From the IMG/VR virus record IMGVR_UViG_2718218358_000002: a stretch of DNA of 36,691 bases; one strand, written 5' to 3'. Within the stretch, counting starts at the first letter, position 1. Every line of letters begins with the position of its first letter. A program made the translations under genes and the position numbers. This document shows positions 1 through 36,691 of this stretch, in pieces. The notes below the pieces were generated by a model. That model had not been told where the DNA came from and did not search any database. It worked only from the letters and a program-made list of their open reading frames with translations. Source of the stretch: a virus. Taxonomy: Duplodnaviria > Heunggongvirae > Uroviricota > Caudoviricetes.

Positions 1-900
1 TTAACGCAATAATGGACAATCTGGTGGTAATCGACAACGCAACGCCGCCGGAAGTATTTCAATATGAAAGTTTTGTCCGCTCAACGGTTCGCCATCAAGA
101 TTAAAAGTGATTTCGTGTGGGGCTTGTATATCAAACCACGACGAAGCGCCTTCGATAATATTCGGGTTATCTTCGTCAGATTTTAAGGTTGATACGAGAG
201 CCGGAAGAATTTCATCGCCGGTAAAAATGCGCAGTTGCAGCAAGCCATCGTTAATTAACGCGTTCGGACACAATTGCTGACCGCCACCGGCCTGACGCCC
301 GTTACCAATACCAATGACCAGGGCGTCACCTTGCCAGTGAAAGTTTTCACCGCGGATTTCACAACGGTCCGGTTGCAGAGTATCCATGCGCATTAAGCCA
401 TGAATGATGTAAGAGACGCCACCCAGCGCGGCTTTTAATTTTTCCGGCGTTTCTGTGGTAATACGCGTCCCAAATCCGCCTGTCGCCATATTAATAAAAC
501 AGGTTTGTTTGTTGACCTGCGCCATATCTATCGCAATGGCGTTACCGGCAATTGCCAGTTTCAGCGCCTTATCCAGTGCCTCAGGAATCCCTACACTGGT
601 GGCAAAATCATTGGCGGTTCCTAATGGCAAAATTCCCAGCGCGGGTATGTCATCCCCCTCACACTGAATCAACGCCGTAGAAACTTCATTAATGGTGCCA
701 TCGCCACCACCGGCAATCACCGTTGCGACGCCCAACTTCCGGGCCTCCTCTACATATCGTGCGGCATCGCCTTTCTCCCAGGTGACCCGCACATGGATCG
801 TCATTCCTTCCTCACGCAACAGCATAATTGCTTCGCGCAAGGGTAGATTGTCAGTACTTTTGCCATTAAGAATCAGTAAGCTGGCGGGAAATTCTGCCAT
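1..900 (-). CDS. yegS: Lipid kinase YegS (diacylglycerol kinase catalytic-domain family), 299 aa
   Basis: Full-length minus-strand ORF; protein begins [17 protein letters not shown] and carries the GGDGT nucleotide-binding motif of DAGK-family kinases; matches my memory of E. coli YegS in length and sequence. Confidence 0.85.
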
Positions 901-1314
901 GATCGTATGTGCCTTTATGATTGGTCTGTAGATAGTGTAGAGCAGAAAACAAAAGGTGGAGTCAGAACAGGATGAAAGTCGGAGGATAAAAAGTCAGTTC
1001 AAGTATGGAGGATTCAGTGGTTACCACCAGGAGCTTGCAATGGGGACAGCGAATACTAACGGCTGCCACCGATAAATTTCAAAAAAGAGCATATGCCTAA
1101 TATTCAACCAAACAGTGGCATCTTAAATATACTATTCCAAATATATTAAAGCCCCCATGGAGTTACCCTGAAGGGCCTCAATGTCCGTAATTCCTACTTA
1201 TGTAGGAAATGTTGTACAGAACATTTATTATAATCCTATTCAATTATAATAATCATGCCATTATTATATTTAAACACTAGAGAGTGTCGTTGGTATTTAA
1301 TGGGGGAAGGTGAG

Positions 1315-1632
1315 ATGAAAAAGATAGCTGCTATATCATTAATTAGTATTTTTATTATGTCTGGTTGTGCTGTGCATAATGATGAGACAAGTATCGGTAA
1401 ATTTGGTCTTGCATATAAAAGTAATATTCAGCGTAAACTCGATAATCAATACTACACCGAAGCCGAAGCTTCTTTAGCCAGGGGCAGAATATCTGGTGCA
1501 GAAAATATAGTAAAAAATGATGCAGCCCATTTCTGTGTTACTCAGGGCAAAAAAATGCAGATAGTTGACCTGAAGACAGAAGGTGCAGGATTACATGGCG
1601 TCGCTCGTCTGACATTCAAATGTGGAGAGTGA
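1315..1632 (+). CDS. yegR: Small putative lipoprotein, 105 aa (YegR-like)
   Basis: ATG at 1315 preceded by GGGGGAAGG RBS; signal peptide with lipobox-like IMSGC; 105 aa and adjacency to yegS match the K-12 yegR neighbourhood (from memory). The ORF-track start at 1255 is an upstream extension. Confidence 0.55.
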   Translation: MKKIAAISLISIFIMSGCAVHNDETSIGKFGLAYKSNIQRKLDNQYYTEAEASLARGRISGAENIVKNDAAHFCVTQGKKMQIVDLKTEGAGLHGVARLTFKCGE

Positions 1633-1694
1633 GAATATTTTTTGGTAAGCATCAAACATGCGCGTTCTGGTTGTGCTTAGCCGGAACCTGTGCG

Positions 1695-1727
1695 AGCACG
1701 ATGCCGTTACGTGAAAGGCATCGTGCT
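1695..1727. repeat. Perfect 11-bp inverted repeat with 11-nt loop (AGCACGATGCC...GGCATCGTGCT)
   Basis: Read directly; lies downstream of yegR in the bacterial arm of attL; no T-tract follows, so not a classical intrinsic terminator. Confidence 0.5.
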
Positions 1728-1790
1728 ATGAAGGGAGATTCTATCGATGTGGTCAATGGAAGACGGTGACCAGGGATAGGGCTTATGCAT

Positions 1791-1817
1791 AAAAAATAAG
1801 CCCGTGTAAGGGAGATT
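1791..1817. other. Prophage attL core (P2-type attachment core AAAAAATAAGCCCGTGTAAGGGAGATT)
   Basis: 27-nt sequence matches the P2 att core as I recall it; sits about 80 bp from the int stop codon, where attL is expected. Confidence 0.6.
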
Positions 1818-1896
1818 TAGGGTGTCACCAGTAGGGGCTTTCAACGGTACAATGCGGGTTTGAGCGGCATAAATTACCACTGAAAGCCCTTAAACG

Positions 1897-2910
1897 TTAC
1901 TCTACTGTGGACACTGTGTGGACACTCTCGGCCTCAGTACCACCTCTTAGCGGATTAAGAGAAATGGCGTCCTGAAGGTACTCTGGCGCAAAATGAGCGT
2001 AAACCATAGTTTGCTCAATCCGCGTGTGACCTAGTATCCGTTGTAGCGTGATAATACTTCCTCCATTAATCATGAAATGAGTGGCAAAGCTGTGCCTTAG
2101 TGCATGTGTGGCTTGCCCCGTTGGCAAATCCGGTTTTATTGCTTTCATTGTTCGTCTGAAGCGAGGGTAATCAGCATCAGGGAATAAAAAACCTCGTTTG
2201 TTATCCGCGATCATTTTGGCAACAGCCTCTGAGATCGGGACGGTGCGTGGTTTGTTTGTTTTCGTTTTAACAAACGTGACGCGGTTATGGATGATATTTT
2301 CTGCTTTCAAACGAGCTGCTTCTCCCCAACGTGCTCCTGTACTCAGGCAAAGAATCGCAATCTTTTTATTGTCGCCGTCAAGTGCTGCAAGCAGTAAGGC
2401 AATTTCTTCCTGTGTGAGATAGCCTGTTTCTGGTTTTTCCTCCTTAAGCCTCTTTGTCCCTCTGATAGGGTGCTCACCAAAGAATAACTCCGCTTCAATC
2501 AGGGCTGTAAACATGCCGCTAATACATGTTAAATCACGATTGATACTCGAAGGTTTAATACCCTGACTTCTTCGGGTGGCGCAGTACTGGCTGATAAGGG
2601 ATTTCGTGATTTGAAATGCGCATGGGTCATTCGTTATTTTTGTGAAGATTTCAATTTTTCCAAGATTAGATTTCCCATGCTCTTCGTGTTTACCCTTTAA
2701 ATCCCACCAGATCTGTGTCAGTTCCGACAGACGTCGTTTGTCTGTTGGTTTTGATAGCCATTCTTTATTGTGGTGGTTGTACAACGTGTATTTTTCGAAA
2801 GCGACAGCTTCGCTTTTCTTATCAAACTTCCTACGGATGCGTTTTCCGTTACGTCCAGTAGGGCGGATGTCCACTTCATATCGACCATCATCGAGTTTTT
2901 TGATTGCCAT
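1897..2910 (-). CDS. int: Tyrosine integrase, 337 aa
   Basis: 337 aa as in P2 Int; C-terminal catalytic region with R...HxxR...Y context (ALRHSFATHF, LGHTRIEQTMVYAH); adjacent to att core and to C. Confidence 0.9.
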   Translation of the reverse strand: MAIKKLDDGRYEVDIRPTGRNGKRIRRKFDKKSEAVAFEKYTLYNHHNKEWLSKPTDKRRLSELTQIWWDLKGKHEEHGKSNLGKIEIFTKITNDPCAFQITKSLISQYCATRRSQGIKPSSINRDLTCISGMFTALIEAELFFGEHPIRGTKRLKEEKPETGYLTQEEIALLLAALDGDNKKIAILCLSTGARWGEAARLKAENIIHNRVTFVKTKTNKPRTVPISEAVAKMIADNKRGFLFPDADYPRFRRTMKAIKPDLPTGQATHALRHSFATHFMINGGSIITLQRILGHTRIEQTMVYAHFAPEYLQDAISLNPLRGGTEAESVHTVSTVE

Positions 2911-3025
2911 CAGAAAACCCTCCGAGTGGTACTTTTTTTTGCTACTACTAATCGCTTTTTTCGTGGTGGCTGAAATTTAGCCACCAATAGTAGGCACTTG
3001 TGATGAATATATTCACGATAAATTG

Positions 3026-3325
3026 TTAACCAGTCTTTTGACCGGAGTGGGGCGACGTTGTTTCGTTTTGCCCAAAGTGTGCGAGAGCGGGCGCAATTTG
3101 CCCGGACTCAGGAGCGATCTGATTTGTCATGAACCATAAAGTGTATTTGGTGAATTGTGGGGTCTGCAGGATGTTCATCATGACATCTGTTGGAGGTGTT
3201 GAACGACCACTTTCATAGTAACTCAGCGTGCCATACGGAACCCCTGTTAAATCAGCAAGTTGTTGTCTGCTCAAATACTCAGATTTTCGCATTAAGACTA
3301 TCTTCTCGCTTATCGTGTTTGACAT
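3026..3325 (-). CDS. C: Immunity repressor C, 99 aa (HTH)
   Basis: 99 aa; helix-turn-helix segment LSRQQLADLTGVPYGTLSYYESG; divergent from cox, as in P2 immunity region. Confidence 0.85.
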   Translation of the reverse strand: MSNTISEKIVLMRKSEYLSRQQLADLTGVPYGTLSYYESGRSTPPTDVMMNILQTPQFTKYTLWFMTNQIAPESGQIAPALAHFGQNETTSPHSGQKTG

Positions 3326-3439
3326 AGTGTTTAGATCTCAATAGTATTTAGTTTAGATGTAGATTGTTTAGTGCTTGGATGTGGGCACTAAAAGGCATTA
3401 TAAGGCATTAAACGCAATTCATGAGGGCTGGAGGACGAC
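3326..3439. promoter_or_regulatory. Early control region between C and cox (expected Pe/Pc promoters and C operators)
   Basis: Direct repeats of GTTTAG (3 copies, about 3327-3372) and a tandem AAGGCATTA repeat (3392-3400, 3402-3410) in an AT-rich intergenic region; function inferred from position. Confidence 0.45.
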
Positions 3440-3715
3440 ATGAGCAAGCAAGTAACACTCATGACTGATGCGATTCCTTATCAGGAGTTCGCAAAACTAA
3501 TAGGAAAATCGACAGGAGCGGTTCGTCGGATGATCGATAAAGGAAAGCTGCCTGTAATTGATATGACCGATCCACAATCAGCTTCAGGTCGTGCAGGTGA
3601 ATATTGGGTATACCTTCCGGCATGGAATAACGGACTAAAACTGGCTTATGAAAGCCGCCCTAAAGAGATTCGTGACGGCTGGTTGATGTGGTTAGGTCTC
3701 GGTGAACCACGTTAA
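3440..3715 (+). CDS. cox: Cox excisionase / transcriptional repressor, 91 aa
   Basis: 91 aa, first gene of the rightward early operon; size and position match P2 Cox. Confidence 0.85.
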   Translation: MSKQVTLMTDAIPYQEFAKLIGKSTGAVRRMIDKGKLPVIDMTDPQSASGRAGEYWVYLPAWNNGLKLAYESRPKEIRDGWLMWLGLGEPR

Positions 3716-3725
3716 GGAGAACCGT

Positions 3726-3896
3726 ATGAATGAGCCTCGTTGTATTGCTCAGTTACTGCGTAACGAAAGCCCCAGGGCGATTGACTTCACCATCACCCAC
3801 GGTAAGGGGCGTAAGGGAATCATTATCCGCACCAAAAAACAGAGTCCGTTAAAAAAGGCTCTGACCTTTCTGAAAAGCCGGAGGGTATGGAAATGA
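3726..3896 (+). CDS. Small early protein (P2 orf78 position), 56 aa
   Basis: ATG at 3726 preceded by AAGGAGA RBS; the ORF-track start at 3702 is an upstream extension. Confidence 0.5.
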   Translation: MNEPRCIAQLLRNESPRAIDFTITHGKGRKGIIIRTKKQSPLKKALTFLKSRRVWK

Positions 3897-4393
3897 CAGT
3901 GATGACGCTCAATCTCGTTGAAAAACAGCCAGCAGCTATGCGCCGGATAATTGGCAAGCATCTTGCCGTCCCTCGCTGGCAGGATACATGTGATTATTAT
4001 AATCAGATGATGGAGCGCGAACGGCTAACGGTTTGCTTTCATGCACAGTTAAAACAGCGTCACGCAACGATGCGTTTTGAAGAAATGAACGACGTCGAAC
4101 GTGAACGGCTGGTTTGTGCAATTGATGAATTGCGTGGGGCATTCTCAAAACGCCGTCAGGTCGGTGCAAGTGAGTATGCATATATTAGTTTTTTAACAGT
4201 CAGCCAGCGACGTACTTTATTTATGCACGCACGACTGACAGAAAAAGAATTCAACCAGCCGTACTGGCGAATTAATGAAGAATCATGTTACTGGCGTGAT
4301 GCTTTATTCCGTGCATTACGTGAATTATTCAGTCTGTTTGAGTATGCACCGACAATTCTGACGTCGGTAAAACCAGAGCAATATCTGCATTAA
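3887..4393 (+). CDS. B: Replication protein B, about 166-168 aa
   Basis: Size and position between cox and orf80-83/A match P2 gene B; exact start (3887 or a downstream ATG) uncertain. Confidence 0.75.
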   Translation: MEMTVMTLNLVEKQPAAMRRIIGKHLAVPRWQDTCDYYNQMMERERLTVCFHAQLKQRHATMRFEEMNDVERERLVCAIDELRGAFSKRRQVGASEYAYISFLTVSQRRTLFMHARLTEKEFNQPYWRINEESCYWRDALFRALRELFSLFEYAPTILTSVKPEQYLH

Positions 4394-4414
4394 ATAATTA
4401 ACCAGAGTTTTTAA

Positions 4415-4442
4415 CGCACTTAATCGTGCGGGGCTTCTTTTT
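4415..4442 (+). terminator. Possible weak intrinsic terminator after B
   Basis: Short hairpin CGCAC-TTAATC-GTGCG followed after GGGC by a CTTCTTTTT T-rich run; weak stem. Confidence 0.3.
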
Positions 4443-4456
4443 GCCTGGAGAAAGTC

Positions 4457-4681
4457 ATGCATACAGTTTCTGAAAATCAGTGCGGTAAATACGCATTACT
4501 GCTGCAACAGGCCAGAACCGAAGCACAGGCCGACGCTGCGACGCGCTTTTCTTCTCATCTTGACGCCATGATTCGCCATATCACAAAGGCGGAGTTATCC
4601 CGCGTGGAGATAGTCGAGCTGCTCAGTCAGGAGTCGGAAAAATTTCACAATATCGGATTGTCTCGCGGGGAGGTGCTTTGA
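4457..4681 (+). CDS. Early hypothetical protein (P2 orf80 position), 74 aa
   Basis: ORF in series with early operon; stop overlaps next start. Confidence 0.6.
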
Positions 4682-4983
4682 TGTCCTGTTCTCATTCAGT
4701 TGTATTACTGAATAACGCCTTAAAAATCGCCGTTATGGAAAATGGTGATTTATCTCTTATTCAACTTTGTCTTGATAAAGAAAAACGCGACATAACTGAA
4801 TCTGTTATCGCGATTTATCAGAATGAATTAAACCTCCTGTCTGATGTGGTCAATTTACTTGTTAAACGCGCTGTATTCCACAAGCAAATTTCCTCCGTGG
4901 ATGAACTGACAAAATTAACGACAGAAATCGTCAGCTATTGCGCTGATGAATTTAAGAAACTGAACGACAAAAGGAACTGGTAA
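4678..4983 (+). CDS. Early hypothetical protein (P2 orf81 position), 101 aa
   Basis: ORF with coupled start/stop overlaps on both sides. Confidence 0.6.
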
Positions 4984-5207
4984 TGCCGGACAACGTAGAT
5001 TTCATTCAGGAACAACAGGCTGAATTACTGGAGCGCCAGATTAACGCGGCAAGGGTAAAACATTGCGGTGTTTCTGCGCTGGTTTGCGAAGAGTGTGACG
5101 TGCCAATACCTGCTGCCCGTCGTGCGGCTTATCCGTCAGCCACGCGTTGTGTTTCCTGTCAGTCAGTCTTTGAAGCAAAAAACAAACATTACCGGAGAAC
5201 GGCATGA
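4983..5207 (+). CDS. TraR/DksA-type C4 zinc-finger protein (P2 orf82 position), 74 aa
   Basis: CEEC...(17 aa)...CVSC four-cysteine motif at the C-terminus, typical of phage TraR/DksA-family zinc fingers. Confidence 0.6.
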   Translation: MPDNVDFIQEQQAELLERQINAARVKHCGVSALVCEECDVPIPAARRAAYPSATRCVSCQSVFEAKNKHYRRTA

Positions 5208-5479
5208 GTATTCGTATTGAAATTGGCGAACGTTATGTCGTTACCAGTGACAGCTTTCAGTTTATTCTCCACGAGAAAAAGAGAGCGGAAAGCGGTAAAA
5301 ACGCCGGTCAGGAATGGCTGTCGGTGGTTGGTTATTACCCGAAATTAAGCCAGCTCGTTTCCGGCATGATGCATCACGATATTCTGACCGGAAGCGCAAA
5401 GTCTTTTGCTGATTTAAACGCGCAGGTTGAGCAACTCAGCAAGCGTTGTTCAGAGGCTTTTGGCTCATATGGCCGTTAA
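5204..5479 (+). CDS. Early hypothetical protein (P2 orf83 position), 91 aa
   Basis: ORF overlapping the start of A. Confidence 0.6.
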   Translation: MSIRIEIGERYVVTSDSFQFILHEKKRAESGKNAGQEWLSVVGYYPKLSQLVSGMMHHDILTGSAKSFADLNAQVEQLSKRCSEAFGSYGR

Positions 5480-7721
5480 AGCCTCCGGGCGTTTTGTCCC
5501 TCCATCAGCATTTGCCGCAGGCACCGGTAAGGCGTTTACCGGTGCTTATGCATGGAACGCGCCACGCGAGGCTGTCGGGCGCGAAAGACCCCTTACACGT
5601 GACGAGATGCGTCAGGTGCAAGGTGTTTTATCCACGATTAACCGCCTGCCTTACTTTTTGCGCTCGCTGTTTACTTCACGCTATGACTACATCCGGCGCA
5701 ATAAAAGCCCGGTGCACGGGTTTTATTTCCTCACATCCACTTTTCAGCGTCGTTTATGGCCGCGCATTGAGCGCGTGAATCAGCGCCATGAAATGAACAC
5801 CGACGCGTCGTTGCTGTTTCTGGCAGAGCGTGACCATTATGCGCGTCTGCCGGGGATGAATGACAAGGAACTGAAAAAGTTTGCCGCCCGTATCTCATCG
5901 CAGCTTTTCATGATGTATGAGGAACTCTGCGATGCATGGGTTGATGCACATGGCGAGAAAGAATCGCTGTTTACGGATGAGGCTCAGGCGCATCTGTATG
6001 GTCATGTTGCTGGCGCTGCACGAGCTTTCAATATTTCCCCTCTCTACTGGAAAAAATACCGTAAAGGACAGATGACCACGAGGCAGGCATATTCTGCCAT
6101 TGCCCGTCTGTTTAACGATGAGTGGTGGACTCATCAGCTTAAAGGTCAGCGTATGCGCTGGCATGAGGCGTTACTGATTGCTGTCGGGGAGGTGAATAAA
6201 GACCGTTCTCCTTATGCCAGTAAACATGCCATTCGTGATGTGCGTGCGCGCCGCCAGGCAAATCTGGAATTTCTTAAATCGTGTGACCTTGAAAACAGGG
6301 AAACCGGCGAGCGCATCGACCTTATCAGTAAGGTGATGGGAAGTATTTCTAATCCTGAAATTCGCCGGATGGAGCTGATGAACACCATTGCCGGTATTGA
6401 GCGTTACGCCGCCGCAGAGGGTGATGTGGGGATGTTTATCACGCTGACCGCGCCGTCAAAGTATCACCCGACACGTCAGGTCGGAAAAGGTGAAAGTAAA
6501 ACCGTCCAGCTAAATCACGGCTGGAACGATGAGGCATTTAATCCAAAGGATGCGCAGCGTTATCTCTGCCGCATCTGGAGCCTGATGCGCACGGCATTCA
6601 AGGATAATGATTTACAGGTCTACGGTTTGCGTGTCGTCGAGCCACACCACGACGGAACGCCGCACTGGCATATGATGCTTTTTTGTAATCCACGTCAGCG
6701 TAACCAGATTATCGAAACCATGCGTCGCTACGCGCTCAAAGAGGATGGCGACGAAAGAGGAGCCGAGCGAAACCGTTTTCAGGCGAAACACCTTAACCGG
6801 GGCGGTGCTGCGGGGTATATCGCGAAATACATTTCAAAAAATATCGACGGCTATGCACTGGATGGTCAGCTCGATAACGATACCGGCAGACCTCTGAAAG
6901 ATACTGCCGCGGCTGTTACTGCATGGGCGTCAACGTGGCGCATCCCGCAATTTAAAACGGTTGGTCTGCCGACAATGGGGGCTTACCGTGAACTACGCAA
7001 ATTGCCTCGCGGCGTCAGCATTGCTGATGAGTTTGACGAACGCGTCGAGGCTGCACGCGCTGCCGCAGACAGTGGCGATTTTGCGTTGTATATCAGTGCG
7101 CAGGGTGGGGCAAATGTTCCGCGCGATTGCCAGACTGTCAGAGTCGCCCGTAGCCCGTCGGATGAAGTTAACGAGTACGAGGAAGAAGTCGAGAGAGTGG
7201 TCGGCATTTACGCGCCGCATCTCGGCGCGCGTCATATTCATATCACCAGAACGACGGACTGGCGCATTGTTCCGAAAGTTCCGGTCGTGGAGCCTTTAAC
7301 TTTAAAAAGCGGCATCGCCGCGCCTCGGAGTCCTGTCAATAACTGTGGAAAGCTTACCGGTGGTGATTCTCCGGTTATGACCCCCACACCGTCTGAGCAA
7401 GCCACAGCTGTGTTAAATCTGATTGATAAAGGAGTGATTGGTTGGGATGAGCCGGATGTTATAAAGGTGCTTAACGGCGCGTTAAACGCTGGTGCGCCTC
7501 AAAAAAGCAGCCAACAAAGAAATGCAGCATCGCTCAAACCTGCTGAACAGACGCCATCAGCCAGGCTTACCAAAGCGGAGAGGGAGCGGATACCAAAAAT
7601 TCGATTTGATTTGGTTCAGAAAGATATTGTTCCTGAGTGGTGGGAGCTTGAGGTTCTTGCTCGGGGAGCGAAAGTGCATTTTGGATATAAAGTATTCAAA
7701 TATCACAATAATGATAAATAG
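5469..7721 (+). CDS. A: Replication initiation protein A (rolling-circle nickase), 750 aa from ATG 5469
   Basis: Begins MAVKASGRFVPPSAF as I recall P2 A; the ORF-track start at 5427 is a TTG extension; contains the HWHMMLF-type motif region expected for the rolling-circle nickase; the last about 60 aa look divergent from P2 A as I remember it. Confidence 0.85.
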   Translation: MAVKASGRFVPPSAFAAGTGKAFTGAYAWNAPREAVGRERPLTRDEMRQVQGVLSTINRLPYFLRSLFTSRYDYIRRNKSPVHGFYFLTSTFQRRLWPRIERVNQRHEMNTDASLLFLAERDHYARLPGMNDKELKKFAARISSQLFMMYEELCDAWVDAHGEKESLFTDEAQAHLYGHVAGAARAFNISPLYWKKYRKGQMTTRQAYSAIARLFNDEWWTHQLKGQRMRWHEALLIAVGEVNKDRSPYASKHAIRDVRARRQANLEFLKSCDLENRETGERIDLISKVMGSISNPEIRRMELMNTIAGIERYAAAEGDVGMFITLTAPSKYHPTRQVGKGESKTVQLNHGWNDEAFNPKDAQRYLCRIWSLMRTAFKDNDLQVYGLRVVEPHHDGTPHWHMMLFCNPRQRNQIIETMRRYALKEDGDERGAERNRFQAKHLNRGGAAGYIAKYISKNIDGYALDGQLDNDTGRPLKDTAAAVTAWASTWRIPQFKTVGLPTMGAYRELRKLPRGVSIADEFDERVEAARAAADSGDFALYISAQGGANVPRDCQTVRVARSPSDEVNEYEEEVERVVGIYAPHLGARHIHITRTTDWRIVPKVPVVEPLTLKSGIAAPRSPVNNCGKLTGGDSPVMTPTPSEQATAVLNLIDKGVIGWDEPDVIKVLNGALNAGAPQKSSQQRNAASLKPAEQTPSARLTKAERERIPKIRFDLVQKDIVPEWWELEVLARGAKVHFGYKVFKYHNNDK

Positions 7722-7812
7722 GGGTGTGATTTCACTTCTTGTAAGTAGTAACATCAGAAGATTTCGATTACCGTTTGTCTTATTAGTTGCGTTTAAAAAG
7801 AGGTATTTTTAG

Positions 7813-9285
7813 ATGGTTGAAAATTTGAGTGAGATTAGAACATCGACCGTGAATGCATTGTTAGAGAAGGTAAGGCAGAATAATTATGGGAAGTATCTGT
7901 TAAAAGCTAAAATTGGGCGAATTCGCGGATTTTCGGGAGAAGATATTACTTTTGAATTTCCTGTTACAGCCTTGGTTGGTCCTAATGGTAGTGGAAAATC
8001 CTCTGTTCTCGGCGTTGCAGGATGTGCCTATAAAGAAATTAAGCCTAGCGTTTTCTTTCCCAAAAGTGCAATTGGTGATGAAAGCATGGCGGGGTGGAAA
8101 GTTGAATATGATATAATTGATAAAGTTATTAATCCTCGACAAACAGTTCGCAGAACTAGTAGTTTTAGAAGCGCTAAATGGGCGAGAGATGAAGTATTAT
8201 CTAGAGATGTATATTTCTTTGGTATCGAACGGACTGTCCCTGCTGGCGAGAAGACAAAGTACAAAAAGTTAACCCGTTCCTCTTACCAACATACAGGCAG
8301 TTTATCAACGTTGAGTGCAAATGTCGCAAAACAAATAGAACATATTTTGGGCAAGGATGTGTCTGCTTTTAATGTGACAGATATTGGCCATGATGAAAAG
8401 TTTTTTGTAGGCAATAATAATGGTAGCCGTTATTCTGAATTCCATTTTGGTGCGGGTGAGTCATCAATTATAAGAATGGTTTCTGAGATAGAGAATGCAT
8501 CTGATAACAGTTTGGTTCTTATTGAAGAAATTGAAAATGGGCTGCATCCGGTAGCAACGAGACGAATGGTCGAATATCTAATTGATGTTGCCAGTCGTAA
8601 ATCAATTCAGGCTGTTTTTACCACACATAGTGATTATGCCCTGATGCCATTACCACAGGAAGCAATATGGGCATGTATTGATGGACGTCTTAGAAAAGGA
8701 CGGTTAACTGTTGAATCTTTAAGGGCTATATCTGGTAGGGTTGACAAAAAATTAGCTATCTTTGTTGAGGATGAGTTTGCTAAATGCTGGGTTGATACTA
8801 TTCTTCGGGAAAGATTAGGTAGTGATTATGATCAATTAGAAGTACATGCCGTCGCTGGCGATGGAAATGCTGTATCTATTCATAAGTCACACAAGGCAAA
8901 TCCTTCAATTAAATTTAAATCGCTTTGTATTATTGACGGAGATTCTTCACAAGAAGATAGTGATGAAAATGGTGTCTTTAGATTGCCGGGGACTCAACCT
9001 GAACGTAGTGTATTCGATGACATACTTGTGAAAATTGATAATATATTGGCAATACTTACTGTTTCTTGCCAACTGCCTCCAGAATCTCAAGGTAAAGTGA
9101 GAACAGTGGTTGAATCTGTTTCAAGAACGAATCGAGATCCCCATCTTATTTTTAATCAAATAGGCATGGAATTAGGCTTCATTTCAGAAGTGATTATTCG
9201 GGGTGCATTTTTAAGCCTTTGGGCAAGGCAAAATGAAGATTATTGTAGTGATTTAGTAAACAAAGTTAAGGCCCTTCTGGATTGA
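7813..9285 (+). CDS. ABC-type ATPase with C-terminal TOPRIM-like domain (OLD/PARIS-like candidate defence protein), 490 aa
   Basis: Walker A GPNGSGKSS; Walker B/D-loop LVLIEEIENGLHP; H-loop FTTHS; C-terminal IFVEDEF glutamate and CIIDGDS DxD motifs of a TOPRIM fold; AT-rich; occupies the P2 tin/old position between A and cos; own RBS AAAGAGG. Confidence 0.7.
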   Translation: MVENLSEIRTSTVNALLEKVRQNNYGKYLLKAKIGRIRGFSGEDITFEFPVTALVGPNGSGKSSVLGVAGCAYKEIKPSVFFPKSAIGDESMAGWKVEYDIIDKVINPRQTVRRTSSFRSAKWARDEVLSRDVYFFGIERTVPAGEKTKYKKLTRSSYQHTGSLSTLSANVAKQIEHILGKDVSAFNVTDIGHDEKFFVGNNNGSRYSEFHFGAGESSIIRMVSEIENASDNSLVLIEEIENGLHPVATRRMVEYLIDVASRKSIQAVFTTHSDYALMPLPQEAIWACIDGRLRKGRLTVESLRAISGRVDKKLAIFVEDEFAKCWVDTILRERLGSDYDQLEVHAVAGDGNAVSIHKSHKANPSIKFKSLCIIDGDSSQEDSDENGVFRLPGTQPERSVFDDILVKIDNILAILTVSCQLPPESQGKVRTVVESVSRTNRDPHLIFNQIGMELGFISEVIIRGAFLSLWARQNEDYCSDLVNKVKALLD

Positions 9286-9299
9286 TTAGCACTTTGTGG

Positions 9300-9334
9300 A
9301 GATCTGGAGGATTTTCTCCAGATCTTATTATTTG
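9300..9334 (+). terminator. Rho-independent terminator after the ATPase-TOPRIM gene
   Basis: 10-bp stem AGATCTGGAG/CTCCAGATCT (9300-9309 with 9316-9325), short loop, then TTATTATTT. Confidence 0.6.
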
Positions 9335-9462
9335 AGTCATGTATTACTAGGTTGCATCTATTTGCATTTGTTTTTGATGTCATTCTGTACCTTTTTTGTC
9401 AGGCCTGACGTGGTTTCAGATTACTGAGGCACTTGCATCAAAACCGCCCCATGAAGCGGGCG

Positions 9463-9481
9463 GGCGAGGCGGGGAAAGCAC
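9463..9481. other. cos site (19-nt cohesive end GGCGAGGCGGGGAAAGCAC)
   Basis: Exact match to the P2 19-nt cohesive-end sequence as I recall it, in the expected position between the old locus and Q. Confidence 0.7.
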
Positions 9482-9651
9482 TGCGCGCTGGCGGTGGTGC
9501 TGATTTTATTTTTTCAGCGTCTGAGCGCGTCGTGATAGCGTTTAGATTGTGCGCCGGGGCGCTGGTTTGCCTGCGGGCTGTTTTGTGCGGTGGTGAGCGT
9601 GTGAGGGCGTGATGACGGGGGTGTAAAAAAGCCGCCCGCAGGCGGCGATGT

Positions 9652-10686
9652 TCAGCCGTTGTCAGTGTCCAGTGAGTAGTTTTTAAAGCGGATGACCTCC
9701 TGACCGAGCCAGCCGTTTATCTCGCGGATCCTGTCCTGTAACGGGATAAGCTCATTGCGGACAAAGACCTTTGCCACTTTCTCAATATCACCCAGCGACC
9801 CGACGTTCTCCGGCTTGCCGCCCATCAACTGAAAGGGGATGCGGTGCGCGTCCAGCAGGTCAGCGGCGCTGGCTTTTTTGATATTAAAAAAATCGTCCTT
9901 CGTTGCCACTTCACTGAGCGGGATAATTTTAATGCCGTCGGCTTTCCCCTGTGGGGCATAGAGAAACAGATTTTTAAAATTATTGCGGCCTTTCGACTTC
10001 ACCATGTTTTCGCGAAGCATTTCGATATCGTTGCGATCCTGCACGGCATCGGTGACGTACATGATGTATCCGGCATGCGCGCCGTTTTCGTAATACTTGC
10101 GGCGGAACAGCGTGGCCGACTCATTCAGCCAGGCAGAGTTAAGGGCGCTGAGATATTCCGGCAGGCCGTACAGCTCCTGATTAATATCCGGCTCCAGCAG
10201 ATGAAACACGGAGCCGGGCGCGAAGGCTGTCGGCTCGTTGAAGGACGGTACCCACCAGTAAACATCCTCCTCCACGCCACGGCGGGTATATTTTGCCGGT
10301 GAGGTTTCCAGTCTGATGACCTTACCGGTGGTGCTGTAACGCTTTTCCAGAAACGCATTACCGAACACCAGAAAATCCAGCACAAAGCGGCTGAAATCCT
10401 GCTGGGAAAGCCACGGATGCGGGATAAATGTCGAGGCCAGAATATTGCGTTTGACGTAAATCGGGGAGCTGTGATGCACGGCAGCACGCAGACTTTTTGC
10501 CAGGCCGGTAAAGCTGACCGGTGGCTCATACCATCTGCCGTTACTGATGCACTCGACGTAATCCAGAATGTCACGGCGGTCGAGTACCGGCACCGGCTCG
10601 CCAAAGGTGAATGCCTCCATTTTCGGGGCGCTGGCAGTCATTGTTTTCACCGCTGGCTGCGGTGTTTTCCCTTTTTTCTTGCTCAT
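9652..10686 (-). CDS. Q: Portal protein Q, 344 aa
   Basis: 344 aa as in P2 Q; first gene of the leftward QP operon next to cos. Confidence 0.9.
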   Translation of the reverse strand: MSKKKGKTPQPAVKTMTASAPKMEAFTFGEPVPVLDRRDILDYVECISNGRWYEPPVSFTGLAKSLRAAVHHSSPIYVKRNILASTFIPHPWLSQQDFSRFVLDFLVFGNAFLEKRYSTTGKVIRLETSPAKYTRRGVEEDVYWWVPSFNEPTAFAPGSVFHLLEPDINQELYGLPEYLSALNSAWLNESATLFRRKYYENGAHAGYIMYVTDAVQDRNDIEMLRENMVKSKGRNNFKNLFLYAPQGKADGIKIIPLSEVATKDDFFNIKKASAADLLDAHRIPFQLMGGKPENVGSLGDIEKVAKVFVRNELIPLQDRIREINGWLGQEVIRFKNYSLDTDNG

Positions 10687-12458
10687 CAGTAAAACTCCAG
10701 AATGGTGGATGTCAGCGGGGTGCTGATACCGGCGGTGAGTGGCTCATTTAACAGGGCGTGCATGGTCGCCCAGGCGAGGTCGGCGTGGCTGGCTTCCTCG
10801 CTGCGGCTGGCCTCATAGGTGGCGCTGCGCCCGCTGCTGGTCATGGTCTTGCGGATAGCCATAAACGAGCTGGTGATGTCGGTGGCGCTGACGTCATATT
10901 CCAGACAGCCACGGCGGATAACGTCTTTTGCCTTGAGCACCATTGCGGTTTTCATTTCCGGTGTGTAGCGGATATCGCGCGCGGCGGGATAGAACGAGCG
11001 CACGAGCTGGAACACGCCGACACCGAGGCCGGTGGCATCAATACCGATGTATTCGACGTTATATTTTTCGGTGAGTTTTCGGATGGATTCAGCCTGGGTG
11101 GCAAAGTCCATGCCTTTCCACTGGTGACGCTCAAGTATTCTGAATTTGCCTCCGGCCACCACCGGCGGTGCCAGTACCACGCATCCGGCACTGTCGCCAC
11201 GGTGTGACGGGTCGTAACCAATCCATACCGGGCGGGAGCCGAACGGATTTGCGGCAAAGGGTGCATAGTCTTCCCATTCTTCCAGCGTGTCGACCATGCA
11301 GCGTTGCAGCTCCTCGAACGGGAACACCGATGCCTTGTCGTCAACAAATTCACACATGAACAGGTTTTTAAAATCGTCGGCGCTGTTTTCGCGTTTGAGC
11401 TGCTCAATGTCGAACAGCGTGCAGCCACCTTTCAGGGCGTCCTCAATGGTGACAATCTGCCGCCACTGGCCGTCCGCACAGAGAAGACCTCCGGCAAGGG
11501 CGTTATGACTGACGTCGATTTCCACGCGTTCGGCGGCGCTGGCGCGTCCCCGGTTAAACAGTTCACCGGACCAGAACGGATAGGCGTCGTGCGCCAGCGT
11601 GGACGGGGTGGAAAAATAGGTCGAGCGCAGGTGACTCTGTGAGGCCATACCTGATGCCACCTTACGCAGTACCTGAAAATTCGGGATCCAGAAAATCTCG
11701 TCGACGTACAGGTCGCCGTTATGGCTCTGCGCGGTGTTGGAGTTGGTGCCGAGAAAAATCAGTTTTGCGCCGTTATTGCCCAGGACAATCGGGTCACCGG
11801 TCAGGTCAACGTCAACCAGACGGGCAAAGGCGATGATGTATTCACGGAATACATACGCCTGCGTTTTACTGGCCGACAGAAAAATCTGGTTATGACCGGT
11901 TTTCAGGGCACGCAGCAGCGCCTCGCGGGAAAAATAAAACGTCGCGCCAATCTGGCGGGACTTCAGGATATCGCGGATGCGGTGCTCAAGCCCGGCGCGA
12001 TACCAGTGCAACTGATAGTCGAAAGACTGCTCAAAGAAAATCTGCTCCAGCTTTTCGATGGCTTCGTCGCTGAAAAAATTCTTTTTCGGTTTGCGACGCC
12101 CGCCTTTGTTGCGGTTAGCGACGTTCGGATTAAGGTCTGCCTCGTTGCCGGTCTGACTGTAACGGTTGACCCGTGCCAGTCGTTCAATCTGGCGTCCCAG
12201 CAGGTCAATTTCCTTGAAGTCACCGCCGGTTTTCTGCGGTTTGATGATGAGCTGGGTCAGCCGCGCTTCCAGGCTCATTTCGACACGGCTGATGGGGGCA
12301 ACACTGTCCCAGCCGTCGCGCTGTTTCCAGCTCTGCACCGTCGGGCGTTTCATCTGCAACATGGCGGCAATCTGCGGCACGGAAAACCCCTGCCAGTACA
12401 GCAGCGCCGCCTGACGACGCGGGTCGTGTAAAAGAGTGGTGTCTGTGGTGATGGTCAT
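10686..12458 (-). CDS. P: Terminase large (ATPase) subunit P, 590 aa from ATG (MTITTD...)
   Basis: Size as in P2 P; the ORF-track start at 12488 is a TTG extension; stop overlaps Q start. Confidence 0.9.
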   Translation of the reverse strand: MTITTDTTLLHDPRRQAALLYWQGFSVPQIAAMLQMKRPTVQSWKQRDGWDSVAPISRVEMSLEARLTQLIIKPQKTGGDFKEIDLLGRQIERLARVNRYSQTGNEADLNPNVANRNKGGRRKPKKNFFSDEAIEKLEQIFFEQSFDYQLHWYRAGLEHRIRDILKSRQIGATFYFSREALLRALKTGHNQIFLSASKTQAYVFREYIIAFARLVDVDLTGDPIVLGNNGAKLIFLGTNSNTAQSHNGDLYVDEIFWIPNFQVLRKVASGMASQSHLRSTYFSTPSTLAHDAYPFWSGELFNRGRASAAERVEIDVSHNALAGGLLCADGQWRQIVTIEDALKGGCTLFDIEQLKRENSADDFKNLFMCEFVDDKASVFPFEELQRCMVDTLEEWEDYAPFAANPFGSRPVWIGYDPSHRGDSAGCVVLAPPVVAGGKFRILERHQWKGMDFATQAESIRKLTEKYNVEYIGIDATGLGVGVFQLVRSFYPAARDIRYTPEMKTAMVLKAKDVIRRGCLEYDVSATDITSSFMAIRKTMTSSGRSATYEASRSEEASHADLAWATMHALLNEPLTAGISTPLTSTILEFY

Positions 12459-12631
12459 GAATACCTCGCCGTGATGAATACACGGCAAGGCTACTGAGTC
12501 GCGCCCCGCGATTCGCTAAGGTGCTGTTGTGTCAGTGATAAGCCATCCGGGACTGATGGCGGAGGATGCGCATCGTCGGGAAACTGATGCCGACATGTGA
12601 CTCCTCTAATCACTATTCAGGACTCCTGACA

Positions 12632-13486
12632 ATGGCAAAAAAAGTCTCAAAATTCTTTCGTATCGGCGTTGAGGGTGACACCTGTGACGGGCGTGTCATC
12701 AGTGCGCAGGATATTCAGGAAATGGCCGAAAACTTTGACCCGCGAGTCTATGGTTGCCGCATTAACCTGGAACATCTGCGCGGCATCCTGCCTGACGGTA
12801 TTTTTAAACGTTATGGCGATGTGGTCGAACTGAAGGCCGAAAAGATTGACGATGATTCGGCGCTGAAAGGCAAATGGGCTCTGTTTGCGAAAATCACCCC
12901 GACCGATGACCTTATCGCGATGAACAAGGCCGCGCAGAAGGTCTACACCTCAATGGAAATTCAGCCGAACTTTGCCAACACCGGCAAATGTTATCTGGTG
13001 GGGCTGGCCGTCACCGATGACCCGGCAAGCCTCGGCACGGAATACCTGGAATTCTGCCGCACCGCAAAACACAACCCCCTGAACCGCTTCAAATTAAGCC
13101 CTGAAAACCTGATTTCAGTGGCAACGCCCGTTGAGCTGGAATTTGAAGACCTGTCTGAAACCGTGTTCACCGCCCTGACCGAAAAGGTGAAATCCATTTT
13201 TGGCCGCAAACAGGCCAGCGATGACGCCCGTCTGAATGACGTGTATGAAGCGGTGACCGCTGTTGCTGAACATGTGCAGGAAAAACTGAGCGCCACTGAG
13301 CAGCGCCTCGCTGAGATGGAAACTGCCTTTTCCGCTCTTAAGCAGGAGGTGACTGACAGGGCGGATGAAACCAGCCAGGCATTCACCCGCCTGAAAAACA
13401 GTCTCGACAACACCGAAAGTCTGACCCAGCAGCGCCGCAGCAAGGCCACCGGTGGTGGCGGTGACGCCCTGATGACGAACTGCTGA
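12632..13486 (+). CDS. O: Capsid scaffolding protein O, 284 aa
   Basis: ATG at 12632 (MAKKVSKFF) gives 284 aa as in P2 O; divergent from P. Confidence 0.85.
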   Translation: MAKKVSKFFRIGVEGDTCDGRVISAQDIQEMAENFDPRVYGCRINLEHLRGILPDGIFKRYGDVVELKAEKIDDDSALKGKWALFAKITPTDDLIAMNKAAQKVYTSMEIQPNFANTGKCYLVGLAVTDDPASLGTEYLEFCRTAKHNPLNRFKLSPENLISVATPVELEFEDLSETVFTALTEKVKSIFGRKQASDDARLNDVYEAVTAVAEHVQEKLSATEQRLAEMETAFSALKQEVTDRADETSQAFTRLKNSLDNTESLTQQRRSKATGGGGDALMTNC

Positions 13487-13544
13487 CCGGCGTCAGTCAG
13501 TCCGGGAAAACCTTCACGATTAACCCTTAACTTCAGGAAAAACT

Positions 13545-14618
13545 ATGCGCCAGGAAACCCGCTTTAAATTTAATGCTTACCTGTCCCGTGTTGCCGAACT
13601 GAACGGCATCGACGCCGGTGATGTGTCGAAAAAATTCACCGTTGAACCGTCGGTCACCCAGACCCTGATGAACACCATGCAGGAGTCCTCTGATTTTCTG
13701 ACCCGCATCAACATTGTGCCGGTCAGCGAAATGAAAGGGGAAAAAATTGGTATTGGTGTCACCGGCTCCATCGCCAGCACCACCGACACCGCCGGTGGCA
13801 CCGAGCGTCAGCCGAAGGACTTCTCGAAGCTGGCGTCAAACAAGTACGAATGCGACCAGATTAACTTCGATTTTTATATCCGCTACAAAACGCTGGACCT
13901 GTGGGCGCGTTATCAGGATTTCCAGCTCCGTATCCGTAACGCCATTATCAAACGCCAGTCCCTTGATTTCATCATGGCCGGTTTTAACGGCGTGAAGCGT
14001 GCCGAAACCTCTGACCGCAGCAGCAATCCGATGCTGCAGGATGTGGCGGTCGGCTGGCTGCAGAAATACCGCAATGAAGCCCCGGCGCGCGTGATGAGCA
14101 AGGTCACTGACGAGGAAGGCCGCACCACCTCTGAGGTTATCCGCGTGGGTAAGGGCGGTGATTATGCCAGCCTTGATGCACTGGTGATGGATGCGACCAA
14201 CAACCTGATTGAGCCGTGGTATCAGGAAGACCCTGACCTTGTGGTGATTGTGGGACGTCAGCTACTGGCGGACAAGTATTTTCCCATCGTCAACAAGGAG
14301 CAGGACAACAGCGAAATGCTGGCCGCTGACGTCATCATCAGCCAGAAACGCATCGGCAACCTGCCAGCGGTACGCGTCCCGTACTTCCCGGCGGATGCGA
14401 TGCTCATCACGAAGCTGGAAAACCTGTCCATCTACTACATGGATGACAGCCATCGCCGCGTGATTGAGGAAAACCCGAAACTCGACCGCGTGGAGAACTA
14501 CGAGTCAATGAACATTGATTACGTGGTGGAGGACTACGCCGCCGGTTGTCTGGTGGAAAAAATTAAGGTCGGTGATTTCTCCACACCGGCTAAAGCGACC
14601 GCAGAGCCGGGAGCGTAA
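13545..14618 (+). CDS. N: Major capsid protein N, 357 aa
   Basis: 357 aa as in P2 N; position after O. Confidence 0.9.
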   Translation: MRQETRFKFNAYLSRVAELNGIDAGDVSKKFTVEPSVTQTLMNTMQESSDFLTRINIVPVSEMKGEKIGIGVTGSIASTTDTAGGTERQPKDFSKLASNKYECDQINFDFYIRYKTLDLWARYQDFQLRIRNAIIKRQSLDFIMAGFNGVKRAETSDRSSNPMLQDVAVGWLQKYRNEAPARVMSKVTDEEGRTTSEVIRVGKGGDYASLDALVMDATNNLIEPWYQEDPDLVVIVGRQLLADKYFPIVNKEQDNSEMLAADVIISQKRIGNLPAVRVPYFPADAMLITKLENLSIYYMDDSHRRVIEENPKLDRVENYESMNIDYVVEDYAAGCLVEKIKVGDFSTPAKATAEPGA

Positions 14619-14621
14619 CCG

Positions 14622-15371
14622 ATGACGAGTCCCGCACAGCGCCACATGATGCGGGTCTCGGCAGCGATGACCGCGCAGCGGGAAGCCGCCCCGCTGCGAC
14701 ATGCAACTGTCTATGAGCAGATGCTGGTCAAGCTGGCCGCAGACCAGCGCACACTGAAAGCGATTTATTCAAAAGAGCTGAAGGCCGCGAAAAAACGCGA
14801 ACTGCTGCCGTTCTGGTTGCCGTGGGTGAACGGCGTGCTGGAGCAGGGCAAAGGTGCACAGGATGACATTCTGATGACGGTCATGCTGTGGCGTCTGGAT
14901 ACCGGCGATATTGCCGGTGCGCTGGAGATTGCCCGTTATGCCCTGAAGTACGGTCTGACCATGCCGGGTAAACACCGCCGCACCCCGCCGTACATGTTCA
15001 CCGAGGAGGTGGCGCTCGCGGCCATGCGCGCCCACGCTGCCGGTGAGTCTGTGGATACCCGCCTGCTGACGGAGACCCTTGAACTGACCGCCACGGCAGA
15101 CATGCCTGATGAAGTGCGCGCAAAGCTGCACAAAATCACCGGTCTGTTTCTGCGTGACGGTGGTGATGCCGCCGGTGCGCTGGCGCACCTGCAACGTGCG
15201 ACACAGCTCGACTGTCAGGCAGGCGTCAAAAAAGAGATTGAACGACTGGAGCGGGAGCTGAAACCGAAGCCGGAGCCGCAGCCGCAGCCAAAAGCGGCCA
15301 CCCGTACCCCGCGTAAGACCCGGAGCGTGACACCGGCAAAACGTGGACGCCCGAAAAAGAAAGCCAGTTAA
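14622..15371 (+). CDS. M: Terminase small (endonuclease) subunit M, 249 aa
   Basis: Position and size as P2 M; basic proline/lysine-rich C-terminus. Confidence 0.85.
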   Translation: MTSPAQRHMMRVSAAMTAQREAAPLRHATVYEQMLVKLAADQRTLKAIYSKELKAAKKRELLPFWLPWVNGVLEQGKGAQDDILMTVMLWRLDTGDIAGALEIARYALKYGLTMPGKHRRTPPYMFTEEVALAAMRAHAAGESVDTRLLTETLELTATADMPDEVRAKLHKITGLFLRDGGDAAGALAHLQRATQLDCQAGVKKEIERLERELKPKPEPQPQPKAATRTPRKTRSVTPAKRGRPKKKAS

Positions 15372-15470
15372 CAACCGAATGCGCCCCGCGCCAGGGCGGC
15401 ACGCCGGTCAGTGAGGGTGAATCATCTGACACTGCACCGGCGTCCACCGCCCGACTTTTCAGAGGTAGTC

Positions 15471-15980
15471 ATGATGACGCTGATTATTCCGCGAAAGGAG
15501 GCTCCCGTGTCCGGTGAGGGTACGGTGGTCATCCCGCAACCGGCAGGCGACGAGCCGGTGATTAAAAACACGTTCTTTTTTCCCGATATCGACCCGAAGC
15601 GCGTCCGGGAACGTATGCGCCTTGAGCAGACTGTCGCCCCCGCCCGTCTGCGTGAGGCCATCAAGTCAGGCATGGCGGAAACAAATGCGGAGCTGTACGA
15701 GTACCGCGAACAGAAAATTGCCGCCGGTTTTACGCGTCTGGCGGACGTCCCGGCGGACGACATCGACGGTGAAAGCATCAGGGTTTTTTACTACGAGCGC
15801 GCCGTGTGTGCGATGGCGACCGCGTCGCTGTATGAGCGTTATCGCGGCGTGGATGCCAGTGCGAAAGGCGACAAGAAGGCTGACAGCATTGACAGCACCA
15901 TTGATGAGCTGTGGCGGGATATGCGCTGGGCGGTGGCGCGCATCCAGGACAAGCCGCGCTGCATCGTGAGTCAAATCTGA
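15471..15980 (+). CDS. L: Head completion protein L, 169 aa
   Basis: ATG at 15471 with AGAGG RBS gives 169 aa as in P2 L. Confidence 0.85.
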   Translation: MMTLIIPRKEAPVSGEGTVVIPQPAGDEPVIKNTFFFPDIDPKRVRERMRLEQTVAPARLREAIKSGMAETNAELYEYREQKIAAGFTRLADVPADDIDGESIRVFYYERAVCAMATASLYERYRGVDASAKGDKKADSIDSTIDELWRDMRWAVARIQDKPRCIVSQI

Positions 15981-16183
15981 TGAAGACCTTTGCGCTACAG
16001 GGCGACACGCTCGACGCCATTTGTGTCCGGTATTACGGGCGCACTGAGGGCGTGGTTGAGACCGTGCTCGCCGCAAATCCGGGACTGGCTGAACTGGGCG
16101 CGGTGCTGCCGCACGGCACCGCCGTCGAACTGCCCGACGTTCAGACCGCGCCCGTGGCTGAAACTGTCAATCTGTGGGAGTAA
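15980..16183 (+). CDS. X: Tail protein X, 67 aa
   Basis: ATGA start/stop overlap with L; 67 aa as in P2 X. Confidence 0.8.
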   Translation: MKTFALQGDTLDAICVRYYGRTEGVVETVLAANPGLAELGAVLPHGTAVELPDVQTAPVAETVNLWE

Positions 16184-16186
16184 CGC

Positions 16187-16468
16187 ATGACAGCAGAAGA
16201 AAAAAGCGTCCTGTCACTTTTCATGATTGGGGTGCTGATTGTTGTCGGCAAGGTGCTTGCCGGTGGTGAACCCATCACCCCGCGTCTGTTTATCGGGCGC
16301 ATGTTGCTCGGTGGTTTTGTCTCGATGGTTGCCGGTGTTGTTCTGGTGCAGTTTCCTGACCTGTCATTGCCTGCGGTGTGCGGCATCGGCTCCATGCTGG
16401 GTATCGCCGGTTATCAGGTGATTGAGATTGCCATTCAGCGCCGCTTTAAGGGCAGGGGGAAACCGTAA
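16187..16468 (+). CDS. Y: Holin Y, 93 aa
   Basis: 93 aa, hydrophobic membrane protein in the lysis cassette position. Confidence 0.85.
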   Translation: MTAEEKSVLSLFMIGVLIVVGKVLAGGEPITPRLFIGRMLLGGFVSMVAGVVLVQFPDLSLPAVCGIGSMLGIAGYQVIEIAIQRRFKGRGKP

Positions 16469-16965
16469 TGCCGGTTATTAACACGCATCAGAATATCGCC
16501 GCCTTTCTCGACATGCTGGCCGTGTCCGAAGGGACGGCGAACCATCCGCTGACGAAAAACCGGGGCTATGACGTGATAGTCACCGGACTGGACGGAAAGC
16601 CGGAAATTTTCACCGACTACAGTGACCACCCGTTCGCACATGGCCGACCGGCGAAGGTGTTTAACCGTCGCGGTGAAAAATCCACGGCCTCCGGTCGCTA
16701 TCAGCAGCTTTACCTGTTCTGGCCGCATTACCGCAAACAGCTTGCCCTGCCGGATTTCAGTCCGTTGTCACAGGACAGACTCGCCATTCAGTTGATCCGC
16801 GAACGCGGTGCGCTGGATGACATCCGGGCGGGACGTATTGAGCGCGCCATTTCACGCTGTCGCAATATCTGGGCGTCCCTGCCGGGTGCCGGTTACGGTC
16901 AGCGTGAGCATTCACTGGAAAAACTGGTCACCGTCTGGCGTACCGCTGGCGGCGTACCGGCTTAA
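16468..16965 (+). CDS. K: Endolysin K (lysozyme), 165 aa
   Basis: 165 aa as in P2 K; follows the holin. Confidence 0.85.
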   Translation: MPVINTHQNIAAFLDMLAVSEGTANHPLTKNRGYDVIVTGLDGKPEIFTDYSDHPFAHGRPAKVFNRRGEKSTASGRYQQLYLFWPHYRKQLALPDFSPLSQDRLAIQLIRERGALDDIRAGRIERAISRCRNIWASLPGAGYGQREHSLEKLVTVWRTAGGVPA

Positions 16966-16979
16966 ACGGAGTAAACACC

Positions 16980-17405
16980 ATGAAGAAATTATCCCTTTCA
17001 CAGATGCTGAACGTGTCGCTGGCGCTGATGCTGGCACTGTCCCTGATTTACCCGCAGAGCGTGGCCGTCAATTTTGTCGCCGCCTGGGCGATTCTGGCGA
17101 CGGTTATCTGTGTGGTTACCGGTGGTGTCGGGGTGTATGCCACTGAGTATGTGCTGGAACGCTACGGGCGGGAGCTGCCGCCGGAATCGCTGGCCGTGAA
17201 GATTGTCACGTCGCTGTTTTTGCAGCCGGTGCCGTGGCGCAGACGGGCGGCGGCTCTGGTGGTGATGGTGGCGACGTTTATCGCGCTGGTCGCTGCCGGG
17301 TGGATTTTTACCGCGCTGATTTATCTTGTGGCGTCGGTGTTCTTCCGGCTGATACGTACGGCCTGCCGTCAGCGTTTTGAGGGGCGGGAACCATGTCAAA
17401 GCTGA
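16980..17405 (+). CDS. lysA: Lysis accessory membrane protein LysA, 141 aa
   Basis: 141 aa, multi-TM hydrophobic protein after K. Confidence 0.8.
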   Translation: MKKLSLSQMLNVSLALMLALSLIYPQSVAVNFVAAWAILATVICVVTGGVGVYATEYVLERYGRELPPESLAVKIVTSLFLQPVPWRRRAAALVVMVATFIALVAAGWIFTALIYLVASVFFRLIRTACRQRFEGREPCQS

Positions 17406-17818
17406 TGATTGTGCTGGTTGTGTTGTTATCACTGGCGGTGCCGGGGCTGTTTCTGGTGAAGCATGAAAATGCCAGCCTGCGCACCTCACTGGACAGGGCG
17501 AACAGCGTCGCCAGCGGGCAGCAGACGACCATCACCATGCTGAAAAATCAGCTTCATGTTGCACTCACCAGGGCAGACAAAAACGAGCTGGCGCAGGTGG
17601 CACTGCGTCAGGAACTGGAGAACGCCGCGAAGCGTGAAGCACTGCGCGAGAAAACCATCACGAGGTTACTTAATGAAAACGAGGATTTCCGCCGCTGGTA
17701 TGGCGCTGACCTGCCTGATGCTGTGCGCCGGTTGCACCAGCGTCCGGCCTGCACTGACGCCAGTGATTGTCGCCAACGCCTGCCCGAAAGTGAGCCTTTG
17801 CCCGATGCCGGGCAGTGA
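17393..17818 (+). CDS. lysB: i-spanin LysB (Rz-like), 141 aa
   Basis: 141 aa, N-terminal TM then coiled-coil-like region. Confidence 0.8.
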   Translation: MSKLMIVLVVLLSLAVPGLFLVKHENASLRTSLDRANSVASGQQTTITMLKNQLHVALTRADKNELAQVALRQELENAAKREALREKTITRLLNENEDFRRWYGADLPDAVRRLHQRPACTDASDCRQRLPESEPLPDAGQ

Positions 17819-17963
17819 CCCGCAGAAGAACGGCGATTTAAGTGCCGATATCCGGCAGCTTGAGAACGCGCTGGCACGCTGTGCCAGCCAGGTAAAAATG
17901 ATTAAACACTGTCAGGACGAAAACGATGCTCAAACCCGACAGCCTGCGCAGGGCGCTGACTGA
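17673..17963 (+). CDS. lysC: o-spanin LysC (Rz1-like lipoprotein), 96 aa, embedded out of frame in lysB
   Basis: ATG at 17673 inside lysB in another frame; signal peptide with lipobox LCAGC; 96 aa as in P2 LysC. Confidence 0.7.
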   Translation: MKTRISAAGMALTCLMLCAGCTSVRPALTPVIVANACPKVSLCPMPGSDPQKNGDLSADIRQLENALARCASQVKMIKHCQDENDAQTRQPAQGAD

Positions 17964-18393
17964 TGCCGTCACGGTGCTGAAAACTAACCCCGATATGCTG
18001 CGGATATTCGTGGATAACGGGAGTATTGCCTCCACACTGGCGACGTCGCTGTCGTTCGAAAAGCGTTACACGCTCAATGTCATTGTGACCGACTTTACCG
18101 GTGATTTTGACCTGCTCATCGTGCCGGTGCTGGCGTGGCTGCGGGAAAATCAGCCCGACATCATGACCACCGACGAAGGCCAGAAAAAGGGCTTCACGTT
18201 TTATGCAGACATCAACAATGACAGCAGCTTTGATATCAGCATCAGCCTGATGCTGACCGAGCGCACGCTGGTCAGTGAGGTGGACGGCGCGCTGCATGTG
18301 AAGAATATCCCGGAACCTCCGCCGCCGGAGCCGGTCACCCGCCCGATGGAGCTTTATATCAATGGCGAACTGGTGAGTAAGTGGGATGAATGA
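17926..18393 (+). CDS. R: Tail completion protein R, 155 aa
   Basis: 155 aa as in P2 R. Confidence 0.85.
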   Translation: MLKPDSLRRALTDAVTVLKTNPDMLRIFVDNGSIASTLATSLSFEKRYTLNVIVTDFTGDFDLLIVPVLAWLRENQPDIMTTDEGQKKGFTFYADINNDSSFDISISLMLTERTLVSEVDGALHVKNIPEPPPPEPVTRPMELYINGELVSKWDE

Positions 18394-18838
18394 GTTTAAG
18401 CGTTTTGAAGACAGGCTGACCGGACTGATTGAGTCGCTGTCACCGTCAGGGCGTCGGCGACTGAGCGCCGAACTGGCGAAACGTCTGCGTCAGAGTCAGC
18501 AGCGTCGGGTGATGGCACAGAAAGCCCCGGACGGCACACCCTACGCACCACGCCAGCAGCAGAGCGCCAGAAAAAAGACCGGTCGCGTTAAGCGAAAAAT
18601 GTTTGCGAAACTTATCACCAGTCGTTTTTTGCATATCCGCGCCAGCCCTGAACAGGCATCAATGGAGTTTTACGGCGGGAAGTCACCGAAAATAGCCAGT
18701 GTGCATCAGTTCGGTCTGTCGGAAGAAACCCGGAAAGACGGTAAGAAAATTGAATATCCGGCGCGTCCTCTGCTCGGCTTTACCGGTGAGGATGTGCAGA
18801 TGATTGAAGAGATTATCCTGGCTCACCTGAATCGTTAG
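18386..18838 (+). CDS. S: Tail completion protein S, 150 aa
   Basis: 150 aa as in P2 S. Confidence 0.85.
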   Translation: MNEFKRFEDRLTGLIESLSPSGRRRLSAELAKRLRQSQQRRVMAQKAPDGTPYAPRQQQSARKKTGRVKRKMFAKLITSRFLHIRASPEQASMEFYGGKSPKIASVHQFGLSEETRKDGKKIEYPARPLLGFTGEDVQMIEEIILAHLNR

Positions 18839-18913
18839 CTTTAATCATCTGAGAATATAAGATAGAAATCAATTGATTAGCATAATTTATTTTGAATTTT
18901 CATGTTAATAAAT

Positions 18914-18936
18914 AAAAGGCCAGTTATTGGCCTTTT
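18914..18936. terminator. Bidirectional intrinsic terminator between convergent S and the minus-strand cargo gene
   Basis: AAAAGGCCA-GTTAT-TGGCCTTTT: GC stem flanked by A-run and T-run, so it reads as a terminator on both strands. Confidence 0.6.
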
Positions 18937-18940
18937 ATCA

Positions 18941-20014
18941 TTACTTTCCATTTTTTAATGAATTGATTAACGATGCTATTTGCTCAATGCCATCAAATGT
19001 AGATGGTATCTTATCATCGGATAGCATGATGTTTGAAAATACTACGTCTTCGAATTTTGAAAGCGCTTCCGGATTGTTTTTCCTTATCTCTGAGGAATAG
19101 TCGCTATAACTCTGAATGAACTGACAAAGGCTCTTTCTGAGTTCTATTTGCATAATCTGAGTTCGTAACGATATATGATTTAGCAGTACAACTCTAAAGT
19201 AATACATGAAAATCAATGTAACTGATGCAAAAGGTAGTGCTGACATAAAATATGTGGCAGCATTTGTCGTTTCGAGAGCTGGTAATTTATGCATTCCATA
19301 GTATATCAGCGGGGAGGGAATGATTATAGCCAAGATGATAAGAATTATTCTTGATAGCATGATTTCACTTTCTTTCTTTTTGCCAAGTGAATTAAAGCCT
19401 TCAAACAATCCAACAAAATTAAATGCGACCTCATACCCTTTTAATGACTCTTTGATTGACTCTATTTTGGCATGTTGCTCCTTTAAGAAGGAGTCGCACT
19501 TTTCGAAAAATTGACGCCCTTCGTTTAAACTATCAATGTATTTTTTATATGTGTCAACATTGCTGGAGCTTAAAACTTCTTTAACCATTGCTAATGGCAG
19601 TTCTCTAAGAGAAAAGTCTATCTGTGCTCTGCTCCGCTCATCGAATTCATTATAGTTATACAGAGCAAAATCCTTGATGGTTCTTAGTGGTGAAAAGTGA
19701 GACTCTATTTCCGGAGAGAGAATGCTTGGTTCAATGATAAATCTAAAAAAGCAAGTGAATATAAGGTTGATGCTGTTGTTATCTTCTCCCTTTTCTCTTA
19801 AGAAACTTTTAAAGGTGTCGCCAATCATAGCAATGTTGTACTGGGATTTTTTGTCCCAATCTTCAGGGTTTTCGGAAATGAAGTTTATTGCTTGAGCAAT
19901 TATTTTGTTTCTGCTTGATTCAAAGTTTGTGCCGGGAGTCAGCGTGTTCAAAAAGACCAGATAATCTTTGAACAATTCTTTCATTGTTTCTGACGAGAAA
20001 AAGTAAGTACTCAT
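18941..20014 (-). CDS. Hypothetical membrane-anchored protein, 357 aa from ATG 20014 (cytoplasmic N-domain, two C-proximal TM helices); accessory gene at the S/V (P2 orf30) locus
   Basis: Minus-strand ORF in strongly AT-rich DNA between S and V; two hydrophobic helices (LSRIILIILAIIIPSPLIYYG and ATYFMSALPFASVTLIFMYYFRVVLL); the ORF-track start at 20110 would overlap V, so ATG at 20014 (or 19984) is preferred. Confidence 0.65.
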   Translation of the reverse strand: MSTYFFSSETMKELFKDYLVFLNTLTPGTNFESSRNKIIAQAINFISENPEDWDKKSQYNIAMIGDTFKSFLREKGEDNNSINLIFTCFFRFIIEPSILSPEIESHFSPLRTIKDFALYNYNEFDERSRAQIDFSLRELPLAMVKEVLSSSNVDTYKKYIDSLNEGRQFFEKCDSFLKEQHAKIESIKESLKGYEVAFNFVGLFEGFNSLGKKKESEIMLSRIILIILAIIIPSPLIYYGMHKLPALETTNAATYFMSALPFASVTLIFMYYFRVVLLNHISLRTQIMQIELRKSLCQFIQSYSDYSSEIRKNNPEALSKFEDVVFSNIMLSDDKIPSTFDGIEQIASLINSLKNGK

Positions 20015-20100
20015 AATGGATTTTGTTGTCCCTTGTTGTTCTGTGCACCAGAAATCGTGGTGTGATTTACTTCGAGATTGTACAGAATCATTATTATCGA

Positions 20101-20730
20101 ATGAATGCACAATACAATGAAATTCTTCGCTTTATACGCAATATGATTCGCACTGGCATTATCGTCGAAACCGACCTTAATGCCGGTCGCTGCCGTGTGC
20201 AGACCGGCGGCATGTGCACCGACTGGCTTCAGTGGCTGACCCATCGCGCCGGTCGTTCGCGCACATGGTGGGCACCTTCCGTGGGGGAACAGGTGCTGAT
20301 TCTGGCCGTGGGCGGTGAACTCGACACGGCGTTCGTTCTGCCGGGGATTTATTCCGGCGATAACCCCGCGCCGTCGGCGTCGGCGGATGCCCTGCATATC
20401 CGTTTCCCTGACGGGGCGGTGATTGAGTATGAACCTGAAACCAGTGCACTCACGGTAAGCGGAATTAAAACGGCCAGCGTGACGGCTTCTGATTCTGTTA
20501 CTGCCACGGTGCCGGTGGTCATGGTGAAAGCATCAACCCGCGTCACCCTGGACACACCGGAGGTGGTCTGCACCAACAAGCTGATTACCGGCACGCTGGA
20601 AGTGCAGAAGGGCGGGACGATGCGCGGCAACATTGAACACACCGGCGGTGAACTTTCATCAAACGGGAAGGTACTGCATACCCATAAACACCCCGGCGAC
20701 AGCGGCGGCACAACCGGGAGTCCTCTATGA
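20101..20730 (+). CDS. V: Baseplate spike protein V, 209 aa
   Basis: ATG at 20101 (MNAQYNEIL); size near P2 V. Confidence 0.85.
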   Translation: MNAQYNEILRFIRNMIRTGIIVETDLNAGRCRVQTGGMCTDWLQWLTHRAGRSRTWWAPSVGEQVLILAVGGELDTAFVLPGIYSGDNPAPSASADALHIRFPDGAVIEYEPETSALTVSGIKTASVTASDSVTATVPVVMVKASTRVTLDTPEVVCTNKLITGTLEVQKGGTMRGNIEHTGGELSSNGKVLHTHKHPGDSGGTTGSPL

Positions 20731-21074
20731 CAGCGCGTTATCTCGGAATGAATCGCAGTGATGGCCTGACGGTCACTGACCTTGAGCATATCAGCCAGAG
20801 TATCGGCGATATCCTGCGCACACCGGTCGGCTCACGGGTGATGCGTCGTGATTACGGCTCGTTGCTGGCATCAATGATTGACCAGCCGCAGACCCCGGCG
20901 CTTGAGTTGCAGATTAAGGTCGCCTGTTACATGGCAGTGCTGAAATGGGAACCCCGCGTCACCCTGTCATCCGTCACCACGGCGCGCAGTTTTGACGGGC
21001 GAATGACGGTCACGTTAACCGGTCAGCACAACGACACCGGCCAGCCACTTTCGTTAACCATCCCTGTGAGTTGA
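20727..21074 (+). CDS. W: Baseplate protein W (gp25-like), 115 aa
   Basis: 115 aa as in P2 W; start overlaps V stop. Confidence 0.85.
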   Translation: MTARYLGMNRSDGLTVTDLEHISQSIGDILRTPVGSRVMRRDYGSLLASMIDQPQTPALELQIKVACYMAVLKWEPRVTLSSVTTARSFDGRMTVTLTGQHNDTGQPLSLTIPVS

Positions 21075-21078
21075 AACC

Positions 21079-21987
21079 ATGCCGATTATCGACCTGAACC
21101 AGCTACCCGCACCGGATGTGGTCGAGGAGCTGGACTTTGAAACCATTCTTGCCGAACGCAAGGCGACACTGATTTCCCTTTACCCGGAAGACCAGCAGGA
21201 GGCGGTCGCCCGTACCCTGACGCTTGAATCTGAGCCTCTCGTCAAACTGCTGGAGGAAAATGCTTATCGTGAGCTTATCTGGCGTCAGCGTGTGAATGAG
21301 GCCGCACGGGCGGTGATGCTGGCCTGTGCTGCCGGTAATGACCTTGATGTGATTGGTGCCAATTACAACACCGCGCGCCTGATTATCACCCCGGCAGATG
21401 ATTCGACCCTCCCGCCGACACCGGCCGAGATGGAATCTGACACCGATTATCGTCTGCGTATTCAGCAGGCGTTTGAAGGTTTAAGCGTCGCCGGGTCGGT
21501 GGGGGCCTATCAGTATCATGGTCGAAGTGCCGACGGGCGTGTCGCAGATATCTCTGTCACCAGTCCTTCTCCGGCCTGCGTCACCATCTCTGTGCTGTCA
21601 CGTGAAAATAACGGTGTCGCATCCGAAGACCTGCTGGCGGTGGTGCGTAACGCCCTTAATGGCGAGGACGTCAGGCCGGTAGCCGACCGCGTGACCGTGC
21701 AGTCTGCCGCCATCGTTGAATACCAGATAAACGCCACGCTTTACCTTTACCCTGGTCCCGAAAGCGAACCCATCCGCGCTGCCGCCGTGAAAAAACTGGA
21801 AGCGTACATCACGGCACAGCACCGGCTGGGGCGCGACATCCGTCTGTCTGCCATTTATGCCGCTTTGCATGTGGAAGGCGTGCAGCGTGTCGAACTGGCT
21901 GCACCACTGGCCGACATTGTGCTCAACAGTACGCAGGCGTCTTTCTGTACCGAATACCGCGTCGTGACCGGAGGCTCGGATGAGTGA
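21079..21987 (+). CDS. J: Baseplate protein J, 302 aa
   Basis: 302 aa as in P2 J. Confidence 0.85.
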   Translation: MPIIDLNQLPAPDVVEELDFETILAERKATLISLYPEDQQEAVARTLTLESEPLVKLLEENAYRELIWRQRVNEAARAVMLACAAGNDLDVIGANYNTARLIITPADDSTLPPTPAEMESDTDYRLRIQQAFEGLSVAGSVGAYQYHGRSADGRVADISVTSPSPACVTISVLSRENNGVASEDLLAVVRNALNGEDVRPVADRVTVQSAAIVEYQINATLYLYPGPESEPIRAAAVKKLEAYITAQHRLGRDIRLSAIYAALHVEGVQRVELAAPLADIVLNSTQASFCTEYRVVTGGSDE

Positions 21988-22510
21988 TTCGCGCCTGCTG
22001 CCGACCGGCTCATCACCGCTTGAAGTCGCCGCCGCAAAAGCCTGTGCGGAAATTGAAAAAACGCCGGTCAGTATTCGTGATCTGTGGAACCCGGATACCT
22101 GTCCGGCAAATCTGCTGCCGTGGCTGGCGTGGGCGTTTTCGGTCGACAGGTGGGATGAAAAGTGGCCGGAAGCGACCAAACGCGCCGTTATTCGCGATGC
22201 CTATTTCATCCACTGTCATAAAGGCACTATAGGTGCAATCCTGCGTGTGGTGGAGCCGCTGGGCTATCTCATCAACGTGACGGAGTGGTGGGAAACCAGT
22301 GACCCGCCAGGCACCTTCCGGCTTGATATTGGCGTACTGGAAAGCGGCATCACAGAGGCAATGTATCAGGAAATGGAACGGCTTATTGCTGATGCCAAAC
22401 CTGCAAGCCGTCATCTTATTGGCCTGAACATTACCCGGGATATTCCCGGCTACCTGTTCGCCGGTGGTGTGGCTTACGACGGCGATGTAATTACGGTTTA
22501 CCCCGGATAA
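21980..22510 (+). CDS. I: Baseplate/tail protein I, 176 aa
   Basis: 176 aa as in P2 I. Confidence 0.85.
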   Translation: MSDSRLLPTGSSPLEVAAAKACAEIEKTPVSIRDLWNPDTCPANLLPWLAWAFSVDRWDEKWPEATKRAVIRDAYFIHCHKGTIGAILRVVEPLGYLINVTEWWETSDPPGTFRLDIGVLESGITEAMYQEMERLIADAKPASRHLIGLNITRDIPGYLFAGGVAYDGDVITVYPG

Positions 22511-22520
22511 GTGAGGAATA

Positions 22521-24611
22521 ATGAGCACAAAATTCAAAACCGTTATCACCACTGCCGGTGCAGCAAAGCTGGCAGCGGCAACCGCACCGGGAGGGCGGAA
22601 GGTCAACATTACCACGATGGCCGTCGGGGATGGCGGTGGTAAATTGCCTGTCCCGGATGCCGGACAGACCGGGCTTATCCATGAAGTCTGGCGACATGCG
22701 CTGAACAAAATCAGCCAGGACAAACGAAACAGTAATTATATTATCGCAGAGCTGGTTATTCCGCCGGAGGTGGGCGGTTTCTGGATGCGTGAACTTGGCC
22801 TGTACGATGATGCGGGAACGCTAATTGCCGTGGCGAACATGGCCGAAAGTTATAAGCCAGCCCTTGCCGAAGGCTCAGGGCGTTCGCAGACCTGCCGCAT
22901 GGTCATCATCGTCAGCAGTGTGGCCTCAGTGGAGCTGACCATTGACACCACAACGGTGATGGCAACGCAGGATTACGTTGATGACAAAATTGCAGAACAT
23001 GAACAGTCACGACGTCACCCTGACGCCTCGCTGACCGCAAAAGGTTTTACTCAGTTAAGCAGTGCGACCAACAGCACGTCTGAAACACTGGCTGCAACTC
23101 CGAAAGCGGTTAAGGCCGCATATGACCTTGCTAACGGGAAATATACCGCACAGGACGCTACCACCGCGCGAAAAGGCCTTGTTCAGCTCAGTAGTGCGAC
23201 TAACAGCACGTCTGAAACGCTCGCCGCAACGCCGAAAGCGGTAAAGGCAGCATATGACCTTGCTAACGGGAAATACACTGCACAGGATGCCACAACAGCG
23301 CGAAAAGGCCTTGTTCAGCTCAGTAGCGCCACCAACAGCGATTCTGAAACGCTTGCGGCAACGCCAAAGGCGGTTAAGACAGCATATGACCTTGCTAACG
23401 GGAAATACACTGCACAGGATGCCACCACGGCGCGAAAAGGTCTTGTCCAGCTCAGTAGCGCCACCAACAGTGATTCTGAAACGCAGGCTGCAACGCCAAA
23501 GGCGGTGAAGTCTGCCTATGACAATGCTGAAAAACGTCTTCAGAAAGATCAGAACGGTGCGGATATTCCGGGAAAGGATACCTTCACGAAAAATATCGGT
23601 GCCTGTCGTGCTTATAGCGGCGCTTTGAGCACTGAAGCCGGAAACTGGACAACCGCTCAGTTTATTGAATGGCTGGATTCCCGTGGTGCATTTAATCATC
23701 CGTACTGGATGTGCAAAGGCTCCTGGTCATATGCAAATAACAAAATCATTACGGATACTGGCTGTGGCAATATTCATCTTGCTGGCGCTGTTATTGAGGT
23801 AATGGGCATAAAGTCTGCAATGACTATTCGTATTACCACACCAACAACATCAAGCGGTGGGGGCGCTACAAGCGCGCAATTTACTTATATTAACCACGGG
23901 GACAACTATGCTCCTGGCTGGCGGCGTGACTGGAACCGTTACGGCGATTCTATGTCTGGAACTATTAATCAGGATAGTGGAAGCCAGAATGCCTATATGT
24001 CTACGGCCTTATGTTCCGGCACCAGAGGCGGCAAAAAATATCTCAGAAAGTTTCGTGGTGGAGAAGGAGACACTATCTGGCATGAAACAGTACAGGGCGG
24101 GGTAATTCGCTGGGCGACAGGTAATACTGATGCTCAGGAAGAATTATCACTCAGCTCTGCTTATGGTCTTCGTTCAAGAGGTGAAATTACATCGCTCAGT
24201 GCTAATGGTCTGCGCATTGCTTATGGCAATTATGGATTCTTTATCAGGAATGATGGCGGCAGCACATATTTAATGCTGACGGCCTCTGGCGATAAATTTG
24301 GAACATGGAACGGTTTAAGACCGCTGACTATCAATAACGCCAATGGCGGAGTGTCAATGGGGCATGGCCTGAGTGTTACTGGACGTGTTAACCCATCAGA
24401 TTACGGAAATTTTGATTCCCGCTATGTGAAAGATGTTCGCCTGGGTACGCGTGTTGTTCAGACCATGCAAAAAGGCGTGATGTATGAGAAATCAGGCCAT
24501 GTAATTACAGGGCTTGGCATTGTCGGCGAAGTTGATGGCGATGATCCGGCAGTATTCAGACCAATACAAAAATACATTAATGGCACATGGTATAACGTCG
24601 CACAGGTGTAA
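22521..24611 (+). CDS. H: Tail fiber protein H, 696 aa
   Basis: Position after I; four tandem 44-aa repeats (GLVQLSSATNS(T/D)SETLAATPKAVKAAYDLANGKYTAQDATTARK) typical of tail fibers; C-terminal receptor-binding region looks divergent from P2 H as I remember it. Confidence 0.85.
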   Translation: MSTKFKTVITTAGAAKLAAATAPGGRKVNITTMAVGDGGGKLPVPDAGQTGLIHEVWRHALNKISQDKRNSNYIIAELVIPPEVGGFWMRELGLYDDAGTLIAVANMAESYKPALAEGSGRSQTCRMVIIVSSVASVELTIDTTTVMATQDYVDDKIAEHEQSRRHPDASLTAKGFTQLSSATNSTSETLAATPKAVKAAYDLANGKYTAQDATTARKGLVQLSSATNSTSETLAATPKAVKAAYDLANGKYTAQDATTARKGLVQLSSATNSDSETLAATPKAVKTAYDLANGKYTAQDATTARKGLVQLSSATNSDSETQAATPKAVKSAYDNAEKRLQKDQNGADIPGKDTFTKNIGACRAYSGALSTEAGNWTTAQFIEWLDSRGAFNHPYWMCKGSWSYANNKIITDTGCGNIHLAGAVIEVMGIKSAMTIRITTPTTSSGGGATSAQFTYINHGDNYAPGWRRDWNRYGDSMSGTINQDSGSQNAYMSTALCSGTRGGKKYLRKFRGGEGDTIWHETVQGGVIRWATGNTDAQEELSLSSAYGLRSRGEITSLSANGLRIAYGNYGFFIRNDGGSTYLMLTASGDKFGTWNGLRPLTINNANGGVSMGHGLSVTGRVNPSDYGNFDSRYVKDVRLGTRVVQTMQKGVMYEKSGHVITGLGIVGEVDGDDPAVFRPIQKYINGTWYNVAQV
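23040..23567 (+). repeat. Four tandem 132-bp repeats inside the tail fiber gene
   Basis: Near-identical 132-bp units read directly (for example 23161-23220 versus 23293-23352); they generate the spurious antisense ORFs at 23055-23699. Confidence 0.8.
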
Positions 24612-24614
24612 TTT

Positions 24615-25142
24615 ATGCAGCATTTAAAAAATATTACTGCGGGTAATCCCAAAACTGTTGCCCAATATCAACTGACAAAAAATTTTGATGTTATCTGGTT
24701 ATGGTCTGAAGACGGAAAAAACTGGTATGAGGAAGTAAGTAATTTTCAGGAAGACACGATAAAGATTGTTTACGACGAGAATAATATAATTGTCGGCATC
24801 ACCAGAGATGCTTCAACGCTTAACCCTGAAGGTTTTAGCGTTGTCGAGGTTCCTGATATTACCGCCAACCGACGTGCTGATGACTCAGGTAAATGGATGT
24901 TTAAGGATGGTGCCGTGATTAAGCGGATTTATACGGCAGACGAACAGCAGCAACTGGCAGAATCACAAAAGGCAACTTTACTTTCCGAAGCTGAATCCGT
25001 GATTTTGCCGCTGGAGCGCGCTGTCAGGCTGAATATGGCAACAGATGAGGAGCGCAGCCGACTGGAAGCATGGGAACGCTACAGCGTTCTGGTCAGTCGT
25101 GTGGATCCTGCAAATCCTGAATGGCCGGAAATGCCGCAATAA
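24615..25142 (+). CDS. G: Tail fiber assembly chaperone G, 175 aa
   Basis: 175 aa as in P2 G; immediately after H. Confidence 0.85.
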
Positions 25143-25457
25143 GTTGTATGAGCTGACATACCTATAGCACAGAGTAAAGTCTAATCTGACAGTCCGCTCT
25201 GTGCCAAGAGCAGACGCTGGTAATTCGTGCCTAATATACTTCACTTAACTTATATCCCAGCTTTGATACAGATCATACAAATTAAATGCCCCAGTAATTG
25301 GCAGGCTGAGTAACTTAAAACTCCTTAGAATATAGGATGATTTGTATCGGCACTCATTCCACCATGCATTCCGATTAATCCCGCATAGCCAGTTGAACTT
25401 TGCTACTCTGTGAGAGGTAGTACCTTCTATCCAGTGCGGATTTAATTAATGGAATAA

Positions 25458-27461
25458 ATGATTATGAGTGAAAATGATACAACCCCAAAGAAGTCTACAA
25501 GCCAGGTTAACAAAGCGGTATTCTTTACATCTGCTTTGCTAATTTTCCTTCTTGTCGCCTTTGCCGCCGTATTCCCGGATGTCGCCGACAAAAATTTTAA
25601 ACTACTTCAGCAACAAATCTTCACGAATGCCAGCTGGTTCTACATACTTGCTGTGGCCCTGATTTTACTGAGCGTCACGTTCCTTGGACTCTCACGTTAC
25701 GGTGATATAAAGCTGGGCCCAGACCATGCGCAGCCTGATTTCAGCTACCACTCCTGGTTCGCGATGCTTTTTTCGGCAGGGATGGGGATCGGCCTGATGT
25801 TCTTTGGCGTTGCCGAACCTGTGATGCATTATCTTTCGCCACCTGTCGGCACTCCAGAGACCGTTGCGGCAGCGAAGGAAGCCATGCGCCTGACGTTCTT
25901 CCACTGGGGTCTGCACGCATGGGCAATTTATGCCATCGTGGCGCTGATTCTGGCCTTTTTCAGTTACCGTCACGGTCTGCCTTTAACGCTGCGTTCTGCG
26001 CTCTATCCCATTATCGGCGATCGCATTTACGGGCCTATAGGCCACGCGGTTGATATCTTCGCCGTGATAGGCACTGTCTTTGGCGTTGCAACATCGCTGG
26101 GTTACGGTGTATTGCAGGTGAATGCCGGTTTGAACCATCTTTTCGGCGTGCCCATCAATGAAACGGTACAGGTCATTTTGATCGTGGTCATCACGGGGTT
26201 AGCGACGATTTCGGTGGTGTCCGGCCTGGACAAGGGAATACGCATCCTGTCTGAGCTTAATCTGGGCCTGGCGGTGTTGCTCCTGGCGCTGGTCTTGTGC
26301 CTGGGTCCCACTGTGCTTCTGCTGAAGTCATTTGTGGAAAATACGGGTGGTTATCTGTCGGAACTGGTGAGTAAAACGTTCAACCTTTACGCGTATGAAC
26401 CCAAGTCGAGCAACTGGCTGGGGGGCTGGACATTATTATACTGGGGATGGTGGCTTTCATGGTCGCCGTTTGTAGGTATGTTCATTGCACGCGTTTCCCG
26501 CGGCAGGACAATTCGTGAGTTCGTGACTGGCGTGTTGTTTGTTCCCGCCGGCTTTACGCTCATGTGGATGACGGTGTTTGGAAACAGCGCCATCTATCTC
26601 ATCATGAACCAGGGCGCCACTGACCTCGCCAATACCGTTCAGCAGGATGTTGCGCTTGCCCTGTTTAATTTCCTGGAGCATTTCCCGTTCTCTTCCGTGC
26701 TGTCATTCATTGCAATGGCGATGGTCATCGTCTTCTTTGTAACGTCTGCTGATTCGGGGGCAATGGTTGTGGATACTCTGGCATCAGGTGGGGTGGCAAA
26801 CACGCCCGTCTGGCAGCGAATTTTCTGGGCATTGCTCATGGGCGTTGTTGCTATTGCCCTGCTGATCGCAGGGGGGCTGAGTGCGTTGCAAACCGTAACG
26901 ATAGCGAGTGCATTGCCCTTCTCAGTTATCTTATTAATATCCATATACGGACTGTTAAAAGCCCTGCGTCGGGATTTGACCAAGCGTGAAAGCCTTAGCA
27001 TGGCGACTATTGCTCCTACGGCTGCACGTAACCCAATTCCCTGGCAGAGAAGGTTACGCAATATCGCGTATTTGCCGAAGCGCTCTCTTGTGAAACGTTT
27101 TATGGACGACATTATCCAACCCGCCATGACGCTGGTTCAGGAGGAACTTAACAAGCAGGGAACGATAAGCCACATCAGTGACGCCGCCGAGGATCGTATT
27201 CGCCTTGAAGTCGATTTGGGCAACGAGCTGAATTATATATATGAAGTGAGGCTTCGCGGGTATAACTCACCGACCTTCGCGCTCGCTGCGCTGGATAATG
27301 ATGAGCAGCAGAGTGAACAACATCGATATTATCGCGCTGAAGTCTATCTCAAAGAGGGCGGCCAAAATTATGATGTAATGGGCTGGAATCAGGAACAGCT
27401 GATTAATGACATACTGGACCAGTACGAAAAACACCTGCACTTCCTGCATCTGGTTCGTTAA
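25458..27461 (+). CDS. BCCT-family transporter, BetT-like (choline/betaine-type), 667 aa; prophage cargo
   Basis: BCCT signature WTLLYWGWWLSWSPFVG; about 12 TM helices; C-terminal cytoplasmic tail ending QEQLINDILDQYEKHLHFLHLVR, resembling the E. coli BetT tail as I recall it; located in the G-FI variable region. Confidence 0.75.
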   Translation: MIMSENDTTPKKSTSQVNKAVFFTSALLIFLLVAFAAVFPDVADKNFKLLQQQIFTNASWFYILAVALILLSVTFLGLSRYGDIKLGPDHAQPDFSYHSWFAMLFSAGMGIGLMFFGVAEPVMHYLSPPVGTPETVAAAKEAMRLTFFHWGLHAWAIYAIVALILAFFSYRHGLPLTLRSALYPIIGDRIYGPIGHAVDIFAVIGTVFGVATSLGYGVLQVNAGLNHLFGVPINETVQVILIVVITGLATISVVSGLDKGIRILSELNLGLAVLLLALVLCLGPTVLLLKSFVENTGGYLSELVSKTFNLYAYEPKSSNWLGGWTLLYWGWWLSWSPFVGMFIARVSRGRTIREFVTGVLFVPAGFTLMWMTVFGNSAIYLIMNQGATDLANTVQQDVALALFNFLEHFPFSSVLSFIAMAMVIVFFVTSADSGAMVVDTLASGGVANTPVWQRIFWALLMGVVAIALLIAGGLSALQTVTIASALPFSVILLISIYGLLKALRRDLTKRESLSMATIAPTAARNPIPWQRRLRNIAYLPKRSLVKRFMDDIIQPAMTLVQEELNKQGTISHISDAAEDRIRLEVDLGNELNYIYEVRLRGYNSPTFALAALDNDEQQSEQHRYYRAEVYLKEGGQNYDVMGWNQEQLINDILDQYEKHLHFLHLVR

Positions 27462-27468
27462 CAGCAAC

Positions 27469-27497
27469 ATGCCGCCACAGAGGCGGCATTTATTTAT
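27469..27497 (+). terminator. Rho-independent terminator after the BetT-like gene
   Basis: ATGCCGCC-ACAGA-GGCGGCAT 8-bp stem followed by TTATTTAT. Confidence 0.65.
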
Positions 27498-27524
27498 CCC
27501 GGCTGCAATATGAGGGAATGCAGA

Positions 27525-36472: not shown

Positions 36473-36691
36473 ATGTTTCATTGTCCTTTATGCCAGCATG
36501 CCGCACATGCGCGTACAAGTCGCTATATCACTGACACGACAAAAGAGCGTTATCACCAGTGTCAGAACGTGAATTGCAGCGCCACGTTCATCACTTATGA
36601 GTCGGTACAGAGATACATCGTGAAGCCGGGAGAAGTCCACGCAGTAAGGCCGCACCCGTTGCCGTCAGGGCAGCAAATTATGTGGATGTAA
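36473..36691 (+). CDS. ogr: Late transcription activator Ogr (zinc finger), 72 aa
   Basis: ATG at 36473 (MFHCPLCQHAAHARTSRY...), 72 aa with CxxC...CxxC zinc-finger motifs; the ORF-track start at 36389 is an upstream extension. Confidence 0.85.
   Translation: MFHCPLCQHAAHARTSRYITDTTKERYHQCQNVNCSATFITYESVQRYIVKPGEVHAVRPHPLPSGQQIMWM

What the first reader, a model, noticed from the sequence alone, without database searches (positions are those of the whole stretch)
7722..9335. P2 tin/old locus carries a compact ATPase-TOPRIM fusion (OLD/PARIS-like) instead of tin/old
Between A and cos, where P2 has tin and old, there is one AT-rich gene (7813-9285) for a 490-aa protein. It has an ABC-ATPase core (Walker A GPNGSGKSS, Walker B LIEEIENGLHP, H-loop FTTHS) and a C-terminal region with TOPRIM-like E (FVEDEF) and DxD (IIDGDS) motifs. 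This architecture is shared by OLD-family nucleases and fused PARIS (AriA-AriB), but the protein is about 100 aa shorter than P2 Old (586 aa as I recall). It is a strong candidate single-gene anti-phage system and may be an uncharacterised subtype.
Basis: partly seen in the sequence, partly recalled or inferred. Interest (0 to 1): 0.7.

Follow-up and report, generated by a model that had tools for sequence, protein, structure and literature searches.

The report
Known HEC-04 defence gene in P2 prophage
The gene is real and encodes an ATP-driven nuclease that protects bacteria from viruses, but a protein differing by one amino acid has already been tested under the name HEC-04, so it is a correct call rather than a discovery.

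Summary
One low-GC gene (7813-9285, 490 aa) lies between the P2-type replication gene A and cos.

The architecture reading is right. The N-terminal half is an ABC-type ATPase. The C-terminal half folds as an OLD/AriB-type TOPRIM nuclease domain plus a helical bundle.

The "uncharacterised subtype" reading is wrong. The protein matches PADLOC model HEC-04 over its full length (E=2.9e-225). It differs by one residue (N14T) from the E. coli MOD1-EC5853 protein that Payne et al. (bioRxiv 2024.01.29.577857) cloned. That protein defended against phages, and K62A and E319A/D375A/D377A abolished defence.

The tested copy sits at the same P2 A-Q hotspot. Rousset et al. 2022 already list this exact protein (WP_028985815) there.

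It is not P2 Old, because only ATPase motifs are shared. It is not PARIS by sequence, because no AriB/DUF4435 profile matches.

Novelty: already known. Interest: low.

The parts
7722..7812 (+). Intergenic leader between the stop codon of gene A and the defence gene. GC is 0.33, and an AGAGG ribosome-binding site lies at 7799-7803, 9 nt before the ATG.
   Evidence: Sequence read; GC. The simple sigma-70 scan found no promoter here, so the promoter is unresolved.
7813..9285 (+). HEC-04 gene: a 490-aa single-chain ABC ATPase-TOPRIM nuclease (RefSeq WP_028985815.1, annotated 'ATP-dependent nuclease').
   Evidence: ORF. PADLOC HEC-04 E=2.9e-225 over residues 6-489. One residue differs from the tested HEC-04. 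RefSeq annotation.
7813..8697 (+). N-terminal ABC-type ATPase domain, residues 1-295. It contains the Walker A motif GPNGSGKSS (nt 7978-8004, K62), the signature-like FGAGESS, the Walker B/D-loop LIEEIENGLHP (nt 8518-8550) and the H-loop FTTHS (nt 8617-8631).
8698..9282 (+). C-terminal TOPRIM nuclease core (about residues 310-395) followed by a six-helix bundle (about residues 396-489). The metal-binding acidic residues are E319 in FVEDEF (nt 8761-8778) and D375/D377 in IIDGDS (nt 8929-8946). An invariant TNRDPH motif lies at residues 439-444.
9299..9326 (+). Terminator-like hairpin with a perfect 12-bp stem, starting 14 nt after the stop codon and followed by a U-rich stretch.
   Evidence: Terminator scan. 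RNA fold -19 kcal/mol, z=-3.5 against shuffles.
7722..9433 (.). The whole low-GC cargo module at the P2 A-Q (cos-proximal) hotspot.
   Evidence: GC is 0.33-0.38 against 0.53-0.62 in the flanks. Nucleotide similarity to P2 resumes at 9434. P2-like phages match from about 9429-9435.
9463..9481 (+). The cos 19-mer, identical to the P2 right cohesive end. It marks the right edge of the hotspot.
   Evidence: Exact match to P2 cosR.
5469..7721 (+). Flanking gene A (replication endonuclease), the left border of the hotspot.
   Evidence: RefSeq annotation. 92% protein identity to P2 A.
9652..10686 (-). Flanking gene Q (portal), the right border of the hotspot.
   Evidence: ORF. RefSeq annotates it as 'phage portal protein'.

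Best explanation
**What it is.** The gene encodes HEC-04, a single-protein anti-phage defence system. A P2-like prophage of E. coli carries it as lysogenic-conversion cargo at the cos-proximal A-Q hotspot, where P2 itself carries tin and old.

**Proposed mechanism.**
- The N-terminal ABC-type ATPase acts as the nucleotide-dependent sensor or switch.
- On infection it licenses the fused C-terminal TOPRIM domain.
- That domain uses E319, D375 and D377 to bind metal and cut nucleic acid, which stops phage production.

**Shown by others, for a protein differing only at N14T.**
- It defends E. coli against several coliphages.
- Defence is lost in K62A and in E319A/D375A/D377A.
- Induced over-expression is toxic.

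**Shown here.**
- Its identity with that protein.
- The domain folds.
- Conservation of the catalytic residues.
- Single-gene organisation in every context examined.

**Inferred.**
- The order of events, sensor then effector.
- The substrate, whether DNA as in OLD/GajA or tRNA as in AriB.
- An abortive-type outcome.
For: **Identity.**
- The PADLOC HEC-04 model matches at E=2.9e-225 over the full length.
- The tested HEC-04 is WP_044502283 from E. coli MOD1-EC5853, NZ_NOAS01000001 621132-622604.
- The protein encoded at that place (P0001) differs from the window protein only at N14T.
- K62, E319, D375 and D377 lie at the same positions.

**Function, from the literature.**
- Payne et al. report a reduction in plaquing efficiency of several orders of magnitude.
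- They also report loss of defence in both mutants and toxicity with IPTG.

**Folds.**
- The N-terminal half is an ABC ATPase head.

**Location.**
- All 8 E. coli places shown lie between gpA and the portal gene of P2-like prophages.
- Rousset et al. list WP_028985815 as a single-gene arrangement at this hotspot.
- They describe the hotspot as a reservoir of defence systems.

**Single-gene mobility.** Homologues of 66-88% identity occur alone in several settings:
- a 186-like prophage at the same hotspot in Serratia
- a lambdoid prophage in Leclercia
- a Mu-like prophage in Aeromonas
- a Burkholderia P2-like phage
- a Variovorax chromosome

Nucleotide similarity to these is confined to the ORF.
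Against: - Defence was not tested for this exact allele (N14) or from the prophage's own context and copy number.
- No promoter was found in the 91-nt leader by the simple scan, so expression in the lysogen is assumed rather than shown.
- The TOPRIM assignment has almost no sequence-profile support. No Pfam TOPRIM or DUF4435 hit appears for this protein or for 17 relatives. No PDB sequence is hit with a C-terminal profile. The only match is a weak one to the PADLOC model named 'ATPase-Toprim_I-B', E=0.009.
- The assignment therefore rests on a predicted structure, the conserved acidic residues and the published mutants.
- No nuclease activity, substrate or trigger has been shown for any HEC-04 protein in the papers I could read.
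Confidence: 0.93

Rival explanations
1. [quoted passage not shown] In that case it would act as an ATP-stimulated DNA exo/endonuclease that excludes lambda-like phages.
For: - It occupies the same locus as P2 old.
- It has the same domain order, ABC ATPase then TOPRIM.
- The best Foldseek hit of the full model is the Class 1 OLD of Thermus scotoductus (E=1e-12).
- Payne et al. aligned its metal site with Burkholderia OLD.
Against: - BLASTP against P2 Old finds only ATPase motif blocks, 30% over 100 aa at E=6e-6, and nothing in the TOPRIM half.
- P2 Old hits the PADLOC Old model at 1.3e-214. That model is absent from the 25 best hits of this protein.
- It is 96 aa shorter than P2 Old.
- It is transcribed in the opposite direction to P2 old.
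- According to the IbfA paper's summary, HEC-04 protected against T4 and T5 but not lambda. P2 Old excludes lambda.
Confidence: 0.1
2. It is a fused PARIS system (AriA-AriB in one chain). The ATPase part would sense a phage anti-restriction protein such as Ocr, and the TOPRIM part would then cleave host tRNA and cause abortive infection.
For: - PARIS is known to occur as a single-gene fusion.
- In the distant relative IbfA, phage DNA replication was unaffected while late gene expression and viability fell. That pattern fits an RNA target better than a DNA target.
Against: - No DUF4435 or AriB profile match appears for the whole protein (Pfam), the C-terminal region (Pfam and PADLOC) or 18 family members (Pfam).
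- The two PADLOC 'AriA' models that hit cover only the generic AAA_15/AAA_21 region.
- PADLOC separates HEC-04 from PARIS.
- According to the IbfA paper's summary, HEC-04 did not protect against T7. T7 is the Ocr-carrying trigger phage of PARIS.
- IbfA is only about 24% identical to this protein, so its phenotype may not transfer.
Confidence: 0.2
3. It is a housekeeping or phage-lifecycle ATPase, for example an SMC/RecF-like DNA-handling factor used by the prophage, and not a defence gene.
For: - The gene lies directly downstream of the replication gene A on the same strand.
Against: - It is absent from P2 and from nearly all P2-like phages.
- Only 11 of 5426 complete E. coli genomes carry it.
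- Its low GC marks it as foreign cargo.
- It occurs in unrelated prophage types and alone in chromosomes.
- Defence has been shown directly for the near-identical protein.
Confidence: 0.02

Closest known systems
HEC-04 (Hma-embedded candidate 04; PADLOC PDLC04149; Payne et al., bioRxiv 10.1101/2024.01.29.577857)
   Same: - Full-length HMM match, and 489/490 identity to the tested protein.
- The same catalytic residues at the same positions.
- The same 1473-nt gene.
- The same P2 A-Q prophage locus as the strain the tested gene came from.
   Different: - One conservative substitution, N14 here and T14 in the tested protein.
- The paper presents the family as embedded in Hma systems. Searches of its main text for 'prophage', 'P2-like' and 'hotspot' found nothing.
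P2 Old and Class 1 OLD-family nucleases (Thermus scotoductus OLD, PDB 6p74)
   Same: - Single polypeptide with an N-terminal ABC ATPase and a C-terminal TOPRIM carrying a Glu and a DxD metal site.
- A phage-exclusion role.
- For P2 Old, the same prophage locus.
   Different: - No sequence similarity outside the ATPase motifs.
- 96 aa shorter than P2 Old.
- No match to the Old profile among the 25 best hits.
- A different reported phage range.
PARIS (AriA ABC ATPase plus AriB TOPRIM/DUF4435 tRNA nuclease, PDB 8v46/8ux9), including its fused form
   Same: - ABC ATPase paired with a TOPRIM effector.
- Carried by P2/P4-type mobile elements next to cos.
   Different: - No AriB/DUF4435 sequence-profile match.
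- The oligomeric state and the trigger are unknown.
- No tRNA cleavage has been shown.
IbfA of IncI1 plasmids R64/pUA1135 (PMC12111858)
   Same: - ATPase-TOPRIM single protein of about 520 aa.
- It hits the HEC-04 model (an IbfA-like plasmid protein scores 1e-32).
- It gives abortive-type interference with phages.
   Different: - Only about 24% identity over 79% of the length.
- Plasmid-borne and part of an operon.
- A different phage range, P22-like phages.
Gabija GajA, and PADLOC's 'ATPase-Toprim_I-B' model (which I recall, untested, as the retron type I-B effector; the Eco8 OLD nuclease of PDB 9lp9 is a related solved structure)
   Same: - ABC ATPase-TOPRIM chain.
- Structural hits.
- PADLOC ATPase-Toprim_I-B scores E=1.4e-15 over residues 52-398.
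   Different: - No GajB helicase gene beside it.
- No reverse transcriptase gene beside it.
- No Rfam RNA family in the window.

Membership tests
HEC-04 (PADLOC PDLC04149) | Full-length match to the family profile | tested here: met
   E=2.9e-225, 746.5 bits, residues 6-489 against profile positions 4-489 of 494. The C-terminal half alone scores 1.4e-73.
HEC-04 (PADLOC PDLC04149) | Walker A lysine and TOPRIM Glu/Asp/Asp shown to be essential (K62, E319, D375, D377) | tested here: met
   All four residues are present at identical positions. K62, E319 and D375 are invariant and D377 is at least 90% conserved in 30 homologues.
HEC-04 (PADLOC PDLC04149) | Single-gene system with no obligatory partner gene | tested here: met
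   It stands alone between A and cos here. It also stands alone in five other genomic contexts with unrelated neighbours.
HEC-04 (PADLOC PDLC04149) | Anti-phage activity | not testable with these tools
   It was shown by Payne et al. for the protein that differs at N14T only. It has not been shown for this allele.
OLD family (P2 Old, Class 1) | N-terminal ABC ATPase plus C-terminal TOPRIM fold with an acidic metal site | tested here: met
OLD family (P2 Old, Class 1) | Sequence membership, meaning the Old profile or detectable similarity to P2 Old beyond ATPase motifs | tested here: not met
   BLASTP finds only Walker A and Walker B blocks. PADLOC Old is not among the 25 best hits, while P2 Old scores 1.3e-214 on it. 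No TOPRIM-type Pfam family of any kind matches.
PARIS (AriA/AriB, incl. fused form) | AriB-type DUF4435/TOPRIM effector recognisable by profile | tested here: not met
   No DUF4435 hit appears at E<=1 for the whole protein or at E<=10 for 18 C-terminal domains. No PADLOC AriB model hits the C-terminal half at E<=10.
PARIS (AriA/AriB, incl. fused form) | Structural similarity of the effector domain to AriB | tested here: met
PARIS (AriA/AriB, incl. fused form) | Triggered by anti-restriction proteins; cleaves tRNA | not testable with these tools
   No data exist for HEC-04 in the papers searched.
Gabija (GajA/GajB) | Adjacent GajB UvrD-like helicase gene | tested here: not met
   The neighbours are the replication gene A and the portal gene Q, with no helicase.
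Retron type I-B (ATPase-TOPRIM effector) | Adjacent reverse transcriptase and retron non-coding RNA | tested here: not met
   No reverse transcriptase gene is annotated or seen as an ORF nearby. No Rfam family is found in the window.

The most novel reading that the evidence does not exclude
HEC-04 could be a single-chain functional analogue of PARIS. Its TOPRIM-plus-helical domain resembles the tRNA nuclease AriB at least as much as the DNA nuclease OLD. On activation it would cut host or phage tRNA, or another RNA, rather than DNA, and so arrest translation.

This would explain two published observations:
- In the distant relative IbfA, phage DNA replication proceeds while late functions fail.
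- Over-expression of HEC-04 is toxic.

The substrate and trigger of HEC-04 are unreported in the papers I could search.
Probability: 0.25. Interest if true: 0.5.

Novelty: already known. Interest (0 to 1): 0.15.

Why it matters
As a discovery it matters little. The exact protein was already tabulated at the P2 hotspot.

Two modest points are worth keeping:
- **Prophage origin of the tested gene.** The HEC-04 tested by Payne et al., found by 'guilt by embedding' in Hma systems, comes from the P2 A-Q hotspot. The family also travels as a one-gene cargo in P2/186-like, lambdoid and Mu-like prophages. This links two separate catalogues of defence genes.
- **Open mechanism.** Trigger and substrate are unknown, and the effector domain looks as much like the tRNA nuclease AriB as like the DNA nuclease OLD. 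That gives a concrete, cheap experiment.

Tried and rejected
1. **P2 Old or Tin identity.** Rejected. BLASTP against Old finds only ATPase motifs. tblastn of Tin, Old and Orf91 against the window finds nothing meaningful.
2. **Near-identical DNA in sequenced phages.** None found. Only the flanking A and cos/Q DNA matches P2-like phages. The only phage-borne homologue is a split gene in Burkholderia phage phiE094.
3. **Sequence-profile proof of TOPRIM.** This failed.
   - Pfam gives no hit on the C-terminal half or on 18 family members.
   - A C-terminal profile against all PDB sequences gives only noise at E>0.1.
   - PADLOC gives only the HEC-04 model itself and a weak ATPase-Toprim_I-B hit.
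4. **Stand-alone or differently fused versions of the C-terminal domain.** phmmer against 1.84 billion representatives gave only 179 hits.
   - The full-length hits carry the domain at about residues 293-490.
   - The many short hits may be gene fragments or stand-alone domains; this was not checked. No link to AriB or OLD emerged.
5. **Own promoter in the 91-nt leader.** The consensus scan found none, so this is unresolved.
6. **Retron or other RNA partner.** No Rfam family and no tRNA occurs in the window.
7. **Later mechanistic papers on HEC-04 or IbfA.** None beyond the two cited were found in the held library.

Full report

Yes. The window carries one long ORF at 7813..9285 on the + strand, with an ATG start and 490 aa. 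An AGAGG ribosome-binding site lies 9 nt upstream (sequence). A perfect 12-bp hairpin at 9299-9326 follows it. That hairpin folds at -19 kcal/mol, z=-3.5 against shuffles.

- Walker A GPNGSGKSS, residues 56-64
- LIEEIENGLHP, residues 236-246
- FTTHS, residues 269-273
- FVEDEF, residues 317-322
- IIDGDS, residues 373-378

The segment 7722-9433 has GC 0.33-0.38, against 0.53 in gene A and 0.56-0.62 in cos/Q.

The window is 100% identical across the queried interval (7722-9335) to a P2-like prophage of E. coli S10, NZ_CP010229.1. That prophage is integrated between yegR and yegQ. The gene lies between the replication gene A (92% protein identity to P2 A) and the P2 cos 19-mer at 9463-9481. P2 has orf91, tin and old at this place, and Old is 586 aa as recalled. 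No tin or old homologue exists in the window.

**2. What is it?**

*Sequence profiles.* Pfam detects only the ATPase half: AAA_21 at 9e-18 and AAA_15 at 3e-16. PADLOC gives an overwhelming full-length match to HEC-04: E=2.9e-225, residues 6-489 against profile positions 4-489 of 494. PHROGs gives phrog_3940, function unknown. NCBIfam gives nothing above its cut-offs.

*What HEC-04 is.* It is one of the 'Hma-embedded candidate' systems of Payne et al. (bioRxiv 10.1101/2024.01.29.577857). [quoted passage not shown] It reduced plaquing of several coliphages. It lost activity in K62A and in E319A/D375A/D377A. It was toxic on IPTG induction.

*Identity with the tested protein.*
- The paper's Table S2 gives the tested gene as E. 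coli MOD1-EC5853, NZ_NOAS01000001 621132-622604, 1473 nt.
- Over the 399 residues visible there, the window protein differs only at N14T.
- The protein encoded at that very place (P0001) differs from the window protein at N14T only, over all 490 residues.
- K62, E319, D375 and D377 are at identical positions.

*Location of the tested copy.* It lies between gpA and the portal gene of a P2-like prophage, as do all 8 E. coli places returned. Rousset et al. 2022 (PMC9122126) defined this A-Q locus as a defence hotspot. Their Table S5A lists this exact accession, WP_028985815, as a single-gene 'AAA_15/AAA_21/AAA_23' arrangement.

**3. Structure**

The full-length AlphaFold model from a 30-sequence alignment has pLDDT 77.7.
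- The best Foldseek hit in the PDB is the Class 1 OLD nuclease of Thermus scotoductus (E=1e-12). PtuA and GajA follow.

GajA (6.4) and the retron Eco2 (Ec67) protein (5.8), described in the literature as an RT-Toprim fusion, follow. The TOPRIM call is thus supported by fold, by invariant acidic residues and by the published mutants.

Sequence profiles do not support the call:
- no Pfam TOPRIM or DUF4435 hit for this protein or 17 relatives
- no PDB sequence hit with a C-terminal profile
- only a weak PADLOC hit to ATPase-Toprim_I-B, E=0.009

**4. Family and contexts**

More than 2,283 homologues were found. The 120 best are mostly 488-500 aa and 66-100% identical, and come from Gamma- and Betaproteobacteria and other groups. 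The C-terminal domain has only 179 representative clusters. In full-length proteins it sits at about residues 293-490.

The gene is rare in E. coli: 11 of 5426 complete genomes, all chromosomal, all at least 99.8% identical.

Relatives stand alone in several contexts:
- a 186-like prophage at the same A-Q hotspot in Serratia
- a lambdoid prophage in Leclercia
- a Mu-like prophage in Aeromonas
- next to the integrase of Burkholderia phage phiE094, where the gene is split in two
- among metabolic genes in Variovorax

Nucleotide similarity to these is limited to the ORF. It behaves as a self-sufficient one-gene cargo.

**5. How it most likely works**

- **Shown in the literature for the N14T variant:** defence needs the Walker A lysine and the TOPRIM acidic triad, and over-expression is toxic.
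- **Shown here:** the folds, the conservation and the absence of any partner gene.
- **Inferred:** the ABC ATPase senses infection and, depending on ATP, licenses the fused metal-dependent nuclease.

**6. Comparison and membership**

- **HEC-04:** member. All testable criteria are met.
- **P2 Old:** not a member. Only Walker A and Walker B blocks align. The PADLOC Old model, which P2 Old hits at 1.3e-214, is not among the 25 best hits of this protein.
- **PARIS:** not a member by sequence, since no AriB/DUF4435 profile matches. It resembles fused PARIS in architecture and effector fold.
- **Gabija and retron I-B:** excluded, because the helicase or RT/ncRNA partner is missing.

**7. Verdict**

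Those experiments have already been done on a protein one residue away, and the locus placement is already tabulated.

- Novelty: already known.
- Interest: low (0.15).
- Residual value: the link between the 'Hma-embedded' HEC-04 and the P2 hotspot, its spread across prophage types, and the open substrate question raised by the AriB-like effector fold.

Noticed in passing
window 25458-29752: A second cargo island lies between the tail-fibre assembly gene (ends 25142) and the tail sheath gene (starts 30089). From memory, this is the position of Z/fun in P2.

It holds three genes:
- a BCCT betaine/carnitine/choline transporter (25458..27461, Pfam E=3e-199)
- a DUF2254 membrane protein (27510..28802)
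- a 269-aa ORF on the minus strand (28943..29752) in a region of GC about 0.33-0.39, with no Pfam or PADLOC hit

A full-size osmolyte transporter inside a P2-type prophage is unusual cargo.
   Followed up: partly
window 18941-20110 (-): A low-GC ORF (about 0.36) lies on the opposite strand between the tail-completion genes and baseplate gene V. From memory, this is the position of orf30 in P2. It is 389 aa as listed, and RefSeq calls it as 347 aa. It has no Pfam or PADLOC match.
   Followed up: partly
L005 2647-3654 (E. coli MOD1-EC5853 prophage): The prophage that supplied the tested HEC-04 carries an extra 335-aa PAPS-reductase-family gene (PF01507) just upstream of gene A. The window prophage lacks it. 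This is another variable slot in these phages.
   Followed up: no
L002 2328-5677 (Burkholderia phage phiE094): The 66.5%-identical HEC-04 homologue in this P2-like phage is annotated as two overlapping CDS, which suggests a frameshift or an inactivated gene. A 570-aa protein annotated as cytidine/deoxycytidylate deaminase follows it directly, next to the integrase.
   Followed up: no
L013/L014, L015, L016, L017: HEC-04 relatives of 68-88% identity occur as lone genes in unrelated mobile contexts:
- a lambdoid prophage between dinI and a DNA methylase gene in Leclercia
- a 186-like prophage at the A-Q hotspot in Serratia
- between tail genes of a Mu-like prophage in Aeromonas
- among metabolic genes in Variovorax

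DNA similarity is confined to the ORF.
   Followed up: yes
window 7813-9285 vs Payne et al. 2024: The HEC-04 representative tested in that preprint was found through embedding in Hma systems. It actually comes from the P2 A-Q hotspot. Searches of the preprint's main text for 'prophage', 'P2-like', 'hotspot' and 'AriB' found nothing.
   Followed up: yes
window 9129-9144 (residues 439-444, TNRDPH): The motif T-N-R-D-P-H in the C-terminal helical bundle is invariant or nearly invariant, with T439, R441, D442 and H444 invariant. It lies outside the TOPRIM core and has no assigned role. It could be a substrate-binding or second catalytic element.
   Followed up: no

What the first reader, a model, noticed from the sequence alone, without database searches (positions are those of the whole stretch)
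18839..20100. AT-rich minus-strand cargo gene between S and V encoding a 2-TM protein of unknown family
Between the tail completion gene S and the baseplate gene V sits one antisense gene (18941-20014) in markedly AT-rich DNA, bounded by a bidirectional terminator at 18914-18936. The 357-aa product has a cytoplasmic N-domain of about 240 aa, two adjacent TM helices and a tail of about 60 aa. That topology recurs in abortive-infection and superinfection-exclusion effectors, but I recognise no catalytic motif. This is the classical P2 orf30 moron position, so it is accessory rather than structural. It could be a single-gene membrane-disrupting defence or exclusion protein that has not been described.
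Basis: partly seen in the sequence, partly recalled or inferred. Interest (0 to 1): 0.7.

Follow-up and report, generated by a model that had tools for sequence, protein, structure and literature searches.

The report
Unknown membrane cargo gene, P2 prophage
Between two tail genes of a P2-type prophage sits a backwards-facing, foreign-looking gene for an inner-membrane protein; its family is large and widespread, matched nothing in the family, defence or structure databases I searched, and is most likely a phage-exclusion or suicide-defence protein, though nobody has tested that.

Summary
A 357-aa gene (18941-20014, minus strand) lies in a 35% GC cassette between gpS and gpV (54-58% GC). It ends at a hairpin terminator that works on both strands. 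The gene is under purifying selection (dN/dS 0.14-0.23).

The protein has a confident all-helical N-domain, a long helical hairpin whose tip is two TM helices (223-241, 254-273; N-in/C-in), and a highly conserved cytoplasmic tail. It belongs to phrog_9373 (function unknown). The family has at least 928 clusters at 50% identity and no match in Pfam, NCBIfam, PADLOC or PDB.

In IMG/VR, 65 of 79 homologues occupy this same S/V gap, and 71 of 74 are antisense to V. In species-representative genomes most copies are single-gene AT-rich islets across Proteobacteria, with no conserved partner gene. A sister subfamily sits on Klebsiella phage-plasmids.

In E. coli the S/V gap is polymorphic: about 60% empty, about 25% P2 orf30-type, 3.8% this gene, and rarer alleles including a RelA/SpoT toxSAS-like gene.

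My best reading, untested, is a single-protein membrane effector for abortive infection, with confidence about 0.4. Superinfection exclusion and a phage-lifecycle role remain open.

The parts
18839..20100 (.). AT-rich cargo cassette that fills the whole gpS-gpV gap. Similarity between alternative alleles stops a few bases after the gpS stop codon and resumes only around the gpV ATG (20101).
   Evidence: GC is 0.32-0.38 in the cassette against 0.55-0.61 in the flanks. The cassette is 100% identical in several E. coli chromosomes.
18941..20014 (-). CDS of 357 aa (stop codon 18941-18943), a member of phrog_9373.
   Evidence: dN/dS is 0.14-0.23.
19565..20014 (-). Residues 1-150: a compact seven-helix cytoplasmic N-domain. 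It is among the least conserved parts of the protein, with only the stalk helix and the periplasmic loop scoring lower.
19364..19558 (-). Residues 153-217: a long stalk helix ending in the conserved pre-TM motif FNFVGLYxGF (198-207) and a K-rich anchor.
   Evidence: AF2 models a single helix from 153 to 231. The motif has conservation 0.70 and the stalk, the motif, TM2 and the post-TM2 helix (274-310) have no indels across 72 sequences.
19292..19348 (-). TM1, residues 223-241.
   Evidence: Kyte-Doolittle peak of 2.4. The model is helical here.
19256..19291 (-). Residues 242-253: a short periplasmic loop of 10-14 aa, the least conserved segment.
   Evidence: Conservation 0.21 and net charge -0.1. 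Aeromonas-type members carry an insertion of about 25 aa here.
19196..19255 (-). TM2, residues 254-273, with invariant P261, Y271 and F273.
18944..19195 (-). Residues 274-357: the cytoplasmic post-TM2 helix and C-tail, the most conserved part of the family. The consensus motifs are RVxLxNYNSxRAQxxQIELRKSLCQFIQSY and KFExVIFSNIMxSEDKIPSTFDGIEQ.
   Evidence: Conservation is 0.76 and 0.69. Invariant columns are listed. AF2 confidence is low for 331-357 despite the conservation.
18912..18938 (.). Bidirectional intrinsic terminator. It ends the rightward late operon that ends with gpS and, on the other strand, the cargo gene.
   Evidence: pair I15. P2 has a terminator annotated at the equivalent place.
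20015..20100 (.). 86-bp divergent control region. By analogy with P2 it should hold the late promoter for V, and on the other strand the still unidentified promoter of the cargo gene.
   Evidence: P2 annotates an activator-binding site and the V transcription start in this interval. No consensus sigma-70 promoter was found here on the minus strand. The region is allele-specific. Both functions are inferred, not shown.
18386..18838 (+). gpS (tail completion / virion morphogenesis), the left anchor gene.
   Evidence: Pfam Phage_tail_S in the homologous locus.
20101..20730 (+). gpV (baseplate spike), the right anchor gene.
   Evidence: Pfam Phage_base_V.

Best explanation
The gene encodes a self-contained inner-membrane defence effector that is carried and expressed by the prophage.

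Shown: both termini face the cytoplasm. A compact, fast-evolving N-terminal helical domain sits on a rigid two-helix stalk. The tip of that stalk is a two-TM hairpin. The segments at the membrane-cytoplasm interface and the C-tail are the conserved core.

Inferred: the N-domain acts as a sensor or autoinhibitor that responds to a cue from an infecting phage. The conserved hairpin and tail then oligomerise and permeabilise or depolarise the inner membrane. Infection is aborted before progeny are made. This is how single-protein membrane Abi/Sie proteins of temperate phages are thought to work.

No partner gene is needed.
For: 1. Position and expression logic of a lysogen-expressed moron. The gene is antisense to the late tail operons, has its own bidirectional terminator, and lies in one of the three known P2 moron regions (PMC3091744; PMC6823313).

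2. The site behaves as a small cargo hotspot. All alternative alleles examined are AT-rich (33-36% GC). They include a RelA/SpoT toxSAS-like gene that matches PADLOC candidate PDC-S33, the P2 orf30 type (3 TM), and an HNH-like 246-aa gene.

3. It works alone. There is no conserved neighbour in 61 genome loci. 37 of 45 assessable loci are single-gene AT-rich islets. The gene is AT-richer than its flanks in 59 of 59 loci, by 15 GC points on average.

4. It is mobile. Three loci have tRNA-Leu, then an integrase, then this gene. A sister subfamily sits antisense on Klebsiella phage-plasmids.

5. It shows a sensor/effector split. N-domain conservation is 0.43 against 0.63-0.76 for TM2, the post-TM2 helix and the tail. 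69 of 87 substitutions against the E. albertii allele fall in residues 1-180. The Acinetobacter/Moraxella clade replaces the N-domain and keeps the C-module.

6. The periplasmic loop is short (10-14 aa) and unconserved, so the business end faces the cytoplasm and membrane.

7. It evolves faster than the structural genes beside it: 30-45% identity against 54-82% for V, W and J. In E. albertii it is 76% while W and J are 99-100%.

8. Some neighbours in non-phage loci are defence-type: AbiP/putAbiC twice, and JukA, ThsB, a type I S subunit, PDC-S20, PDC-S35 and PDC-S48 once each.
Against: - There is no phenotype of any kind. The function is inferred from architecture and context only.
- There is no recognisable toxin, pore or catalytic motif. 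There is no match to any PADLOC, Pfam or NCBIfam family, even as recurrent weak hits over 72 members.
- Structural matches are generic helical hairpins or bundles. The full-length model has pTM 0.48, and oligomerisation was not modelled.
- The defence-neighbour signal is small, at most 9 of 150 neighbours, and has no control. Most neighbours are housekeeping genes.
- The same family has kept the same slot and orientation across very divergent P2-like phages (65 of 79 viral loci). Classical defence hotspots show high turnover. This fidelity fits a phage-centred role at least as well.
- No consensus promoter or good Shine-Dalgarno sequence was found upstream (sequence).
Confidence: 0.4

Rival explanations
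1. Superinfection exclusion at the DNA-entry step. The protein sits in the lysogen's inner membrane and blocks genome injection by incoming phages, as proposed for HK97 gp15, T4 Imm and P22 SieA. The cell is not killed.
For: It is a prophage moron inside the tail-gene module that encodes an inner-membrane protein, the same layout as HK97 gp15 (my own knowledge). The same family has stayed in the S/V gap of divergent P2-like phages, which suggests a benefit tied to phage competition. P2 Orf30 at the same site is also a multi-TM protein.
Against: The only periplasm-exposed part is a 10-14 aa unconserved loop, while all conserved surfaces are cytoplasmic. About 300 of the 357 residues are cytoplasmic, far more than a plug needs. 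Intact copies are kept as lone chromosomal genes in many taxa without a prophage around them. That is hard to explain for a phage-specific entry block.
Confidence: 0.2
2. A phage-lifecycle or lysogenic-conversion accessory that is not defence. Examples are a modulator of lysis timing, of membrane physiology or stress tolerance in the lysogen, or of prophage induction and maintenance.
Against: It is dispensable for P2-like phages: about 60% of the sampled E. coli junctions are empty, and P2 itself lacks it. It is antisense to the late operons, so it is not co-expressed with lysis or tail genes. Most genomic copies are outside prophages. It matches no holin, spanin or PspA family.
Confidence: 0.2
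3. A selfish or largely neutral passenger. This would be a mobile AT-rich gene, possibly mildly toxic or addictive, that persists by horizontal transfer without benefiting host or phage. Another minor possibility is a counter-defence protein.
For: It is AT-rich everywhere and moves as a lone gene. Several copies are split or truncated (L008, L034, L050, L057, L058, L061, L064). A 201-aa truncated form is recurrent in E. coli (P0004). A Y1 transposase lies beside the E. albertii allele.
Against: There is clear purifying selection (dN/dS 0.14-0.23). Length and indel-free geometry are strictly conserved across hundreds of clusters. Most copies are intact. No mobility gene is consistently attached.
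Confidence: 0.1

Closest known systems
phrog_9373 (PHROGs v4, function unknown)
   Same: Full-length profile match: E = 1.6e-133, residues 15-356 on profile positions 9-387 of 388. This is the family the gene belongs to.
   Different: The family carries no annotation, so membership says nothing about function.
P2 Orf30 (NP_046770), the classical occupant of the S/V gap
   Same: Same locus, same antisense orientation, AT-rich (34% GC), nonessential, and a predicted membrane protein.
   Different: No sequence similarity (BLASTP E = 1.6). It is 261 aa with three dispersed TM segments, not a C-proximal TM hairpin. It is an alternative allele, not a relative.
SieB of lambda and P22 (single-gene, membrane-associated abortive exclusion in temperate phages)
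   Same: One prophage gene and a membrane protein, proposed to abort superinfecting phages. This is the closest functional analogy (my own knowledge).
   Different: No Pfam SieB match for the query at E <= 1. Size and architecture differ. The functional resemblance is untested.
HK97 gp15, T4 Imm and P22 SieA (entry-blocking superinfection exclusion proteins)
   Same: Inner-membrane proteins encoded by phages. HK97 gp15 is a moron within the tail-gene module (my own knowledge).
   Different: Those are small proteins thought to act at the entry site. Here about 85% of the protein is cytoplasmic and the periplasmic loop is unconserved. There is no homology.
SLATT-type and other two-TM effectors of CBASS, retron and Pycsar systems; AbiZ
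   Same: A two-TM helical hairpin joined to cytoplasmic helices, thought to permeabilise the membrane on activation.
   Different: No match to Pfam or PADLOC models. No nucleotide-signalling, reverse-transcriptase or other partner gene. The sensor appears to be built into the same polypeptide.
CapRel-type fused toxSAS defence genes
   Same: A RelA/SpoT-domain, 359-aa, antisense, AT-rich gene occupies exactly this S/V gap in other E. coli P2-like prophages (L065). This shows that the slot can carry defence-type single genes.
   Different: It is an unrelated protein: soluble, with a nucleotide pyrophosphokinase domain. Its CapRel identity was not tested beyond the RelA_SpoT and PDC-S33 matches.

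Membership tests
phrog_9373 | Significant full-length match to the family profile | tested here: met
   E = 1.6e-133, 446.7 bits, residues 15-356.
P2 Orf30 family | Sequence similarity to P2 Orf30 (NP_046770) | tested here: not met
   The best BLASTP segment has E = 1.6 over 16 residues. True orf30-type alleles are 84-97% identical to P2 Orf30.
SLATT two-TM effectors | Match to a Pfam SLATT model | tested here: not met
   No SLATT family at E <= 1 for the query. None is among the 25 most recurrent families over 72 members.
SLATT two-TM effectors | Genomic association with SMODS, SLOG, reverse-transcriptase or other signalling partners | tested here: not met
   No conserved neighbour in 61 genome loci. 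The recurrent neighbour clusters are generic paralogues: response regulators, ABC transporters, UvrC, FadAB.
SieB (Pfam SieB) and Abi families in PADLOC (AbiZ, AbiP and others) | Profile match | tested here: not met
   PADLOC gives 0 families at E <= 1 for the query. Only scattered single-member hits with E >= 0.002 appear over 72 members. Pfam gives no SieB or Abi hit for the query.
Holins and lysis-cassette proteins | Holin family match and co-orientation within the lysis operon | tested here: not met
   No holin family hit. The gene is antisense and lies downstream of R and S. The prophage has its own holin, endolysin and LysABC.
ESCRT-III / PspA / IM30 membrane-remodelling proteins | Fold match beyond the alpha-hairpin, and a family profile match | tested here: inconclusive
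Four-helix-bundle executioner domains (MLKL 4HB, HeLo, plant NLR CC) | Specific structural match of the N-domain | tested here: inconclusive
Anti-phage defence system (generic) | Enrichment next to known defence genes | tested here: inconclusive
   At most 9 of 150 immediate neighbours match defence-type PADLOC models at E <= 1e-8. There is no matched control, and most neighbours are housekeeping.
Anti-phage defence system (generic) | Protection against phage when expressed | not testable with these tools
   This needs plaque and growth assays.
P2-like moron at the S/V (orf30) region | Non-structural, dispensable, compositionally foreign gene between gpS and gpV, with alternative alleles in related phages | tested here: met
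   Literature: PMC3091744, PMC6823313.

The most novel reading that the evidence does not exclude
This is the founding member of an undescribed, very widespread family of single-protein, membrane-acting abortive-infection effectors: at least 928 clusters at 50% identity, in Gamma-, Beta-, Delta- and Epsilonproteobacteria, Nitrospirales and Flammeovirga. The sensor domain would be a fold not seen before, built into the same polypeptide. The family's long-term home would be the gpS/gpV gap of Peduoviridae, with a sister branch on phage-plasmids, and it would seed bacterial chromosomes as lone AT-rich genes. The S/V gap would then be a third, so far unexploited, defence hotspot of P2-like phages.
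Probability: 0.35. Interest if true: 0.7.

Novelty: new member of a known kind. Interest (0 to 1): 0.5.

Why it matters
P2-like prophages are in about 29% of complete E. coli genomes (1581 of 5426 carry the S-V junction). Their cos-adjacent hotspot has already yielded many defence systems (PMC9122126). The S/V (orf30) moron region has not been mined in the work I could find.

This gene's family is large and compact, needs no partner, and matched nothing in the family, defence and structure databases searched here. It is therefore a cheap and well-defined candidate for a one-gene cloning and plaque assay.

If it protects, it adds a new effector and sensor architecture and a new anchor pair (gpS/gpV) for hotspot mining in viromes. 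If it does not, the strict positional fidelity across Peduoviridae points to an unknown phage-biology role. That role would also bear on what P2 Orf30 does, a question left open since the genome was sequenced.

Tried and rejected
- Sequence family searches. Pfam, NCBIfam and PADLOC on the query gave only sub-threshold noise: DUF3810, Mlp, TrbE.
- Recurrent-weak-hit test. All 72 family members were scanned against Pfam and PADLOC. No family recurred in more than 5 members.
- PDB profile search. Nothing below E = 0.66.
- Homology to P2 Orf30. Rejected.
- Conserved partner gene. Rejected. The apparent recurrent neighbours were paralogous housekeeping families.
- Domain fusions that would reveal function. 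None found. The divergent subfamilies in Acinetobacter, Moraxella and the Klebsiella phage-plasmids have N-domains with no Pfam match.
- Flanking repeats or target-site duplications around the cassette. Nothing beyond chance.
- Promoter. No consensus sigma-70 promoter upstream of the gene.
- Literature. Searches by accession, PHROG id and topic found no paper on this family.
- Internal start at M219 that would give an Esc-like short product. Rejected because the Met is not conserved.
Full report
**1. What is in the sequence**

The window is a P2-like prophage next to yegS. Between gpS (18386-18838, plus strand) and gpV (20101-20730, plus strand) there is one long ORF on the minus strand.

- Start codon. 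The mechanical ORF runs to a GTG at 20110. The real start is the ATG at 20014, giving 357 aa. The 71 homologues aligned with it begin M-x-x-x-F-F, with F6 invariant. RefSeq annotates 347 aa in one genome and 357 aa in another.
- Composition. The gene is 35.3% GC (GC3 38%). gpS is 53.6% and gpV is 58.3%.
- Terminator. A perfect hairpin with 11-bp arms sits at 18912-18938, two bases beyond the stop codon. A T-run follows it on both strands. The minus-strand RNA folds at -16.2 kcal/mol, z = -4.3. P2 has a terminator annotated at the same place.
- Selection. dN/dS is 0.14 against a 92.6%-identical E. coli allele and 0.23 against the E. albertii allele.
- Verdict. The corrections are small: the terminator spans 18912-18938, the TM helices are at about 223-241 and 254-273, the N-part is about 220 aa and the tail is about 84 aa.

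**2. The protein**

Hydropathy gives two adjacent TM segments. Over 72 family members the mean net charge is +2.2 in the 15 residues before TM1, -0.1 in the loop and +2.1 after TM2. Both termini are therefore cytoplasmic, and only a 10-14 aa loop reaches the periplasm.

AlphaFold2 with a 72-sequence alignment gives an all-helical model with mean pLDDT 82. Its parts are:
- a compact seven-helix N-domain (residues 9-149), which modelled alone gives pLDDT 93.7 and pTM 0.89;
- one long helix (153-231);
- a short helix (234-249);
- a second long helix (252-310).

This is a helical hairpin whose tip is the two-TM pair, followed by two C-terminal helices of low confidence.

Conservation runs opposite to what a periplasm-facing function would predict:

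| Segment | Mean majority-residue frequency |
|---|---|
| Post-TM2 helix | 0.76 |
| Pre-TM motif FNFVGLYxGF | 0.70 |
| C-tail (KFExVIFSNIMxSEDKIPSTFDGIEQ) | 0.69 |
| TM2 | 0.63 |
| TM1 | 0.46 |
| N-domain | 0.43 |
| Stalk | 0.40 |
| Periplasmic loop | 0.21 |

The stalk, the pre-TM motif, TM2 and the post-TM2 helix have no indels in any of the 72 sequences.

**3. What it is related to**

- Known families. There is no match in Pfam, NCBIfam or PADLOC. Scanning all 72 members found no recurrent weak hit. A PDB profile search found nothing.
- The one firm assignment is phrog_9373, function unknown (E = 1.6e-133).
- Family size. The word-index search found 346 proteins, and every one that carries a source name is called hypothetical or uncharacterised. 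An exhaustive profile search of 1.84 billion cluster representatives found 928 clusters with E <= 1e-3 and 672 with E <= 1e-30. The listed best hits are almost all about 355 aa and match end to end.
- P2 Orf30, which gives the locus its name, is unrelated. It is a 261-aa protein with three TM segments.

**4. Where the family lives**

*P2-like phages.*
- In IMG/VR, 79 contigs encode a homologue. In 65 of them the gene lies between gpS and gpV homologues, and 72 have at least one P2 tail gene beside it.
- In 71 of the 74 loci where V is present the gene is antisense to V. The three exceptions are Aeromonas-type.
- Identity to the query falls to 30-45% where S is 41-54% and V, W and J are 54-82%. 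The cargo therefore diverges faster than its structural neighbours but has kept its slot.
- The E. albertii allele is 76% identical while W and J are 99-100%. It also has a Y1 transposase beside it.
- Yersinia phages vB_YenM_31.17 and 06.16-2 carry it at the same place.

*Chromosomes.*
- In one genome per species (GTDB), 61 loci were found in Gamma-, Beta-, Delta- and Epsilonproteobacteria, a Nitrospirales MAG and Flammeovirga. Only 5 or 6 are in a P2-like S/V gap.
- There is no conserved neighbour. The recurrent clusters are generic paralogues.
- The gene is AT-richer than its flanks in 59 of 59 loci, by 15 GC points on average. In 37 of 45 assessable loci the AT-rich islet is the gene alone.
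- Three loci have tRNA-Leu, then an integrase, then this gene.
- Seven or so copies are split or truncated.

*Divergent branches.*
- Acinetobacter and Moraxella keep only the C-module (profile positions from about 141 on) behind a different N-domain, next to fadAB.
- A 388-aa sister subfamily sits antisense between the ligase and primase genes of ~110-kb Klebsiella phage-plasmids. It varies from 58 to 94% identity to the query among the listed homologues, most of which sit on contigs of about 110 kb.
- No informative domain fusion was found.

**5. The S/V gap as a cargo site**

The S-V junction is present in 1581 of 5426 complete E. coli genomes, and 60 of these (3.8%) carry this gene. I took an evenly spaced sample of 60 from the 1584 matching records.

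| State of the gap | Approximate share | Detail | Calls |
|---|---|---|---|
| Empty | 60% | About 72-bp gap | 50 |
| P2 orf30 type | 25% | 84-97% identical to P2 Orf30 in the two loci checked | 53, 54, 96 |
| This gene | 5% of the sample (3 of 60); 3.8% by full count | — | 8, 50 |
| 246-aa sense-strand gene | 2 of 60 | CxxC...H...CxxC HNH-like pattern; same length and position as the 741-bp ORF described in phage R18C | 52, 96; PMC6823313, |
| RelA/SpoT gene | 1 of 60 | Antisense, 359 aa, matches PADLOC candidate PDC-S33 | 51, 55, 56 |

All alleles examined are 33-36% GC. Similarity between alleles stops just after the gpS stop codon and resumes around the gpV ATG (20101).

The region is one of three known moron regions of P2-like phages (PMC3091744; PMC6823313). 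The main hotspot study covered only the cos-adjacent locus (PMC9122126). A later survey lists the old/tin locus, the Z/fun locus and a tail/cI locus, but not this one.

**6. How it most likely works**

*Shown:*
- it is a lone, mobile, selected gene;
- it encodes an N-in/C-in two-TM hairpin protein;
- its conserved core faces the cytoplasm and the membrane interface;
- its N-domain is variable and, in one clade, replaced;
- it sits in a prophage cargo slot that elsewhere carries defence-type genes.

*Inferred:*
- the N-domain senses an infection cue or holds the effector in check;
- the conserved hairpin and tail then assemble and breach or depolarise the inner membrane, aborting infection.

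I give this about 0.4.

*Rivals:*
- An entry-blocking exclusion protein, about 0.2. The unconserved minimal periplasmic loop and the many prophage-free chromosomal copies count against it.
- A non-defence phage or lysogen accessory role, about 0.2. The positional fidelity across Peduoviridae favours it. Dispensability, antisense orientation and the extra-phage distribution count against it.
- A selfish or neutral passenger, or a counter-defence protein, about 0.1. Purifying selection and the rigid architecture count against it.

The neighbour test for defence association was weak. At most 9 of 150 neighbours matched defence-type models, there was no control, and most neighbours were housekeeping genes.

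**7. Novelty and verdict**

The locus type is known. The gene family matched nothing in the databases I searched and no paper I could find describes it. It is unrelated to known Abi, Sie or two-TM effector families as far as sequence and fold searches can tell.

I class it as a new member of a known kind: a prophage moron encoding a membrane accessory protein. There is a realistic chance, about 0.35, that it founds a new single-protein defence family and marks the gpS/gpV gap as a further P2 defence hotspot. Interest is 0.5.

Noticed in passing
window 7813-9285 (+): This 490-aa ATPase in the cos-adjacent (old/tin) hotspot matches PADLOC HEC-04 almost end to end (E = 2.9e-225), with AAA_21/AAA_15 domains. 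The region is 39% GC. The prophage therefore already carries one listed defence candidate.
   Followed up: partly
window 25458-29752: The Z/fun hotspot between gpG and gpFI holds a 667-aa BCCT betaine/carnitine/choline transporter, a 430-aa DUF2254 membrane protein, and an antisense AT-rich 269-aa gene (28943-29752, about 36% GC) with no Pfam or PADLOC match. This is unusual metabolic cargo for a P2 hotspot. The full block is in 34 E. coli genomes.
   Followed up: partly
L065 834-1913 (-), E. coli SC455, same S/V gap: An alternative allele of the gap: an antisense 359-aa 'GTP pyrophosphokinase' with a RelA_SpoT domain that matches PADLOC candidate PDC-S33 (1e-16). It looks like a fused toxSAS of the CapRel kind, at 33% GC.
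   Followed up: partly
L066 771-1511 (+), E. coli 20AR1039, same S/V gap: Another allele: a 246-aa gene on the same strand as S and V, at 36% GC, with no Pfam or PADLOC hit. It carries a CxxC...EH..P..W...CxxCN pattern that looks HNH-like. It has the same length (741 bp) and position as the ORF16 reported in phage R18C (PMC6823313).
   Followed up: no
L070-L072 7157-7591 (-), E. albertii prophages: The 76%-identical E. albertii allele shares the S/V gap with a 144-aa Y1_Tnp (IS200/RAYT-type) transposase gene. This is the only mobility gene seen attached to the cassette.
   Followed up: no
L030, L038, L136 (Aeromonas-type P2-like loci): In these loci the family gene is on the same strand as V, the gap is larger (1.5-3.3 kb) with an extra gene, and the protein has an insertion of about 25 aa in the periplasmic loop.
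   Followed up: partly
L045-L049, L061 (Acinetobacter); L051, L052 (Moraxella): This chromosomal clade keeps the C-terminal stalk, two-TM hairpin and tail module but has an unrelated N-domain of about 165 aa. In Acinetobacter it sits at a fixed place next to fadA and fadB.
   Followed up: partly
L073 4572-5738 (+), Klebsiella phage-plasmid pJN2-26, and P0259-P0378: A 388-aa sister subfamily lies antisense between the ligase and primase genes on this ~110-kb Klebsiella phage-plasmid. Its homologues, mostly on contigs of about 110 kb, are unusually variable (58-94% identity to this protein), and every one that carries a source name is called hypothetical or uncharacterised.
   Followed up: partly
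window 1-900 (-) and 1897-2910 (-): The left end of the window is the host gene yegS (DAGK_cat/YegS_C domains), followed by the prophage integrase. The prophage therefore sits at the yegS-side attachment site, where E. coli K-12 keeps its cryptic P2 remnant (my own knowledge).
   Followed up: no
P0004 (201 aa, 56 member sequences); L090 and L091: A recurrent truncated form of this gene exists in E. coli, 100% identical over the first 56% of the protein. Two IMG/VR prophages match only over about 645 nt. This suggests repeated inactivation that removes the TM module.
   Followed up: no

What the first reader, a model, noticed from the sequence alone, without database searches (positions are those of the whole stretch)
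25458..27461. BetT-like osmolyte transporter carried as prophage cargo
The protein has the BCCT signature (WTLLYWGWWLSWSPFVG) and a C-terminal cytoplasmic regulatory tail closely resembling that of E. coli BetT as I recall it. A full-length osmoprotectant transporter inside a tail-gene hotspot is unusual cargo. It could be lysogenic conversion for osmotic fitness, or a transporter co-opted as a sensor or effector.
Basis: partly seen in the sequence, partly recalled or inferred. Interest (0 to 1): 0.55.

Follow-up and report, generated by a model that had tools for sequence, protein, structure and literature searches.

The report
betU betaine transporter cassette in prophage
The gene is betU, a known accessory E. 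coli transporter that imports the osmoprotectant glycine betaine; it is ordinary in itself, but it sits in a P2-like prophage as a cassette bounded by short recombination sites, which suggests how phage "hotspots" swap cargo with other phages and plasmids.

Summary
Window 25458/25464-27461 (+) is an intact BCCT transporter with a BetT-type C-terminal domain. It lies between tail genes G and FI, the Z/fun hotspot, of a complete ~35-kb P2-like prophage.

It is not a new "BetT-like" protein. It is betU: 98% identical to the BetU of transposon Tn6062, which confers growth in 0.8 M NaCl on S. Typhi, and to the common E. coli chromosomal allele. It is only 42% identical to BetT. Its substrate-site motif (AGMGIG) is the betaine/BetP type, not the BetT type (AGIGID).

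betU is present in 36% of complete E. coli genomes and in more than 1,500 plasmids. The P2 location is rare: 3 records, 2 strains.

The more interesting result concerns delivery. betU+DUF2254 forms a 3.65-kb module, and the neighbouring 269-aa gene a second one. Both are bounded by 24-bp palindromic sites with two spacer classes, GTGCCA and TCGCTC. The same modules, at 99.9-100% identity, occur in lambdoid prophages and IncF plasmids, and the breakpoints always fall in the spacer. A 200-aa tyrosine recombinase forms another module of the same kind.

Lysogenic conversion for osmotolerance is supported. A sensor or defence role is not.

The parts
22521..24611 (+). P2-type tail fibre gene H (left backbone)
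   Evidence: Pfam Phage_tail_fib, Phage_fiber_2 and Gp34_trimer; RefSeq 'tail fiber protein'.
24615..25142 (+). Tail-fibre assembly gene G, the last gene of the late operon before the hotspot
   Evidence: Pfam Caudo_TAP, E 9e-35.
25180..25215 (.). Left recombination site S1. The core is 25192-25215: GTCCGCTCT-GTGCCA-AGAGCAGAC. The left arm and the flank tctaatctgaca belong to the P2 backbone; the right arm belongs to module A.
   Evidence: The same left arm and flank occur in P2-EC58, P2, pro147 and 12474II. The same right arm and inner flank occur in the plasmid and lambdoid copies.
25216..25463 (+). betU upstream region, carried with the module. It must hold the gene's own promoter, which was not pinpointed.
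   Evidence: It is identical in all module-A copies. Only the last ~70 nt are retained in Tn6062. The consensus promoter scan was uninformative.
25464..27461 (+). betU, a BCCT glycine-betaine transporter of 665 aa. The ORF's first ATG is at 25458.
27469..27489 (+). Terminator-like GC hairpin with a T-rich tail, directly after betU
27525..28802 (+). DUF2254 membrane protein (425 aa; the ORF opens at 27510). It is the second gene of module A and its function is unknown.
   Evidence: Pfam DUF2254, E 2e-92. It is paired with betU in Tn6062, on plasmids and in Leclercia and Lelliottia chromosomes. The AF2 model has no informative structural match.
28865..28888 (.). Middle site S2, GTCTGCTTT-GTGCCA-ACAGCGGAC, the junction between module A and module B
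   Evidence: In other replicons the same left half is joined to other modules (C in L003/L004, a ParA module in L006).
28943..29752 (-). Module B: an AT-rich (36% GC) gene for a 269-aa Cys-rich protein of unknown function. Public records annotate it 'chaperonin' or 'metal-binding domain protein'.
   Evidence: There are no Pfam, NCBIfam, PADLOC or PDB hits. It is the only Z-locus gene in phage pro147.
29868..29901 (.). Right site S3. The core is 29873-29896: GTCTGCTTT-TCGCTC-AAAGCAGAC. The right arm and the flank tgtcagatttga belong to the P2 backbone.
   Evidence: (I16). P2-like phages share homology from exactly here. GenBank AJ512683 annotates it as 'right inverted repeat'.
29965..29985 (+). 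Strong intrinsic terminator in the P2 backbone ahead of FI
30089..31279 (+). Tail sheath gene FI (right backbone)
   Evidence: phrog_23 tail sheath.

Best explanation
The ORF is an allele of betU, the accessory betaine-specific BCCT transporter of E. coli. It is a secondary transporter, and its BetT-type cytoplasmic C-terminal domain is the likely osmosensor. When osmolarity rises it imports glycine betaine or proline betaine, so the lysogen tolerates salt and urine better. This is classic lysogenic conversion by a 'moron' gene.

The gene is probably Na+-coupled. That is an inference from the BetP-like AGMGIG motif and from the conserved residues of the BetP aromatic substrate box and sodium sites.

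The gene did not evolve in the phage. betU and its chromosomal neighbour DUF2254 were captured as a 3.65-kb module (A) bounded by two 24-bp sites. Each site has 9-nt inverted arms, GTCYGCTYT and ARAGCRGAC, around a 6-nt spacer, here GTGCCA. Module A and the adjacent 269-aa module B (bounded GTGCCA...TCGCTC) were placed in the P2 Z/fun hotspot by site-specific exchange at the phage's own two heterospecific sites: GTGCCA on the G side and TCGCTC on the FI side. The most likely enzyme is a 200-aa tyrosine recombinase acting in trans. It is itself a module of the same system (TCGCTC|D|GTGCCA) and is absent from this prophage.

Shown: gene identity, residue conservation, distribution, and breakpoints inside the spacers. 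Taken from papers: the betaine specificity and the osmotolerance phenotype of near-identical alleles. Inferred: the coupling ion, expression in this lysogen, and the identity of the recombinase.
For: Identity.
- The protein is 649/665 identical to the betU of IS1-betU-DUF2254-IS1 (Tn6062) on a S. Typhi IncHI1 plasmid. The cloned two-gene fragment of that transposon gives growth in 0.8 M NaCl (PMC3139670).
- It is 650/665 identical to the common IS-flanked E. coli allele.
- It occurs in 1,931 of 5,426 genomes (36%). As I recall it, Ly et al. 2004 reported ~1/3 incidence.
- One plasmid record names its ~93%-identical betU copy 'Secondary glycine betaine transporter BetU'.
- BetU is described as betaine-specific and BetT as choline-specific (PMC4411257).

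Residues.
- AGMGIGLMFFG matches BetP AGMGIGLMFYG, whereas BetT has AGIGIDLMFFS.
- The equivalents of the BetP Trp box (W373, W374, W377, F380), of W189/W194/Y197 and of T467/S468 are all conserved.
- Orthologues down to ~60% identity keep (S/A)AGMGIG.

Context.
- The prophage is a complete P2-like element and the cargo lies between G and FI.

Cassette.
- The window holds 3 sites against 0.03 expected by chance.
- The A+B segment is 99.9-100% identical in P2-like prophages, Rac/Qin-like prophages and IncF qnrS1 plasmids. Homology ends inside the sites.
- Every junction is a recombinant of two half-sites, including the predicted D|C junction in L002.
- In 220 viral loci, 216 have all sites in the same orientation. 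There are 134 GTGCCA-module-TCGCTC units, and modules A and B occur in both P2-like and lambdoid backbones.
- The Z locus of P2, pro147, 12474II and P2-EC58 carries the same two sites.
Against: - No transport or expression data exist for this allele or this lysogen.
- No convincing sigma-70 promoter was found upstream.
- I recall the abstract of Ly et al. 2004 reporting that deleting betU did not impair growth in urine or bladder colonisation. The paper could not be read here. The fitness benefit may therefore be conditional.
- I could not compare directly with the original HU734 BetU sequence.
- The recombinase gene is absent from this window and from 218 of the 220 site-bearing viral loci. 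No excised circles or empty sites were observed, so the enzymology is inferred from breakpoints alone.
- Most Klebsiella plasmid copies and Tn6062 lack the sites, so betU also moves by IS-mediated routes.
Confidence: 0.78

Rival explanations
1. The gene is a second BetT, a proton-coupled choline transporter that feeds the betIBA pathway.
For: The NCBIfam BetT subfamily model scores 751.8, above its cut-off of 695. RefSeq sometimes names the protein 'choline BCCT transporter BetT'. The C-terminal domain is homologous to BetT's over its whole length.
Against: Identity to BetT is only 42%. The TM3 motif has Gly, as in betaine/Na+ BetP, where BetT has Asp. The protein is 98% identical to betU, which the literature calls betaine-specific. 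No bet genes lie nearby, and the genomes keep their own betT elsewhere.
Confidence: 0.04
2. The transporter, with DUF2254, has been co-opted as an anti-phage defence or sensor module, because it sits in hotspots that mostly hold defence genes.
For: The P2 Z/fun locus and the second P2 hotspot hold defence genes (PMC9122126; PMC13586616). The window's other hotspot holds a HEC-04 ATPase. The neighbouring modules are unknown AT-rich genes typical of defence cargo. DUF2254 has no known function.
Against: PADLOC gives no hit for BetU, DUF2254 or the 269-aa protein. BetU is 94.7% identical to ordinary chromosomal orthologues in Leclercia and Lelliottia, which have the same DUF2254 neighbour and no sites. 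All transport residues are intact. The near-identical pair gives an osmotolerance phenotype. DUF2254 is truncated or deleted in many betU loci.
Confidence: 0.04
3. betU is a selectively neutral passenger here. The module landed in the hotspot by chance through the cassette-exchange system, and it is poorly expressed or of no benefit in this lysogen.
For: The P2::betU junction is found in only 3 records, 2 strains, plus one further P2-like background in IMG/VR. No promoter was identified. As I recall the Ly 2004 abstract, deleting betU gave no phenotype in urine or in mice.
Against: The gene is intact and identical to copies kept in hundreds of genomes. A Tn6062 clone starting only ~70 nt upstream of betU, in plasmid pACYC184, confers osmotolerance. 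Hotspot cargo in P2 is reported to turn over fast without pseudogenes, which implies selection.
Confidence: 0.12
4. The cassette arrived by homologous or illegitimate recombination. The palindromes are merely conserved structural or regulatory elements (hairpins) that provide microhomology, not recombinase sites.
For: The sites fold as 8-9-bp hairpins. No recombinase gene lies in the prophage. The 2026 survey lists homologous and illegitimate recombination as candidate mechanisms.
Against: - Backbone-specific arm variants always stay with the backbone and module-specific arms with the module, so crossovers are confined to the 6-nt spacer.
- Only two spacer classes are seen at the sites surveyed, and 216 of 220 loci have every site in one orientation. 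Both are what tyrosine-recombinase core sites predict.
- A tyrosine recombinase gene is itself bounded by half-sites of both classes.
- The flanks in P2-like prophages, lambdoid prophages and plasmids share no homology beyond the sites.
- The sites are not followed by T-runs.
Confidence: 0.15

Closest known systems
E. coli BetU (Ly et al. 2004, J Bacteriol 186:296) and the betU of Tn6062 on IncHI1 PST6 plasmids (Holt et al. 2011, PMC3139670)
   Same: The protein has the same length (665 aa) and is 98% identical to the Tn6062 and common chromosomal alleles. It has the same DUF2254 gene downstream. It is accessory and laterally transferred, and occurs in ~36% of E. coli genomes.
   Different: Here it is flanked by 24-bp recombination sites rather than by IS1 or other IS elements, and it lies inside a P2-like prophage tail-gene hotspot. 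This allele class (>=99% identical to the window) differs by ~7% at the nucleotide level from the common chromosomal and Klebsiella-plasmid alleles.
E. coli BetT (choline transporter; PDB 9vbn/9vbp)
   Same: It belongs to the BCCT fold and has a long C-terminal cytoplasmic domain homologous to BetT's down to the last residues. It matches the same NCBIfam subfamily model.
   Different: Identity is 42%. It has Gly instead of Asp in the TM3 motif (AGMGIG against AGIGID). It is not linked to betIBA. Its reported substrate is betaine, not choline.
Corynebacterium glutamicum BetP (Na+/betaine symporter; PDB 2wit, 4ain and others)
   Same: The Gly-rich TM3 stretch is identical, the aromatic box and the Na2-site Thr/Ser are conserved, and the match has E 1e-97. 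BetP is the best mechanistic model for transport.
   Different: The terminal domains differ. BetU has the ~155-aa BetT-type C-terminal domain, whereas BetP has a short helical C-terminus and a charged N-terminal extension.
Inverted-repeat-flanked Z/fun region of P2-like coliphages (Nilsson, Karlsson & Haggard-Ljungquist 2004, Mol Biol Evol 21:1; GenBank AJ512683)
   Same: The locus (G-FI) is the same. The left and right inverted repeats are the same and contain the GTGCCA and TCGCTC sites. The idea that site-specific recombination links this locus with plasmids and other genomes is also the same.
   Different: I could not read that paper, so I cannot say what it covers. Worked out here are the two-spacer grammar, the recombinase module, the multi-module arrays, the lambdoid DUF977-hokD hotspot as the main home, and betU as cargo.
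pdif modules of Acinetobacter plasmids (XerC/XerD-dependent; from my own knowledge) and integron cassettes
   Same: Both are discrete gene modules without their own transposase, bounded by short recombinase sites with a 6-nt spacer, shuffled between replicons and arranged in arrays.
   Different: The arms bear no resemblance to dif or XerCD sites. The sites are co-oriented and alternate in spacer class, rather than alternating in orientation. There is no IntI-type integrase and no attC-length site. The candidate enzyme is a 200-aa recombinase that consists of a catalytic domain only.
Engineered recombinase-mediated cassette exchange (RMCE) with heterospecific lox or FRT sites
   Same: A backbone carries two incompatible sites that differ only in the spacer, and a cassette flanked by the same pair replaces the resident one.
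   Different: This would be a natural system, and the enzyme has not been demonstrated.

Membership tests
BCCT transporters (Pfam PF02028 / TIGR00842) | Full-length match to the family profile above the curated cut-off | tested here: met
   PF02028 scores 662.8 bits against a cut-off of 27, covering profile positions 1-485 of 485. TIGR00842 scores 543.6 against 407.55.
BCCT transporters (Pfam PF02028 / TIGR00842) | Conserved TM8 tryptophan box, TM4 aromatic residues and Gly-rich TM3 stretch | tested here: met
   WTLLYWGWWLSWSPFVGMF, FHWGLHAWAIY and AGMGIGLMFFG align with BetP W373/W374/W377/F380, W189/W194/Y197 and G149-G153.
BetU (betaine-specific accessory BCCT of E. coli) | Near-identity to a betU allele with a demonstrated phenotype | tested here: met
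   The protein is 649/665 identical to the betU gene of Tn6062 on a S. Typhi IncHI1 plasmid. The phenotype comes from PMC3139670.
BetU (betaine-specific accessory BCCT of E. coli) | Non-core gene present in roughly one third of E. coli strains and associated with mobile DNA | tested here: met
   It occurs in 1,931 of 5,426 genomes. Contexts are IS-flanked, prophage and plasmid.
BetU (betaine-specific accessory BCCT of E. coli) | Transports glycine betaine or proline betaine, not choline, and is osmotically activated | not testable with these tools
   The only support is the literature statement and the BetP-like substrate-site motif.
BetT (choline transporter of the bet regulon) | Match to the NCBIfam BetT model | tested here: met
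   NF007399 scores 751.8 against 695. It is a 'subfamily' model, not an equivalog, and evidently also covers BetU.
BetT (choline transporter of the bet regulon) | Asp in the TM3 motif (AGIGID), the residue tied to choline/H+ specificity in BetP G153D work (from my own knowledge) | tested here: not met
   The window protein has Gly (AGMGIG), whereas K-12 BetT and 9vbn have Asp.
BetT (choline transporter of the bet regulon) | Divergently linked to betIBA | tested here: not met
   The neighbours are phage tail genes, DUF2254 and a 269-aa ORF. The true betT lies next to betI and betB elsewhere.
P2 Z/fun-locus cargo (moron in a P2-like hotspot) | Located between tail-fibre assembly gene G and sheath gene FI of a P2-like phage, outside the late operons | tested here: met
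   P2, W-phi, pro147 and 12474II carry other genes at the same place.
Site-bounded exchange modules (inverted-repeat-flanked Z region; Nilsson et al. 2004) | Module bounded by the conserved inverted-repeat sites, with homology to other replicons ending inside the sites | tested here: met
   The sites lie at 25192-25215, 28865-28888 and 29873-29896. Junction half-sites recombine as predicted in 6 replicon contexts. The grammar holds in 220 viral loci.
Site-bounded exchange modules (inverted-repeat-flanked Z region; Nilsson et al. 2004) | A dedicated recombinase catalyses the exchange | not testable with these tools
   The candidate is a 200-aa tyrosine recombinase module with intact R..HxxR..H..Y motifs. 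It is present in 770 of 5,426 genomes but absent from this window.
Anti-phage defence systems (PADLOC-DB 2.0) | Profile match of any cargo protein to a known or candidate defence family | tested here: not met
   There are no hits for BetU, DUF2254 or the 269-aa protein at E<=0.01.
Composite transposon Tn6062 | IS1 copies flanking betU-DUF2254 | tested here: not met
   No transposase gene lies between G and FI, and the RefSeq annotation of the identical region lists none. Tn6062 itself is seen in L008.
Xer/dif-type modules (pdif) | Site arms resemble the XerC/XerD binding sites of dif or cer | tested here: not met
   By inspection, the arms GTCYGCTYT and ARAGCRGAC do not resemble GGTGCGCATAA and TTATGTTAAAT, the dif arms as I remember them.

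The most novel reading that the evidence does not exclude
The betU module exposes a natural cassette-exchange network resembling engineered RMCE. The P2-like Z/fun hotspot, the lambdoid DUF977-hokD hotspot and IncF plasmids all carry the same two heterospecific 24-bp core sites, with spacers GTGCCA and TCGCTC. Gene modules bounded by these sites, at least 87 families that include osmoprotection and probable defence genes, would be swapped among them by a minimal 200-aa tyrosine recombinase. That enzyme is itself a module and acts in trans. This would supply the mobilisation mechanism that the 2026 P2/P4 hotspot survey calls unresolved. It would also explain why P4, which lacks the sites, never exchanges cargo with P2.
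Probability: 0.5. Interest if true: 0.75.

Novelty: new member of a known kind. Interest (0 to 1): 0.42.

Why it matters
The transporter adds little on its own. betU is a characterised accessory osmoprotectant transporter, and its lateral transfer on plasmids and IS-flanked islands is documented. What is new is a rare carrier: betU can also ride in a P2-like phage, so a phage could transduce betaine-dependent osmotolerance.

The context matters more. The same 100%-identical modules sit in three unrelated kinds of replicon, and the breakpoints always fall in the 6-nt spacer of a conserved palindromic site. This is a concrete, testable mechanism for the very fast cargo turnover at prophage hotspots. 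A 2026 survey of thousands of P2 and P4 elements states that these recombination processes 'still need to be elucidated' and that no mobilisation functions are known (PMC13586616). Nilsson et al. proposed site-specific recombination at this locus in 2004, but the papers read here that cite or would be expected to use it do not pursue the idea.

Tried and rejected
- Defence function: PADLOC gave nothing for the three cargo proteins or for modules C and D. Rejected as unsupported.
- DUF2254 function: no PDB sequence hit and only four papers, none functional. An AF2 model from 40 homologues (pLDDT 80.5) had no Foldseek match in PDB at E<=0.001. Dead end.
- The 269-aa protein: no Pfam, NCBIfam, PADLOC or PDB hit. 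It remains unknown.
- Promoter: the consensus scan found no more sites than in shuffled sequence and none convincing upstream of betU. An alignment of upstream regions fixed the start codon but not the promoter.
- The original BetU paper (Ly et al. 2004) could not be read by DOI or PMC id. Statements about it rest on my memory of the abstract and on citing papers.
- From 80 species loci I first inferred that DUF2254 is never a native neighbour of betU. This was wrong. Searching from the DUF2254 side showed the pair in Leclercia and Lelliottia chromosomes, and the 80 loci were a truncated sample.
- C. braakii looked like a native source (97% aa identity) but is a decayed mobile copy, with a degenerate left site and an internal DUF2254 deletion.
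- Hairpin terminators as an explanation of the sites: rejected, because no T-run follows them.
- Xer/dif as the recombination system: rejected by inspection of the arms.
- P4: no sites in the reference genome, and no P4 markers in the 220 site-bearing loci.
Full report
OBSERVATION. The ORF is real. It runs 25458..27461 on the + strand, encodes 667 aa without interruption, and contains WTLLYWGWWLSWSPFVG. Pfam BCCT covers it end to end (E 3e-199). NCBIfam places it above the cut-offs of the bcct model and of the BetT subfamily model, but below that of the 'betaine_BCCT' equivalog. An alignment of upstream regions from seven alleles and orthologues shows which start is conserved. The second ATG (25464, MSEND...) and a GGAA 9-12 nt upstream of it are conserved, and the first ATG is not. 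The likely product is therefore 665 aa, as RefSeq annotates.

The window is a complete P2-like prophage of about 35 kb.
- yegS lies at 1-900, and the P2 att core AAAAAATAAGCCCGTGTAAGGGAGATT at ~1793.
- The integrase, replication gene A, portal, terminase, baseplate and tail genes follow.
- ogr is followed by yegQ.
- The cargo lies between tail-fibre assembly gene G and sheath gene FI, the position of Z/fun in P2.

WHAT THE GENE IS. The protein is 649/665 identical to the BCCT gene of IS1-BCCT-DUF2254-IS1 on a S. Typhi IncHI1 plasmid. Holt et al. call that gene betU of Tn6062. They show that the cloned two-gene fragment lets S. Typhi grow in 0.8 M NaCl (PMC3139670). The protein is also 650/665 identical to the common E. 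coli chromosomal allele. That allele lies near fec between IS elements, and its DUF2254 gene is cut by IS911.

At the DNA level the gene is present at >=80% coverage in 1,931 of 5,426 complete E. coli genomes. There are two allele classes: 406 records at >=99% identity and 1,553 at about 93%. This frequency fits the roughly one-third incidence that I recall from Ly et al. 2004, a paper that could not be opened here. The betU-DUF2254 pair is also on 1,539 plasmids, 1,269 of them from Klebsiella, and one record names it 'Secondary glycine betaine transporter BetU'.

Identity to K-12 BetT is only 42%, although the alignment runs through the whole C-terminal domain to the last residues.

In the substrate and ion region the protein has AGMGIGLMFFG. 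This matches Na+/betaine BetP (AGMGIGLMFYG). BetT has AGIGIDLMFFS. From memory, BetP G153D shifts the transporter towards choline and H+. The BetP aromatic-box residues (W189, W194, Y197, W373, W374, W377), F380 and the T467/S468 pair are all conserved. A review states that BetU is betaine-specific and BetT choline-specific (PMC4411257).

ORIGIN. BetU orthologues are chromosomal in many Gammaproteobacteria: Cedecea and Serratia at 93-94% aa identity, Providencia at ~77%, Pseudomonas at ~65%. Most keep the (S/A)AGMGIG motif. In those 80 loci DUF2254 is not adjacent. However, searching from the DUF2254 side shows the pair in Leclercia adecarboxylata and Lelliottia amnigena chromosomes. There BetU is 94.7% identical and DUF2254 72-75% identical, the spacing is the same ~65 nt, the flanking genes differ, and there are no recombination sites. 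The mobile unit is thus a captured two-gene chromosomal block.

DUF2254 is not needed to keep betU. It is truncated in the common E. coli allele and internally deleted in a decayed copy in Citrobacter braakii. Its function stayed unknown. There are no PDB relatives and no functional literature, and an AF2 model (pLDDT 80.5) has no informative structural match.

HOW IT GOT INTO THE PHAGE. The 4.7-kb segment holding betU, DUF2254 and the 269-aa gene is 99.9-100% identical in 33 E. coli records of three unrelated kinds:
- this P2-like prophage;
- Rac/Qin-like lambdoid prophages, between a DUF977 gene and hokD;
- IncF qnrS1 plasmids, next to relBE.

Homology ends at a 24-bp palindromic site, GTCYGCTYT-N6-ARAGCRGAC. 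The window has three such sites, at 25192, 28865 and 29873, against 0.03 expected by chance. They define module A (betU+DUF2254, with a GTGCCA spacer on both sides) and module B (the 269-aa gene, GTGCCA on the left and TCGCTC on the right).

Other replicons add two more modules: C (a 476-aa unknown protein, GTGCCA...TCGCTC) and D (a 200-aa tyrosine recombinase, TCGCTC...GTGCCA). At every junction the left arm stays with the left partner and the right arm with the right partner. For example, the P2-specific arm GTCCGCTCT stays with P2, and AGAGCAGAC stays with module A. All crossovers therefore lie in the 6-nt spacer.

Two plasmids differ in module order, A-C-D-B against A-B-D-C. This is exactly what excision of a C-D circle through the GTGCCA sites and re-insertion through a TCGCTC site would give. 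The predicted D|C junction, AGCAGCCCT-GTGCCA-AAAGCGGGC, is present.

P2, pro147, 12474II and P2-EC58 have the same left (GTGCCA) and right (TCGCTC) sites around their own Z-locus genes. W-phi shows the right (TCGCTC) site at the threshold used. GenBank AJ512683 annotates the sites as left and right inverted repeats. The record's title and organism match the P2-EC58 Z-region work of Nilsson et al. 2004, whose title proposes site-specific recombination at this locus. Phage pro147 carries module B alone, but at only ~94% identity. A and B here are virtually identical to the plasmid and lambdoid copies. The A-B block therefore most likely entered as one GTGCCA...TCGCTC unit by two-site exchange.

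GENERALITY. Among the 220 loci retrieved:
- 51 are P2-like, 74 lambdoid (DUF977/hokD) and 95 other;
- 216 have all sites in the same orientation;
- adjacent site pairs are GTGCCA->TCGCTC 134 times (343-5,860 nt apart), TCGCTC->GTGCCA 30 times (mostly 16-18-nt linkers between the two sites), and GTGCCA->GTGCCA 16 times (median 3,673 nt, which is module A);
- the 160 modules fall into 87 families, and A, B and one further family occur in both P2-like and lambdoid backbones;
- betU is in 12 loci: 9 lambdoid, 2 P2-like (one identical to this window and one, L187, with a G protein only 77% identical) and 1 other.

In complete E. coli genomes the P2::betU junction exists in 3 records, 2 strains. The recombinase module is in 770 of 5,426 genomes, typically in the lambdoid array, but in only 2 of the 220 viral loci. 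It would therefore have to act in trans. Its role is inferred, not shown.

In this window the sites occur only at the Z locus, not at the other hotspot. The P4 reference genome has none, and no site-bearing locus has P4 markers. This fits the reported absence of P2-P4 cargo exchange.

WHAT IS KNOWN. betU, its betaine specificity, its patchy distribution and its carriage on Tn6062 are published. Neither Rousset et al. 2022, nor the 2026 P2-virus catalogue, nor the 2026 hotspot paper mentions BCCT or betaine cargo; the last does not mention the repeats either. The hotspot paper lists transposons, homologous recombination and illegitimate recombination as candidate mechanisms and calls the process unresolved.

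VERDICT. The finding is a correct observation of a known gene in a rare but unsurprising carrier. Lysogenic conversion for osmotolerance is the best-supported function, and a sensor or defence role is unsupported. The added value lies in the precise module boundaries, which point to a site-specific, two-site cassette-exchange system linking P2-like phages, lambdoid prophages and plasmids.

Noticed in passing
window 7813-9285 (+): A 490-aa AAA/ABC-type ATPase matches the PADLOC candidate defence family HEC-04 almost end to end (E 3e-225). It lies right after replication gene A, in the other P2 hotspot (the tin/old position). No GTGCCA or TCGCTC sites flank it, so that hotspot must exchange cargo in a different way.
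   Followed up: partly
window 18941-20110 (-): An AT-rich (36-40% GC) 389-aa ORF on the opposite strand lies between the tail-completion genes and baseplate gene V, the position of P2 orf30. It matches only phrog_9373 (unknown function), with no Pfam or PADLOC hit. It looks like a third cargo slot.
   Followed up: no
window 28943-29752 (-): Module B encodes a 269-aa Cys-rich protein (CNICG...HVPPKC...CSHCNN) with no family or structure match. Public records call it 'chaperonin' or 'metal-binding domain protein', which looks like annotation carry-over. It is the sole Z-locus gene of phage pro147 and occurs in 18 of the 220 site-bearing viral loci, so it may be a defence gene.
   Followed up: partly
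L003:13736-14443; L090:8992-9699; L101:9321-10028: A 200-aa tyrosine recombinase (WP_001752951 and ~92%-identical alleles) consists of a catalytic domain only and has intact R/HxxR/H/Y motifs. It forms its own module with fixed half-sites: TCGCTC|ATAAGGGAC on the left and AGCAGCCCT|GTGCCA on the right. It is present in 770 of 5,426 E. coli genomes, mostly in the lambdoid DUF977-hokD array.
   Followed up: partly
L090 / L101 (lambdoid prophages), DUF977 to hokD: These are multi-module arrays: DUF977 | GTGCCA-module-TCGCTC, an 18-nt linker, GTGCAA-module-TCGCTC, [recombinase], GTGCCA-module-TCGCTC | hokD. All the module genes are unannotated. This lambdoid slot appears to be the main home of the system, and of betU (9 of 12 viral loci).
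   Followed up: partly
L002 / L003 (IncF qnrS1 plasmids): The whole module array sits next to relB and a truncated relE on the plasmids, which I recall as prophage Qin genes adjacent to hokD in E. coli K-12. The arrays in the lambdoid prophages examined here end at hokD. This suggests the plasmid array was captured from a lambdoid prophage, after which its modules kept shuffling (orders A-C-D-B and A-B-D-C).
   Followed up: partly
L010 (Citrobacter braakii ATCC 51113), ~5720-8140: This is a decayed copy of module A. The left site is degenerate (GGGCTGCTAT-GTGCCC-AGAAGCAGAC), and DUF2254 is deleted internally, joining its first ~30 nt to its last ~80 nt.
   Followed up: yes
L323 (phage P4, NC_001609) and the 220 viral loci: P4 has no site of this kind: the best score is 13/18 with unrelated spacers, which is background level. 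None of the site-bearing loci carries P4 markers. This is a possible reason why P2 and P4 hotspots do not exchange cargo.
   Followed up: partly
window 1255-1632 (+): A small ORF with a lipoprotein-like signal (MKKIAAISLISIFIMSGC...) lies between yegS and the prophage attL. It has no Pfam hit.
   Followed up: no
L006:12408-15192: Another GTGCCA...TCGCTC module follows betU-DUF2254 in a lambdoid prophage. It encodes a ParA-family ATPase plus two unknown proteins, and the ParA protein has a weak PADLOC PDC-M28B hit. It is a candidate three-gene defence system.
   Followed up: no
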